From: Kofleriaceae bacterium
GTDB taxonomy: Bacteria > Myxococcota_A > Polyangia > Haliangiales > Haliangiaceae
Reading direction: 5' to 3'
Assembly (NCBI GenBank): GCA_046597055.1
Contig: JBKJLC010000004.1
Span: 1-55,717, forward strand
DNA: 55,717 nucleotides
Shown here: positions 1 to 55,717 of the stretch, in pieces
Numbering within the stretch: the stretch's first letter is position 1
How the letters are laid out: each line of letters begins with the position of its first letter
Made by a program: the position numbers and the translations under genes
The notes under the pieces: model-generated
The model's input: the letters and a program-made list of their open reading frames with translations, nothing else
Told to the model about the DNA's origin: nothing
Database searches by the model: none

Positions 1-203
1 GCCACCGTCCGGGTCCGCACCGACGAGGGCGCCGAGCGGGTCTACCGGATCGTGGGCATCGACGAGGCCGACGCCGAGCACGGCGTGATCGCGTTCGTCG
101 CCCCGCTCGCGCGCGCCTGCTCGGCAAGCAGGTCGGCGACACCGCCACGGTGCACACGCCGCGCGGCGACGACGACCTCGAGGTCGTCAGCATCGCGTAC
201 TGA
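1..203 (+). CDS. GreA/GreB-family transcription elongation factor, C-terminal part (5' end outside window; apparent 1-nt frameshift near 116)
   Basis: Frame 1 reads ATVRVRTDEGAERVYRIVGIDEADAEHGVIAFVAPLARA. Adding one C continues it as LLGKQVGDTATVHTPRGDDDLEVVSIAY*, the typical Gre C-terminal pattern. Confidence 0.85.
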   Translation, partial: HRPGPHRRGRRAGLPDRGHRRGRRRARRDRVRRPARARLLGKQVGDTATVHTPRGDDDLEVVSIAY

Positions 204-299
204 GCCGGCGCGATCAGACCTGGGGCGCGTGTGGCAAGGCGCGAAAGACCTGGCCGCCCGTCAGAACATCACAACTCGCCAGGCGATCGAAGCGCTCTC

Positions 300-1245
300 C
301 GGTTCCCGGTGTCCTCGAGCAAAGCGCGCAGCGCGCAGCGCAGAATTCGAAGGCGCTTCCCCCTTGCCGGTGCCCTGGGCGAAGTGCTCGTTGCGAGCCC
401 GGGATTGAAGGGCCAGCGGCAGACTTCGGGTTCGATCACGACCCGTCAAGCGATCGAATGCGCTCCTCCCTTCCCGGTGTCCCTGGGCGAAGCACTCGTG
501 GCGAGCGCGGCGGGGCCGGTCTCGCCGTGGGCGAGGCCGAGGTCCCGGCGCTTGCTCGATCCGGGGTCCCCGGGCGTGACGCACGCCGGTGCCATTGCCC
601 CAACCCACCGACGCAGACACCACCCGGCCGTGGAATTTACGAGCGCGCCTGGGACCTCGTCCCCGCCTCGGCTCGCCCTCCGTGCTGGCCTCGAACACCC
701 GACCCGTGCTGGACCAGATGCCTCTGTGCGACACTGCTTGCCGTGCGTCCTGAGTCCATACCCGTTCGTCCTGAGCGCAGCCCCTCGCGAAGCGCCGTGT
801 CGACGGCCGACGGCCGACCTCGGGGATGGATCACTTCTCTCGTGTGAGAGAACGCGCTTCCCGTTTCCGGTGGCCCTGAGCCGGCGCGGAGCGCCGTGTC
901 GAAGGGCAGCCGGCCGCCGGCCGCCCTCAGGATCCCGCACATCTTCCCCGGTGTCCCTGAGCCAGGGCGAGCGCACGCGAGCCCGCCGTCGAAGGGCAGC
1001 CCGTCGAAGATCACGTGCGGCACCTTGGCGCCCACCCCTTCGACACGGCGCCTGCGGCGCCGGCTCAGGGCCACCGGGAAAGGTGAGCGCTTCCGATCAC
1101 ATGACTACTTGTGATCAATCCCGAGGGCCGCCCTTCGACTCGGGCTCGCAACGAGTCCTTCGGTCGGGACACCGAGCAGCTGTGCGGGAGCCTCAGGGCT
1201 GGTCGTCCGACGCTTCGCGCCGGCATGAGCTCAGGACGAACGGAC
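300..1245. repeat. Cluster of about 9 REP-like palindromic elements in both orientations
   Basis: Recurrent core CCGGTG(T/G)CCCTGAGC...GTCGAAGGGC on + near 302, 363, 471, 761, 864 and 945. Inverted copies (CCCTTCGAC...GCTCAGG) near 1036, 1130 and 1229. No credible ORF. Confidence 0.8.
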
Positions 1246-1295
1246 GAGCAGATGATCGAAGTCGTGAGGGCCAGCACGGGTGACCGGCACTGCCA

Positions 1296-2939
1296 CTACC
1301 GCTTGGCGAACAGGCCGACCGCGTTGACCGCGAGGGCGTCGCGGCCGGCCGGAAAGACGATGTTGCGCTCGCGGTCGTGCGCCCACAGGCCGCGCTCGAG
1401 CACGAACACCCAGCGCGCCAGCGCGGCCTCGAAGTTGGCGTCGATGACGACGAAGCTGTCGGCGGTCGACGCGATCACCTGACCGGCGATCCCGTGCGGG
1501 CCCGGGTCGAGATCGAGGTAGACGACGTCGGCGTTCCAGCGCGACGTGCCCGCGATCGGGATGCGACCGAGCCGGTGCGGACCGACCTTGACGCGATCGC
1601 TGGCGGTGAGCTCGTCGCTCGCCCGCTTGCGGCCGGCGAGGCCCTGCAGCGCACCCCAGCGCTCGACGATCTGCTCGAGCGGCGCCAGCGGCGGGCAGCC
1701 GGGCAGCCACGGAAAGCTGACGGGGTTCTTGCCGGCGAACGAGTCCTGGCCATCGTGCAGCCGCAGCGACGCCCGGAAGCCGGGCGGGAACTCCAGCTTC
1801 AGCGTCTTCTCGGCGAGGCCGATGTCGCGCTCCGAGGCGCCGGGCCGGAGCGCGAGCGGCGCGCCGCCGGCGGCGTTCACCAGCGCCTCGAGCCGTGGCC
1901 ACAGCTCGGCGATCTGGACGGCGACGTCGACCGGCGGTGCCACCGGCGCGACCGGGGCCCGGGCGACCGCCAGGGCGGGGCGGCGGACCGAGACCAGGGG
2001 CGGCACCGTCGGCACGGACGACCGGGTCGGGACCGGACGGCTGGGATGGACGATCTCGGCCGTGGACGGATCCGGCGTGAGCGGCCGCGCGACCGCGGCT
2101 CGGATCAGCGGCTGGACCGAGGACGACCGGGCCGCATCGGCGGGAACCGGCCGGGCGGGCGCAGGAGCGGGCGTCGGCGGCATCGCCGGCTCCACGGCCG
2201 CGGGGCTCGGTGCGGCCGGGGCCGGCGGGGCGGCGCTCGGCGGGGCGGCCTTCACGACCGTCAGGTGCGGCGGTGCTTTTGCGACCGGCGGCGTCGCGGC
2301 CGGCTTCTCGACGGGCGCCGCGGGCTGCTCCGCCCGCCGCGGCGCGGACGCCGGCTCGCTCGGCGCAGCGGGGACGGCCGGCGTGGGGTCGACGACGGGC
2401 GCGGTCCGGACGACCGGCGCGACCACGACCGACGGACCTGCCTTCTTGCTGGGCTGCGACGGCGCCCTGGGCTCGGGCTGCGCCGCCGGCATCTTGCCGG
2501 GCTCCGCCGCGGCCTGCTTGCTGGGCCGCGACGACGCGGCCCTCGCGCTCGGCGTGGGCGTCGCCGGCTTCGCCGCGGAAGACGGGGCGCCCTTCGCGAC
2601 GGTCGCGACGGGCTTCGCCTTGTCGGGCGGCTTCGAGCCGGGCTTCGCGGGGGCGACCGCCTTCGCCGTCGCCGATCCAGCCGCGGCCTTCGTCGCCGGC
2701 TTCGGCTTCGACGTCACCACGGCAGGCTTGGACTTCACCGCCGACTTCGCGCCTGCCTTTGCGGGCAGAGCCTTTGCGGGCACGGCCTTCGCCGCCGGCT
2801 TCGGCTTGACGGACGGCTTGGCCGTCGGCTTCTTCATCGGTGGCACTGGCTTTCTCGCTCCGGCCTTGGCGGCCGGCTCACGCGCCGTCTTCGGCGCGGT
2901 CGTGGCGTTGGGCGGGCGGGTCGTCGTCTTCGCGGCCAC
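1296..2939 (-). CDS. SMI1/KNR4-family protein with long Lys/Ala/Pro-rich N-terminal region
   Basis: C-terminal LRPGASERDIGLAEKTLKLEFPPGFRASLRLHDGQ ... VYLDLDPGPHGIAGQVI matches SMI1/KNR4. N-terminus is rich in KP/AK repeats. Confidence 0.85.
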   Translation of the reverse strand: MAAKTTTRPPNATTAPKTAREPAAKAGARKPVPPMKKPTAKPSVKPKPAAKAVPAKALPAKAGAKSAVKSKPAVVTSKPKPATKAAAGSATAKAVAPAKPGSKPPDKAKPVATVAKGAPSSAAKPATPTPSARAASSRPSKQAAAEPGKMPAAQPEPRAPSQPSKKAGPSVVVAPVVRTAPVVDPTPAVPAAPSEPASAPRRAEQPAAPVEKPAATPPVAKAPPHLTVVKAAPPSAAPPAPAAPSPAAVEPAMPPTPAPAPARPVPADAARSSSVQPLIRAAVARPLTPDPSTAEIVHPSRPVPTRSSVPTVPPLVSVRRPALAVARAPVAPVAPPVDVAVQIAELWPRLEALVNAAGGAPLALRPGASERDIGLAEKTLKLEFPPGFRASLRLHDGQDSFAGKNPVSFPWLPGCPPLAPLEQIVERWGALQGLAGRKRASDELTASDRVKVGPHRLGRIPIAGTSRWNADVVYLDLDPGPHGIAGQVIASTADSFVVIDANFEAALARWVFVLERGLWAHDRERNIVFPAGRDALAVNAVGLFAKR

Positions 2940-2980
2940 GGGCGGACGTTACCAGACTCCGTTGGTGGCAACCGTGGGCT

Positions 2981-3913
2981 TCAGACGGTCTCGTGAGCGT
3001 CGTCGGACGCCGGACCGTTGTTGAGGTGCACCACGAGCACGTTGCACGGCGCGTCTCGCACGACCTCTTCGGCCACGCTGCCGAGCAGCAGGCGCGCCGC
3101 GCCCGACCGGCCGTGGGTGCCGACGATGATCAGGTCGGCGGCGATCTCGCGCGCGACCTCGAGGATCTTCCCCGCCGGCGAGGCGATCTCGACGCGCATT
3201 GAGGCCCGCTCGAGCCCCGCCTCGGTCGCCGCGCGCAGCAGGTGCGCCGACGCCGAGTTCACCAGGTCGTGAGTGGGCGCGACCAGGACGGTCGGCACGT
3301 CGACCGGCGCCACCAGCGCCATCGGCTCCAGGCAATGCATGACCGTGACCTGACCGCCGGCGCGCTTGATCTCCTCCGACGCGGCGCGCAGCACCGGGAA
3401 TGCCGGATCGTCGATCGACGTCGCCGCCAGGATGCGACCGGTGCACGGCGTGTAGCGGGTCACCAGGATCGGACACGACGTGCCGCGCACGACCGCCGTC
3501 GGCACCTTCGGCCAGAACAGCCGGGCCAGGATCCCCTCCGGCTGATGGGCCTCGCCGATGACGACGAGCGAGGTCTCGCGCTCGGCGATGCACGCGAGGA
3601 TCTCGTCGGCGCGATCGCCGACCCGGATGTCGACGTCGACGGCGGCATCCGCCGGCAGGTGGGTGCGGATGCGGGCAGCCAGGCGCTCGTAAGCGCCGGG
3701 GCGCTGCTCCTCTTCCTCGACCACCGAGCAGATGGTGAGCTCGATGCCAAGCGACTTGGCCCGGGTCCAGCCGATCTGGAGGACGTTGTCGTTCTCGTCG
3801 GGTGGCACCGCGACCAGCACGCGGGGCCCGGTGCCGCGCTTGATCGACCAGGGCTCCCGCGACTCGTCGCGACCGGTCGCGCCCGTTGCGGGATCGATTT
3901 CTGGCGTCATCAT
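2981..3913 (-). CDS. Universal stress protein (tandem USP domains)
   Basis: ADLIIVGTHGRSGAARLLLGSVAEEVVRDAPCNVLVV plus a degenerate N-terminal USP domain. Confidence 0.9.
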   Translation of the reverse strand: MMTPEIDPATGATGRDESREPWSIKRGTGPRVLVAVPPDENDNVLQIGWTRAKSLGIELTICSVVEEEEQRPGAYERLAARIRTHLPADAAVDVDIRVGDRADEILACIAERETSLVVIGEAHQPEGILARLFWPKVPTAVVRGTSCPILVTRYTPCTGRILAATSIDDPAFPVLRAASEEIKRAGGQVTVMHCLEPMALVAPVDVPTVLVAPTHDLVNSASAHLLRAATEAGLERASMRVEIASPAGKILEVAREIAADLIIVGTHGRSGAARLLLGSVAEEVVRDAPCNVLVVHLNNGPASDDAHETV

Positions 3914-3925
3914 GAGCCGGGGGTA

Positions 3926-3941
3926 GGCATCAGTCGTGCCA
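3926..3941 (-). promoter_or_regulatory. Sigma54 -24/-12 promoter of the USP gene
   Basis: Minus strand TGGCACGACTGATGCC = TGGCAC(G)...TGC with exact GG-N10-GC spacing, just upstream of the ATG. Confidence 0.7.
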
Positions 3942-4065
3942 GCCGGACAAACCACCGAGATTCCTCAAATCGGTGATGTCATACAGTTTGCTTTCCGAGC
4001 GTCCACGCTCGGGTGAGCGGTGGCGCTCGACGTGCGCTCAGCGCGGCACTGATGCCCTGCGCCGG

Positions 4066-5286
4066 TCACCGCCACGAGGCGTGCCCGCGCGGCTCACCGG
4101 CGAGCACCGTGCGCGCAACCGTCAGGCCGGCCATCGCGAACGCGGTCGCCACCACCGGGTCGTCCTCGCGCATCTCGGACGACGGGTTGCGCCAGCTGCC
4201 GTCCGGGCGCTGGCGGCGCAGCAACTCGGCGGCCAGCGCGGTCGGCCAGTCGACCGGCCCGGCCGCAGTCGCGAGCTCGCGCTGGCCGAGCGCCCGCAAT
4301 GCGTGCGCGGCGGTCCACGTCCAGTAGAAATACGACGAGGCGCGGCGGACCTCGGCGATCGCGGGGAACTCACCCGGGTTACGGGCGGGATCGAAGCGCG
4401 TCGCCAGCCAGCTGGCCGCGGCGCGCACCCGGGGATCCTCGAGCGGCGCACCGAGGCGGAGCAGCGCACGCACGCCATCGGCCGTCATGGAGCCGTAGGC
4501 GCGGAAGCGCGGCCCGCCACCGTCGACGACGACCGCGCCGGCCTTGTTGCCGTCGGCGACGGCTGGCGAAAAGAAGAAGCCGCCATCGTCGGCCTGGCAG
4601 CGCTCGACGAACCCACGGGCAAGCGCGAGCGCCGGATCATCGCCGGCGACCCCGCCGAGCGCCAGCGCGCCGATCGCGAGCAGCGTGGTCGAGAGGTTCG
4701 ACGACAGCAGGTCGTCCGTGATCGGGCCGGCCGGCCGCGCGGGCCGCGCATCGAAGTAGCCCCAGCCGCCGTACGACGGATCGCCGGCGAGCCAGCCGCG
4801 TGCGGGTCCGAGCTGGCGGGCGCGCAGCTCGGTGCGGAGCACGTCGCGCGCGGCGCGGTGGCGCTCGTTGCCGGGCGCCTGGAGCACGAGCACGGCCAGC
4901 CCGTAGGCGTAGGTCGGGTAGGCGGGCGCGGGCTCGCGAAGACGGGCGCCGTCGACCAGCGTGGCGACGAAGTCGACCGCGCGCGGATAGGCGCGTGCCG
5001 CCGGATCGCCGGGCGCGAGGCCGAGCGCCAGCGCGGCCAGGCCGGTCAGCGCGTAGCCGTCGCGGAAGGCGGCGTAGGTCGGCGAGCGGATCGCGCCGTC
5101 GGCCTGCTGGCGAGAGGCGAGCATCGCGCCGCCGCGCGCGAGGGCTGCGTCGATGTTGGCGAGAGTCGGCGCGAGGTCGCGGGCCGCGGCGTCGGCGGGG
5201 GCGGCACCGTCGGCGGGACGGCTGCGCTTGCACGCGGGGGTGCCGGCGAGGAGGGCGAGGACGAGGACGAGGATCGCCGGGCGCAC
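4066..5286 (-). CDS. Lipoprotein with prenyltransferase/squalene-oxidase (alpha/alpha toroid) repeats
   Basis: Hydrophobic leader ending TPAC. QW-like repeats: QQADGAI, DPSYGGWGY, RCQADDGGFFF, RQRPDGSWRN. Confidence 0.8.
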   Translation of the reverse strand: MRPAILVLVLALLAGTPACKRSRPADGAAPADAAARDLAPTLANIDAALARGGAMLASRQQADGAIRSPTYAAFRDGYALTGLAALALGLAPGDPAARAYPRAVDFVATLVDGARLREPAPAYPTYAYGLAVLVLQAPGNERHRAARDVLRTELRARQLGPARGWLAGDPSYGGWGYFDARPARPAGPITDDLLSSNLSTTLLAIGALALGGVAGDDPALALARGFVERCQADDGGFFFSPAVADGNKAGAVVVDGGGPRFRAYGSMTADGVRALLRLGAPLEDPRVRAAASWLATRFDPARNPGEFPAIAEVRRASSYFYWTWTAAHALRALGQRELATAAGPVDWPTALAAELLRRQRPDGSWRNPSSEMREDDPVVATAFAMAGLTVARTVLAGEPRGHASWR

Positions 5287-5308
5287 GCGGGGCTGGGGCA
5301 GCGTAGCC

Positions 5309-5420
5309 GAGAGGGAGAGGGAGAGGGAGACGGAGAGGGAGACGGAGAGGGAGACGGAGAGGGAGAGGGAGAGCGAGAGGGAGAGCGAGAGGGAGAGCGA
5401 GAGGGGGAGCGAGACGGAGG
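5309..5420 (+). repeat. Purine-rich intergenic hexamer tandem repeat (GAGAGG/GAGACG/GAGAGC units)
   Basis: Directly visible array of about 18 hexamers between two co-oriented genes. Confidence 0.9.
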
Positions 5421-5427
5421 CTGGGGA

Positions 5428-6732
5428 TCAGCTCGCGATGGCGGCTTCGGGGGCCGGGGTGCGGTCACCCATCAGCACCAGGAGCGCGGCCGCGGTGCAG
5501 AACGTGCGGCCGGTGATGCAGTGATGGCCGCTCCAGCTGCCGTCCTCGTTCTGCACGCCGTCGACGAGCGCGGTGATCGCGGTGTCCCACTTGGCCCAGT
5601 CCTCGCCGCCCTTCATGACCAGCGACTCGCTGATCATCATGTACGACAGGAACTCCTCGCCGCCATTGTTGCCGAAACCGCCGCGGAACTGAGGGCTGTC
5701 GAGGTTGGTGATCAGCGCGGCCTCGACATCGGAGGCGGCCGCATCGCTGGCGGCGGCGCGGCCTTCCGCGCGCGCGATCTCGGCCTTGGTCGGGGCGTCG
5801 GGGCTCTTGAGCTCCTTGCCCGCCGCCTTGGCGGCCTGGGCCTTCATCTTGCGGGCCTGGTCCTGGCGGGTATTGGCCGACTCGCGGGCCGCCGAGGTCG
5901 CGGCCGCGCCGCCGTACAGCCCGATGCCGGCGGCGCCGTCGGCGGAGAAGCTGCCGGTGCCGACGTTGACCTGGCTGTGAGCCTGCGCCTCGAGCCGGTC
6001 GATCACTGCCTCCGAGACCTGGATCCCGTTCTGCGCGGCGCGGTTCATGCCCTTGGCCGCGAGCGCCTGCGACAGCACCGGCGCCCAGCCCTCGCCGTCC
6101 CAGGTGCCGTCGCTACGCTGGTTGGTCTCGATCTTCTTCACGATCTTGCGCAGCGCCTGGTCGAGCCGCGCGTTGGCGACCCCGTCGCGCATCGTGCCGC
6201 GTGCCTCGGACAGCACCAGCAGCGCGGCGAAGGTGTCGGCGTACGGGCCGATCTTCGCCTGCACGCGGGTGCCGGTGACCGCGCTCACCGCGAGCGACGT
6301 GTCGTCGGAGGCCTCGACCTCCGCCAGGACGTAGGCGAGGCCGCGTTGCACCGCGTCGCGGTGCGCGCCGTGGTTGGCGTCGTGGCCGGCCCGCAAGAAC
6401 GCGAGCAGCGCCATCGACGTGTCGGCGACGTTGCTGGCGCCAGCCATCCCCTTCATCTGAGCGCCCATGCCCTCGGCCTCGTCGCCCTGCCCCCAGCCGC
6501 CGCTGGCCAGCTGGTGACGGACCAGCCAGGTCAGGCCTTCGTCGATCGTCTTCGACAGGGGCTTGGGCGTGCCTCGGGTCCGGCGCTTCGCCACCTGGAT
6601 CGGATCGCCGGGGCCCGCCGGCTTCGCGATCGGGCCGCGGCCGGGGTCGCGCGGGCTCGACCCGCATCCCATCGGGCCAGCAGCAAACGTGGTGAGAGCG
6701 AAAAGAGCGGCAAACGAGCGAGACCAGATCAT
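5428..6732 (-). CDS. Lipoprotein with prenyltransferase/squalene-oxidase repeats
   Basis: GGAGG RBS before ATG at 6732; leader ending MGC. Repeats HQLASGGWG, NQRSDGTW, QNEDGSWSGHHCITGRTFCT. Confidence 0.85.
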   Translation of the reverse strand: MIWSRSFAALFALTTFAAGPMGCGSSPRDPGRGPIAKPAGPGDPIQVAKRRTRGTPKPLSKTIDEGLTWLVRHQLASGGWGQGDEAEGMGAQMKGMAGASNVADTSMALLAFLRAGHDANHGAHRDAVQRGLAYVLAEVEASDDTSLAVSAVTGTRVQAKIGPYADTFAALLVLSEARGTMRDGVANARLDQALRKIVKKIETNQRSDGTWDGEGWAPVLSQALAAKGMNRAAQNGIQVSEAVIDRLEAQAHSQVNVGTGSFSADGAAGIGLYGGAAATSAARESANTRQDQARKMKAQAAKAAGKELKSPDAPTKAEIARAEGRAAASDAAASDVEAALITNLDSPQFRGGFGNNGGEEFLSYMMISESLVMKGGEDWAKWDTAITALVDGVQNEDGSWSGHHCITGRTFCTAAALLVLMGDRTPAPEAAIAS

Positions 6733-6941
6733 GGGAGACCTCCGACCGCTTCCAACGTCGGCCACCGCCGCACGATCTATCGTTCGCTGACGCGGGCGCT
6801 GCGGCGGCATCACCCCACCGGGGTCACGGCGGACGCGCGCGGGCGAGGTGTCCGGGGCGCAGATGCTGGCTCAGTGTGAGGATCGGTTGGTCGTGGGCTT
6901 GGGTATGGCCCGGTTGCCGACGCAGACTGGCCGGAGCACTC

Positions 6942-8339
6942 ATGATGATCCGGTCTTCCCTGTCCCTGCTCGCGAGCGCCGTCCTCGCCGTGGCCACCTC
7001 GCTCGGCGCCTGCGCCGCGGGTGCGCCGCCCGGCTTCTCCACCGGCGACTCCTGGGCATTTCCGCTGGTCGGCCCGCTCGAGAACGGCGCCCTGTTCACA
7101 CCGGTGATGGTGAACGACAAGGGTCCTTACCTGTTCCTGATCGATCCCGATGCCTCGGTGTCGTCGTTCGATGCCGACCTTGCCAAGGAGCTCGGCCTGA
7201 TGACCATGCTCGGTCCGCGCCTGCTCGACGAGCGGGACACCTACCGCCCGAGCGTGCTGGCCGAGGTCCCGTCGATGACGATCGGCACGCTGACGGTGAA
7301 GGGCAAGATCGTCACGCTCCACCCGGTCGGGACCTACTTCACCGAGGGTCGCGCGATCCGCGGCGTGGTCGGTCGCGACGTGCTCGCCGACTCGCTGGTG
7401 TTCGGCTTCGATCGCGACGCCGGCATGGCCTACCTCGCGACCCGCGGGGTGTTCTCGCCGCCGGTCGGCACGATCTCGTTCGGCTACCGCGAGGAGGTGC
7501 TGAACAAGGAGGTGCGCCAGGACCCGACCCAGGGCGGCCCGACCGGCGCCGTGCCGCGGCGGTTGGCGAAGGCGTCGATCAACGGCCACATGGCCGCGCT
7601 CCATCTCGATCTCGGCGCGGTGCCGAGCCAGCTCCGCGCCGGGCGCTGGCAAGCGGCGAAGCTGGCGCCGGTGCCGTTCAAGATCCAGCTCGTCGACGAG
7701 GTGGGGACCACCCGCGACATCGACAAGGCCGGCATCGCCAACCAGGTCAGCGTCGGCGCCGCGTCAGCGATGGGGCTGACCATGGTGCCGTTCACCGACA
7801 CCCGCTGGGACGAAGCGGACATCGACGGCTCGCTCGGCCTCGACTTCTTCGCGCCCTTCGTCGTGTGGGCCGACTGGCACGCCAGGACGTTCCACCTGGT
7901 GCCGCGCGACGGTCAGGACGACCGCCTCGCGCAGCGCCTGGCGCGGTGGGCAGCGCCCGAGCTGGAGACCTGCCAGGTCCCTGCCTGCACCCGCGCCCGC
8001 CTGCTCGCGCCCAAGCGCACCGCGCCGGTCGTCGAGGGCGCCGCGCCGGCCGCCGAGGGCGCCGCCCCAGCCGAGGCCGCGCCCCCCGAGCTCGAGGTCG
8101 TGCGCGAGGAGGCCACCGTGGACCTCGCGTTCGAGGCCCTGCTCGAGGCGATCAACAGCGACGGTCAGCCGCTCGGCATGCCGCGGCTGGTCGCGACCTT
8201 CCCGCGCGGGGTCACCACCATCACCCAGCGCCTGGCGCCGGGCTTCGCGGGTGCCAAGTTCCGCGTGCTCGACGTCAGCCCGTTCGTGCGCGGGTGCCCG
8301 GCCGGCAAGCCCGGCTGCGTCTTCGAGCTGCAGCGCTGA
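6942..8339 (+). CDS. Lipoprotein with two retropepsin-like (aspartyl protease fold) domains
   Basis: LGAC lipobox. PVMVNDKGPYLFLIDPDAS...GVVGRDVL and ASINGHMAALHLDLGA...DGSLGLDFF patterns. GGAG RBS. Confidence 0.75.
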   Translation: MMIRSSLSLLASAVLAVATSLGACAAGAPPGFSTGDSWAFPLVGPLENGALFTPVMVNDKGPYLFLIDPDASVSSFDADLAKELGLMTMLGPRLLDERDTYRPSVLAEVPSMTIGTLTVKGKIVTLHPVGTYFTEGRAIRGVVGRDVLADSLVFGFDRDAGMAYLATRGVFSPPVGTISFGYREEVLNKEVRQDPTQGGPTGAVPRRLAKASINGHMAALHLDLGAVPSQLRAGRWQAAKLAPVPFKIQLVDEVGTTRDIDKAGIANQVSVGAASAMGLTMVPFTDTRWDEADIDGSLGLDFFAPFVVWADWHARTFHLVPRDGQDDRLAQRLARWAAPELETCQVPACTRARLLAPKRTAPVVEGAAPAAEGAAPAEAAPPELEVVREEATVDLAFEALLEAINSDGQPLGMPRLVATFPRGVTTITQRLAPGFAGAKFRVLDVSPFVRGCPAGKPGCVFELQR

Positions 8340-8386
8340 CGCCCACGGCCCCTGTGCCCGGGGGCGCCATGCGGTAGCTTGGCGGC

Positions 8387-8608
8387 ATGGACGAGCACCG
8401 CTGCCCCCGTTGCGGCAGCTACGTAGCGCAGAAGACCGAGAACGCCTTTGCCGACGTCACGCTGGTCGAGATGGCGTGCGACAGCTGCAAGCTCGAGGAG
8501 GAGCGGCGCTCCGACGCGCCCGACTTCGCCGCGTTCGTCGAGCGCTGGCGCGGTCGCCTGGTGATCCCGATCTACGACTACGACGACGACCTGGTCGACG
8601 TCGACTGA
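8387..8608 (+). CDS. Small zinc-ribbon protein
   Basis: CPRC ... CDSC pair in a 73-aa ORF with high-GC3 codon usage. Confidence 0.65.
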   Translation: MDEHRCPRCGSYVAQKTENAFADVTLVEMACDSCKLEEERRSDAPDFAAFVERWRGRLVIPIYDYDDDLVDVD

Positions 8609-8629
8609 GCCAGGCGAGGCGAGGCGGCG

Positions 8630-11600
8630 CTACCGGATCTGGATCGCGAGCCCACGCAGCGGAGCACCCCCGATGCCCGTGCCCAGCTCGGTGGCGGCGC
8701 CGGTGGCGAGGTTGATCCGGTACAGCCGCGAGAACGTCTCGAGCAGGCCTGGCGTGGTGGTCGGGCGCTGCAGCGCTGCCAGCGCCACCCCGTTGTTGCC
8801 GCCCGCGATGTCGAACCCCGACGCGCCAGCCACGGCGGGATCCGCGAAGCTGGCGCTCGGCGACAGCGCGCCGACCGGGGTGAGCACGCCGTCGTTGGGC
8901 GGAGCCTGGAGCATCAGCGAGCCGGCGGTGACGTCGATGACGTACAGCGCCGTGCTCGCGACCACGCCGGCCGGGGCGACGAAGCTGTTGGTGTAGGCGG
9001 CGGCGGTCGCGTCGATCGCGGTCGGCAGCCCGATCGACCCATCGGTGAAGGTCGCGCCGGTCAGGGGATTCGCGATGCGGAGGTTCTGGCCGGTGTCGCT
9101 GACGACGCGCAGCGCGACCGGCCCGGTGGGATTGAAGTCGACCGCGAACGCGTTGCCCGCCAGCGCCGCGTACGGCGCGGTGGGGTCGGTGACGTCGGCG
9201 ATCAGGGTGGCCTGTTGCGTCGCGACCGCGGTGGCCAGATCCACCGTGTACAGCCGACCGGTGCCGGCGAGGTCTCGCGTGAGCAGCCACAGCTCGCCGG
9301 TCGAAGGCCGGACGTCGAGGCCGACGAGGATCTCGCCCGCGCCGACCGCGATGGTCCCGATCGAGGTGACCGCGCCCGGCGCGTTGCGCGCGAACGAGGC
9401 CAGCACGTTGCCATCGGTGACCGCGTACACGAGGCTGCCGGCCGCGGGGGCGGTCGCGGTGGCCGGCGCGGCCAGCCCCACGACGGTGCCGGCCAGGTTG
9501 ATCGCGCCAACCACGGTCGCGGCCCCGGTGGCGAGATCGATCGTCACCAGGTTCTTGCTGCCGGCGCCGTCGAGGATCGCCAGCGCGGTGGCCGGGCCCG
9601 CGATCTCGAAGCTGGTCGCGGTGGTCGCGTCGATCCCGAGCGCGCCGATCTCGCGGACGAAGCCGTTGTTGGGCGGCACCACGGTGACCAGGCGATGGCG
9701 GAGCCGGTCGACCGCGTACAGCGTGGTCGTGGTCGCCCCGGGGATGTTGTTGGCGTACGCGGCCGCGCCGAGCGCGTAGGCGCGGGTCGACCGGGCCAGC
9801 GGCTGGTCGGTGAGGGTCGCGGGGGTCGCCACGTTCGGGATGCGCAGGTTTTGCTCGGCGTCGCTGATCACGCGCAGCGCGACCGGGCCGGTCGGGTTGA
9901 AGTCGATGCCGAACTCGGCGCCGGTGAGGCCGGTGAAGGGGCTGGTGAGGTCGCCCGGGTCGGCGGTCAGGGTGCCGAGCCGGGTCGCGGCCGCGGTGCC
10001 CGGGTCGATGACGTAGACCCCGCCCTGGGCGCCCAGGCCGTGCAGCAGGCCGGTGCTGGGCCGGACGTCGATCCCCAGCAAGCTCTCGCCACCGACCAGG
10101 CCGGTGATCGGGCCGACCGCGGTAACCATCGAAGGATCCGCGAGCGAGAGCCGGACCAGCGCGTTGCCGGTGGTCAGACCGAACACGGTGGTGGTCGGCG
10201 TGGTGCGGGTCAAGCCGCGCAGACGCTGGCCGCCGCCGACCGTACCGAGCGAGGGCGAGGCCGCGCCGGTGGCGAGGTCGACCGTGTGCAGTGTCGACAT
10301 GGTGCCGGATCCGACCGCGATCAGCGCGCTGTTGTCACGGCCGTCGATGTCGAACGCGGTGACGTCGCCGAGATCGACGCCGAACCCGCCGATGTCGACC
10401 AGCGTGCCAGCGTTGGGCGGGCTCTGCAGCCGCAGGCGGTCCGCGGTCGCATCGATGATGTACAGCGCGGTGGTGCCGGCGCCGGCCACCGAGTCGGTGT
10501 ACGCGGCGCCGATCGCGGTGGTGCCCGCGCCGTTGAGCGCGCCGTCGGTGGTGGTCGCGCCGGTGGCGAGGTCGGTGACGCGCAGGTTCTGCCCGCTGCT
10601 GCTCACGACGCGCAGCGCGACCGGCCCGGTGGGGTTGAAGTCCATGCCGAACTCGGCGCCGACCAGCGCCGCCGACAGCACGACCGGCGTCGCCGCCGCC
10701 GCGGTCGCCGGATCCACGATGTACAGGCGACCGGTGCCGGCGTTGTTGGTGAGCGCGTAGAGCAGGCCGGTCGACGGCCGCACGTCGATGCCGACAACGA
10801 CATCGCCGGCGGTCAGGCCGGTCAGCGGCCGCGACGTGCACAGCTTGGCGGGCGCGGCCCGGTTGAACGAGATCAGCGCGCTGGTCTCGGTCAGGCCGTA
10901 CAGCTCGCCGGGCGGCTGGGCGACCGTGGTGGCCGCGGGCAGGGTCCGGACCGCGAAGCCGCCGAGCGCCTCCTCGGCCGGAATCCCGAGGGGCGCCACC
11001 TGCGTCGCCGCGCCGGTGGTCAGGTTGATCGCGTAGAGGCCGCGGGCTCCGCCGACGGTGAGCGCGGCCAGCGCGGTCTGGGCGCCGCTGGCATCGTAGG
11101 CCACGTCGAACCCGGAGATCGCGGTGGCATCGAGCCCGAGCGGCCCCACCACCACGGTGGTGCCGTCGTTGGGTGGGCTCTGGACCAGGAGGCGGTCGGT
11201 CGCGGCGTCGAGCGCGTACAGGGTGGTCCGACACGCCACCGCGAACGAGTTGCTGTACGCGGCGGCGGCGTAGGCCGCGGTGGCGCCGTTGATCGCGCCG
11301 TCGGTGGTGGTGGCCCCGGTGGTGACGTTGATCCGCAGGTTCTGGCCGGTGTCGCTCACCACGCGCAGGCGGTCGACCACCGGGTTGAAGTCGACCCCGA
11401 GCGCAGTGCCAGCGAGCGCGGTGAACGGGCTGGTGGTGTCGGCCGGGTCGGCGACCAGCGTGCTCGCGAGGGTCGCAGCGCCGGTGGCGGGGTCGACCGT
11501 GTACAGACGCCCGGCGCCGGTGAGCGCATACAGCAGGCCGTTGGCCGGGCGCACGTCGACCCCGAGGACGACCTCGCCGCTGGCCAGGCCGGTGAGTGCG

Positions 11601-12109
11601 GCCGCGCTGGTGAGCGTGCTCGGCGTCGCGCGATCGAAGGTGACCACGCGGCCGGCCGAGGTCAGCGCGAAGCTATCGCCGACCCGGTCGTCGTCGGTGA
11701 TGGTCAGCATCACCACGCTGCTGCCGAGCTCGACCCCGGCGGAAGGCGCGCTCAGCTCGACCACGACCGACTCGGGGCCCTCGATCTGGAGATCATCGAT
11801 CAGGCGCACGGTGAACGTCTTGTCGGCGCCGTCGGCCGGCCCCCAGGTTAGGGTCCCGGACGCCGCGCCGTAATCCGCGCCCATCGTCGCGCTGCCGTCG
11901 CGAGCGGCGTAGGTGACGGTCACCTCGCCATCGAGGCTGCCGGTCCGGCGCGCGGTGAGCGTGAGGTCACCTCCCTCGGTGGCCAGCGCGGCCGGACCCA
12001 CGAGATCGATCGTGGTCGTCGGTTCGCTGGTCGGCGCGAGGTTGTCGCCGCACCCGAACAGCGACGCCGCCCCCAACCCGAGGACAAGACTCCAGCCTGG
12101 TTTGCTCAT
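8630..12109 (-). CDS. Large lipoprotein: Calx-beta domain plus four DUF4394-type repeats
   Basis: Leader MSKPGWSLVLGLGAASLFGC. Calx-beta motif (GSATMGADY...TLTW...LTITDDD). Four copies of G(I/V)DVRP..G.L...DFNP....LRVVS..GQNLR. Confidence 0.85.
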   Translation of the reverse strand: MSKPGWSLVLGLGAASLFGCGDNLAPTSEPTTTIDLVGPAALATEGGDLTLTARRTGSLDGEVTVTYAARDGSATMGADYGAASGTLTWGPADGADKTFTVRLIDDLQIEGPESVVVELSAPSAGVELGSSVVMLTITDDDRVGDSFALTSAGRVVTFDRATPSTLTSAAALTGLASGEVVLGVDVRPANGLLYALTGAGRLYTVDPATGAATLASTLVADPADTTSPFTALAGTALGVDFNPVVDRLRVVSDTGQNLRINVTTGATTTDGAINGATAAYAAAAYSNSFAVACRTTLYALDAATDRLLVQSPPNDGTTVVVGPLGLDATAISGFDVAYDASGAQTALAALTVGGARGLYAINLTTGAATQVAPLGIPAEEALGGFAVRTLPAATTVAQPPGELYGLTETSALISFNRAAPAKLCTSRPLTGLTAGDVVVGIDVRPSTGLLYALTNNAGTGRLYIVDPATAAAATPVVLSAALVGAEFGMDFNPTGPVALRVVSSSGQNLRVTDLATGATTTDGALNGAGTTAIGAAYTDSVAGAGTTALYIIDATADRLRLQSPPNAGTLVDIGGFGVDLGDVTAFDIDGRDNSALIAVGSGTMSTLHTVDLATGAASPSLGTVGGGQRLRGLTRTTPTTTVFGLTTGNALVRLSLADPSMVTAVGPITGLVGGESLLGIDVRPSTGLLHGLGAQGGVYVIDPGTAAATRLGTLTADPGDLTSPFTGLTGAEFGIDFNPTGPVALRVISDAEQNLRIPNVATPATLTDQPLARSTRAYALGAAAYANNIPGATTTTLYAVDRLRHRLVTVVPPNNGFVREIGALGIDATTATSFEIAGPATALAILDGAGSKNLVTIDLATGAATVVGAINLAGTVVGLAAPATATAPAAGSLVYAVTDGNVLASFARNAPGAVTSIGTIAVGAGEILVGLDVRPSTGELWLLTRDLAGTGRLYTVDLATAVATQQATLIADVTDPTAPYAALAGNAFAVDFNPTGPVALRVVSDTGQNLRIANPLTGATFTDGSIGLPTAIDATAAAYTNSFVAPAGVVASTALYVIDVTAGSLMLQAPPNDGVLTPVGALSPSASFADPAVAGASGFDIAGGNNGVALAALQRPTTTPGLLETFSRLYRINLATGAATELGTGIGGAPLRGLAIQIR

Positions 12110-12182
12110 CGCGGGGGTTACGATCCGCGCGCGCGTCCGGATCGGCCGGACGTACGCCCAGCCCGCGACTACCCGTCGGCGG

Positions 12183-12446
12183 TCAATCGCACTCCCGGAC
12201 CTCGTTGCAGCTGGTCGCGCGCGCCACGCAATCGGCGTGGTTGCTGACCAGCTTCTTGGTCTCGGCGTCGGCCTCGAGCGCGGCGCACGCGGCGATGCAC
12301 TCGCCCTCGTCGAAGTTGGTGTCCTCCTCCGAGATCTTGGTCCCGACGCACTCGGCCTCGCGCGCGCAGGTGTCGCGGCAGATCTTGCTCTTGGGCGCGG
12401 TGCAGGCCGCGGCCAGGACGAGGCAGGTGACAGCGAGGCGACGCAT
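12183..12446 (-). CDS. Small Cys-rich lipoprotein
   Basis: LAAAC lipobox followed by 8 Cys, including CxxxC patterns. Confidence 0.75.
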   Translation of the reverse strand: MRRLAVTCLVLAAACTAPKSKICRDTCAREAECVGTKISEEDTNFDEGECIAACAALEADAETKKLVSNHADCVARATSCNEVRECD

Positions 12447-12530
12447 GACGCGAGGCCTACCTTACCACCGGTCGTGGAGCTGCTCCCGACCGACCCTGCA
12501 ACCGGTGCCCCGCCCACGTGTCTCGGACCC

Positions 12531-12779
12531 ATGAAGCGCACGCTGCTCGGTGTCGTCCTCGCTGCCCTGCTCGCGACCCCCGCCGTCGCCCAGTCCAGGG
12601 GCGCCGCCCCCGCCCGGAAGGTCAAGACGGTCGACATCGAGGCCATCGACGTCACCGGCGACCGCGTCACCGGTCAACTGGGCCCGATCAGCATCAAGGA
12701 GGCCGCCACCTCGTCGAGCCTGATCCGGATCCGCCGCGACTTCATCGATCTGATCCTCAAGTCCGCCGAAGAGATCTGA
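12531..12779 (+). CDS. Secreted CglF/GltF-like (adventurous gliding motility family) small protein
   Basis: Signal peptide and C-terminal SSLIRIRRDFIDLILKSAEEI, resembling the CglF/GltF SLIRxRxxFxxExxxSxxEL motif. Confidence 0.7.
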   Translation: MKRTLLGVVLAALLATPAVAQSRGAAPARKVKTVDIEAIDVTGDRVTGQLGPISIKEAATSSSLIRIRRDFIDLILKSAEEI

Positions 12780-12831
12780 CCCGCCTCTCCCTCTACCTCT
12801 CCCTCTACCTCTCCCTCTCCCGCCCCCCGCC

Positions 12832-13263
12832 TCACGATTCCCGCCGCTCCCTCGCCCGCCGCTGGTCCTCCTGCCACCGGGAGCGATGCCGATCCACCAC
12901 CTCCCGCTCCGCCCGCGTCGTCACCACCTGCCCCCGCGCCGCGCTGACCATCTCCCGCCACCCCGCCAGCTCCCCTTCCCGCGCCGTCACCCCCACCCGC
13001 GCCCGCTCGACATCGCGTCGCAGCCGGATCCCGTACGCCTCGCGCCGCGCGATCGCCCACACCGGCGTCGGCCCCGCCTCGCACAGCACCACCCCGCGCG
13101 CCGCCGCCACCGCGCCCGTATGCCGCGCCACGGCCCGGGCCAGCGCCGCCTCGGCCTCGTCGTGCCCGCGCAGCGCCGCCGCCAGATCGATGGCCGCGCC
13201 CGCCGCGCGTTGCGCCCGCAGCGCAGCCAGGCGCACCAGCGGATAGGTCGCGGGCCGGCTCAC
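12832..13263 (-). CDS. Coiled-coil protein, FliJ/YscO(SctO)-like
   Basis: About 143 aa, helical. N-terminal YPLxxLxxLR and C-terminal AEREVVDRHRSRWQEDQRRARERRE as in FliJ/YscO-type stalk proteins. Confidence 0.5.
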   Translation of the reverse strand: MSRPATYPLVRLAALRAQRAAGAAIDLAAALRGHDEAEAALARAVARHTGAVAAARGVVLCEAGPTPVWAIARREAYGIRLRRDVERARVGVTAREGELAGWREMVSAARGQVVTTRAEREVVDRHRSRWQEDQRRARERRES

Positions 13264-13361
13264 CGGCCGAATGGTAGCCCACCGCATCCGACTCACCGAG
13301 TCGGTCACCCTGCCACCCTCCGGCAAAGATGGTTGATCCCGCCGTGCTAGATTGGCCGGCC

Positions 13362-15179
13362 ATGGATCTCGGGCCGGGGCCCGCCGAGGGCGCGCCGATC
13401 GAGCGCTACGTCGTGCTCGAGTACCTGTCGGAAGGCGGGATGGGGGCGATCTATCTCGGCAAGAAGCTGGGGGCCGGCGGCTTCGAGAAGGAGGTCGTGC
13501 TCAAGCAGCTGCTGCCGGAGTTCACGCAGCAGCCCGAGTTCATCGACCTGTTCCTGCGCGAGGCGCGGCTGTCGGCGACGCTCGATCACGCCAACATCAT
13601 CCACACCATCGATCTGGTCACCGCGGGCAGCGAGTACTTCATCGTCATGGAGTACCTGTCCGGCGCCGATCTCCGGACGCTGGCCAAGCGGGCCAAGCGG
13701 CGCCGCAAGGTGTTCTCGGCGGCGGCCGGCATCTGCATCGCGCGCGAGGTGCTGTCGGCGCTCGCCTACGCCCACGGCAAGCTCGGCACCGACGGGCGGC
13801 CGCTGCGGCTGATCCACCGCGACGTGTCGCCGTCGAACATCCTGGTGTCCCGCAACGGCGAGGTGAAGCTCACCGACTTCGGGATCGCGAAGGCCGCGAC
13901 CCACACGTCGGTGTTCTACAAGGTGAAGGGCAAGATCGGCTACATGTCGCCCGAGCAGGCGAAGAGCGAGCCGATGGATCATCGCTCGGACCTGTACTCG
14001 CTCGCGGTCTGCCTCTACGAAATCATCACCGGTGAGCGCCTGTTCGTGGCCGCCGGCCTGACCACCACGCCCGAGCAGATCTACGGTCAGCCGATCCCGC
14101 TGCCGTCGCGCAAGATGCCCGGGCTGCCGGCCGAGCTCGACAAGGTCATGCTGCGGGCGCTCGCGATCGACCCGGCGGCCCGGTACCAGACCGCAGGCGA
14201 GCTGCAAGAGGCGCTCCTGCGCTGCGCCCACCGTAGCGGGCTGATGATGTCGGCGCCGGAGCTCGCCGCGCACCTGCGCCTGGTGTGCGGCCCGGCCGAG
14301 GACTGGCGCGACCTCGACGAGGGCGTCCCCGGCGGCCACACCGCCGCGCTCGGTGGTGGCGGCACCGAGGTCTACGGCGAGGCCGACGAGCACGACGACG
14401 ACGACTACGGCGACAACGACGACAACGACGACTACGGCGACAACGGCGACAACGGCAGCGCACGCGGCGACGGCACCCACCAGCTGGCTCCCGACGATCT
14501 CGAGCACGACGACGAGCTCGACGACCTGGTCGGGGCGCTGGCAGCGGCGCCATCGCCCCCGGCCCGGCGCAGCGTCGAGCGAGTCAGCTCGTTGATCGAC
14601 CTCGGCCGTCTGCAGAACCTCGAGCTGACCTCCCTCATCAACCTCGCCGAGGTCGAGCATGGCGGCGCCCAGCCGCTGGACGACTGGGAAGATCTCTCGG
14701 CCCGGTTCGACCGCGAGCCGGGGGACGAGGCGACGCTGCCCCCCATGCTCCCGGCCGACGAGCCGGTGGCCGCGCCGACGCGCCCGGTCGCCGCCGCCCG
14801 CGACATGGCGACCGGTCAGATGGCGCCGGCGCCGGCGCCGACGGTGCGGCGGTGGCTGGTGCCGCTCATCGTCGCGGTGGCGCTGGTGATCGCGGCGATG
14901 GCAGCCGCCGTGCTGATCGGCCTGTCGGGACCCGATGTCAGTCCCGGGATGCCCACCGGGACCGACGCTGTCCCCGCGCCGACCGCGCCCGAGGTGCGGC
15001 CATCGACCGGCACCGGCACCGGCACCGGCAAGCCGACCGGTACCAGCAAGCCGGCCGGCACCGGCAAGCCGACCGCCCGGCCGACCGGCGCGGGCAAGCC
15101 GACCGGCTCCGGCAAGGCGAGCGGCAGCGGCACAGGTGCGAGAAGCCGCACGAGCGCTGATCCCGACGCGCGAAGATAG
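13362..15179 (+). CDS. Membrane Ser/Thr protein kinase (Hanks type)
   Basis: EGGMGAIY, VVLK, IHRDVSPSN, DFG, YMSPEQ. Acidic linker, one TM helix, GKPT-repeat tail. Confidence 0.95.
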   Translation: MDLGPGPAEGAPIERYVVLEYLSEGGMGAIYLGKKLGAGGFEKEVVLKQLLPEFTQQPEFIDLFLREARLSATLDHANIIHTIDLVTAGSEYFIVMEYLSGADLRTLAKRAKRRRKVFSAAAGICIAREVLSALAYAHGKLGTDGRPLRLIHRDVSPSNILVSRNGEVKLTDFGIAKAATHTSVFYKVKGKIGYMSPEQAKSEPMDHRSDLYSLAVCLYEIITGERLFVAAGLTTTPEQIYGQPIPLPSRKMPGLPAELDKVMLRALAIDPAARYQTAGELQEALLRCAHRSGLMMSAPELAAHLRLVCGPAEDWRDLDEGVPGGHTAALGGGGTEVYGEADEHDDDDYGDNDDNDDYGDNGDNGSARGDGTHQLAPDDLEHDDELDDLVGALAAAPSPPARRSVERVSSLIDLGRLQNLELTSLINLAEVEHGGAQPLDDWEDLSARFDREPGDEATLPPMLPADEPVAAPTRPVAAARDMATGQMAPAPAPTVRRWLVPLIVAVALVIAAMAAAVLIGLSGPDVSPGMPTGTDAVPAPTAPEVRPSTGTGTGTGKPTGTSKPAGTGKPTARPTGAGKPTGSGKASGSGTGARSRTSADPDARR

Positions 15180-15233
15180 GCCGGTCGATGGACATCCAGC
15201 CAACGCCCGGCTTACGATGAGGCAGCTCCTGGC

Positions 15234-16618
<1,385 letters not shown>

Positions 16619-16638
16619 TCCGGTCCGCTGCGCGCGGG

Positions 16639-18567
16639 CTACAGCTCGATCTGCAGGCCCAGCTCGACCACGCGGTTGGGCGGCAGGTTGAAGAACGCGG
16701 TCGGCGCCTTGGCGTTGTGCGACAGGAAGCCGAACAGCAGCTTGCGCCAGCGCGCCAGCCGCACGCGGCCGGTGGTCAGCAGGGTCTGCCGACCCAGGTA
16801 GTAGGTCGTGGTCATCGGCGCCAGCACCATGCCGGGCGGTGCGTGGCGGGTCAGCAGGTCGGGCACGTCGGTGCTCTGGGCAAAGCCGACCCGCGCGATG
16901 ATCCGCCACAGGCCGTCGCCGAGGTCGCGGACCTCGACCGCCTGGTCGTCGGCGACCCAGGGCACCGGCTCGGTGCGGATCGAGAACAAGATCACCTGCC
17001 GGTGCAGCACCCGGTTGTGCTTGACGTGGTGGAGCACGACGTTGGGGATGCCGTCGCTGGTCGACGACATGAACACCGCGGTGCCGTCGACCCGTGGCAG
17101 CGGATTGGCGGCGAGGTCCATCAGGAACAGCTCGGTCGGCACCGAGCCCGCCTCCATGATCCGCGACAGCTCGAGCCGACCGCGCCACCAGGTGGTCATG
17201 ATCACCAGCACGCCGGCGCCGACCGCGACCGGGAACCAGCCGCCGTGGAGGAACTTGGTCGCGCACGCGGTCAGGAACGCGAGATCGATCGCGAGGAAGA
17301 ACACCAGGTGCGGCACCGCGTGGAGCTGCTTCCAGTGCCAGCGCCGGACCGCGACCAGATAGAACAGGATCGACGTGATCGCCATCGTGCCGGCGACCGC
17401 GATGCCGTAGGCCGCGGCCAGCGCGGTGCTGGTGCGGAACTCGAGCACCAGCACGACGCACGCGACCATGAGCAGCCAGTTCATCTCGGGGATGTAGATC
17501 TGGCCCTCGGCGTGGGTCGACGTGTGGACCACCGTCATGCGCGGCCAGAAGCCGAGCTGCATCGCCTGCCGGGTCAGCGAGAACACGCCGGAGATCAGCG
17601 CCTGCGACGCGATCACGGCGGCCATCGTCGCCAGCACCAGCATCGGGATCAGGGTCGGCCCCGGCGCCAGCGCGTAGAACGGGTTGGTGACGGTGCCGGC
17701 CGGCTCGGTCAAGAGGATCGCGCCCTGGCCGAAGTAGTTGAGCAGGAGGCCGGGCAGCGCGATCGTGAACCACGCCACCCGGATCGGCCGGCGCCCGAAG
17801 TGGCCCATGTCGGCGTACAGCGCCTCGCCGCCGGTGACCGCCAGGATCACCGAGCCGAGCAGGAGGAACCCGTGGACGCCGTGGTCGGCGAAGAACCGGA
17901 TCGCGTGGCGCGGATCGACCGCGGCCAGCACCTCGGGCGCGTGGGTGATGCCGCGAGCGCCCGCGATGCCGATCACGATGAACCACGCCAGCATCACCCA
18001 GCCGAACACGCCGCCGATGCGCCCGGTGCCGAACCGCTGGACCATGAACAGCGCGATCAAGATCGCGACCGAGATCGGCACGATCAGCTTGCTCAGCGCC
18101 GGGTTCTGCTCGGACAGGCCCTCCATCGCGCCGATCACCGACACCGCCGGCGTGATCACGCCATCACCGAACAGGAGCCCGGCGCCGATCAGCGCCAGGA
18201 CCATCGGGATCGCCAGGCGGGTCCGGTTATTGCCGTCGCCGTCGAGCAGCGAGACCAGGGCGAGGATGCCGCCCTCGCCCCGGTTGTCGGCGCGCAGCAC
18301 GAACACCAGGTACTTGAGGGTCACCACCAGCATCAGCGCCCAGAAGACGAGCGACAGGACGCCGAGGACGGCGCCCGGGGTCGGGGCGACCGCGTGCGGC
18401 GAGGCCGCGCCCAGGCATTCCTTGAGCGCGTAGAGCGGTGAGGTCCCGATGTCGCCGTAGACGACGCCGAGGGCACCGAGGGAGACCGTGGCCAGGGCCC
18501 GGGGTGAGGACGGCACCGGGTGCGACGCGACGGTCGAGGGGGCAGCAGGCAGCGATGATGTGCTCAT
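16639..18567 (-). CDS. kup: KUP/HAK/KT potassium transporter
   Basis: LGVVYGDIGTSPLYA, ADNRGEGG, GGEALYADMGHFG, PPNRVVELGLQIEL. Confidence 0.97.
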   Translation of the reverse strand: MSTSSLPAAPSTVASHPVPSSPRALATVSLGALGVVYGDIGTSPLYALKECLGAASPHAVAPTPGAVLGVLSLVFWALMLVVTLKYLVFVLRADNRGEGGILALVSLLDGDGNNRTRLAIPMVLALIGAGLLFGDGVITPAVSVIGAMEGLSEQNPALSKLIVPISVAILIALFMVQRFGTGRIGGVFGWVMLAWFIVIGIAGARGITHAPEVLAAVDPRHAIRFFADHGVHGFLLLGSVILAVTGGEALYADMGHFGRRPIRVAWFTIALPGLLLNYFGQGAILLTEPAGTVTNPFYALAPGPTLIPMLVLATMAAVIASQALISGVFSLTRQAMQLGFWPRMTVVHTSTHAEGQIYIPEMNWLLMVACVVLVLEFRTSTALAAAYGIAVAGTMAITSILFYLVAVRRWHWKQLHAVPHLVFFLAIDLAFLTACATKFLHGGWFPVAVGAGVLVIMTTWWRGRLELSRIMEAGSVPTELFLMDLAANPLPRVDGTAVFMSSTSDGIPNVVLHHVKHNRVLHRQVILFSIRTEPVPWVADDQAVEVRDLGDGLWRIIARVGFAQSTDVPDLLTRHAPPGMVLAPMTTTYYLGRQTLLTTGRVRLARWRKLLFGFLSHNAKAPTAFFNLPPNRVVELGLQIEL

Positions 18568-18592
18568 GGCGTCGCCCACGGCGACAGGAGCT

Positions 18593-18625
18593 AGCTACCA
18601 ACCGCGGAATCAAGATTCCATCAAG
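18593..18625 (-). promoter_or_regulatory. Putative KdpE-type direct-repeat operator and -10 element upstream of kup
   Basis: Minus strand CTTGATggaatCTTGAT-N11-TAGCT. The same architecture recurs upstream of kdpD. Confidence 0.7.
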
Positions 18626-18641
18626 GTGCGCTGAGCTGGCC

Positions 18642-19343
18642 TCAGGTTCCTGGATCCGGGTCGCGCAGCCGGTACCCCACGCCGGGCTCGGTGAGGAGCC
18701 AGTGCGGCCGGGCCGGATCGCGCTCGAGCTTGCGGCGGAGCGCGGCCATGTGTACGCGGAGGTACTGCACGTGCTCGACCGCACCCGGGCCCCACACCTC
18801 GCGCAGCAGCTGGCGGTGGGTGAGCACCTTGCCGGCATGGCGCATGAGCAGCGCCAGCAGGGCGAACTCGATCGGGGTCAGGTGCACCGCGGCGCCGTCG
18901 ACGGTGACCTGGTGGCGGCCGTGATCCAGGCAGATCGGGCCGGCCGTGACGATCGGATCGCCGGCGGCGCCACCCTCGGCACGGGCGTGCCGCAGCGCGA
19001 CCCGGATCCGGGCGAGCAGCTCGCCGACGCCGAACGGCTTGGTGACGTAGTCGTCGGCGCCGGCGTCGAGCGCCTCGATCTTGTCGGCCTCGCGGTCGCG
19101 CGCCGAGATGACGACCACCGGGGTCCGGCTCCAGGTCCGCAGCTCGCGCACCAGCGCCACGCCGTCCCCGTCGGGCAGCGTGAGGTCGAGCACCACCAGC
19201 ACCGGCGCGGCGGTGGTCACGGCGCGGCGGCCCTCGGCGATCGTGCTCGCCTCGACCACGCGGAAGCCGTGGGCGGTCAGGGTGGTGCGCAGGAACCGGC
19301 GCATCGACGGGTCGTCCTCGACGACCACGATCGCATCGGTCAC
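18642..19343 (-). CDS. kdpE: KdpE-like OmpR-family response regulator
   Basis: VVEDD, LDLTLPDGDG, KIEALDAGADDYVTKPFG, YLRVHMAALRRKLERDPARP, TEPGVGYR. GTG overlaps the kinase stop. Confidence 0.93.
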   Translation of the reverse strand: MTDAIVVVEDDPSMRRFLRTTLTAHGFRVVEASTIAEGRRAVTTAAPVLVVLDLTLPDGDGVALVRELRTWSRTPVVVISARDREADKIEALDAGADDYVTKPFGVGELLARIRVALRHARAEGGAAGDPIVTAGPICLDHGRHQVTVDGAAVHLTPIEFALLALLMRHAGKVLTHRQLLREVWGPGAVEHVQYLRVHMAALRRKLERDPARPHWLLTEPGVGYRLRDPDPGT

Positions 19344-20638
19344 GACGGCTCGCCCGGCGCGGTCGGGGTCGGGGCCGCGGTCGCGGTCAGCGCGATGCGG
19401 ACGCAGGTGCCGCCGCCAGCGCGGGTGGCGGCCGTGACCTGGCCGCCGTGGGCCTCGACGATCGCCCGCACCAGGGCGAGACCGAGGCCGGCGCCGGGTG
19501 CGCTCGAGGCCCGGAAGAACTTCTCGAACACCCGCTCTTCGTCGCCGGGCGGCAGGCCGGCGCCGCGGTCGGCGACCTCGATCACGACCTGGTCGCGCTC
19601 GCGCGCGGCCCGGATCGTCAGCGGCGGCGCGCCGTGCTTGAGCGCGTTCTCGACCAGGTTGATGAGCACCTGCTCGAACAAGATCGGATCGACCGGCGCC
19701 GACAGCTCGGCGGGCACCTCGAGCTCGACCACCCGGTCGCCGATCACGTGATCGAGCCGGGTCAGGGCGCCACCGACCAGCTCCTCGACCGGCACCCATT
19801 CGCGCGCGGGCGCCAGCCCGCTCTCGACCCGGGTCAGCCCGAGCAGGTTGCGCAGCATGCGCTCGAGGCGGTCGGCCTCGGCGACGATGGTGTCGAGCAG
19901 CTCGTCGCGGGTCGTGGCCGGGACCTCGACCCCGCGGTCGCGCAGGGTGGTGGCGGCGCCGGTGATCACGGCCAGCGGCGTCCGCAGGTCGTGCGACACG
20001 CCCGACAGCAGCGTGCTGCGCACCTCCTCGGTGTGCGCGCGCAGCGCGGCCTGCTGGGCCAGCGCCTGCTGCCGGCGCAGCCGCTCGGTGAGCGTGCTGA
20101 TCGCGAGCCCCGACAGGAACATCGCGGCGAAGGTGACCCCGTGGCGAGTGTCGTTGACGACGAACGTGAAGCGCGGCGGGACGAAGCAGAAGTCGAACGC
20201 CGCGACCGCCAGCGTCGCAGCCAGCAGCGCTGGCCCGCGGCCGGCCAGCGACGCCAGCATCACCGCCGGCAGGTAGAGCATGCCGAGATCGGCCAGCGCG
20301 AGCTGCCGGGCGATGACCAGGCCGATCGCCGTCGTGAGCGCGATGACGGCGACCGCCGTGGCGTAGCCCCACCACCGCGGCATCGGACGGACGACGACGA
20401 TCGCGGCGGGGACGACCCGGGGACGGAGCCCGCGGCGCACCGCCCCGGCGAGCCCGAGCAGGAGCAACAACCCGGCGACGGTCACCTCGGCGCCAAACGG
20501 CTCGCCCAGCGCCAGCGCCACGATGATCCGGACGCCGCCGATCAGGATCAGCGCGGCGTGAACGACCGGCTCGTCGTCGAGATCGTCTGCTGCGGTCGCC
20601 GGCTGGACGATGATGCGATCGGAGGGAGGCACGTCCAT
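19340..20638 (-). CDS. kdpD: Truncated KdpD-like sensor histidine kinase (DUF4118 TM module + HisKA + HATPase)
   Basis: AFDFCFVPPRFTF (DUF4118), SHDLRTPL, NLVENALKH, GLGLA. Lacks the large cytoplasmic N-terminal KdpD/USP and GAF regions. Confidence 0.85.
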   Translation of the reverse strand: MDVPPSDRIIVQPATAADDLDDEPVVHAALILIGGVRIIVALALGEPFGAEVTVAGLLLLLGLAGAVRRGLRPRVVPAAIVVVRPMPRWWGYATAVAVIALTTAIGLVIARQLALADLGMLYLPAVMLASLAGRGPALLAATLAVAAFDFCFVPPRFTFVVNDTRHGVTFAAMFLSGLAISTLTERLRRQQALAQQAALRAHTEEVRSTLLSGVSHDLRTPLAVITGAATTLRDRGVEVPATTRDELLDTIVAEADRLERMLRNLLGLTRVESGLAPAREWVPVEELVGGALTRLDHVIGDRVVELEVPAELSAPVDPILFEQVLINLVENALKHGAPPLTIRAARERDQVVIEVADRGAGLPPGDEERVFEKFFRASSAPGAGLGLALVRAIVEAHGGQVTAATRAGGGTCVRIALTATAAPTPTAPGEPS

Positions 20639-20639
20639 G

Positions 20640-20672
20640 AGCTACCGCCTCGCAGATCAGGAAGCCGTCAAG
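20640..20672 (-). promoter_or_regulatory. Putative KdpE-type direct-repeat operator and -10 element upstream of kdpD
   Basis: Minus strand CTTGACggcttCCTGAT-N11-TAGCT, spacing identical to the kup site. Confidence 0.65.
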
Positions 20673-20760
20673 ATCGTCGCGGTCGGGGTGGCCGAGCCCC
20701 GCCGGGGCCGCAGCCAGCTCACCCGGCTCGGATCAGAATCAGCGCCGCCTCACCTGCGGC

Positions 20761-22953
20761 TCAGTCGATCTTCACGCGCGTCGAGCGGTTGATCTGCTTC
20801 ACCGTGACCTTGAACTGCCGGCGCGCTTCGCTGACGAGGTCGTAGACCTCGACCTGGTGGTCGCCCTTGGCCGCCGGGATCCGCTCGGTCGGGCACAGCT
20901 GGCCGGTGGCGGCTCCGTCGATGAAGACGTAGTAGCGCCCGCCGGTCTTGCACTTGACCTTGATGCCGCCGGCGCCCTTGAGCTCGGCAACCGGCGCGAG
21001 CCGGGCGTCATGCGCGCCATGACCATCGACCTCGGCGGTATGGAGCACGTACCCCGGCAGCACCACGGCGAGCCCGAGCCGATCGTTCGAGCCGGCCACC
21101 GTCACCGGGGTCTTGCCCAGCTCGGCGCCATCGACGAACACGCGCGCGCCCGCCGGGGTCGACGTGATCAACAGCTTGTCGGGAGCCGACGGCGCGACCT
21201 CGGGCGCGGCGTCGCGGGCCGCGGCGTCGGGCGCGGCTTCGACCGGGGCCGCATCGATCGGCGCCGCCACGGGTGCCCCGGCATCGACCGTCCGGGCCGT
21301 GACTCGGGCGGCATCGGCGGGCACCCCGGCGTCGATGGCCGGCGCCCGCGGCGCCGCATCCGCGACCGTGCCGGCGGCGGTGCCAGTCACCGCCGGGGCG
21401 GCCGGGGCCGCCGGGTCGGTGAGACGGTACGCGAGCAGGCCGGCCAGGCCGACCAGCGCCAGCGCGGCCGCGACCGCCATCGCCAGCGGCGCGCGCCAGC
21501 GGCGCGGCACCGCGCCGGTCTCGGCCGATGGATCGTAGCCGGCCGCGCTCGGCGGGTACGGCGGCGCGGCCCCGGCCGCGACCGGCGCGGGCGGCGGACG
21601 GTAGGGCGGTGGCTGGGACTCCCCCGGTCGTTGGAGCGGCGTGGCCGGCGGCGGGGATCCCTCGACGACGCTCGGCGGCGGCCGCACGGTCGGCACCTGC
21701 TCGGTCGGCGGCCACATCGGCTCGATGCGCGGCACGGTGTCGTCGCCGACCGACAGGTTGCTCTCGTCGATCATCACCTCGTCGGTGGTCAGGGTCTCGC
21801 GCGCGATGGTCGGCTGGTTGGTCGGGCTCTCGGTTTGCAGCCGCGGCATCGGCGGCGCGTTGTGGCGCAGGGTCGTGCCGCGCGGCGGCGCCGGCGGCGA
21901 CACCGAGACCGGCGGGGGCGTGCGCTGCATCCCGGCCGCGCCGCGCGGCACCGTCGACGGCGGCCGCAGCGGTAGCTGGGTCGGCTGGCCGGACCGGACC
22001 GGCGGCGAGGGGACCGCGAAGCTCAGCGCGCCCGACAGCTGCTGCTCGTTGATGCGCGCGATGTGCTCGAGCGCGGCCGTCACCTGCTCGCCGACGTCGC
22101 GCTTGCCACCGTCGAGCGGTGCCAGCCGCAGCGCGGCATCGAGCGCATCGGCGAGCGCCCGCGCGTCGGGGAAGCGCTCGAACGGCGACCGCGCCAGGCA
22201 CCGATCGAGCACCCGCGCGACCGGGCGCGGCAGATCGAGCGTCGGCGGCCGCGCCGACAGGATCGCGTGCTCGAGCTCGAGCGCGGTGGTGCCGGCGAAC
22301 GGCCGGGCGCCGGTGACCAGCTCGTACGCGATCACGCCGAGCGCGAACACGTCGGTGGCGGCCGCGACCGGATCGCCGACCAGCTGCTCGGGAGCGAGGT
22401 ACGACAACCGCGCGACCAGCGACGGATCGGTCGACGGCCGCGGCGGCAGCCGACAGGCGAGGATGCCGACGTCGGTGATCTTCACGTCGCCGTCGGGAGT
22501 CGCGATCACGTTGGTGGGGGCCAGTCCAAGGTGGGCGACGCCGCGGCCGTGGGCGTAGCCGATCGCGCGGGCCGCCGCCGAGATCATCCCGAGCGCGGCC
22601 CCGGCCGACAGCGGCGACCCGGTCTCGCTCGACATCGCCAGCAGCCGGGCCAGGTCGAGCCCGGTCACCAGCTCGGTGGCGGTGAAGGTCTCACCGCCGG
22701 CCACGCCGAGCTCGGCAAGCCGCGCGATCCGCGGATGGTCGAGCCCGCCGTACGTGCGCGCCGCCTGCGACAGCTTGGCGGAGACGCCCGCCGCCTGGGT
22801 CACCGCCGGGAAGAAGCGCTTGACCGCGAGCTGCCGCTCCATCCCCGCCACGCCCACGACCTTGGCGCGAAAGACCTCGCCGTTCGGGCCGCCTCCCAGC
22901 GGCTCGACGAGGTGATACCGGCCAACGCGCCGGCCCGGAGTGGTGGCGGCCAC
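20761..22953 (-). CDS. Membrane Ser/Thr pseudokinase with C-terminal PEGA-like domain
   Basis: Kinase fold (LAVK, YLAPEQ, TDVFALG) but HRD is HLG and DFG is DVG. TM helix; ITSTPAGARVFVDGAELGKTP (PEGA). Confidence 0.85.
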   Translation of the reverse strand: MAATTPGRRVGRYHLVEPLGGGPNGEVFRAKVVGVAGMERQLAVKRFFPAVTQAAGVSAKLSQAARTYGGLDHPRIARLAELGVAGGETFTATELVTGLDLARLLAMSSETGSPLSAGAALGMISAAARAIGYAHGRGVAHLGLAPTNVIATPDGDVKITDVGILACRLPPRPSTDPSLVARLSYLAPEQLVGDPVAAATDVFALGVIAYELVTGARPFAGTTALELEHAILSARPPTLDLPRPVARVLDRCLARSPFERFPDARALADALDAALRLAPLDGGKRDVGEQVTAALEHIARINEQQLSGALSFAVPSPPVRSGQPTQLPLRPPSTVPRGAAGMQRTPPPVSVSPPAPPRGTTLRHNAPPMPRLQTESPTNQPTIARETLTTDEVMIDESNLSVGDDTVPRIEPMWPPTEQVPTVRPPPSVVEGSPPPATPLQRPGESQPPPYRPPPAPVAAGAAPPYPPSAAGYDPSAETGAVPRRWRAPLAMAVAAALALVGLAGLLAYRLTDPAAPAAPAVTGTAAGTVADAAPRAPAIDAGVPADAARVTARTVDAGAPVAAPIDAAPVEAAPDAAARDAAPEVAPSAPDKLLITSTPAGARVFVDGAELGKTPVTVAGSNDRLGLAVVLPGYVLHTAEVDGHGAHDARLAPVAELKGAGGIKVKCKTGGRYYVFIDGAATGQLCPTERIPAAKGDHQVEVYDLVSEARRQFKVTVKQINRSTRVKID

Positions 22954-23032
22954 AGTGGTGTCAATCTACCAGGTTAGGCGCCGGTCAATCGAAAAGTGGC
23001 CCGGTTCCGCGAAGGCTGGCACTGGTGGAGCC

Positions 23033-23554
23033 ATGGGGAAGACACCCGCGACATCGCGCAAAGCGTTGACGAAGTCCGCGCCCTACCAGCGATCGGCCAG
23101 CTCCGAGGCGGTCGCCCCGGTTCCTGTGGTCGTACCGGAGCCGGCCCCGGTGGCGGCGGCCCCGACCCCGGTCCCTGTTGCGCTCCCGGCGCCGGTCGCG
23201 GCCCCGGCGCTCGCTGACTTCGACCTCCTCGCGATCGCCCGAACCTCGCTCGCGTTCTGCGACGCAGCGCTCGGCACCTTGCCCGCGCCCGCCGACATCA
23301 CCGCAGGTGACCCCACCACGCCCGAGCCGCCGCCGGGCCTGGTCCCGCCCGGTGACTCGCGCTCGCTGCGCCAGGCCGACCAGTTCGCGCTGGTCTATCG
23401 CCATGGTGCGGCGGTGATCACCCGGAAGGGTCAGATCGGGCAGCGCGGCAGCTGGCGGGTGATCGATTACCCGAGCCCGATCCAGGCAGCCAACGCATAC
23501 GCCGCGGAATGTTCTAGACTGCTCGGGATGGGCTTCGCCGACCTCGCCGGCTAG
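23033..23554 (+). CDS. Hypothetical protein with WGR-like C-terminal domain
   Basis: GGAG RBS. VITRKGQIGQRGSWRVIDYPSPIQAANAY...LLGMGF follows the WGR pattern with WGR replaced by KGQ. Confidence 0.6.
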   Translation: MGKTPATSRKALTKSAPYQRSASSEAVAPVPVVVPEPAPVAAAPTPVPVALPAPVAAPALADFDLLAIARTSLAFCDAALGTLPAPADITAGDPTTPEPPPGLVPPGDSRSLRQADQFALVYRHGAAVITRKGQIGQRGSWRVIDYPSPIQAANAYAAECSRLLGMGFADLAG

Positions 23555-23571
23555 CGCCCGTCCCCCGCCGC

Positions 23572-24585
23572 ATGAGCAAACCAGACGAGCTGTCGCGCCG
23601 CGGTCCTCCGGGCCCGCTGTCCAACCTGCGTTCGGCCGTGGCCGCGACCTGGCGACAGTCGCGGTGGCTCGGACGCTGGCTGGTGCGCGGTCCGTCGCGC
23701 TGGCTCGGTCGGCGCAGCTCGGTCGGCCAGGATCTCGCCGGCACCACCGACGGGCTCGCATACCTGCGCGGGCTCGCGCGGGGCAACCGGGTCCGTCGCC
23801 AGTCGTCGTTCGAGAACCTCGATAGCGCGTCGCCGCCGGTCCTCCTGATCCACGGCTTTCTCGGCACCCGCGGCTCGATGTACCTGCTCGAGCGCCGCCT
23901 GCAACAAGACGGCTTCGTCGTCGTCTCGTTCAACATCGGCGCGCTCAACACCCGCGACATCCGGCGGTCGGCATTCCTCATCCACCGCAAGATCGAGCGG
24001 CTGCTCGCCCAGACCCCGTGGCAGAAGATCGACATCATCGGTCACTCGATGGGCGGGCTGATCGGCCTCTATTACGCCAAGAAGCTCGGCGGTCACAACC
24101 GGGTCCGCAAGCTGGTGATGATGGGTACCCCGCTCAACGGGACCTGGACCGCGCTGGCGGGAGTCGCCACCCTGGGCCTGTGGTCGAGCTCGTGCTGGCA
24201 GCTGCTACCCCGGAGCCGGTTCCTCGACGAGCTGGCCCAGGGTCCGATTCCGGGGGACGTCGAGGTCCACACCCTGGCCGCGGCCCGCGACTGGGTGGTG
24301 CCCCTGCGTCGTGCCCACCAGCCGGGCATCCCCCACATCACCGTGCCGCTCGGACATTCGAGCCTGGTGGTCGCCGAGGACGTCTACCGACGGCTCGCCG
24401 CCATCCTGCGCCCGCTGGCAGTGGTCACCGGGGCGACCGCCGAGGAGATCGCCGCCGATCCGCTCGGTGACGAGCCGCCGCTCCGCCCGTCGGCCGGCGA
24501 ACCGACCGCGCTCGGCGACCCCGACACCGCGGAAGACGATATCGGAGCCGAGCACGCGCCCGCCCGCCCGCGGAAGGCTCGGTGA
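23572..24585 (+). CDS. Alpha/beta hydrolase (lipase/esterase)
   Basis: PVLLIHGF, GHSMGG nucleophile elbow, GTPLNGT, DWVV, GH. Confidence 0.9.
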   Translation: MSKPDELSRRGPPGPLSNLRSAVAATWRQSRWLGRWLVRGPSRWLGRRSSVGQDLAGTTDGLAYLRGLARGNRVRRQSSFENLDSASPPVLLIHGFLGTRGSMYLLERRLQQDGFVVVSFNIGALNTRDIRRSAFLIHRKIERLLAQTPWQKIDIIGHSMGGLIGLYYAKKLGGHNRVRKLVMMGTPLNGTWTALAGVATLGLWSSSCWQLLPRSRFLDELAQGPIPGDVEVHTLAAARDWVVPLRRAHQPGIPHITVPLGHSSLVVAEDVYRRLAAILRPLAVVTGATAEEIAADPLGDEPPLRPSAGEPTALGDPDTAEDDIGAEHAPARPRKAR

Positions 24586-24717
24586 GCGCGTGCGCCCGAT
24601 GATGGGTCGGCCAACTTGCGCGGAGGCTTCGGCTCGCTCTACACTTTTTCGTCGGTTGAGCGCTACCCAACCTCCCGCAACAACGTATCGCCCGTGGCCT
24701 TCACCCAACCGTCGAGC

Positions 24718-25650
<933 letters not shown>

Positions 25651-25659
25651 GCCACGCGC

Positions 25660-25790
25660 TCGAGAGCGCGAAGTCGAAGGGCAGACTTCCAGGGTTGTGG
25701 CCCCCGCGCTTCGACGGGCTGGCCCTTCGACTCCGGGCTCGCAACGAGCCCTTCGCTCAGGGACACCGGAAAGATGTGCGGGATCCTGGG
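25660..25790 (-). repeat. Dispersed copy of the REP-like element
   Basis: Reverse complement CAGGATCCCGCACATCTTTCCGGTGTCCCTGAGCGAAGGGCTCGTTGCGAGCCCGGAGTCGAAGGGCCAGCCCGTCGAAG aligns with 928-1009 and 363-415. Lies between convergent genes. Confidence 0.85.
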
Positions 25791-25791
25791 C

Positions 25792-26570
25792 TCACCGCGG
25801 GCCCCGAGCGCGTACAGCCAGTGATCGTTCGACCCGAGCAGCACGCGCTCGCCCGCGATCACCGGCGCGGTGTCGTTGTCGGCGCCGGCCGAGGTCGCGC
25901 CGCGGTCGACCGTGCGGCCTCCGACGAACCCGCGCACCTGGCCGTCGCGGGTCGCCACCACGATCGCCGCGCCACCCGCGGCCGGCGCGCCGTAGCAGCG
26001 ATCGCCGAGCGCGATCCGCGCCTGCTCGCGGCCGGTGGCCGGCGCGAGCGCGACCAGCGCCGCGCCGTTGCACAGCCACACCACGCCGTCGACCGCGGTC
26101 GCCGCGCCGAACCCGCCCTCGGCCACCGCGCGCCGCCACCGCACCGCCAGGTCGCGGGCGCCGAGCCCGACCAGCTCGCCGCCCTGCCGTCGGCGCACCC
26201 CGACCACGATCACGTCGCCGGCGGCCGCCGGGGTCGCCCACACGTCGCCGCCGCCCAGCGCGGCCCGGGCGCGCTCGGCGCCGGTGGCCGCATCGAGCAG
26301 CACGACCACGCCGGTCCGGGTCGCGATCAGCACGCCGCCGGCCAGCACCAGCGGCGACGCGTCGATGCGCGCGCCGAGCTCCGCGCGCCACGCGATCCGC
26401 CAGGCCGGGGTCGGCGCGGCCGGACGATCGCCGCCGTGCGCGGCGTCACCCCGGAACATCGGCCACGCATGCCCCGGGCGATCGCCGGCAATGGGCGCAC
26501 CACCGACCGCCGCACCGCGGCACGCCGCCGCCACGAGGACCACGGTGGCGAGGACTCCGACAGGTCGCAT
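25792..26570 (-). CDS. PQQ-like beta-propeller lipoprotein (true stop probably at 25792 after a 1-nt frameshift)
   Basis: VAAAC lipobox, WPMFRGDAAHGG, repeated xxSP/TP blades, GSNDHWLYAL. As sequenced it reads through the repeat to 25575. Confidence 0.75.
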
Positions 26571-26659
26571 CTGCACCAGCATCACTGTAGGTGCGATCGA
26601 CGCCACACGGCGCGTCGGCGGTTGAACCCGGAGGGTCGGCAACGGTACATTGGCACCTC

Positions 26660-27307
26660 GTGCGCCGCGCCTGCCTCACTGCCGGCGCGCTCGGGGTTGG
26701 TCTCGCGGGGGCGAGCGGCTGCGAGCGCGAGATGGCCCCTGCGATCTGCCCGGACGTCGCGGTCGGCGAGCTCGTGATCACGGAGCTGCGCGGCCCCCAG
26801 GCCGGGGCCGCGCTCGACACCGGCGGCCAGTGGATCGAGCTGCACAACGGGTCAGGCGCCGACCTCGACCTGCTCGGGCTGCAGCTGCGGCCCCGCACGC
26901 TCGGCGGCGACCGCCAGCCGCGCATCATCGTGCGCACCTCGCTGGTGGTCGCGGCCGGCGATTACGTCGTCCTCGGCGGCGTGGACGACCTCGAGGCACC
27001 CCCGGCGACCCTCGACTACAACTGGTATCCGGACTTCACGTCGGACGATCGCGACAGCGACAGCCGGCTCGACGCGAGCGATCTGTTCGACGTGGGCGCG
27101 CTCGACGTCGAGGCCTGCGGGGTCCGCATCGACCGCATCGTCTATCCCGATCTGCCCGGCAGCGGCACCTACGCGTTCGGCCCGGCCCCCGACGCCACCG
27201 GCAACGACACCACCACCGCGTGGTGCACCGACGTCACCGACGACGCCGATGCCACCACCGTCGGGCTGCCCGGGACGCCGGGCGCCGCCAACCGTCCATG
27301 CCCATGA
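26660..27307 (+). CDS. Lamin-tail-domain lipoprotein
   Basis: ASGC lipobox. GELVITEL...QWIELHNGSGADLDLLG...GDYVVLG...GTPGAANRPC. Stop overlaps the next ATG (ATGA). Confidence 0.85.
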   Translation: MRRACLTAGALGVGLAGASGCEREMAPAICPDVAVGELVITELRGPQAGAALDTGGQWIELHNGSGADLDLLGLQLRPRTLGGDRQPRIIVRTSLVVAAGDYVVLGGVDDLEAPPATLDYNWYPDFTSDDRDSDSRLDASDLFDVGALDVEACGVRIDRIVYPDLPGSGTYAFGPAPDATGNDTTTAWCTDVTDDADATTVGLPGTPGAANRPCP

Positions 27308-28413
27308 CTTCGCTCGGTCGCCTGGTCCTGACCGCGATGGCGACGCTCGCGCTGGTCGCGTCGTGCGGCCCGCGCTCGTCGTCGCGCTACCAGCGCCAGG
27401 CCGCGCAGGCGTCGCTCAAGAAGCTGGGCACGCCGGGCCTGGTGATCGGCGAGTTCAACCTCAGCCGGATCGTCGACGGCGACACCATCCGGGTCGACGG
27501 GCTCGACAGCTCGCTGCGCCTGGTCAGCCTCGACACCGAGGAGACCTTCAAGAACGACGACGATCGGCGCCAGTCCGACGCCGACTTCGCCGGCTACCTC
27601 GTGCGCAAGCGCGGCGAGGGCAAGCGCCCGACCAAGGCGGCGACGCCCATGGGCGATGCCGCCAAGGAGTACGCCAAGCAGTTCTTCAAGGGCGTGACCC
27701 GGGTCCGGCTCGAGCGCGACGATCCCCGCGAGATCCGCGACCGCTACGACCGCTACCTCGCCTACGTGTTCGTCGAGAAGCACGGCCAGTGGGTCAACTT
27801 CAACGTCGAGTGCGTGCGCGCCGGCATGTCGCCGTACTTCACCAAGTACGGCCACTCGCGCCGCTTCCACGACGAGCTGATCGCCGCCGCCGCCGAGGCG
27901 CGCGCCGCCCGCCGCGGCATCTGGGACCCGGCCCTGCCCCACTACCCCGACTACGACGAGCGCCAGGCCTGGTGGGACGCGCGCGGCGCGTTCATCGCCA
28001 GGTACCAGCGCCAGATCGACGCCGATCCCTCGTTCATCGTGCTCACCCACTGGGACGCGCTCCGCCGGATCGAGGAGCGGGTCGGCCAGGAGGTGTCGAT
28101 CCTCGCGACCGTCGGCGACATCCGCCTCGGCGACCGCGGGCCGACCCGGGTCGCGCTGTCGCGCAAGATGTTCGGCGACTTCCCGCTGGTGTTCTTCGAC
28201 AAGGACGTCTTCGCCAGCTCCGGCATCGGCCAGTGGAAGAGCGAGTTCGTGGTGGCCAAGGGTGTGATCACCGTCTATCAGAACAAGCACACCAAGAAGA
28301 AGCAGTTCCAGATCGTCGTCGACCGCCCTGGCCAGATCGTGCTGTCGCCGGTCCCCGGGCTCGCGCCGCCCGACGCCGAGCTCCCCGCCGCCGACGGCGC
28401 CGCCGCGCCGTAA
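27304..28413 (+). CDS. Thermonuclease (SNase-family) lipoprotein with extra C-terminal beta-rich (OB-fold-like) domain
   Basis: VASC lipobox. IVDGDT, LRLVSLDTEE, DRYDRYLAYV, ARAARRGIW retain the SNase catalytic residues. Confidence 0.9.
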   Translation: MTSLGRLVLTAMATLALVASCGPRSSSRYQRQAAQASLKKLGTPGLVIGEFNLSRIVDGDTIRVDGLDSSLRLVSLDTEETFKNDDDRRQSDADFAGYLVRKRGEGKRPTKAATPMGDAAKEYAKQFFKGVTRVRLERDDPREIRDRYDRYLAYVFVEKHGQWVNFNVECVRAGMSPYFTKYGHSRRFHDELIAAAAEARAARRGIWDPALPHYPDYDERQAWWDARGAFIARYQRQIDADPSFIVLTHWDALRRIEERVGQEVSILATVGDIRLGDRGPTRVALSRKMFGDFPLVFFDKDVFASSGIGQWKSEFVVAKGVITVYQNKHTKKKQFQIVVDRPGQIVLSPVPGLAPPDAELPAADGAAAP

Positions 28414-28425
28414 GAGGACGTTGCC

Positions 28426-30165
28426 ATGCCCAGACTCGATCCCCTGCTCCTCGCGGCCGCCAGCGCCGCGCTCGGTCTGGGCGCCGCCGCCTGCGGACCG
28501 GGCGACGACGACACCACCTGCGCCGGCATCTTGCCCGGCGAGCTGGTGGTCACCGAGGTGCTCGCCGACTTCGGCGCGCCCACCGGCACCAGCGGCGCCG
28601 ACGAAGGTCGCGAGTGGTTCGAGGTCTACAACGCGTCGTCGCGCCCGCTCGAGCTCGAGGGCGTGGTCCTCGAGCACGGCCGCCCCGACGCGACCCCCGA
28701 CGCGATCAAGCGCCACCCGCTCCGCGCGGCGACGGTCGAGCCCGGCGGCTACCTGGTGCTCGGCAACGTGCTCCCCGACCTGGCCCCGGCCCACGTCGAC
28801 TACGGCTACGCTGGCGCGCTCGGCGATCTGTACAACACGGGCAGCGGCCGGCTCGGGCTGCGCTGCGGGACCACCCTGGTCGACGAGGCGAACTACCAGG
28901 AGCCGTCGGCCGGGCAGTCGCGCGCGCTCGACGGCGGCGCCGCCCCCGACTACCTGGCCAACGATCAGGCGACCAGCTGGTGCGAGACCGACGAGGTCGC
29001 GTCGTACGAGTACGAGCCCGGCAACTACGGCACGCCCGGCGGGGCCAACCCCGACTGCATGGTCGTCATCCCCGGCACCTGCGACGATGGCGGCACGATG
29101 CGGCCGTCGGTGCCGCCACAGATCGGCGACCTGGTCATCACCGAGGTGATGCCGAGCCCGGGCCTGGTCTCCGACACGATCGGCGAGTGGTTCGAGGTGC
29201 TGGCCACCCGCGACGTCGACCTCAACGGCGTGGGCCTGGCCCGCGGCACCGGCACGCCCAGCGTGATCACCGCGGCGTCGTGCCAGCGCGTGACCGCCGG
29301 CAGCTACCTGGTGTTCGCCAAGAACGCCGACATGACGATGAACGGCGGCGTGGCCGGGGTCGACGGCACCTTCACCTTCGACCTGGTCGCGGGCAGCGCG
29401 GCCAGCCCGGGCAACGTCCGTCTGCTGGTCGGCGCCACCGAGCTCGATACGATCTCGTGGACCAGCTCGCGCAACCTGCGCGCGCTGCAGCTCGACGCCG
29501 GCCTGACCACGCCGGCCGACAACGACCTGTCGACCAACCTGTGCGACGCGACCACCGCCTACAACCCGATGGACTTCGGCACCCCGGGCGCCGCCAACCT
29601 CGCGTGCGGCGTGGTGACCACCGGCATGTGTACCGACCCCGGCACCGGCACGCTGCGCCCGATCGTCAAGCCGACCACCGGCCAGCTCGTCATCAACGAG
29701 TGGCTGCCCAACACCGAGGGCGCGATCGTCACCGATGCCACCGGCGAGTGGATCGAGCTGCGCGCGACCGCCGCGGTCGACCTCAACGGCCTGCAGGCCG
29801 GGGTCGCGAGCCTGGGGGCGATGCCGCTCATCCCGGCCGGCGGCGACTGCGTGCGGCTCGCGGCCGGAGGCCTGGCGGTGCTCGCGCGCACGACCATGGG
29901 CAATGGTCTGCCGGCGGCGGTGACCCCGGCGGCCCTGTTCGGCTTCACCCTGCCCAACACCGGCGCCCGCACGCTGCTCGTCGGCGTCGACGGCGCGATG
30001 ATCGACAGCAAGAGCTGGACGGGCCTCGACACCGTCGCCGACAAGGGCCGCGCGTACCAGCTCGATAGCGACGGCACCCAGTGCGTGGTCCCGGCCGGTG
30101 CGAACGAGTACACGCCGTCGAACTTCGGCACGCCGGGCACCGCCAATACGCCCGAGTGTCCGTAG
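28426..30165 (+). CDS. Lipoprotein with three lamin-tail domains
   Basis: AAAC lipobox. Three repeats of G(E/D/Q)LV(V/I)(T/N)E...EW(F/I)E...(Y/F)GTPG.AN..C. Confidence 0.88.
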   Translation: MPRLDPLLLAAASAALGLGAAACGPGDDDTTCAGILPGELVVTEVLADFGAPTGTSGADEGREWFEVYNASSRPLELEGVVLEHGRPDATPDAIKRHPLRAATVEPGGYLVLGNVLPDLAPAHVDYGYAGALGDLYNTGSGRLGLRCGTTLVDEANYQEPSAGQSRALDGGAAPDYLANDQATSWCETDEVASYEYEPGNYGTPGGANPDCMVVIPGTCDDGGTMRPSVPPQIGDLVITEVMPSPGLVSDTIGEWFEVLATRDVDLNGVGLARGTGTPSVITAASCQRVTAGSYLVFAKNADMTMNGGVAGVDGTFTFDLVAGSAASPGNVRLLVGATELDTISWTSSRNLRALQLDAGLTTPADNDLSTNLCDATTAYNPMDFGTPGAANLACGVVTTGMCTDPGTGTLRPIVKPTTGQLVINEWLPNTEGAIVTDATGEWIELRATAAVDLNGLQAGVASLGAMPLIPAGGDCVRLAAGGLAVLARTTMGNGLPAAVTPAALFGFTLPNTGARTLLVGVDGAMIDSKSWTGLDTVADKGRAYQLDSDGTQCVVPAGANEYTPSNFGTPGTANTPECP

Positions 30166-30653
30166 TGCCCCGGGTGTCCGGGGTCCGGACAGCCCTACTG
30201 GCCATGCTCGCGATCGGCGCCGGCTGCGGTGACCCCGGCGCCAGCTGCGGGCCCGAGGCCGGCGTGGTCGCGCGCGTGATCGATGGCGACACCATCGTGC
30301 TCGAGTCGGGCGAGACCATCCGCTACCTCATGGTCGACACGCCGGAGACCACCAGCGAGGTCGAGTGTTTCGGCGCCGACGCGCGGTCGTTCAACACCGA
30401 CGCGGTCGGCGGCCAGGCCATCAGCCTGCGCTACGACGTCGAGTGCACCGACCGGTTCGATCGGCTGCTCGCGTACGTCTCGGTCGACGGCCAGGAGATC
30501 AACCGGCTGCTGGTCGAGCGCGGCTATGGCTGCGTGCTGCGCATCGCGCCCAACGGCGCCGCCCGCGCCGACGAGTTCGAGATGCTCGAGTTCCGCGCCC
30601 GCGCCGAGGGCCGTGGGCTGTGGTCGGCGTGCCCGGAGCCGCGGCCGTGCTGA
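30165..30653 (+). CDS. Second thermonuclease (SNase-family) lipoprotein (start uncertain)
   Basis: GAGC lipobox. VIDGDT, IRYLMVDTPET, DRFDRLLAYV, ARAEGRGLW. Confidence 0.9.
   Translation: MPRVSGVRTALLAMLAIGAGCGDPGASCGPEAGVVARVIDGDTIVLESGETIRYLMVDTPETTSEVECFGADARSFNTDAVGGQAISLRYDVECTDRFDRLLAYVSVDGQEINRLLVERGYGCVLRIAPNGAARADEFEMLEFRARAEGRGLWSACPEPRPC
30175..30191. promoter_or_regulatory. Perfect TGTCCGG-N3-CCGGACA palindrome
   Basis: TGTCCGGggtCCGGACA, same arms as the sites at 39242, 44091 and 45058. Confidence 0.5.
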
Positions 30654-32860
30654 CGCCCCGCCGCACCGCGCTGGCGGCCAGCCTGGTGCTGGCGACCGCC
30701 GCGCCCGCCCTGGCCGCGCCCTACGAGGCGTTCATCGACGTCGAGACCGAGGACGATCTCGAGGACCTGCGCGCGACCGGGCAGATCGAGACCGAGACCT
30801 ACGACGCGCTGTACGCGCTGCTCGACCGCGGCGTCGAGCTCGGCACCGCCAGCCGCGCCGAGCTCTACTCCCTGCCCAACCTGACCTACGCCGACGTCGA
30901 CGCCATCCTCGCCTACCGCAAGCTCCAGGGCTTCATCACCGACCCGGCCGAGCTGGTCGCGGTCGGCGCGCTGACCGAGGCCAAGCTGCTGGCGATCGCG
31001 GCGTTCCTGATCGTGCGGCCGCGCGGCGACGGGCGCTACCAGCCGCACGGCGCGATCCGCGCATCCACCCAGGCGACGACCTCGGACGACACCGTACCGC
31101 CGGTCGGGCTGCGCGCGCGGGTCCGGGCGGGACGCACGCTGACCGCCGGCCTGGCCGCCACCCTCGATCGCCGGCAGCTCGGGACCATCGTGTGGGATCC
31201 CAACCGCGGCGCGCTCATCGGCGATGGGCCCGGCATCACGCCGACCGTCCCCAAGCTGTACGCGCGCTACCACACCGACCAGCTCGACGTGATCGCCGGC
31301 ACCTATCGCATCGGCTTCGGGCAGCGCCTCACCTTCGACACCGCGCTCGACTACACGCCCAACGGCATCTACGCCGACGACCAGCTCAGCCGCAGCTACG
31401 ACCTGAGCCGCGACTGTATCGAGTCGATCGGCGAGCTGCCGGCGGGGCCGTGCACCGGCGACCGCCGCTATCAGTACATCACGCCCGACTACGCCTCCAG
31501 CGACGGCCTGCGCGGCGTCGCCGCCGGCCTCGCGCACGTCCCGCTCGGCGAGGGGCACCTGCAGGCCTACGGCTGGGCCAGCTACCAGACCCGCGGCATC
31601 TACCAGTACGAGATCGCCGCGCTCGGCACCTGCGTCGACCCGCGCAACGACGGCGCCGAGGCGTGCGGGGCGCCCGACGTGTTCGTCCGCCCCGACAGCG
31701 ACGCGCTGACGCCGACCTCCGAGTTCGCGTACCAGACGCTGCCCGACATGTTCGCCGAGTCGCTGGTCGGCGGCAACCTGACCTACTTCGCCGGACGCCG
31801 CGACTACCTCGGCGTCACCGGCTACGGCGCCACCATCGACTGGCTGCCGGCGACGCCGGCGGGCGTCGCGCTCGACTTCCAGGAGTGGTCCCGCTACCCG
31901 ACCGGCGGCCAGTTCGGCGCGGTCGGCGCCAACCTCGGGTTCGGTCGCGGCCTGGTCGACGTGTTCGCCGAGGTCACCCACAGCTTCGACAAGCTCGCGG
32001 CGAGCGGCGGCTCGGTCGATGGCGGCGGCGGGCCGGCCGCGATCGTGCGGGCGACCCACACCCGCAACAAGCGCGAGCTCGAGCTGGCGCTGCGCTACTA
32101 CGACCCCGACTTCGTGAACCCGTACGCGGGCGCGATCGCCGCGTCCGACGAGGTCGAGGGCCAGCGCGCCCGCGGCGAGCACGGCGCCCGGCTCCGCTAC
32201 ACCGCGGTCCACGGCCAGGTCAACCTGCGCACCGGGCTCGACCTGTGGCGCAGCCTGGCCGAGGTGCCGCTGGCGGTCGGCCGCGACTGGACCTACGTGC
32301 CGCGCGGCGACGGGTACCTGCGCACCGACGTCGCGCCCAGCAAGCAGCTGCGCTGGGGCCTGTGGCTGCGCTACCAGGACAAGGGCCTCAACCGCAGCGG
32401 CGACATGCCCTGCTACGAGGTCGCGTTCGACGACGGCGAGATCGGCGAGCCGGTGACCTGCTACGGCAACAAGCTCACCAGCACCGGTCGGCTGCGGCTG
32501 AACGCCCGCCGCGCCAGCCTGACCCTGCAGGCGCAACACGAGCTGCTCGACGACAGCCGCACCGAGCTGGCCGGCAAGAAGCGCCACGACGTGTCGGCGC
32601 TCGCGGTCGCGACCTGGAAGCCGACCGACCGCGCCCGCCTCACCGGCCGGGTCCGCTACCTCAGCGAGGACATCTCCGACAACACGTACCTCGAGCAGAC
32701 GCTGCGCACCTACCTCGAGGCGGTCGTGCGCCTGCGCGCGAAGGACCGGCTGCGCGTGCGCGTCGACGGCGTGATCTACCTCGACGACCGCCCCAGCACG
32801 CAGGCGCGGTCGCCGTCCCCCGAGCTGTCGCTCGGCGCCGACTACGAAGCGAAGTTCTGA
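30647..32860 (+). CDS. Secreted ComEA-type helix-hairpin-helix protein fused to a probable outer-membrane beta-barrel
   Basis: Signal peptide (ALA-A). VELGTASRAELYSLPNLTYADVDAILAYRKLQGFITDPAEL (HhH). Alternating aromatic beta-strands; ends LGADYEAKF (beta-signal). Confidence 0.8.
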   Translation: MLTPRRTALAASLVLATAAPALAAPYEAFIDVETEDDLEDLRATGQIETETYDALYALLDRGVELGTASRAELYSLPNLTYADVDAILAYRKLQGFITDPAELVAVGALTEAKLLAIAAFLIVRPRGDGRYQPHGAIRASTQATTSDDTVPPVGLRARVRAGRTLTAGLAATLDRRQLGTIVWDPNRGALIGDGPGITPTVPKLYARYHTDQLDVIAGTYRIGFGQRLTFDTALDYTPNGIYADDQLSRSYDLSRDCIESIGELPAGPCTGDRRYQYITPDYASSDGLRGVAAGLAHVPLGEGHLQAYGWASYQTRGIYQYEIAALGTCVDPRNDGAEACGAPDVFVRPDSDALTPTSEFAYQTLPDMFAESLVGGNLTYFAGRRDYLGVTGYGATIDWLPATPAGVALDFQEWSRYPTGGQFGAVGANLGFGRGLVDVFAEVTHSFDKLAASGGSVDGGGGPAAIVRATHTRNKRELELALRYYDPDFVNPYAGAIAASDEVEGQRARGEHGARLRYTAVHGQVNLRTGLDLWRSLAEVPLAVGRDWTYVPRGDGYLRTDVAPSKQLRWGLWLRYQDKGLNRSGDMPCYEVAFDDGEIGEPVTCYGNKLTSTGRLRLNARRASLTLQAQHELLDDSRTELAGKKRHDVSALAVATWKPTDRARLTGRVRYLSEDISDNTYLEQTLRTYLEAVVRLRAKDRLRVRVDGVIYLDDRPSTQARSPSPELSLGADYEAKF

Positions 32861-33344
32861 AGACCTGGCGCACCCGCAGCTCGGGGCGGACGCAAGGCTT
32901 CGAGGGCAGTCCCGGATCGCGCACGAACGCGGCGAGCTCGGTCAGGTGTGCGTGCGCGCGCCGCAGGGCCTGGCCTGACAGCGCTTCGACGACGCGGCCG
33001 GACCGGGCGCCCGGGTGAGCGACGCGGGCTGGACTCTCGGTGTTCGCTCGAGGCCAGGTGCTCGTCGGAGACCTCCGGGTCGAGGACACGCGGACGAACG
33101 TCGTCACGTTCACCGACGCGAGCGGCGAGGCGACCCAGCTGGGTGGCGGCGCCATGTTGTCGGTGCGCGCCACGTTCTGACCCGTCGGACGGCCATGGCT
33201 GGGTCACCAAGGTGCTGACCGGCACCGCGCTCCTCCCGCGGCGAGCTCGGCGCCCGCCGCAGTGTTCCTCCCGAATAGCTCGGCCGAAGCGCGCCGCCCG
33301 GCCGCTGGCGGTCATGCGGGTCGTGCGCCGTGCGTCCAGGCGGT

Positions 33345-33911
33345 TCACGGCGCGAGGTAGCCGGGCGGCACCGCGTCGACCAGCCAGACCCGGTTGGGCG
33401 TGACGTAGAAGACGTGGCCGTCGGCGTGCATCCGCGCGGCGTCGACCACCAGCACGATCGGCCGGCCGTGGCGGCCGCCGACCTGACGCGCGGTGGCGAT
33501 CGCGGCCGACAGGTGGACGTGGTGGCGATCGCGACGCTCGAGGCCGGCGGCGCGGATCGAGGCGAGGTTGCGCTCGGCGGTGCCGTGGTAGAGCACCGCC
33601 GGCGGCGGCGCCGGCGGGTAGCCGAGCTCGACCTCGACCGAGTGGCCCTGGCTGGCGCGGATGCGCAGGCCGTCATCGGAGATCGCGAACCGCTGCTTGG
33701 TGTTATCGGCGACGACCCGGTCGAGATCGGTGCGCGCGAGCGCGGGGCCGATCGCCGCCAGCCCGCGCAGCAGCACGTCGATCGCGACCCAGCCCTGGGC
33801 ATCGAGCGTCACCCCGGCCGACTCGGGCGCGTGGCGCAGCACGTAGCTGAGTCGCTTGCTGAGTGTCCGGTCGTCGGACAGCTCACGGGGGCGGGCTCGG
33901 TCGGCAGCCAT
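33345..33911 (-). CDS. kptA: RNA 2'-phosphotransferase (Tpt1/KptA)
   Basis: LSYVLRHAP, KQRF, IRASQGHS, LYHGT, RHHVHLS, VWLVDAVPP. Confidence 0.95.
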   Translation of the reverse strand: MAADRARPRELSDDRTLSKRLSYVLRHAPESAGVTLDAQGWVAIDVLLRGLAAIGPALARTDLDRVVADNTKQRFAISDDGLRIRASQGHSVEVELGYPPAPPPAVLYHGTAERNLASIRAAGLERRDRHHVHLSAAIATARQVGGRHGRPIVLVVDAARMHADGHVFYVTPNRVWLVDAVPPGYLAP

Positions 33912-34021
33912 CGGGCCCGCATCGTACGAGATCCCGGCGCCGATCCCCGCGGCGGCCGTCCGATCGAGGTGGCCGGGCTGCGTTGGCTGGACGCGCTCGA
34001 CACCTGCCATACTCGGCGACC

Positions 34022-34915
34022 ATGCAACACCTCTTGCTCGCCACCGACTTCTCGGCACCGTCGGACCTGGCGCTGACGCGCGCGCTCGCGGTGGCGCGCA
34101 GTCACGGGGCGAAGCTGACGATCGCGTTCATCGATCCCCCCAGCGACGTCGCCGCGCTCGGCCCCGACGCCGAGCTGGCCAGCCGCGAGCTGGCCAGCCT
34201 GCAGCGCGAGATGGAGGCCTACGAGGACGAGCAGCTCGCCGAGCGGGTCGCGCGCGCGGCGGCCGCCGGCGTCGCCGCCACCGCGGTGCATCGCCGCGGC
34301 AAGCCCGAGGAGGCGCTGGCCGCGCTGGCGACCGAGCTCGACATCGATCTGATCGTGTGCGGCACCCACGGCCGCACCGGGGTGCGCCGCTTCTTCCTCG
34401 GCAGCGTCGCCGAGCGCCTGGCCCGCCTGGCCGCGCGCCCGGTGCTGGTCGCGCGCGGCGCCGCCGGCGACGATGGCACGTATCACAAGGTGCTGGTGGC
34501 GACCGACTTCGCGCCGACCGGCGAGCGGGCGCTGGCGCTCGCGCTCGCGCTCGCCCCCACCGCCACGATCGAGGTCGTCAACGCGTGGCAGTACCCGGTC
34601 GGCTCGTGGGGCCTGTCGGCCCTCGGCGAACGCACCGGCGCGATGACCGCGCTGCGCGAGGCGCTGACCGGCCCGGCCGCCGAGCAGGGCGCACGGCTCG
34701 AGGAGCGCCTCCGCGCCGCCGGCCGCGACGCCCGCTTTCGCCTGGTGCATGGCAGCGCCGCCGACGTGGTGACCGAGCTCGCCGCCGCCGAGGGCTTCGA
34801 TCTGGTCGCGGTCGGGACCCACGGTCACCGCGGCCTGCGCCGCATCGTCATCGGCAGCACCGCCGAGGCGATCATCCGCCACGCGCCGTGCTCGGTGATG
34901 GTCGCCCACGGCTGA
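34022..34915 (+). CDS. Universal stress protein (tandem USP)
   Basis: LLATDFS, GTHGRTG...LGSVAE, second LVATDFA...GTHG...IGSTAE. Confidence 0.95.
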   Translation: MQHLLLATDFSAPSDLALTRALAVARSHGAKLTIAFIDPPSDVAALGPDAELASRELASLQREMEAYEDEQLAERVARAAAAGVAATAVHRRGKPEEALAALATELDIDLIVCGTHGRTGVRRFFLGSVAERLARLAARPVLVARGAAGDDGTYHKVLVATDFAPTGERALALALALAPTATIEVVNAWQYPVGSWGLSALGERTGAMTALREALTGPAAEQGARLEERLRAAGRDARFRLVHGSAADVVTELAAAEGFDLVAVGTHGHRGLRRIVIGSTAEAIIRHAPCSVMVAHG

Positions 34916-34924
34916 CCGCCGTGA

Positions 34925-35614
34925 TCAGCCCTGCGAGCCGTCCCACGAGTCAGAGTCGACCGCGCCCCGCAGGCGCTGGCCGAGCTGCTGCCAGCGCGAG
35001 GTCCACTCGAGCGCGCCGCGCGCGATCATCGCGAACATCCGGTACAGCCCGGTCTCGCGCGGCGGCTCGGCGATCGGGTGCTCCGGGCCGAGGGGCGGCA
35101 GCGCGAACTCCATGCTGATGACGCCGCTGTTGACATGCGCCGACGCGTCGGGCGCGCTCGCCATGATCAGATCGACCATGCCGCGGTTCGAGCCGAGCAT
35201 GTCGCAGCGAAACCGCACCACCCCACGCTCGCGCGCCGCCGCGACCAGCCGCTGGAACAGCAGCGAGCCCAGTCCGCGGCCCTGCACCTCGTCGGCGACC
35301 GCGATCGCCGCCTCGGCCATGCCCGGCTCGTCATCGAGCTGGATGAACCGCGCCACCCCCAGCCCCAGGCCGCCGTCGGCGGTGGCCGCCGCCAGCGCGA
35401 AGTGCTGGTGGCCATCGACGTCGCACAGGTAGCGCAGCTCGTCGGGCGTGAGGTCGTTCTTGGCGGCGAAGAAGCGCCGGTAGCGGCTCTCGGGCGACAG
35501 CCGCAAGAAGCCCTGGTGCAGCGCTTCCTGGTCGCTGGCGATCAGCGGCCGCAGCAGCACGGACGTGCCGTCGCGCAGTGTCGCCTGCTCCAGGTAGTCC
35601 GGGCCGAAGAACAT
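34925..35614 (-). CDS. GNAT-family N-acetyltransferase
   Basis: LRDGTSVLLRP, LSPESRYRRFF, AEAAIAVADEVQGRGLG. Confidence 0.9.
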   Translation of the reverse strand: MFFGPDYLEQATLRDGTSVLLRPLIASDQEALHQGFLRLSPESRYRRFFAAKNDLTPDELRYLCDVDGHQHFALAAATADGGLGLGVARFIQLDDEPGMAEAAIAVADEVQGRGLGSLLFQRLVAAARERGVVRFRCDMLGSNRGMVDLIMASAPDASAHVNSGVISMEFALPPLGPEHPIAEPPRETGLYRMFAMIARGALEWTSRWQQLGQRLRGAVDSDSWDGSQG

Positions 35615-35855
35615 CTCGCGAGGATAGCGCAGGACCCGTCCGAGGCTCGTCCTCAGTCGCCGCGGGCGCCGAACGCGAGCGAGACGCCGAGCCCGATGGA
35701 CGCGTAGGCCGTCGCCGGGGTCGGCACGCCACGCTCGGCGCGCGGCATCGCGCCGGCGGCACCAAGTAGCGCGGGCCGGCCGCCGTGAAACCAGGTCACC
35801 CGCTGGCGAAACAGCTCGGTGCTGAGCCCTGCGTGCGCCGCGCCGCGCGGAGCCG

Positions 35856-36103
35856 GTGGCCCCGGTGGCCGAGGTGACCGCGACGGGAGGTGGCGCTGAG
35901 GAGGAGGAGGTCGTCGCCGACGAGGGACGGCAGCAGACCCGCGCGCAGCTCGAGCAACTGACGGGTCAGGCGCGGACTGCGGCGGGGAACGGCGACTGCG
36001 GTGCGGTGAGGGTCATCGCGGCGCGGGTGAAGAAGCTGGCGGCCGAGTATCACCGCGACACGTTCCTCGACCGACCCCGCGATCGCGCGCTGCCGGCGCT
36101 GAG
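35856..36103 (+). pseudogene. Frameshifted or partial hypothetical protein
   Basis: QARTAAGNGDCGAVRVIAARVKKLAAEYHRDTFL continues after removing one base as TDPAIARCRR*. No clear 5' end. Confidence 0.4.
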
Positions 36104-36289
36104 CCGGGATTGGCCCCAGGGTCGTGCACGCCGAGGCGGCCACCAGCAGGCAGAGCCGCGGCCACAGCCGGACCGAGACGGTCGAAGCGGTCAGCGGGGT
36201 ACGGAGGTCCATGCCTCCATGAGCCGTGAACCCGGGCGCGTGGGAACTGCGCACCCGTTCAGGCGCGCGTCCGTCACGTGCCGCGAGGG

Positions 36290-36697
36290 TCAGGGCGCGT
36301 CGAGTGACAGCGCCGTAAGCTTGTTCTCTTCCTTGGCGGCGTCGTCGGCACCGGGCATCGGCTTCTTCTGCTCGGTGATGTTGGGCCAGGTGGTCGCGCC
36401 GTCGAGCGCCGCCGCCAGCTCGCCCGGGAGCTTCGACTTGTCGACATCGCCGGGCGCCGGCTTGGCGCCGGACAGGATCGCGTTGAGCTCCTTGTAGATG
36501 GACCACTTCGCCGGGAGCTCGCTCTCCTCGAAGATGGCCGTCGTGGGGCACTCCGGCTCGCAGGCGCCGCAGTCGATACACTCGTCGGGATTGATCGCGA
36601 GCGAGTTCTTGCCTTCGTAGAAGCAGTCGACGGGGCAGACCGCGACGCAGTCGGTGTACTTGCACTTCACGCAGGGGTCGGCGACGACGTAGGCCAT
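36290..36697 (-). CDS. fdxA: 7Fe (3Fe-4S/4Fe-4S) ferredoxin
   Basis: [21 protein letters not shown]...[17 protein letters not shown]...WPNIT. GGAG RBS. Confidence 0.95.
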
Positions 36698-36734
36698 TGG
36701 CGGGGTCTCCTCGGGAGGCGCGGCGCGCGCGCCC

Positions 36735-36750
36735 TCCGTTCATAAACGGA
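36735..36750. promoter_or_regulatory. Inverted repeat upstream of fdxA (possible operator)
   Basis: TCCGTTcataAACGGA, a perfect 6-4-6 palindrome, relatively AT-rich, in the divergent intergenic region. Confidence 0.4.
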
Positions 36751-36919
36751 ACGCTCCCCGGATTCCAGACGGTCGGCGGTCAAACACACGCGCGGGCGGA
36801 CGCGGGAAGCGCCCGCAGAACCCGGTTCGGCCGAGGTGCCGACCGGGTCGCCGCGTCCACCGGTGTGAGCCCGCGCTCACGCCTGGACGGAGCCCCGCCC
36901 GCGCGGCATGCTCGGCGCG

Positions 36920-37258
36920 ATGTCTCGCCGGGTCCGCGCCACTGTCCTGCTCCTGGTCCTCGTCGGCGCGTGCGGCAACGACGGCGCCCCGGCGGGCGGT
37001 CCCGCCGGCCTGCGCGGCGACCTCGACAAGATCTGCAACGCCGTCGTGATGTCGGGCGCCGCGGAGATGGAGCCTTCCGACCGCATGTACACGATGGCGC
37101 AGTGGCTCAGCGCCAACGTCACCTCCCCGGCCGGCGTGAAGTTCCTCCAGGACTTCGCGCGCCTCGGCGACGACCGCGTCGCGCGGCTGGCCCTGCTCCA
37201 GAACACCGCGACCCAGGTCGGCCTGAAGACCTGCCCGCTCACCGACGACTGGCGCTGA
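36920..37258 (+). CDS. Small hypothetical lipoprotein
   Basis: MSRRVRATVLLLVLVGAC lipobox; two further Cys. Confidence 0.75.
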   Translation: MSRRVRATVLLLVLVGACGNDGAPAGGPAGLRGDLDKICNAVVMSGAAEMEPSDRMYTMAQWLSANVTSPAGVKFLQDFARLGDDRVARLALLQNTATQVGLKTCPLTDDWR

Positions 37259-37321
37259 CGCTGAGCCAGCAGACCGTACGCCATCGCTCCCCTGGCCCAG
37301 GCAGACCTCGCGCCTGACTCT

Positions 37322-38353
37322 CTAGCGCGAGTCGCGCCGCGACGGCGTCAGCAGGTGGATCTCGGCGGTGTTGTTCGCCGACCAGCCCTCCAGGACGTGC
37401 AGCATGATGTACGCCTCGGCGGTCCAGCGCGGACCCGGCGCGTGGCTCATGTGGCGGAACTCCGCGGCCAGGCGGCGCCGCCGGTACGACCGGTACAGCG
37501 CCTCGGGATCGTCGATTGTCGCGGTCTCGGCCAGCGGCCGGCCCAGGATCCGCGCGGCGTCAGCGACGTCGACCACGTTGCCGCCGCTCTTCTTCATCGC
37601 CGCGCGCAGCCGGATCAGGTCCTCGTGCGGGAGGTTGAACAGGAATTCCTCGAATGCCTGCACCTCGGCCTCACCGACGTCGTCGCGCACGAAGAAGTCG
37701 AGGAACTCCGAGGGGCAGTCGCAGGCGACCAGCCGCATGTACTCGCCGCAGCCGAGCAGCGCGCCGAACCGGACCTCGACCCGGCTCCGCGCCCGCCACG
37801 CCGCCTCGAGCAGCGGGCAGAAGTCGTCGATCTCGAGCTGCGCGGCGCGGTCCCAGATCAACATCAGCTGACGCGCGGCCCGGCGCTTGTTGCGCTCGGG
37901 CACCTCGACCTCGCTGAGCAGGCTCACGAGGATCTCGGTCGCGATCAGCGTGTACACCGACTGCGCGAGCTCGACGTTGACCTCGCGCCACAGCCCGGGG
38001 TCGCCGCCGACCGCCGGGTGGAGCGCGGTCTGGAACCCACGCATCAGGGCGACCTTGGCCAGCAGGAACGCCCGCGCGACGTGCGCCTTTTCCGGGAGCG
38101 GCAGCTCGCCGCTCATCGGGTCGAGGTGCGAGAGGTCGGACACCATCGACTGCGCGTCGCGCTCGGTGGCGCCGAGCGAGGTCGGCAGTAGCAGCGACGG
38201 CGTCTGTTCGAGCACGCCGCCGAGCATCGCGACCCGCTTGACCTGGTTCCACAGGACCGCCGAGTCACGCGGCCGGGTCGTGCGCAGCCAGGCGAGCGCG
38301 CGCTCCACCAAGCTCCGCTCGGTCCGGTCGAGGACAGGGTCCACATCGGGCAT
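37322..38353 (-). CDS. Hypothetical alpha-helical protein (start uncertain)
   Basis: Long ORF with normal composition and high GC3; no recognised motif. Confidence 0.8.
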   Translation of the reverse strand: MPDVDPVLDRTERSLVERALAWLRTTRPRDSAVLWNQVKRVAMLGGVLEQTPSLLLPTSLGATERDAQSMVSDLSHLDPMSGELPLPEKAHVARAFLLAKVALMRGFQTALHPAVGGDPGLWREVNVELAQSVYTLIATEILVSLLSEVEVPERNKRRAARQLMLIWDRAAQLEIDDFCPLLEAAWRARSRVEVRFGALLGCGEYMRLVACDCPSEFLDFFVRDDVGEAEVQAFEEFLFNLPHEDLIRLRAAMKKSGGNVVDVADAARILGRPLAETATIDDPEALYRSYRRRRLAAEFRHMSHAPGPRWTAEAYIMLHVLEGWSANNTAEIHLLTPSRRDSR

Positions 38354-38434
38354 CGAGAGTCGGACGCCACGCATTCCCTCAGCGTACCAAGACTTCGCCC
38401 GCATGCGGACTCGATCTGAGCGCCAATCAAGCGG

Positions 38435-39160
38435 TCATGGGGGTCCACCCCCGACGTCGCCCCCGGCGGCCTCGACGGGTAGCGGCTGGAGCCCCCACAC
38501 CCGCTCCAGGAGGCCGTGCAGCGCATAGATGAGCGGGGTCACCAGGACCGCCACCGTTACCTTGACGACGTACGACGTCACGATGATCGACAGCAGGGTG
38601 GCGTCGTCGAGCCGATGACCGAAGGCGATCGTGATGATCACCACGGTGTCGATCAGCTGCGACACCGCGGTCGACCCGGTCGCGCGCAGCCACAGCAACC
38701 GGTTGCCGGTGAGCCGCTTGAGGACAAAGAACACCCCGATGTCGACGTAGTTGGCGACCACGAACGCGACCATCGACGCGAACTGGATCCACGACGCGTT
38801 GAGGAAGACGTTCTCGAACGCGAACGGGGTCATGTTGTCCTTGCCCCAGTCCGGATCGCTGTACGCCGGCGGGAACCACGCGGCCTGGTTCGCGACCTGG
38901 ATGATGCCGATCGTGAGCGCGATCATCGCGGCGCCGAGCAGCGTGACCCGGCGCGCGGTCTTGCGGCCGTAGAACTCGTTGAGGATGTCGGTGAGGATGA
39001 ACGTCAGCGGGAACGGGATCTCGCCGACCGAGATCACCCAGTCGCGACCGAACAGGTGCAGGTAGGTGAGCTTGCCGCCGATCAGGTTGCCGACCAGCAG
39101 GCAGGTGAGGAAGACGCCGACCAGGGTGATGAACAGCGTGAGGCGGGCGTCGAGCTTCAT
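38435..39160 (-). CDS. yhhQ: Queuosine precursor transporter (VUT/YhhQ family)
   Basis: [32 protein letters not shown]; multi-TM. Confidence 0.9.
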
Positions 39161-39200
39161 CGGCGCGGGACTGTGCCACCGCGGCCGCCGCCGCGGAAGC

Positions 39201-39302
39201 TGGCCGGGTCCCGGACGGCGCTGGCCGCCGGCCGGACAAGCTGTCCGGTAGCCGGACAACCCGCACGCGCCGACGCGGGGTTGGCGGTGGCATGCGTCGT
39301 GC
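39201..39302 (+). promoter_or_regulatory. recA promoter: three palindromic sites plus sigma54 -24/-12 box
   Basis: TGGCCGGgtcCCGGACG (39201), TGGCCGCcggCCGGACA (39222), TGTCCGGtagCCGGACA (39242), then TGGCATGCGTCGTGC (39288-39302). Confidence 0.75.
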
Positions 39303-39327
39303 GAAGGGGCCCGGCAGGAGGCACGAC

Positions 39328-40355
<1,028 letters not shown>

Positions 40356-40359
<4 letters not shown>

Positions 40360-40778
40360 TCGCGCGTCGGCCCGACCAGGACGTCGACCACCGCACCACC
40401 GGCGAGATCCCGGCGTTCGTGCACGTGCCGCCGCCGGCGGCGCTGGTCGAGGGCCCGCCCGACCTCGACGACGCGCTCGAGCGCGTGCTGGCGGAGGGCC
40501 TGGCCGTTCAGCTGGTCGCCAACGGCGTCGCCGAGCAGGTGTTCGCCCGGCTCGATGACGAGGACCTCTGGATGTACGAGCGCGAGATCGCCGATCAGAT
40601 CGCGCGCGCCGCCCACACTGACGACGACCTCGACGCGACCGCGGCGGCCGTGCTGGCCGCCGGCCTCATCGATCGCGGGCTCCAGCAGGTCACGGCGCGC
40701 TGGCAGCAGCACCGCGAGCTGCGGCGCAAGTACGAGCGCCGGTGGAACCCGGCGACGCCCGCTCCGGAGGTGGCGTGA
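40356..40778 (+). CDS. Hypothetical protein translationally coupled to recA
   Basis: GTGA overlap with the recA stop; 140 aa with normal codon usage. Confidence 0.75.
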
Positions 40779-41041
40779 TGGCGGCCCGCGATCCGGCGCC
40801 TCGCCTGCGCATCCCGCGCGAGCTGTGGTCGGCCCACGATCTCGGTCAGCCCACGGCGCCGCCCCGTCCGCGCGAGCGGCCGACGCCCTATCGGCGCGGC
40901 CGCGGCCGTGGCGGCTCGCCGGCCAGCGAGGCGGCGGCCGACCCGACCCTGCCGCTCGGGCTGTCCGAGCTGTGGGACCTACGCCGGCTCGGGCTGTTCG
41001 ACGACGACGGCCGCACGCCGCCGGGCGGGTGGGACCAGTAG
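40778..41041 (+). CDS. Small hypothetical protein, third gene of the recA operon
   Basis: TGATG overlap preceded by GGAGG; 87 aa. Confidence 0.6.
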   Translation: MAARDPAPRLRIPRELWSAHDLGQPTAPPRPRERPTPYRRGRGRGGSPASEAAADPTLPLGLSELWDLRRLGLFDDDGRTPPGGWDQ

Positions 41042-41061
41042 CGACCGCGGGGCGCGATCGG

Positions 41062-41673
41062 TCAGGTGCGGCCGAGCAGGCCGGCGATCAGCGCGATGAC
41101 CTGCGTCCGCGTGCCGACCAGCGGGGCGGCACCGGGGATGATCAGCGTGACCTCGTCGCCGCGATGCTCGATCAGGATCTCGACGTCGCCAAAGCTGCGC
41201 CGCTCGATCGTGCTGGCGGTGCCCTGCGCGTGGCGACGCGGGGGGAATCCGGCCGGGCGCGGTGCCAGCGCGGGTGCGGTCGTGGTGGACGGCGCGGCGG
41301 CGACCAGGGACGGGGACGGCGCGGCGGACGTGGGCGCGGCCGCGGCCGGCACGAGCGGGGACGGCGACGGGAACGTGCCCGAGCCAGGCGCGCGGGTCAT
41401 GGACGGCAGCGGCAGCGTCGATCGGTTGAGCCGCGGGAGCTCGCGCGAGCTCCCGCCGGCGAGCGCAGGCGCCGCGGGCTCGGAAGCCGGGGTCGGCGCG
41501 GGCGTGGGCCCAGGCGTCGGCGGCGCGGCCAGGGGCCCGGTCGTCGGCGGTTGGACCAGCGGGATGTCGCGCTCGGTCCGGCGGTCATCGCGCGCGACGA
41601 CCACGTCGCGCAGGTTGATCCGGGTGGTCGGGTTCCGCCGGCGCGTCAACCGGTAGGTGCGGTCGTCATCCAC
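41062..41673 (-). CDS. Hypothetical protein, paralog of 43415-43837
   Basis: Shares N-terminal DDxxYR(L/V)TRR...LRD(V/I)V and C-terminal IERRxFG..E..IEHRGD.V.xIxPGA..LVG.R motifs. Confidence 0.8.
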   Translation of the reverse strand: MDDDRTYRLTRRRNPTTRINLRDVVVARDDRRTERDIPLVQPPTTGPLAAPPTPGPTPAPTPASEPAAPALAGGSSRELPRLNRSTLPLPSMTRAPGSGTFPSPSPLVPAAAAPTSAAPSPSLVAAAPSTTTAPALAPRPAGFPPRRHAQGTASTIERRSFGDVEILIEHRGDEVTLIIPGAAPLVGTRTQVIALIAGLLGRT

Positions 41674-41802
41674 GGCAGCCCACACTAGAGGGTCAGAGTG
41701 CTGCTGACCATCACTGCAGACTGGCAACAGGTAACAGACCCGCGTAGGGCGTGACGCCCGATCATCGAACCGGCTTCGCGATCGCCAGTAGGATGGCAAG
41801 GC

Positions 41803-42675
41803 ATGGGAAACCTCGTACTTCGGCGCAAGACCAACCTGTCGCCGTTCCGCAAGGTCGCGATCGGCACCTGGCAGGCCCCGGAGGATCCCAGCGTGTACGG
41901 GGCGCTGACCCTGCGGATGGAGCCAGCGCTCGCGTACATGGACGCGTTCCGGGTCGCGACCGGGCGCCGCGTGACGATCACCCACCTGATGGGCCGGGCG
42001 GCGGGAGCGGTGTTCGAGCGGATGCCCGATGCCAACGCGATCTTGCGCGGCAAGCGGCTGTATCTGCGCGACGAGGTCGCGCTGTTCTTCCAGGTCGTGC
42101 TCGAGGATCCGGAGACCGGCGAGATCGATCTATCCGGAATGCTGGTGCGCGAGCCCGCCCGAAAGACGCTGCTCGAGCTGGTCGACGAGATGAACGAGCG
42201 GACCGCCAAGGTGAAGGCGCATCGCGACCGCGAGCTCGCGGGTGCGCGCTCGCGTATGGCGCGACTGCCCACGTGGCTGGTCGGCCCGATGCTCCGGATG
42301 ACCGCGTTCCTCGGCTACGACCTCAACCTGGACCTGCGGCGCTGCGGGATCCCGCGCGACCCGTTCGGCTCGATGATGATCACCAACATCGGCTCGATCG
42401 GGCTCGAGGAGGCGTACGCGCCGCTGGTCGGTTACAGCCGCGTGCCGATCGTGATCGCGCTCGGCGCGATCGAGGACACGCCGGTGGTCGAGGGCGGCCG
42501 GGTGATCGTCGGGAAGACGATGCGGGTGTGCGCGACCTTCGACCACCGGATCCTGGACGGCGCCCACGCGGCGCTGATGGCGAGCACGCTGAAGGCGTGG
42601 TTCGCCCGCCCGGCCGAGCACTTCGGCGCGATCCCGGTGGCGCCGCCACCGGCGCGTACGTCCGCGGCGACCTGA
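41803..42675 (+). CDS. 2-oxoacid dehydrogenase E2-like acyltransferase, catalytic domain only
   Basis: LSPFRK, ITNIGSIG, TFDHRILDG. No lipoyl domain. Confidence 0.9.
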   Translation: MGNLVLRRKTNLSPFRKVAIGTWQAPEDPSVYGALTLRMEPALAYMDAFRVATGRRVTITHLMGRAAGAVFERMPDANAILRGKRLYLRDEVALFFQVVLEDPETGEIDLSGMLVREPARKTLLELVDEMNERTAKVKAHRDRELAGARSRMARLPTWLVGPMLRMTAFLGYDLNLDLRRCGIPRDPFGSMMITNIGSIGLEEAYAPLVGYSRVPIVIALGAIEDTPVVEGGRVIVGKTMRVCATFDHRILDGAHAALMASTLKAWFARPAEHFGAIPVAPPPARTSAAT

Positions 42676-42858
42676 CACGCACCGGCGTCAGGCACCTCGG
42701 CGATCGTGCGCGTCGATCGGCCGCCAGCGTTGGTCGAGTCGGGTCGGAGGGTGTGATTCTATCGAATCCCACCCTCCCCTCGATCGGTCGGCCGCGGGCC
42801 AGAGCCCGCGCCCGATCTGTACGGAATCAGAGCCGCCTCGCCTTCGGCTCGGCTCAGG

Positions 42859-43182
42859 TCAGAAGACCGGCGGGCCCTCCGGCTCGGGCGGGATGACGAC
42901 CTCGCCATCGCAGCAGGCATCGCCGTCGCAGCCCGGCTGCGGGAACTCGCAGCACGGCCCATCGACACCTTCGACGTGCTGCTCGATGTGCTTGCCGATA
43001 CAGTCGACAGCCACGATCGGCGAGGCCTGGAGGCGGGGCATGTACGTGACGCGGTCGAGGTTACAAACCTCGCCGGTCAGTGCATTGAGGTACTGGCCGC
43101 TGGTGCTCGTGGTGCTGTCCGTATCGGTACAGCTCGCGAGCCCGAGGGCAGCCAGCAGGGAGAGAAGGAGCTTGGTCCGCAT
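42859..43182 (-). CDS. Small Cys-rich lipoprotein
   Basis: LGLASC lipobox; CC..C..CC cluster. Confidence 0.7.
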   Translation of the reverse strand: MRTKLLLSLLAALGLASCTDTDSTTSTSGQYLNALTGEVCNLDRVTYMPRLQASPIVAVDCIGKHIEQHVEGVDGPCCEFPQPGCDGDACCDGEVVIPPEPEGPPVF

Positions 43183-43226
43183 GGGTTGGGGGTCCGATGG
43201 CTAAGAGTCCCGGCGTCCCCTACCTC

Positions 43227-43242
43227 AGCAAGGCCGAGACCA
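43227..43242 (-). promoter_or_regulatory. Putative sigma54 promoter of the small lipoprotein gene
   Basis: Minus strand TGGTCTCGGCCTTGCT (GG-N10-GC with TTGC). Confidence 0.5.
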
Positions 43243-43414
43243 GCGCGGGCTCGATGGAACTCCGCACACCTGCGGTCAGCGCGCACCCCAGGAGCGGAGA
43301 GCGCGCGCCTCATGGCTGGGGCCCAGTCTCTCCGCCAACTTACGTTCGCGCCGGGCTGGCGAAACGTCGGTTCGCCGAGGAGCAGCCCGCGCCGACCAGG
43401 CCGTCCGGGCTCGA

Positions 43415-43837
43415 CTAGCGCTGGGCGCCGGGCTTGCCGAGCAGCGCGCGGACGAGATCGACCGCCTCGTCCCGGTTGCCGACCAGGCGGAGGGCGCCGG
43501 GCAGGATCATCGCCACCTGATCACCGCGATGCTCGATCACGACCTCGTAGCCGCCGAAGTAGCGTCGCTCGATGATCACGCCGGGAGTCGCGATGTCGAG
43601 CTCGAACTCGCGTTCTGAGTCGGGCGCAAGCGCGGGCTCGGACGGAGGCAGCGACGGGCTCGGCACGCGCTGGATGCCGGACCGGCTGCCGGCGGCGAAC
43701 GCCGCGGCCGCCGGCGACGCGTCGTCGTCGCTGTTCGGCGCCGCGAGATCGACCGGCGAGACGATGTCGCGCAACGTGTCGCGATTCGGCATCGGCGTCC
43801 GACGCGTCACGCGGTAACGGCTGTCGTCGCGAGACAT
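43415..43837 (-). CDS. Hypothetical protein, paralog of 41062-41673
   Basis: Same terminal motifs as 41062-41673 with a shorter low-complexity linker. Confidence 0.8.
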   Translation of the reverse strand: MSRDDSRYRVTRRTPMPNRDTLRDIVSPVDLAAPNSDDDASPAAAAFAAGSRSGIQRVPSPSLPPSEPALAPDSEREFELDIATPGVIIERRYFGGYEVVIEHRGDQVAMILPGALRLVGNRDEAVDLVRALLGKPGAQR

Positions 43838-44010
43838 CGAAGCTGAATCTTAACCTGAGCGTCGGCGCGGCTCCATCTTCCCATTTGGGCGCCAGCCGCG
43901 CTGTCACGGGGTCGATGTGGGTGCTGGTGAGGGCGCGTGGACGCTGCGCGGCGGCTGTCACCAGCCAGGTTCCGGACCGACCGCGCGACCGCTGCCTCGC
44001 CGGGCAGCCC

Positions 44011-44107
44011 GGCCAGCCTGCCCGACCCCGCGGTGGTGTCAGCGCCTGGCCAGCCTGCCCGACCCCGCGGTGGTGTCAGCCACCCGTAGATGTCCGGTTT
44101 CCGGACA
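44011..44107. repeat. 33-nt direct repeat x2, a 17-mer shared with the terminal array, and a perfect palindrome
   Basis: GGCCAGCCTGCCCGACCCCGCGGTGGTGTCAGC at 44011 and 44048; GGTGTCAGCCACCCGTA at 44072-44088; TGTCCGGtttCCGGACA at 44091-44107. Confidence 0.85.
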
Positions 44108-44948
44108 TCCAGGCGGCGGCGGCCGCGGCGACCTCGCGCGGCCGCTCGGCCGGGAGGAAGTGGCCAGCCCCGGCCAGCACCTCGGCGCGGTAGGGCCCGG
44201 CGAAGTGCCGCTCGGCGCCGCGCGCGGCGTCGGGCCCGATGCATCCATCGTCGGCGCCGTGCAGGTACAGCACCGGGACGGTGATGCCGCCAGCGCCGGA
44301 CGGCCGGCGCAGCGCGGGGCCGGGCCGCCGCAACGCCGCGCGATAATAGAGGAGCGGCGCCGGCCAGCTCACGCGCAGGCAGGCGTGCAGCTCGGCGCGC
44401 AGCGCGCCTGGCAGCTCGAAGCCGGGGGACCAGGTCCGCCACAGCCGGTCGATCAGGGCGAAGTCGCGCGCCGCCACGGCGTGCGGCGCGCCCGGCAGCT
44501 GGAAGAACGCCATGTACCAGCTGCGCAGCGCCTGCCGGGTCCGGGTCGCCGCCCGGACGAACGCCCGCGGGTGCGGCACCGAGATCGTCACCGCTGACGT
44601 GATCCGGGTCGGCACGGTCGCGCACGCGACGTAGGCGACCGCGGCCCCCCAGTCGTGGCCGACCAGGTGGAACCCGCGCCCGGGCGCGAGGAGGTCGGCG
44701 ATCGCGAGCACGTCGGCGACCAGCGTGTCGAGGTCGAAGGGGCCCACCACCGGCGACGGGGCGTAGCCTCGCATCCACGGTGCGACCACCCGGAAGCCGC
44801 GCGCGGCGAGCTCGTCCAGCATCGGCGCGAACGTCGAGGGCACGTCGGGGAAGCCGTGGAGCACCAGCGCCAGCGGCGCCTCGGCGGCACCGGCCGCGAG
44901 CGCCTGGAACGACCCGGTCGCAGCTTCGAGACGGATGATCGTCGCCAT
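44076..44948 (-). CDS. Alpha/beta hydrolase (epoxide hydrolase-like)
   Basis: LHGFPD, MRGY, GHDWGA, SWYMAFFQ, GHFL. Confidence 0.92.
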   Translation of the reverse strand: MATIIRLEAATGSFQALAAGAAEAPLALVLHGFPDVPSTFAPMLDELAARGFRVVAPWMRGYAPSPVVGPFDLDTLVADVLAIADLLAPGRGFHLVGHDWGAAVAYVACATVPTRITSAVTISVPHPRAFVRAATRTRQALRSWYMAFFQLPGAPHAVAARDFALIDRLWRTWSPGFELPGALRAELHACLRVSWPAPLLYYRAALRRPGPALRRPSGAGGITVPVLYLHGADDGCIGPDAARGAERHFAGPYRAEVLAGAGHFLPAERPREVAAAAAAWMSGNRTSTGG

Positions 44949-45038
44949 GCCGCATCGTACGATCGGCGGCCCGCCGGTGCGGGTGATGCCTGCTCAGCCA
45001 GCGGCCGCGGGACCGGCTCGCGAGCGGCCTGCGGGGTG

Positions 45039-45151
45039 CGTCCGGATTCCGGACAGATGTCCGGGTCCCGGACACCGGCCGGCCGGGGGCCGGACAGCCT
45101 CCGCGCAACCGCCGAGATCGTCACGGCCGGCGGACTGGCCCCCGGGTTGCT
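45039..45151 (+). promoter_or_regulatory. Three palindromic sites plus sigma54 promoter of the VWA gene
   Basis: CGTCCGGattCCGGACA (45039), TGTCCGGgtcCCGGACA (45058), CGGCCGGgggCCGGACA (45080), then TGGCCCCCGGGTTGCT (45136-45151). Confidence 0.75.
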
Positions 45152-45163
45152 CAGGAGACCGGC

Positions 45164-46198
45164 ATGCGCAACCCGCTGCTGGTGTTGATTCTCGGAGCCG
45201 TGGTCACCGCCGGCGTGATGTCGCCGGTCGCCGCCGCGCCCCCACGCGATGGCTGGTGCGCGCCGCCGCGCCTGGTGGTCGTGCTCGATCGCTCGAGCTC
45301 CATGAACGGGGCGATCGGCGCCGCCAGCAAGTGGGTGGCGGCCCGGTCCACGCTCGACCAGGTCCTGACCTCGTACGAGCACACGATCGGGTTCGGGCTC
45401 GCGACCTTCCCGTACCCGAACGAGTGCGGCCCGGGACGGCTCGACCTGGCGCCGGCGCTGGCCCAGCGGGCCCGGATCCTGGCCGCGCTGGCGACGCCGC
45501 CGCCCGACGACGGCAACTGGACGCCGCTCGGCGAGACCCTGCTGGCGCTCGCCGACGAGCCCGAGGTCACCGGGGTCGACCGGCCGACCTACCTGGTCGT
45601 CGTCACCGATGGCTTCCAGTGGTGCGCGCCGTTCGATCCCGACGCGCGCACCCTGCCGATCGACGGCGTGCTCGCGTTGCGCGACAGCGGCGTGCGTACG
45701 TTCGTCGTCGGGTTTGGCGCGGGGGTCGACGTCGCGACCCTGAGCGCGATGGCGGTCGCCGGCGGCACCGCGCGGGTCGGATGCGATCCGACCGCGAGCG
45801 CGGCCGGGCCGGCGGCGCCTTGTTACTACCAGGCCGACGATGCGCCGGCGCTGCTGTCGGCGTTGATGGCGGTGGCCTCCATCGCGTCGGACGAGGTCTG
45901 CGACCAGCGCGACAACGACTGCGATGGCGTGATCGACGAGGACGGGGCCTGTCCGCTGCCGCCGCCGCCCACCCCGGCCAGCGTCGACGCCGGGCTGGAC
46001 GACGCCGGCGACCTCGGACTCGACGGGGTCCCGAGCGGCGGCTGCGGATGCCGGGTTCCGGGTGGCGGCGACCCGGCCGGTGGGCTGCTGGTGCTGGCGG
46101 TCCTGGTCGCGTGGCTCAGCCGCCGCTCGCCTGGCGCACGACGTCTTCGGCCGGCGCCGGCGTGGTGGCCTCCGGCGGCACCTCGGGCTCGTCAGTGA
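45164..46198 (+). CDS. Secreted VWA-domain protein with Cys/Asp metal-binding motif and MYXO-CTERM-like sorting tail
   Basis: Signal peptide; MIDAS DRSSS, TPL, TDG; EVCDQRDNDCDGVIDE; GGCGC + hydrophobic helix + Arg cluster. Confidence 0.88.
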   Translation: MRNPLLVLILGAVVTAGVMSPVAAAPPRDGWCAPPRLVVVLDRSSSMNGAIGAASKWVAARSTLDQVLTSYEHTIGFGLATFPYPNECGPGRLDLAPALAQRARILAALATPPPDDGNWTPLGETLLALADEPEVTGVDRPTYLVVVTDGFQWCAPFDPDARTLPIDGVLALRDSGVRTFVVGFGAGVDVATLSAMAVAGGTARVGCDPTASAAGPAAPCYYQADDAPALLSALMAVASIASDEVCDQRDNDCDGVIDEDGACPLPPPPTPASVDAGLDDAGDLGLDGVPSGGCGCRVPGGGDPAGGLLVLAVLVAWLSRRSPGARRLRPAPAWWPPAAPRARQ

Positions 46199-47996
46199 TG
46201 ACCTGATGTTCGATCAAGCGACGATAGATCCCGCCCAGCGCCATGAGCTCGGCGTGCCGGCCGCTCTCGGCGACCCGGCCCCCGGACAGCACCGCGATGC
46301 GGTCGGCGTCGCGCACGGTCGACAGCCGGTGCGCGACCACCAGCGTGGTCCGGCCATGCATCAGGCGGGCGAGCGCCTCCTGAACCGCGGCCTCGCTCTC
46401 AGCGTCGAGGCTGCTGGTCGCCTCGTCGAGAATCAGGACCCGCGGGTCGACCAGCAGCGCGCGGGCGATCGCGATGCGCTGCTTCTGGCCACCCGACAAC
46501 TTCACGCCGCGCTCGCCGATCATCGTGTCGTAACCGTCGGGGAAGGTCCGGATGAAGTCGTGCGCGTTGGCGAGCCGGGCGACGTCCTCGACCTGAGCGA
46601 GCGAGGCGTCGTCGCGGCCGTAGGCGATGTTCTCGCGGATCGTGCCGCTGAACAGCACCGGCTCCTGCGAGACCATGGCGGTGGCGCGGCGCAACTCGGC
46701 CAGGCGCAGGGTTCGCACGTCGACGCCGTCGAGCGTGACCCGACCGGCATCGACGTCGAAGAAGCGCAGCAGCAGCTGGAGCACGGTGGTCTTGCCGGCG
46801 CCCGACGGCCCGACCAATGCGACGACCTCACCCGGCGCGATCGCGAGCTCGAACCCGGTCAGCACCTTGTGGTCGCGCCGCGCGGGATAGCTGAAGTCGA
46901 CGCGCTCGAAGCGGATGGCGCCCCCGCCCGCGGGCAGCACGTCGGCCACCTCGGGATCGCGGATCTCCGGCACGGTGTCGATGATCGCGAACAGCCGCTC
47001 GGTGGCACCGGCCGCGCGCTGCAGCGAGCCCCACAGGCTGGCCAGCTCGGCCAGCGAGCCGGCGACCATGAACGTGTAGAGAAAGAACGAGATCAGCTCG
47101 CCGGGGGTGATCGACCTGGCGATCAGGGCCCGGCCGCCGAGCCAGATCACGACCGTGATCGCGACGTAGCCGGCGGCGGTGGCGGTCGCGAAGAACGACG
47201 AGCGCCAGCGCGCCAGCGCCAGCGAGCGCTGGAACGCCTGCTCGACGCCGGCCTGGTAGCGCTCGGCCTCCTTGCGCTCGCGCACGAACGCCTGGACGGT
47301 CTGGATCGCGCCCAGCGACTCCTGGACGTGGCCCGAGACCCGGGCCAGCTCGTCCTGCATGCCCCTGCTCATCTTGCGGATCGCCTTGCCGAAGTAGACG
47401 GTGGCGAACACGACCGGCGGCACGATCGCCAGCATCAGCGCGGTCAGGCGGGCGTCGATGATGAACAGGAGGATCAGGCCGCCGGCCAGCTGGACCGCGT
47501 TGCGCAGCGCCATCGACAGCTCGGTACCAACCACGCCCTCGACCACGGTCACGTCGGACGACAGCCGCCCGACCAGCTCGCCGGTGCGACGCTCGTGAAA
47601 CCACGCGAGCGGCAGCCCGAGCAGGCGGTCGAACACCAGCGCGCGCAGATCGGCGACCACGCGCTCGCCGAGCCAGCTCATCGAGTAGTGGCGGATCCAC
47701 ACCAGGCCGGAGTGGAGGATGAAGACCCCCACCAGGGCCAGGACGATGCGGTCGAGCTCGTGCGCCGACGATTCGCGGAGGCCGGCGTCGACCGCCTCCT
47801 TGGCGGCGAGCGGGTAGATCAGCGACATGCCCGAGGCGGCCAGCAGCGTGATCAGCGCGAGCACGAACCGCGCCTTGTGCGGGCGCAGCAGCGCCAGCAG
47901 CCGCACCAGCACCGTCAGGCGGCGCGCGGGGCGCTGGCCACCGGGCCGGTCGGGATCGTCGGCGGGAGCCGCGGTATCGTCCGGTTCGTCGCTCAA
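46116..47996 (-). CDS. ABC exporter, fused permease/ATPase (MsbA/ABCB-like)
   Basis: Multi-TM N-terminus; GPSGAGKT, LSGGQKQR, ILDEATS, AHRLST. Confidence 0.95.
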   Translation of the reverse strand: MSDEPDDTAAPADDPDRPGGQRPARRLTVLVRLLALLRPHKARFVLALITLLAASGMSLIYPLAAKEAVDAGLRESSAHELDRIVLALVGVFILHSGLVWIRHYSMSWLGERVVADLRALVFDRLLGLPLAWFHERRTGELVGRLSSDVTVVEGVVGTELSMALRNAVQLAGGLILLFIIDARLTALMLAIVPPVVFATVYFGKAIRKMSRGMQDELARVSGHVQESLGAIQTVQAFVRERKEAERYQAGVEQAFQRSLALARWRSSFFATATAAGYVAITVVIWLGGRALIARSITPGELISFFLYTFMVAGSLAELASLWGSLQRAAGATERLFAIIDTVPEIRDPEVADVLPAGGGAIRFERVDFSYPARRDHKVLTGFELAIAPGEVVALVGPSGAGKTTVLQLLLRFFDVDAGRVTLDGVDVRTLRLAELRRATAMVSQEPVLFSGTIRENIAYGRDDASLAQVEDVARLANAHDFIRTFPDGYDTMIGERGVKLSGGQKQRIAIARALLVDPRVLILDEATSSLDAESEAAVQEALARLMHGRTTLVVAHRLSTVRDADRIAVLSGGRVAESGRHAELMALGGIYRRLIEHQVITDEPEVPPEATTPAPAEDVVRQASGG

Positions 47997-48059
47997 CGAA
48001 GCCGCAGCCTAGCAGGGGCGCTCACCGGCGGGAGCCTGCCCGAACGGTCAGCGCCGGGG

Positions 48060-49340
48060 TCACGCGCCGGCGACGTGGTGACCGTTGGCAGAATATGCCG
48101 TGCTGGCATCCGCCGAGGTGGTGAAGAAGCGGATCAGCTCTTCCTCCTGCGCGCGGGCGTCGCGGCGGCCGAGCGCGATGAGCTCGGCGGCCCAGTTGCC
48201 ATCGAACAGCAGGTACGACAGCAGGTCGTTCTCGCGGCGGCTCTCGCCGGCCGCGAGGCTGGCGATCAGCTTGCGCGTCACCCGGCTCTCGACGATCGCC
48301 TTGCCGGACGCGACGAAGTCCGAGGCCATGGCGCCGATGTCGAGCGACGGCCGGATGTGGCAGGCCTCGATCGGGCGGATCGGCGCGCCGCGCACGCGGA
48401 CCAGCTCGCGGTTCATCACCTCGACGAACTGGGGCCCGAACGCCGAGGTGCCGGCGGCCAGGATCGCGTTGAGCCGCTGCATGCGGTCGAGGTCGTACTC
48501 GGTGTGATCGAGGAGCAGCGCGTTGAGCGCCTTGCCGACCAGGAACAGCGGCCGCGGATAGGCGTCGGTGCGATCGCGGCTGGCGTCGGCCTCCTCGGCC
48601 GGCGTCGCGACGTGGCGCAGCGAGACCAGCAGCATCTTGTCGGCGCCGAGCCGGATCGCGGGCGACATCGGCGTGTTCTGGCGCAGGCCGCCGTCGGTGA
48701 AGAACTCGCCGCCGATCTTCACCGACGGGAACAGCAGCGGCAGCGCGGCCGAGGCCAGCACGTGTCGAGGGCCGATGCGCGCGGCCCGATGACGCACGAA
48801 CGGATCGCGGCTCCAGCCGACCGGCACCGGATCGGCGGACGAGATGAACACGACGGTGTGCCCGGTCCCGATGTGGGTCGTCGACACCGACAAGGCGTGC
48901 AACGCGCGGGCGCGGAGCGCGCGCTCGATGCCGCGCCACGGGATGTTCTTGATGACGAAGCGCTCGAGCCCGGCGGTGTTCAGGATGCCGCCGTAGCGGA
49001 AGCTGCCCGGCGACGGCGGCGGCGGGTCCTTGCCGAACAGCGTCGACACCGCGCGCCAGGCGTCCTTGACGCCGGTGCCGATCATCTCCTCGATCCGGAG
49101 CGCGCGCCACGCGGCGACCAGGCGCTGGGCCTGGGTCGCCGGGTCCTCCATGGTCGCGGCGAAGAAGGCGGCGTTGATCGCGCCGACGCTGGTGCCGGTG
49201 ACGATGTCGATCGACGGCTGAAAGCCGAGGCGCCGGGGCAGATCCTCGCGCAGGTACTGGATGATGCCGGCCTCGTAGGCGCCCCGCGATCCCCCGCCAG
49301 ACAGCACGAACCCGACTTTCGGACGAGGCGTGGGAACCAC
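48060..49340 (-). CDS. Patatin-like phospholipase
   Basis: [18 protein letters not shown]. Confidence 0.93.
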
Positions 49341-49421
49341 GTGGCGATTGTTTCGCGACCCGGTCGTCCTTGTCCACACGGCGGGGTGAAACCAGGCCCG
49401 CGTCGGCGTGTCAGTGGATCG

Positions 49422-51677
49422 GTGAAGACCGCACCCTCCATCGTCACCCGGCCCGGCCGGTCCCCCTGGCTCTGGTCGATCGTGGCGGTCGGGCTCGCGC
49501 CGGCGCCGGCGTGGGCCGGGCTCGAGGGGCGGCCGGTGCCGGTGCTCGAGGCCGGCTGTCAGCTCGAGGTCCAGATCGACGGACCGATCGCCCGGGTCCG
49601 CGAGATCCACCACGTCGTCAGCGAGCCAGCGGGCTTCAGCCGCAGCGGCCCGGCGGGCCATGCCCCGGTGAGCAACGCGACCCAGGCGACCTACCGGTTC
49701 CAGATCGCGGCCGGGGGCCTGATCGACGGCTTCGAAGTCGCGCCGGCCGGCCGGCCGGCGGGAGACGGGATCCTGGTGCCAGCGGCGTCGCTGAGCAGCG
49801 TCACGCCCGGTGTCCTCGCGCTCCCGCCCGACCTCGGCCTCCTGCGGGTCGTGCCCGGGGGCCCAGACGACCCGACCTTCGAGGCGCGGCTGTTTCCGGT
49901 CGAGCCCGGCAAGGCGGCCAGCTTCACCGTCCGCTGGTCGGCGCCCATGACCTACACCGGTGGGCGGTTGACCCTGCGGATCCCGGCGCGCGGGGCCCGG
50001 ACCGACACCAACCTCAGCCGCTGCGCGGTGCGCGTGGTCGCCCGGCCAGCGAGCGGCGTGCGCTCGTGGGCCGCGGTGTTCGCGGCCGGCGTCCATCTCG
50101 GCGCCGGCGCCCAGGTGCGCGGCGCGACCAGCGCGACCCCGGTGGAGCCGCTCGTGATCGAGGCCACGCCGCGCTGGCACTCCGCCGAGCCGGTGCTCGC
50201 CGTCGCGCCGATCGGCGTGGGCGACGGCCAGGCGATCGCGGTCGGGGTGTTCGTGCCCGACCAGGCGACCGAGCCGACGCTGGCACCCGAGCGCCTGCTG
50301 CTGGTGGTGGACACCTCCCACAGCATGGGCGCCGCCGGGCGCGCCGCGGCGGTCCGCCTGGTCGATGAGCTGGTGCGGGCGGTTCCCGTCGGGACCCCGG
50401 TCGAGGTGGTCCTGTTCGATCGCGTGGCGCGGCGGGTGCTGGGCCAGTGGGCGCCGTCGAACCCCGACCGCGGGAGCTTCCTCGCCGCCGCGGTCGCCGC
50501 CGCGCCGGCGACGAGCGGCAGCGACCTGCCCCGCGCCCTGCGGCTCGCGGCCGACGCGCTGGGCGACGAGCCCGGTCGGGTGGTGCTGATCACCGACGCA
50601 ATCGTGCCCACGAACCTCGTCACGGCGACGCTGATGGGGCACTTCCCGGTCGCCGCGGAGCGGGTCGTACTCGACGCGATCGTGCCTGTGATCCCGGGAG
50701 CCGCGTTGCCCGGGCCCGGTCCGCTCGACGCCTTTGCCGGCGCGTATCACGGCCGGGTCGCGCCGGTGCGGACTCAGGATCTACCGACGAGCGCCGGGCT
50801 GGTCCGGCTGCTCGCGGCCGGCCCGCCCCTGGACGAGCCGGTGATCGCGGGCGACGGCCCCGACCTCGAGGTCGCGCTGCCGGACCGGCTCGAGCCCGGG
50901 GCGGGCGCGTGGCGCTTCGTCACCGACGTGCCCGGCACGCGGCTGACCCTGCGCGGCACCCGTGTCGGTAAGCCGCTGCAGGTACGCGCGCTCGGGTTGC
51001 CGCGCGGCGCCGCGCGCTTCGCCGTGCACGCCAAGCTGATGAACCACCCGCCCGACCTCGCCGCGGCGTTCGCGCTCGCCCGCCAGCATCGCGTGCTCAC
51101 CGACGCGACCGCGCTGGTGATCGCCGACGTCCGCGGCCCGGCCAGCCGCGAGCGGGCCGCCGTGGCCAGGCGCACCGGGCTGTACAGTCGCACCGCGCCG
51201 CCCGACGATCCGCCGATCGATACCCTGGTGCCGGCGCCGCGGGTGGCGACCGGCCACGCCACCGCCGTCGGCGTGCTGCCGCGCGAGTCGGTGGCGCTGG
51301 CGGTCCGCGACCAGCTCATGCCTCGCCTCGAGGTCTGCTACCGCGCGCTCCTGCGCAGCGCGCCCGCCGGCGGCGGCACGATGCACCTCGCGCTCGAGGT
51401 CGCGCGCGGCGAGGTGATGGACGTGCGCCTCGCCGGCGATCACTTCCCGGCGGCGATGGTCGAGTGCGCGGCCGACGCCGCGTTCGCCGTGGAGACCCCG
51501 GCGTACCAGCTCGGCGAGCAGCCCGACACGATCTACCTGGTGCGCAAGTCGGTGACGTTCCGGCCGCCGGCGACGACCGGTGGCGCCGGGCTGGTCCAGG
51601 ACCTCGCGCCGACCCGCCCACCCGTCAACCCGGCCGCGGCCCCGGCCATCGACGTCGACACCGACGCCCCGCTGTGA
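49422..51677 (+). CDS. Secreted VIT-like + VWA protein with AgmX/TonB-C-like C-terminal domain
   Basis: Signal peptide; [12 protein letters not shown]...YRF (VIT-like); [14 protein letters not shown] (VWA); [11 protein letters not shown]...LEVARGEV...MVECAADA. Confidence 0.75.
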
Positions 51678-52047
51678 CCTCGCGTCAGCCCGGAGGCGAT
51701 GGCCCGTCGCGCTGCTGACCGCGCGCAAGTGGGAACGCGCGAAACCAGGCGTCCTCGACCGGGTCGAGGGCGTGCCCTCACCGAGATGTCACCCATGTCC
51801 CCTCTGTGAACTGTTACCTATGTCCTGGTTCAGACCGACGCCGGCACCTCGGCGCTCGGTACTCCGCACTCGGTCTCGGGACCTCGGAAGGCAAGCCGGG
51901 CTCGCGAGCCGCCGGCCGCGTGGCGCTGCACTTTCAGCGGTGCCGATGGGCAGGGTCATGAGGCCTACCGCCTGCCCGCTGCCGCGTGCTGACGCGGTCG
52001 CCGGCCGGAGTCCCGCCGCTCGTCTTGCTGGCGGTCGCGCCCGGGCC

Positions 52048-53598
52048 TCACATCGGGCCCAGCCGCGCGTCGCGGGCATCGAGCAGGGGTTCCTGGTCGA
52101 GGCAGCGGTAGCCGGCGGCCTCGGCCAAGTGGACCTTGTCGATGCCATCGTCGCCGGCGAGGTCGGCGATCGTGCGCGAGACCTTGATGATGCGGTCGAT
52201 CGAGCGCGCGCTCATCGCGCGGCGCACGCGGGCAAGGTCGGTCAGGAAGCCTTCAGCCGCCGCGGTGAGCACGCAGGTGGCGCGGGTGGCGGACGGGCTC
52301 ATCTCGGCGTTGGTGCGCACGCCGAACCGCGCCAGTCGCGCCGCCTGCCGGTCGCGCGCAGCCATCACGCGCGCCCGGACCGCGGCCGATGGCTCGCCCG
52401 GCTCGAGCCGGCGCATGTCGGCGACCGAGACCGGCCGGACGGTGACGTGCAGGTCGATGCGGTCGAGCAGCGGACCGCTCAGCCGGCCGCGGTAGCGCTC
52501 GACCGCGCCGCCCGAGCAGGTGCACTCGCGCACGCGCGATCCGGCCCACCCGCACGGGCACGGGTTGGCCGACGCGACCAGCAGGAAGCTGGCCGGCAGG
52601 CGCACGGTGCCGTGGGCGCGACCGACGACGATCTCGCGGTCCTCGAGCGGCTGGCGCAGGGCCTCGAGCGCGGTGCGCTGGAACTCGGGCAGCTCGTCGA
52701 GGAACAGCACGCCATGGTGGGCGAGCGAGATCTCGCCGGGTCGCGGGATCGATCCGCCCCCGAGCAGGGCCGCGGTCGAGATGGTGTGGTGGGGCGCGCG
52801 AAACGGCCGCTCGCGGACCAGGCCGTCGGCCAGGCCCAGCGCCGAGTACACCTTGGTGACCGCGAGCGCCTCGTCGTGCGGCATGGGCGGCAGGATGGTG
52901 GGGATGCGGCGGGCGAGCATCGACTTGCCGATGCCGGGCGGACCGACCAGCAGCACGTTGTGGCCGCCGGCGACCGCGACCTCGACCGCAGCCCGCGCGA
53001 TCGGCTGGCCCCGCACATCGGACAGGTCGAGGCTCCCGCCGAGCACCTGGTGGTACGGCGGCACCTGCGCCCTCGGCAGCGGCGCACCGCCGGCGAGGGC
53101 GGCGATGACCTCGGCCAGGTGCGCGGGTGCGAGCACCTCGAGGCCATCGACCACGGCGGCCTCGGCCGCCGAGCCGGCGGGCAGGACGATGCCGCGCATG
53201 CCGAGCCGGCGCGCTTCCATGGCGGCGGCCAGCGCCCCCCGCACCTTGCGCAGCGTGCCATCGAGGCCGAGCTCGCCGAGCAACATGAAGCCCTCGAGCG
53301 GGCCCGGCAGGTAGATGCCCTCCGCGAGCAGCACGCCGATCGCGATCGGCAGGTCGAAGCCGGTGCCGGGCTTGGGGATGTCGGCCGGCGCCAGGTTGAC
53401 GGTGATCTTCTTCTGCGGAAGCCGCTGACCGCAGGCCTCGAGCGCGGCGCGGATCCGCACCGCGCCTTCGCGAACCGAAGTCGCGGCCATGCCGACCACG
53501 TGGTAGCCGGGGAGCTGACAGGGCGCGAGGTCGACCTCGACGTCGATCGCCTGCGCCTCGATCCCCTTCAACGTCGATGACATCAGGCGGGCCAGCAC
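52048..53598 (-). CDS. comM: ComM/YifB Mg-chelatase-like AAA+ ATPase
   Basis: ITVNLAPAD, FDLPIA, GELGLDG, GPPGIGKSMLA, PFRAPHHT, PGEISLAHHGVLFLDELPEF, NPCPCG, LSGPLLDRID. Confidence 0.97.
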   Translation of the reverse strand: MLARLMSSTLKGIEAQAIDVEVDLAPCQLPGYHVVGMAATSVREGAVRIRAALEACGQRLPQKKITVNLAPADIPKPGTGFDLPIAIGVLLAEGIYLPGPLEGFMLLGELGLDGTLRKVRGALAAAMEARRLGMRGIVLPAGSAAEAAVVDGLEVLAPAHLAEVIAALAGGAPLPRAQVPPYHQVLGGSLDLSDVRGQPIARAAVEVAVAGGHNVLLVGPPGIGKSMLARRIPTILPPMPHDEALAVTKVYSALGLADGLVRERPFRAPHHTISTAALLGGGSIPRPGEISLAHHGVLFLDELPEFQRTALEALRQPLEDREIVVGRAHGTVRLPASFLLVASANPCPCGWAGSRVRECTCSGGAVERYRGRLSGPLLDRIDLHVTVRPVSVADMRRLEPGEPSAAVRARVMAARDRQAARLARFGVRTNAEMSPSATRATCVLTAAAEGFLTDLARVRRAMSARSIDRIIKVSRTIADLAGDDGIDKVHLAEAAGYRCLDQEPLLDARDARLGPM

Positions 53599-53610
53599 GC
53601 CGGCACCCGG

Positions 53611-53712
53611 AGCACGACGCGTGCCGCGTACAACGCCGCGGGCCCGCGTGGCTCCGTCCGGTTCCCGGACACCCGGGTCCGTGAACGGGACGCGCTGTCC
53701 GGTTCCCGACCG
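53611..53712 (-). promoter_or_regulatory. comM promoter: sigma54 box plus three palindromic sites
   Basis: Minus strand CGGCACGCGTCGTGCT (53611-53626). CGTCCGGttcCCGGACA (53655), GGTCCGTgaaCGGGACG (53676), TGTCCGGttcCCGACCG (53696). Confidence 0.75.
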
Positions 53713-53771
53713 TCCGGCCAGGGCGCTCGCCGGCGTCGCCCCGGGCGGCCCGGCGTGTTAGAAACAGAGGG

Positions 53772-55499
53772 ATGACGTCTCCCGATCCGGACGCGCGGAT
53801 CGGTAGCGTGCTCGACGGCCGCTACCGGATCCTCGAACGGATCGCGCAGGGCGGCATGGGCGTGGTGTACCGGGCCGAGCGGGTCCCGGTCGGCCGGCCG
53901 GTCGCGGTGAAGTTCCTCCATCTGGTGATGGCGGACGACCCCGACGCGCGGTCGCGGTTCGAGCGCGAGACGCGGGCGCTGTCGAAGCTGGCCCACCCGC
54001 ACTGCGTCTCGATCATCGATTTCGGCGTTGCCGGCAGCCCGTACCTCGTGATGGACCACGTCAGCGGCGTCACCCTGCGCGACCTGCTCGACGACGGGCC
54101 GCTGGCGGTCGACGAGTCGCTGACGATCGCGCGCCAGCTCCTGGCCGGGCTGGCACACGCGCACGCGCAGCGCATCGTCCATCGCGACGTCAAGCCGGCC
54201 AACATCATGGTATCCGACGAGATCGGCACCGGCCGCCACGTCCGGATCCTCGACTTCGGCCTGGCCCGGCTGCGCGAGCACGGCGCGGCGCTGGTCACCC
54301 AGGCCAGCATGGCGATCGGCACCCCGAGCTACATGGCGCCCGAGCAGACCATCGGCGGTGAGGTCGACGCCCGCACCGACGTCTACGCGGCCGGCGTGGT
54401 GCTGTTCGAGATGTTGACCGGCCGGCGGCCCTTCGTCTCGGACGAGCAGGCGCTGCTGCTCGAGGCCCACCGGTCGTCGCCGCCGCCGCGGCTGGCCGAC
54501 GTGCTGCCCGAGCGCCGCTGGCCGCCCGGGCTCGAGCGGGTGGTCGCCCGCGCGCTGGCCAAGGCACCCGACGACCGCTGGCCGTCGGCGGTCGACTTCG
54601 CGGGCGCGCTCGACGCGATCGCGCGCGGCGAGGTGCCCACGGTGGCACCGGCGCGGTCGCGGGGTGGTGGGCGGCGGCTCCTGGCTGCGGTGGCGCTGGT
54701 GGTCGCGTCCGGCGCCGCGGCGATCGCCGCCGTCGAGCTGCGCGACCGTCCCCGCGCGAGCCCGAGCGCGGTCGGTGGCGGCGGGCCGGTGGCCGACGCG
54801 GCGGGGGCGCTCGAGGGGCGCCGGGATGATGCCGTGCCGATGGCGGTGCGCCCGGCGGGTGCGGTGCCGGATGCCCGCGCCGACGCCCCGGTCGACGCCC
54901 CGGTCGACGCCGACGTGGATGCGCCCGCCGACGCCGGGCCGGACGGAGGCGCGACGTCCGACGCCGGCCCGGTCGACGAAGCCGAGATCGAGCTCGCGGT
55001 CGAACCCGTGGCACCGGCCGATCCGGAGGTCGAGCCCAGCCAGCAGCCGGACGACGACGAGACGGCGCCGCCGGCCCCGGCTCCACCGCCGGCGCGCACC
55101 GTGGTGGCGCCCGCGCGCTCCGTGAAGGAGGCCCTCTCGCTGGTGAAGCGCGGCCACCGCGACGCAGCGCTGCAGGGTCTGCGAATGCTGTGGAAGAAGC
55201 AGCCGCGCAACGCCCAGCTGCCCTACCTGCTCGGCAACCTCTATCACGACAAGAAGTGGTGGTCGGTCGCGATGGAGCACTACCAGGCCGCGATCGCGCG
55301 CAAGCGCTCGTATCGATCCAACTCGACGATCATCCGCAACGTGATCTCGGCGCTCGGCAGCTCGAAGACTCGGACCAAGGCGTCGTGGTTCCTGCGCAAG
55401 GTCATCGGTGCCCCCGCGCGGCGACATCTGCAGGCCGCGGCCCGGCGCCATGCCAGCTCCGACGTCCGCCGCCGCGCTGCCGCGCTCCTCAAGCGCTGA
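53772..55499 (+). CDS. Membrane Ser/Thr protein kinase with C-terminal TPR/helical domain
   Basis: QGGMGVVY, VAVK, VHRDVKPAN, DFG, GTPSYMAPEQ; TM helix; YLLGNLYHDKKWWSVAMEHYQAAI (TPR-like). Confidence 0.95.
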   Translation: MTSPDPDARIGSVLDGRYRILERIAQGGMGVVYRAERVPVGRPVAVKFLHLVMADDPDARSRFERETRALSKLAHPHCVSIIDFGVAGSPYLVMDHVSGVTLRDLLDDGPLAVDESLTIARQLLAGLAHAHAQRIVHRDVKPANIMVSDEIGTGRHVRILDFGLARLREHGAALVTQASMAIGTPSYMAPEQTIGGEVDARTDVYAAGVVLFEMLTGRRPFVSDEQALLLEAHRSSPPPRLADVLPERRWPPGLERVVARALAKAPDDRWPSAVDFAGALDAIARGEVPTVAPARSRGGGRRLLAAVALVVASGAAAIAAVELRDRPRASPSAVGGGGPVADAAGALEGRRDDAVPMAVRPAGAVPDARADAPVDAPVDADVDAPADAGPDGGATSDAGPVDEAEIELAVEPVAPADPEVEPSQQPDDDETAPPAPAPPPARTVVAPARSVKEALSLVKRGHRDAALQGLRMLWKKQPRNAQLPYLLGNLYHDKKWWSVAMEHYQAAIARKRSYRSNSTIIRNVISALGSSKTRTKASWFLRKVIGAPARRHLQAAARRHASSDVRRRAAALLKR

Positions 55500-55579
55500 C
55501 GCCAGCCACGGGTCCGGCTTCCGGACGCGCGCCCGCCTCGCCGCAACCGCACGGGTGGCTGCCTCCGGCGGCCGCGGCC

Positions 55580-55717
55580 GCCGTACGGGTGGCTGACACC
55601 CGGCCCGCCGTACGGGTGGCTGACACCCGGCCCGCCGTACGGGTGGCCGCCGTACGGGTGGCTGACACCCGGCCCGCCGTACGGGTGGCTGACACCCGGC
55701 CCGCCGTACGGGTGGCT
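55580..55717 (+). repeat. 27-nt tandem repeat array running off the window end
   Basis: GCCGTACGGGTGGCTGACACCCGGCCC at 55580, 55607, 55649 and 55676, with a 15-nt truncated unit at 55634 and a partial unit at 55703. Confidence 0.95.

Follow-up and report, generated by a model that had tools for sequence, protein, structure and literature searches.

Across the Myxococcota, the gene for a large β-barrel protein (E) keeps lamin-tail domain (LTD) and nuclease-fold genes as near-constant neighbors while the fold of the nuclease is swapped, an association that is new here. In the window, the 55,717-nt stretch of a Kofleriaceae genome that we analyzed, this gene closes a five-gene cluster that also encodes two LTD proteins (A and C) and two proteins of the staphylococcal nuclease (SNase) family (B and D), all four predicted to be lipoproteins (Table 1). 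With moderate confidence, we read the cluster as an outer-membrane nucleic-acid utilization module that is analogous, not homologous, to ddbABCDEF of Bacteroides and is possibly gated by an acidic plug.

Table 1. Genes of the cluster, with coordinates in the window and the basis of each assignment.
Gene	Coordinates	Strand	Product	Basis
A	26660-27307	+	Predicted single-LTD lipoprotein, 215 aa, lipobox Cys21	PF00932, lipobox heuristic
B	27304-28413	+	Predicted lipoprotein nuclease, 369 aa: SNase plus C-terminal OB fold	Pfam, model, fold search
C	28426-30165	+	Predicted lipoprotein, 579 aa, three Cys-bounded LTD repeats (~180 aa each)	Pfam, repeat analysis
D	30165-30653	+	Predicted small single-domain SNase lipoprotein, 162 aa; four conserved cysteines	Pfam, alignment
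E	30647-32860	+	Predicted outer-membrane protein, 737 aa: signal peptide, acidic helical N-domain, ~24-strand β-barrel	Pfam, model

All five open reading frames were confirmed as co-oriented, coupled genes, in agreement with the initial annotation. A and B overlap by 4 nt (ATGA), B and C are separated by 12 nt, and the C/D and D/E junctions overlap by 1 and 7 nt, respectively; GC3 in the called frames is 0.92–0.98. The starts of A and E carry an uncertainty of a few codons (E is 746 aa in its database record). A promoter scan returned no sigma-70 sites, and its terminator-like matches numbered 2 against 1.2 expected. The region is also spanned, at ~99% identity or more, by tiled contigs of two further runs from the same study, making misassembly unlikely. 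By tblastn, each of A–E is single-copy in the genome, and the only two SNase genes in its 8.4 Mb both lie inside the cluster, which argues that the grouping is not due to chance. Export signals had been noted on all five products, and we recover them as predicted features: lipobox-like cysteines in A–D, scored by our own heuristic, and a hydrophobic leader with an Ala-x-Ala motif read from the sequence of E. The same heuristic finds such cysteines in 62/64 homologs of A, 75/80 of B, 87/88 of C, and 83/86 of D, compared with 11/1265 control windows.

The Pfam SNase family (PF00565, gathering score 21) matches B at 53.1 bits and D at 62.7 bits, and both proteins fall under the NucI and EcnA equivalog cutoffs. 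The SNase residues of B (D58, G59, D60, T61, R72, D77, E80, and R150) are all kept in 82/82 homologs. Those of D are D40, G41, D42, T43, R53, D58, E61, and R100, and the catalytic residues are kept in 104/104 homologs save for D58, which is Asn in 15; this is the equivalent of D40 in staphylococcal nuclease, whose catalytic and Ca2+ positions we take to be D19, D21, R35, D40, E43, and R87. D aligns to the S. aureus nuclease with an E-value of 4e-13, and in a fold search the SNase domain of the B model (pLDDT 91.9) matches 1sta with a Z of 16.2 and an rmsd of 2.2 over 133 aligned residues. Thus the SNase motifs first noted in both nucleases prove essentially invariant among homologs, and, on these residues, B and D look like active nucleases. 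Like members of the staphylococcal nuclease family, they have the family fold and every position for catalysis and Ca2+ binding; unlike them, they are predicted lipoproteins with conserved cysteines, and B has an added OB fold. This C-terminal domain (residues ~236–350) is of the nucleic-acid-binding type, with OB matches at Z 9–10.3 in a fold search of the model (1ltl, rmsd 2.5 over 93 aligned residues). A sequence search of the PDB with the domain gave nothing; the OB fold is visible by fold search only and was absent from the initial annotation.

Among the LTD proteins, C exceeds the PF00932 cutoff of 34.3 bits with a score of 54.4. A scores 22.8 bits, under that cutoff (E-value 1.2e-4), and is homologous to repeat 1 of C at 31% identity. 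GTPG closes each of the three C repeats, at positions 202, 385, and 568, and homologs of C have about 2–6 repeats, judged from length. Both proteins are acidic, with 14 K/R versus 33 D/E in A and 27 versus 67 in C.

The model of E (pLDDT 94.8, pTM 0.92) places an all-helical N-domain, a degenerate (HhH)2, at mature residues 1–98, followed by a barrel at residues 105–714 that ends on its last strand with a terminal Phe. We counted 24 long strands manually from the DSSP string of the model, a number we take as ~24. HHH_3 was the only Pfam match at E-values up to 0.1, and no close solved relative of the barrel was found: a PDB sequence search matched the HhH region only, and fold matches were to generic barrels. 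E shares a large monomeric barrel with fimbrial ushers (FimD, PapC) and TonB-dependent receptors, and its ~24 strands match the usher; it differs from both in being about 10% identical and in having a helical N-domain where those proteins have a β plug. Fold searching aligned E residues 110–714 to FimD 138–658, and comparison with usher 3ohn gave a VIA Z of 15.8 and an rmsd of 5.0 over 375 aligned residues. Ushers are marked by a sequence signature, β-sandwich end domains, and chaperone and pilin genes; no Pfam or NCBIfam match to the signature was found in E, and no chaperone or pilin gene lies among the annotated neighbors. TonB-dependent transporters pair a 22-strand barrel with an N-terminal β-rich plug (PF07715), and assignment of E to this type (DdbC/SusC) was rejected given its ~24 strands, all-helical N-domain, and lack of a plug match in Pfam. 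Slam exporters (Type XI secretion) combine a TPR domain with a 14-strand barrel and were likewise set aside, as E has no TPR match and ~24 strands. The predicted lumen face in the E family, assigned solely by strand alternation, has a median net charge of +10; its strongly conserved charges are evenly split, with 11 basic and 12 acidic.

The N-domain of E shares its (HhH)2 core with ComEA (PF12836; 8dss; PMC9747964): HHH_3 matches at 29.2 bits, just above the cutoff of 27, and profile A1 matches the ComEA structure 8dss in a PDB sequence search (E-value 7e-14). It departs from ComEA in being acidic, fused to a barrel, and without the DNA-contact lysine. Where ComEA has GIGPAK and GIGEK hairpins, E has NLTYAD and ALTEA, and G-h-G hairpins survive in only 2/117 family sequences for the first HhH and 1/116 for the second. 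The lysine described as required for DNA binding (K166 in Geobacillus, K164 in B. subtilis; PMC9747964) corresponds to Asp60 of E (own numbering, offset 59), a position occupied across the family by D (44%), E (23%), or Q (13%). The net charge of the family N-domain has a median of -13 and is negative in 118/118 sequences. ComEA-style capture of DNA by this domain, as put forward in the initial annotation, is not supported in view of the loss of both hairpins, the Lys-to-Asp change, and the acidity, a degeneracy that the annotation had not recorded. Judged on its residues, the HhH domain of E is not a ComEA-type DNA receptor, and nothing in E itself points to DNA binding.

As the module first proposed would lead one to expect, the genes are co-conserved in relatives. 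Of 60 informative GTDB loci in Kofleriaceae, Nannocystaceae, and Sandaracinaceae records, 53 show the order A-B-C-D-E; these loci are not mutually independent and were drawn from the best 80 of 248 matches, with at least 5.5 kb upstream required. Cultured Nannocystis exedens DSM 71 and Enhygromyxa salina carry the cluster. Among 41 related genomes, E was matched in 30 and B in 28, and 10 of the 11 without E are also without B. In word-based homolog searches, the listed matches that carried names were all of the myxobacteria type. A barrel-length match was obtained in 74 of 301 sampled genomes of the phylum, about three quarters giving none. Looking up to 6 kb from the barrel gene in 60 loci from 58 genomes, we found an LTD gene in 55, a gene for a nuclease fold in 53 (SNase in 32, PLD in 17, MBL in 11), and neither in 5. 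These nucleases represent three unrelated folds: SNase, NucT-like PLD, and ComEC-like MBL. The PLD partners are single-HKD proteins whose nearest models, NucT or DrmC, score under the cutoff, and several have lipobox-like leaders; for the MBL partners, the ComEC nuclease domain was the nearest model in 7/7 tested. On a barrel tree built with FastTree, partner type changes 15 times, where the least possible is 8, indicating a functional theme that outlived gene replacement. A nucleic-acid role is backed by this repeated substitution of one nuclease fold for another.

The same neighborhoods weigh on a reading that involves no uptake. Here, the nucleases would remove eDNA from the matrix or from lysed prey in aid of gliding and predation, or degrade incoming foreign DNA, and E would do something unrelated in the envelope. 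In its favor, biofilms are shaped by secreted LTD/OB nucleases (PMC6085458), E stands without a detected nuclease in the 5/60 phylum loci above and in most Bacteroidota-like loci, and B and D score on the PADLOC 'SNc+LTD' model. However, that match spans the SNase domain only, and the constancy of the LTD and nuclease neighbors through several replacements would be left unexplained; we regard this reading as very unlikely. An anti-phage system was dropped as a candidate because the SNase domain accounts for the sole PADLOC match. Farther out, PQQ propeller, FHA, and lipase neighbors in the window are not conserved beside the cluster in relatives, and a candidate sixth gene (universal stress protein cluster, co-oriented in 33 loci) was discarded as local synteny. 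No TonB, motor, or nucleoside-transporter genes occur in 25 annotated flank families; adenosine deaminase (7 loci), thymidine kinase (6), and RecA (10) are confined to limited locus sets.

A motif scan following Atlas leads yielded a Bacteroidota-like family homologous to E over its full length (hhalign probability 99.96, E-value 8e-39, 561 columns), with the same degenerate acidic HhH. Its surroundings differ from those of E: a PorV-like barrel precedes the homolog in 43/80 loci, comEC adjoins it directly or one gene downstream in 7/80, and LTD or SNase genes are mostly missing nearby (LTD 1, SNase 0). One distant homolog is flanked by a DUF5689/OB protein and a 5′-nucleotidase. A tblastn search of distant barrel P0256 against plasmids gave no match, and no characterization of the PorV-like plus HhH-barrel pair was found in the literature. 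PorV-like pairing is a feature of the T9SS translocon, and it fits a protein-handling role too. E could be an exporter or display platform that flips neighboring lipoproteins to the surface, with DNA digested outside, nucleosides taken up by general routes, and the acidic HhH-like domain serving as gate or chaperone. The predicted lipidation of A–D, the lipoprotein-like PLD partners, the missing DNA-contact residues, and the top Foldseek matches of E, which are 24-strand ushers and hence protein exporters (E-value about 1e-10), would all suit such a role. Yet the usher match is generic (8–11% identity, TMq ≤0.38), with porins and TonB receptors tying in a second fold search; the comEC and 5′-nucleotidase neighbors are not export cargo; and the genome has eight other LTD loci against one barrel gene. 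Moreover, distant LTD partners carry a MYXO-CTERM-like tail in 10/16 cases tested (7 at or above a cutoff); MYXO-CTERM proteins are surface-sorted, by a predicted T2SS route (PMC11980579), yet these partners still sit beside the barrel. On balance, we think export unlikely.

Natural transformation by pilus-independent DNA entry, with the SNases trimming DNA and E handing it to periplasmic ComEA/ComEC for recombination, appears more doubtful still. The comEC neighbors of distant homologs, a tandem-HhH ComEA above the TIGR00426 cutoff that precedes E in locus L066, and recA ~6 kb away in 10 loci are in its favor. Canonical ComEA, ComEC, and DprA are encoded elsewhere in the genome, but so is PilQ (above cutoff), implying that a canonical route exists and weakening this reading; the separate ComEA-like gene keeps both GhG hairpins. 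No competence gene lies inside the cluster, and staphylococcal nuclease is an established non-specific enzyme, so two SNases would shred the DNA. Such entry would find support in the relation of the ddb loci to genes for transformation in Riemerella (PMC12478041). However, the essential HhH proteins of Riemerella (RA0C_RS02645, HhH at 236–301; PMC8459023) and P. gingivalis (PGN_0421, ComEA domain at 94–165; PMC11532111) are probably other proteins, judged by domain position, as the E-family HhH lies at about 60–120.

The initial annotation knew of no named system with this composition. None was found, and a literature search, thin in coverage of subscription papers, returned no description of the cluster or the barrel family, but a named functional analog exists: ddbABCDEF, which is required for DNA depletion (PMC12478041). 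Together with Riemerella RA0C_RS04915/04920, it resembles the cluster in grouping, at one locus, a barrel of the outer membrane, a putative surface protein encoded next to it, several nucleases that are secreted or lipoproteins, and OB-like DNA-binding folds (PMC12478041, PMC8459023). DdbC carries a TonB-dependent annotation and DdbD belongs to DUF5689 (PMC12478041), whereas the cluster has LTD-repeat partners and SNase nucleases, with no DUF5689 or TonB-receptor/plug match to A–E in Pfam; compared in this way, the layouts are analogous and apparently not homologous. ExeM of Shewanella and Xds of Vibrio offer a second parallel, an exported, membrane-associated set of LTD, OB, and nuclease domains (PMC6085458, PMC6746945). 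There, one protein chain carries the whole set, catalysis falls to an EEP domain, a barrel is absent, and the LTD is dispensable for cutting; in the cluster, the set is split over four predicted lipoproteins with SNase catalysis, the LTD and OB domains are encoded by different genes, and no EEP match to A–E was found in Pfam.

In the utilization module that we favor, the cluster products would form a physical complex at the outer membrane. Lipid-anchored A and C would act as a surface scaffold, and B and D as lipid-anchored, Ca2+-dependent SNases cutting prey, biofilm, or soil DNA/RNA, with the OB fold of B holding the substrate. The barrel of E may provide the route by which fragments enter the periplasm. 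Its HhH-derived domain would have no grip on DNA and could serve as an acidic plug, most likely set against the net-basic lumen and displaceable by a polyanion. We count the negative N-domain against a lumen of positive median charge, as well as the distant comEC and 5′-nucleotidase neighbors, the MYXO-CTERM-like tails of distant LTD partners, the domain set of ExeM and Xds, and the layout of ddbABCDEF, toward utilization, the purpose of which would most likely be nutrition (P, N, nucleosides). Counted against it are the lost DNA-contact residues of the HhH, the balance among strongly conserved lumen charges, the gene families of the flanks, the surroundings of the Bacteroidota-like homologs, the five phylum loci with neither LTD nor nuclease gene, and the many sampled genomes with no barrel-length match. 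The scavenging module first proposed is supported in part, by co-conservation, intact nuclease motifs, and nuclease swaps, and loses HhH-mediated DNA capture. Tentatively, and with more doubt than belief, E might represent a new channel class common to Myxococcota and Bacteroidota: a 24-strand barrel whose ComEA-derived, acidic DNA-mimic gate is displaced by incoming nucleic acid, allowing pilus- and TonB-free import. Myxobacteria would pair such a channel with interchangeable nucleases to feed, and some Bacteroidota would pair it with ComEC for transformation.

Pilus-free passage of nucleic acids across the Gram-negative outer membrane is poorly known, and the cluster is a candidate for it. 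In the papers found, no machinery is assigned to the recovery of prey DNA and RNA by predatory myxobacteria; the cluster is a testable candidate, is single-copy, and occurs in cultured strains. Should lipoprotein export prove to be the role of E, then E would be a surface-lipoprotein translocon of a new kind. As the most constant neighbor of the barrel, the bacterial lamin-tail domain gains a defined context.

The five coupled, co-oriented genes (A–E) that the initial annotation proposed as a surface operon are borne out by their coordinates, Pfam domains, and GC3 (0.92-0.98). They encode lamin-tail domain (LTD, PF00932), staphylococcal nuclease (SNase, PF00565), and helix-hairpin-helix (HhH) barrel proteins; an NCBIfam search of A–E returned nothing over cut-off. 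In tblastn each gene occurs once in the genome, whose only SNases are B and D. Three soil metagenome runs of a single study contain most of the window, one of them being possibly its source, and contigs from two of the three tile the region. Named close homologs of E belong to Kofleriaceae or Myxococcales, which makes a Haliangiales myxobacterium the most likely host. The PQQ/BamB-like β-propeller gene divergent from the cluster is absent beside it in the loci examined; its 3' end enters a short inverted repeat, probably a multi-copy repeat element, at which contig depth in the soil runs is very high. Downstream, Tpt1/KptA also follows E in L031 and L032, two loci of relatives, and the universal stress protein gene is syntenic in many Kofleriaceae-type loci.

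Coordinates of the cluster genes and of other features in the window and in other loci (L numbers)
Feature	Source	Positions	Strand	Annotation
Gene A	window	26660-27307	+	LTD, Pfam score under cut-off
Gene B	window	27304-28413	+	SNase (Pfam)
Gene C	window	28426-30165	+	LTD, Pfam score over cut-off
Gene D	window	30165-30653	+	SNase (Pfam)
Gene E	window	30647-32860	+	HHH_3, Pfam score barely over cut-off
Propeller gene	window	25575-26588	-	PQQ/BamB-like
Inverted repeat	window	25664-25740		
Tpt1/KptA	window	33345-34058	-	RNA 2'-phosphotransferase
Stress protein gene	window	about 34030-34912	+	universal stress protein
Lipoprotein gene	L032	7495-9252		585 aa, repeat-rich
Lipoprotein gene	L049	814-2580		585 aa, repeat-rich
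Tandem paralogs	L031	12499-15173		three, ~290 aa
Adenosine deaminase	L185	2270-3352		
Thymidine kinase	L189	2328-2915		
recA	L134	10522-11553		
HhH barrel locus	L220	752-10010		

Lipobox-like cysteines, called with a custom heuristic that was positive in 11 of 1,265 control windows, occur in 62/64 homologs of A, 75/80 of B, 87/88 of C, and 83/86 of D. This shows A–D to be predicted lipid-anchored proteins, which as far as the lipobox goes may face either side of the outer membrane. Homolog alignments confirmed the claim that B and D keep the SNase catalytic residues, these positions being invariant in 82/82 B and 104/104 D sequences, bar D58 (N in 15 of the latter). The predicted model of B (pLDDT 91.9) has a C-terminal OB fold; in a fold search it matched, at Z 9-10.3, the OB domains of MCM, RecG, RPA, and tRNA synthetases.

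The expected co-conservation likewise held in a gene-neighborhood survey. Of 248 GTDB loci, we examined the best 80. Sixty of them extend at least 5.5 kb upstream, and 53 of these keep the order A-B-C-D-E; the others comprise two with A–D inverted, one B–E, one D–E, and three E alone. These 80 loci, carried by Nannocystis exedens DSM 71, N. bainbridge, N. pusilla, and Enhygromyxa salina among others, are mutual kin and partly overlap the 41 genomes of a related-genome survey. There, E matched in 30 and B in 28, with E found in 23/24 members of the family, 6/9 from the rest of the order, and 0/7 other class members; a few of the matches are fragments at contig edges, and in one genome scored as a miss 8,000 bases lay outside the comparison. 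The module is retained in a strongly reduced genome of the same taxonomic order (G028; 1.6 Mb, rated 98% complete), where D, E, and B are present (L026).

Individual loci vary. An extra SNase gene lies between D and E on the opposite strand in six (L133, L136, L153, L156, L159, L162). In Nannocystis pusilla Na p29 and genome G024 (L187, L043/L137) the E gene is broken over two frames, as is D in genome G021 (L042/L155), which may reflect either sequencing error or decay. Some relatives carry a related repeat-rich lipoprotein gene upstream of D on the opposite strand, and one locus has tandem paralogs on one strand that are unrelated to the cluster. Genes for adenosine deaminase, thymidine kinase, and RecA lie near the cluster in limited sets of loci (7, 6, and 10, respectively).

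When 301 genomes from across the phylum were sampled, 74 gave a barrel-length match (E-value below 1e-60, hand-counted), the remaining matches being to HhH only. We surveyed partners in 60 loci from 58 of these 74, excluding the window's own genome, three already sampled, and twelve mostly contig-edge or redundant. At ≤6 kb from the barrel, 55/60 loci have an LTD gene (three called manually: L071 by Pfam, L063 and L064 by repeat pattern and BLAST clustering), 53/60 a nuclease-fold gene, and 5/60 neither. Nuclease type varies by lineage (SNase 32, PLD 17, MBL 11). PLD partners comprise 15 small single-HKD proteins directly upstream of the barrel and 2 LTD-PLD fusions, and the 11 MBL partners are closest to the ComEC nuclease domain; because NucT, DrmC, and ComEC model scores were all under cut-off, these are putative nucleases. 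One locus (L066) has a true tandem ComEA upstream of the barrel, and genome G285 encodes three barrel paralogs (L077, L078, L094) that fall into two clades of the barrel tree; SNase is the partner of two of them and PLD of the third. On a FastTree phylogeny of 69 barrels and 4 outgroups, 15 changes are needed to account for the partner labels; the B-containing group to which the window belongs forms a single branch (23 rows, support 100). Since unrelated nucleases have been recruited repeatedly beside the barrel, a nucleic-acid role of the module is very probable.

The predicted model of E (pLDDT 94.8, pTM 0.92) combines a helical N-domain with about 24 long strands (manual count). Its fold matches are generic large barrels at ~10% identity, with ushers top in Foldseek. 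Many VIA alignments with plugged receptors begin with the first residue of the model, which hints weakly that the N-domain may sit within or beneath the pore. The likening of the HhH to a ComEA-type DNA binder did not survive alignment with Geobacillus ComEA (8dss), in which GIGPAK becomes NLTYAD and GIGEK becomes ALTEA. Loss of ComEA K166 abolishes DNA binding (available text of PMC9747964); its equivalent in E is Asp60 (our numbering), and 80% of the family have D, E, or Q there. GhG is retained in 2/117 sequences at the first hairpin and 1/116 at the second. The N-domain is acidic (median net charge -13, negative in 118/118); the predicted lumen face has a median charge of +10 by crude assignment, with strongly conserved lumen charges balanced, 11 to 12. 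A separate ComEA-like gene of the same genome retains both hairpins and the lysines. With the GhG hairpins and DNA-contact lysine lost and the N-domain acidic, E does not, judging from its sequence, combine a barrel with a ComEA ratchet of its own.

Atlas leads for E were clusters of 630-632 aa, commonest in Bacteroidota. A metagenome motif scan yielded 120 stretches, with the motif in frame in 119 and flanks in 80. Most full-length distant homologs, assigned to phylum from GC content, neighbors, and the Atlas rather than names, are ~690 aa and, outside the motif, match a profile built from E's barrel alone; an alignment of 27 of them matched the E family across 561 columns (probability 99.96). 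Query loci included, a PorV-like gene is nearby in 43/80 loci and comEC in 7/80; SNase was found in 0/80 flanked loci and LTD in 1. One locus (L220) encodes, in one direction, a Big_5/OB/DUF5689/FlgD_ig protein, a PorV-like barrel, an HhH barrel, an unassigned protein, and a 5'-nucleotidase, possibly linking the HhH barrel family with ddb-type parts.

The PorV-like partner and the usher-like size of E would fit lipoprotein export or display by E, a reading we consider unlikely. It sits less well with the comEC neighbors and with the LTD partners, which carry a MYXO-CTERM-like tail in 10/16 distant-lineage cases examined, MYXO-CTERM being a surface-sorting tag (available text of PMC11980579). 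Transformation, to which the comEC link points, is less likely still: PilQ, ComEA, ComEC, and DprA are encoded elsewhere in the same genome, and long DNA would not survive two nucleases that cut non-specifically. In Riemerella and P. gingivalis, transformation requires HhH proteins (PMC8459023, PMC11532111, in part) that appear, by domain positions rather than sequence, to be other than the E family.

The layout of A–E resembles the Bacteroides DNA-utilization locus ddbABCDEF, but the cluster falls outside that system as described in the available text of PMC12478041, having neither a TonB-dependent DdbC nor DUF5689. It shares the LTD, OB, and nuclease set of the extracellular nucleases ExeM and Xds, yet distributes it over separate genes and uses another catalytic fold (PMC6085458, PMC6746945, in part). 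DNA-degradation loci of marine Izemoplasmatales also include a nuclease with LTD (PMC8289736, in part). A search of main texts found no paper describing the A–E cluster or the E barrel family, and no solved or described family member, in keeping with the initial annotation, to which no named system of this composition was known.

We lean, at somewhat better than even, toward A–E being a nucleic-acid utilization module in which LTD proteins would form a scaffold at the cell surface, lipoprotein nucleases would cleave nucleic acid, and fragments would enter through E, its acidic N-domain serving as a displaceable plug. That E is a channel for DNA with a DNA-mimicking plug as its gate is doubtful, and nuclease action without uptake is very unlikely. 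Real, conserved, and uncharacterized, the A–E cluster is a variant of DNA-utilization loci built on a barrel family without a known described member.
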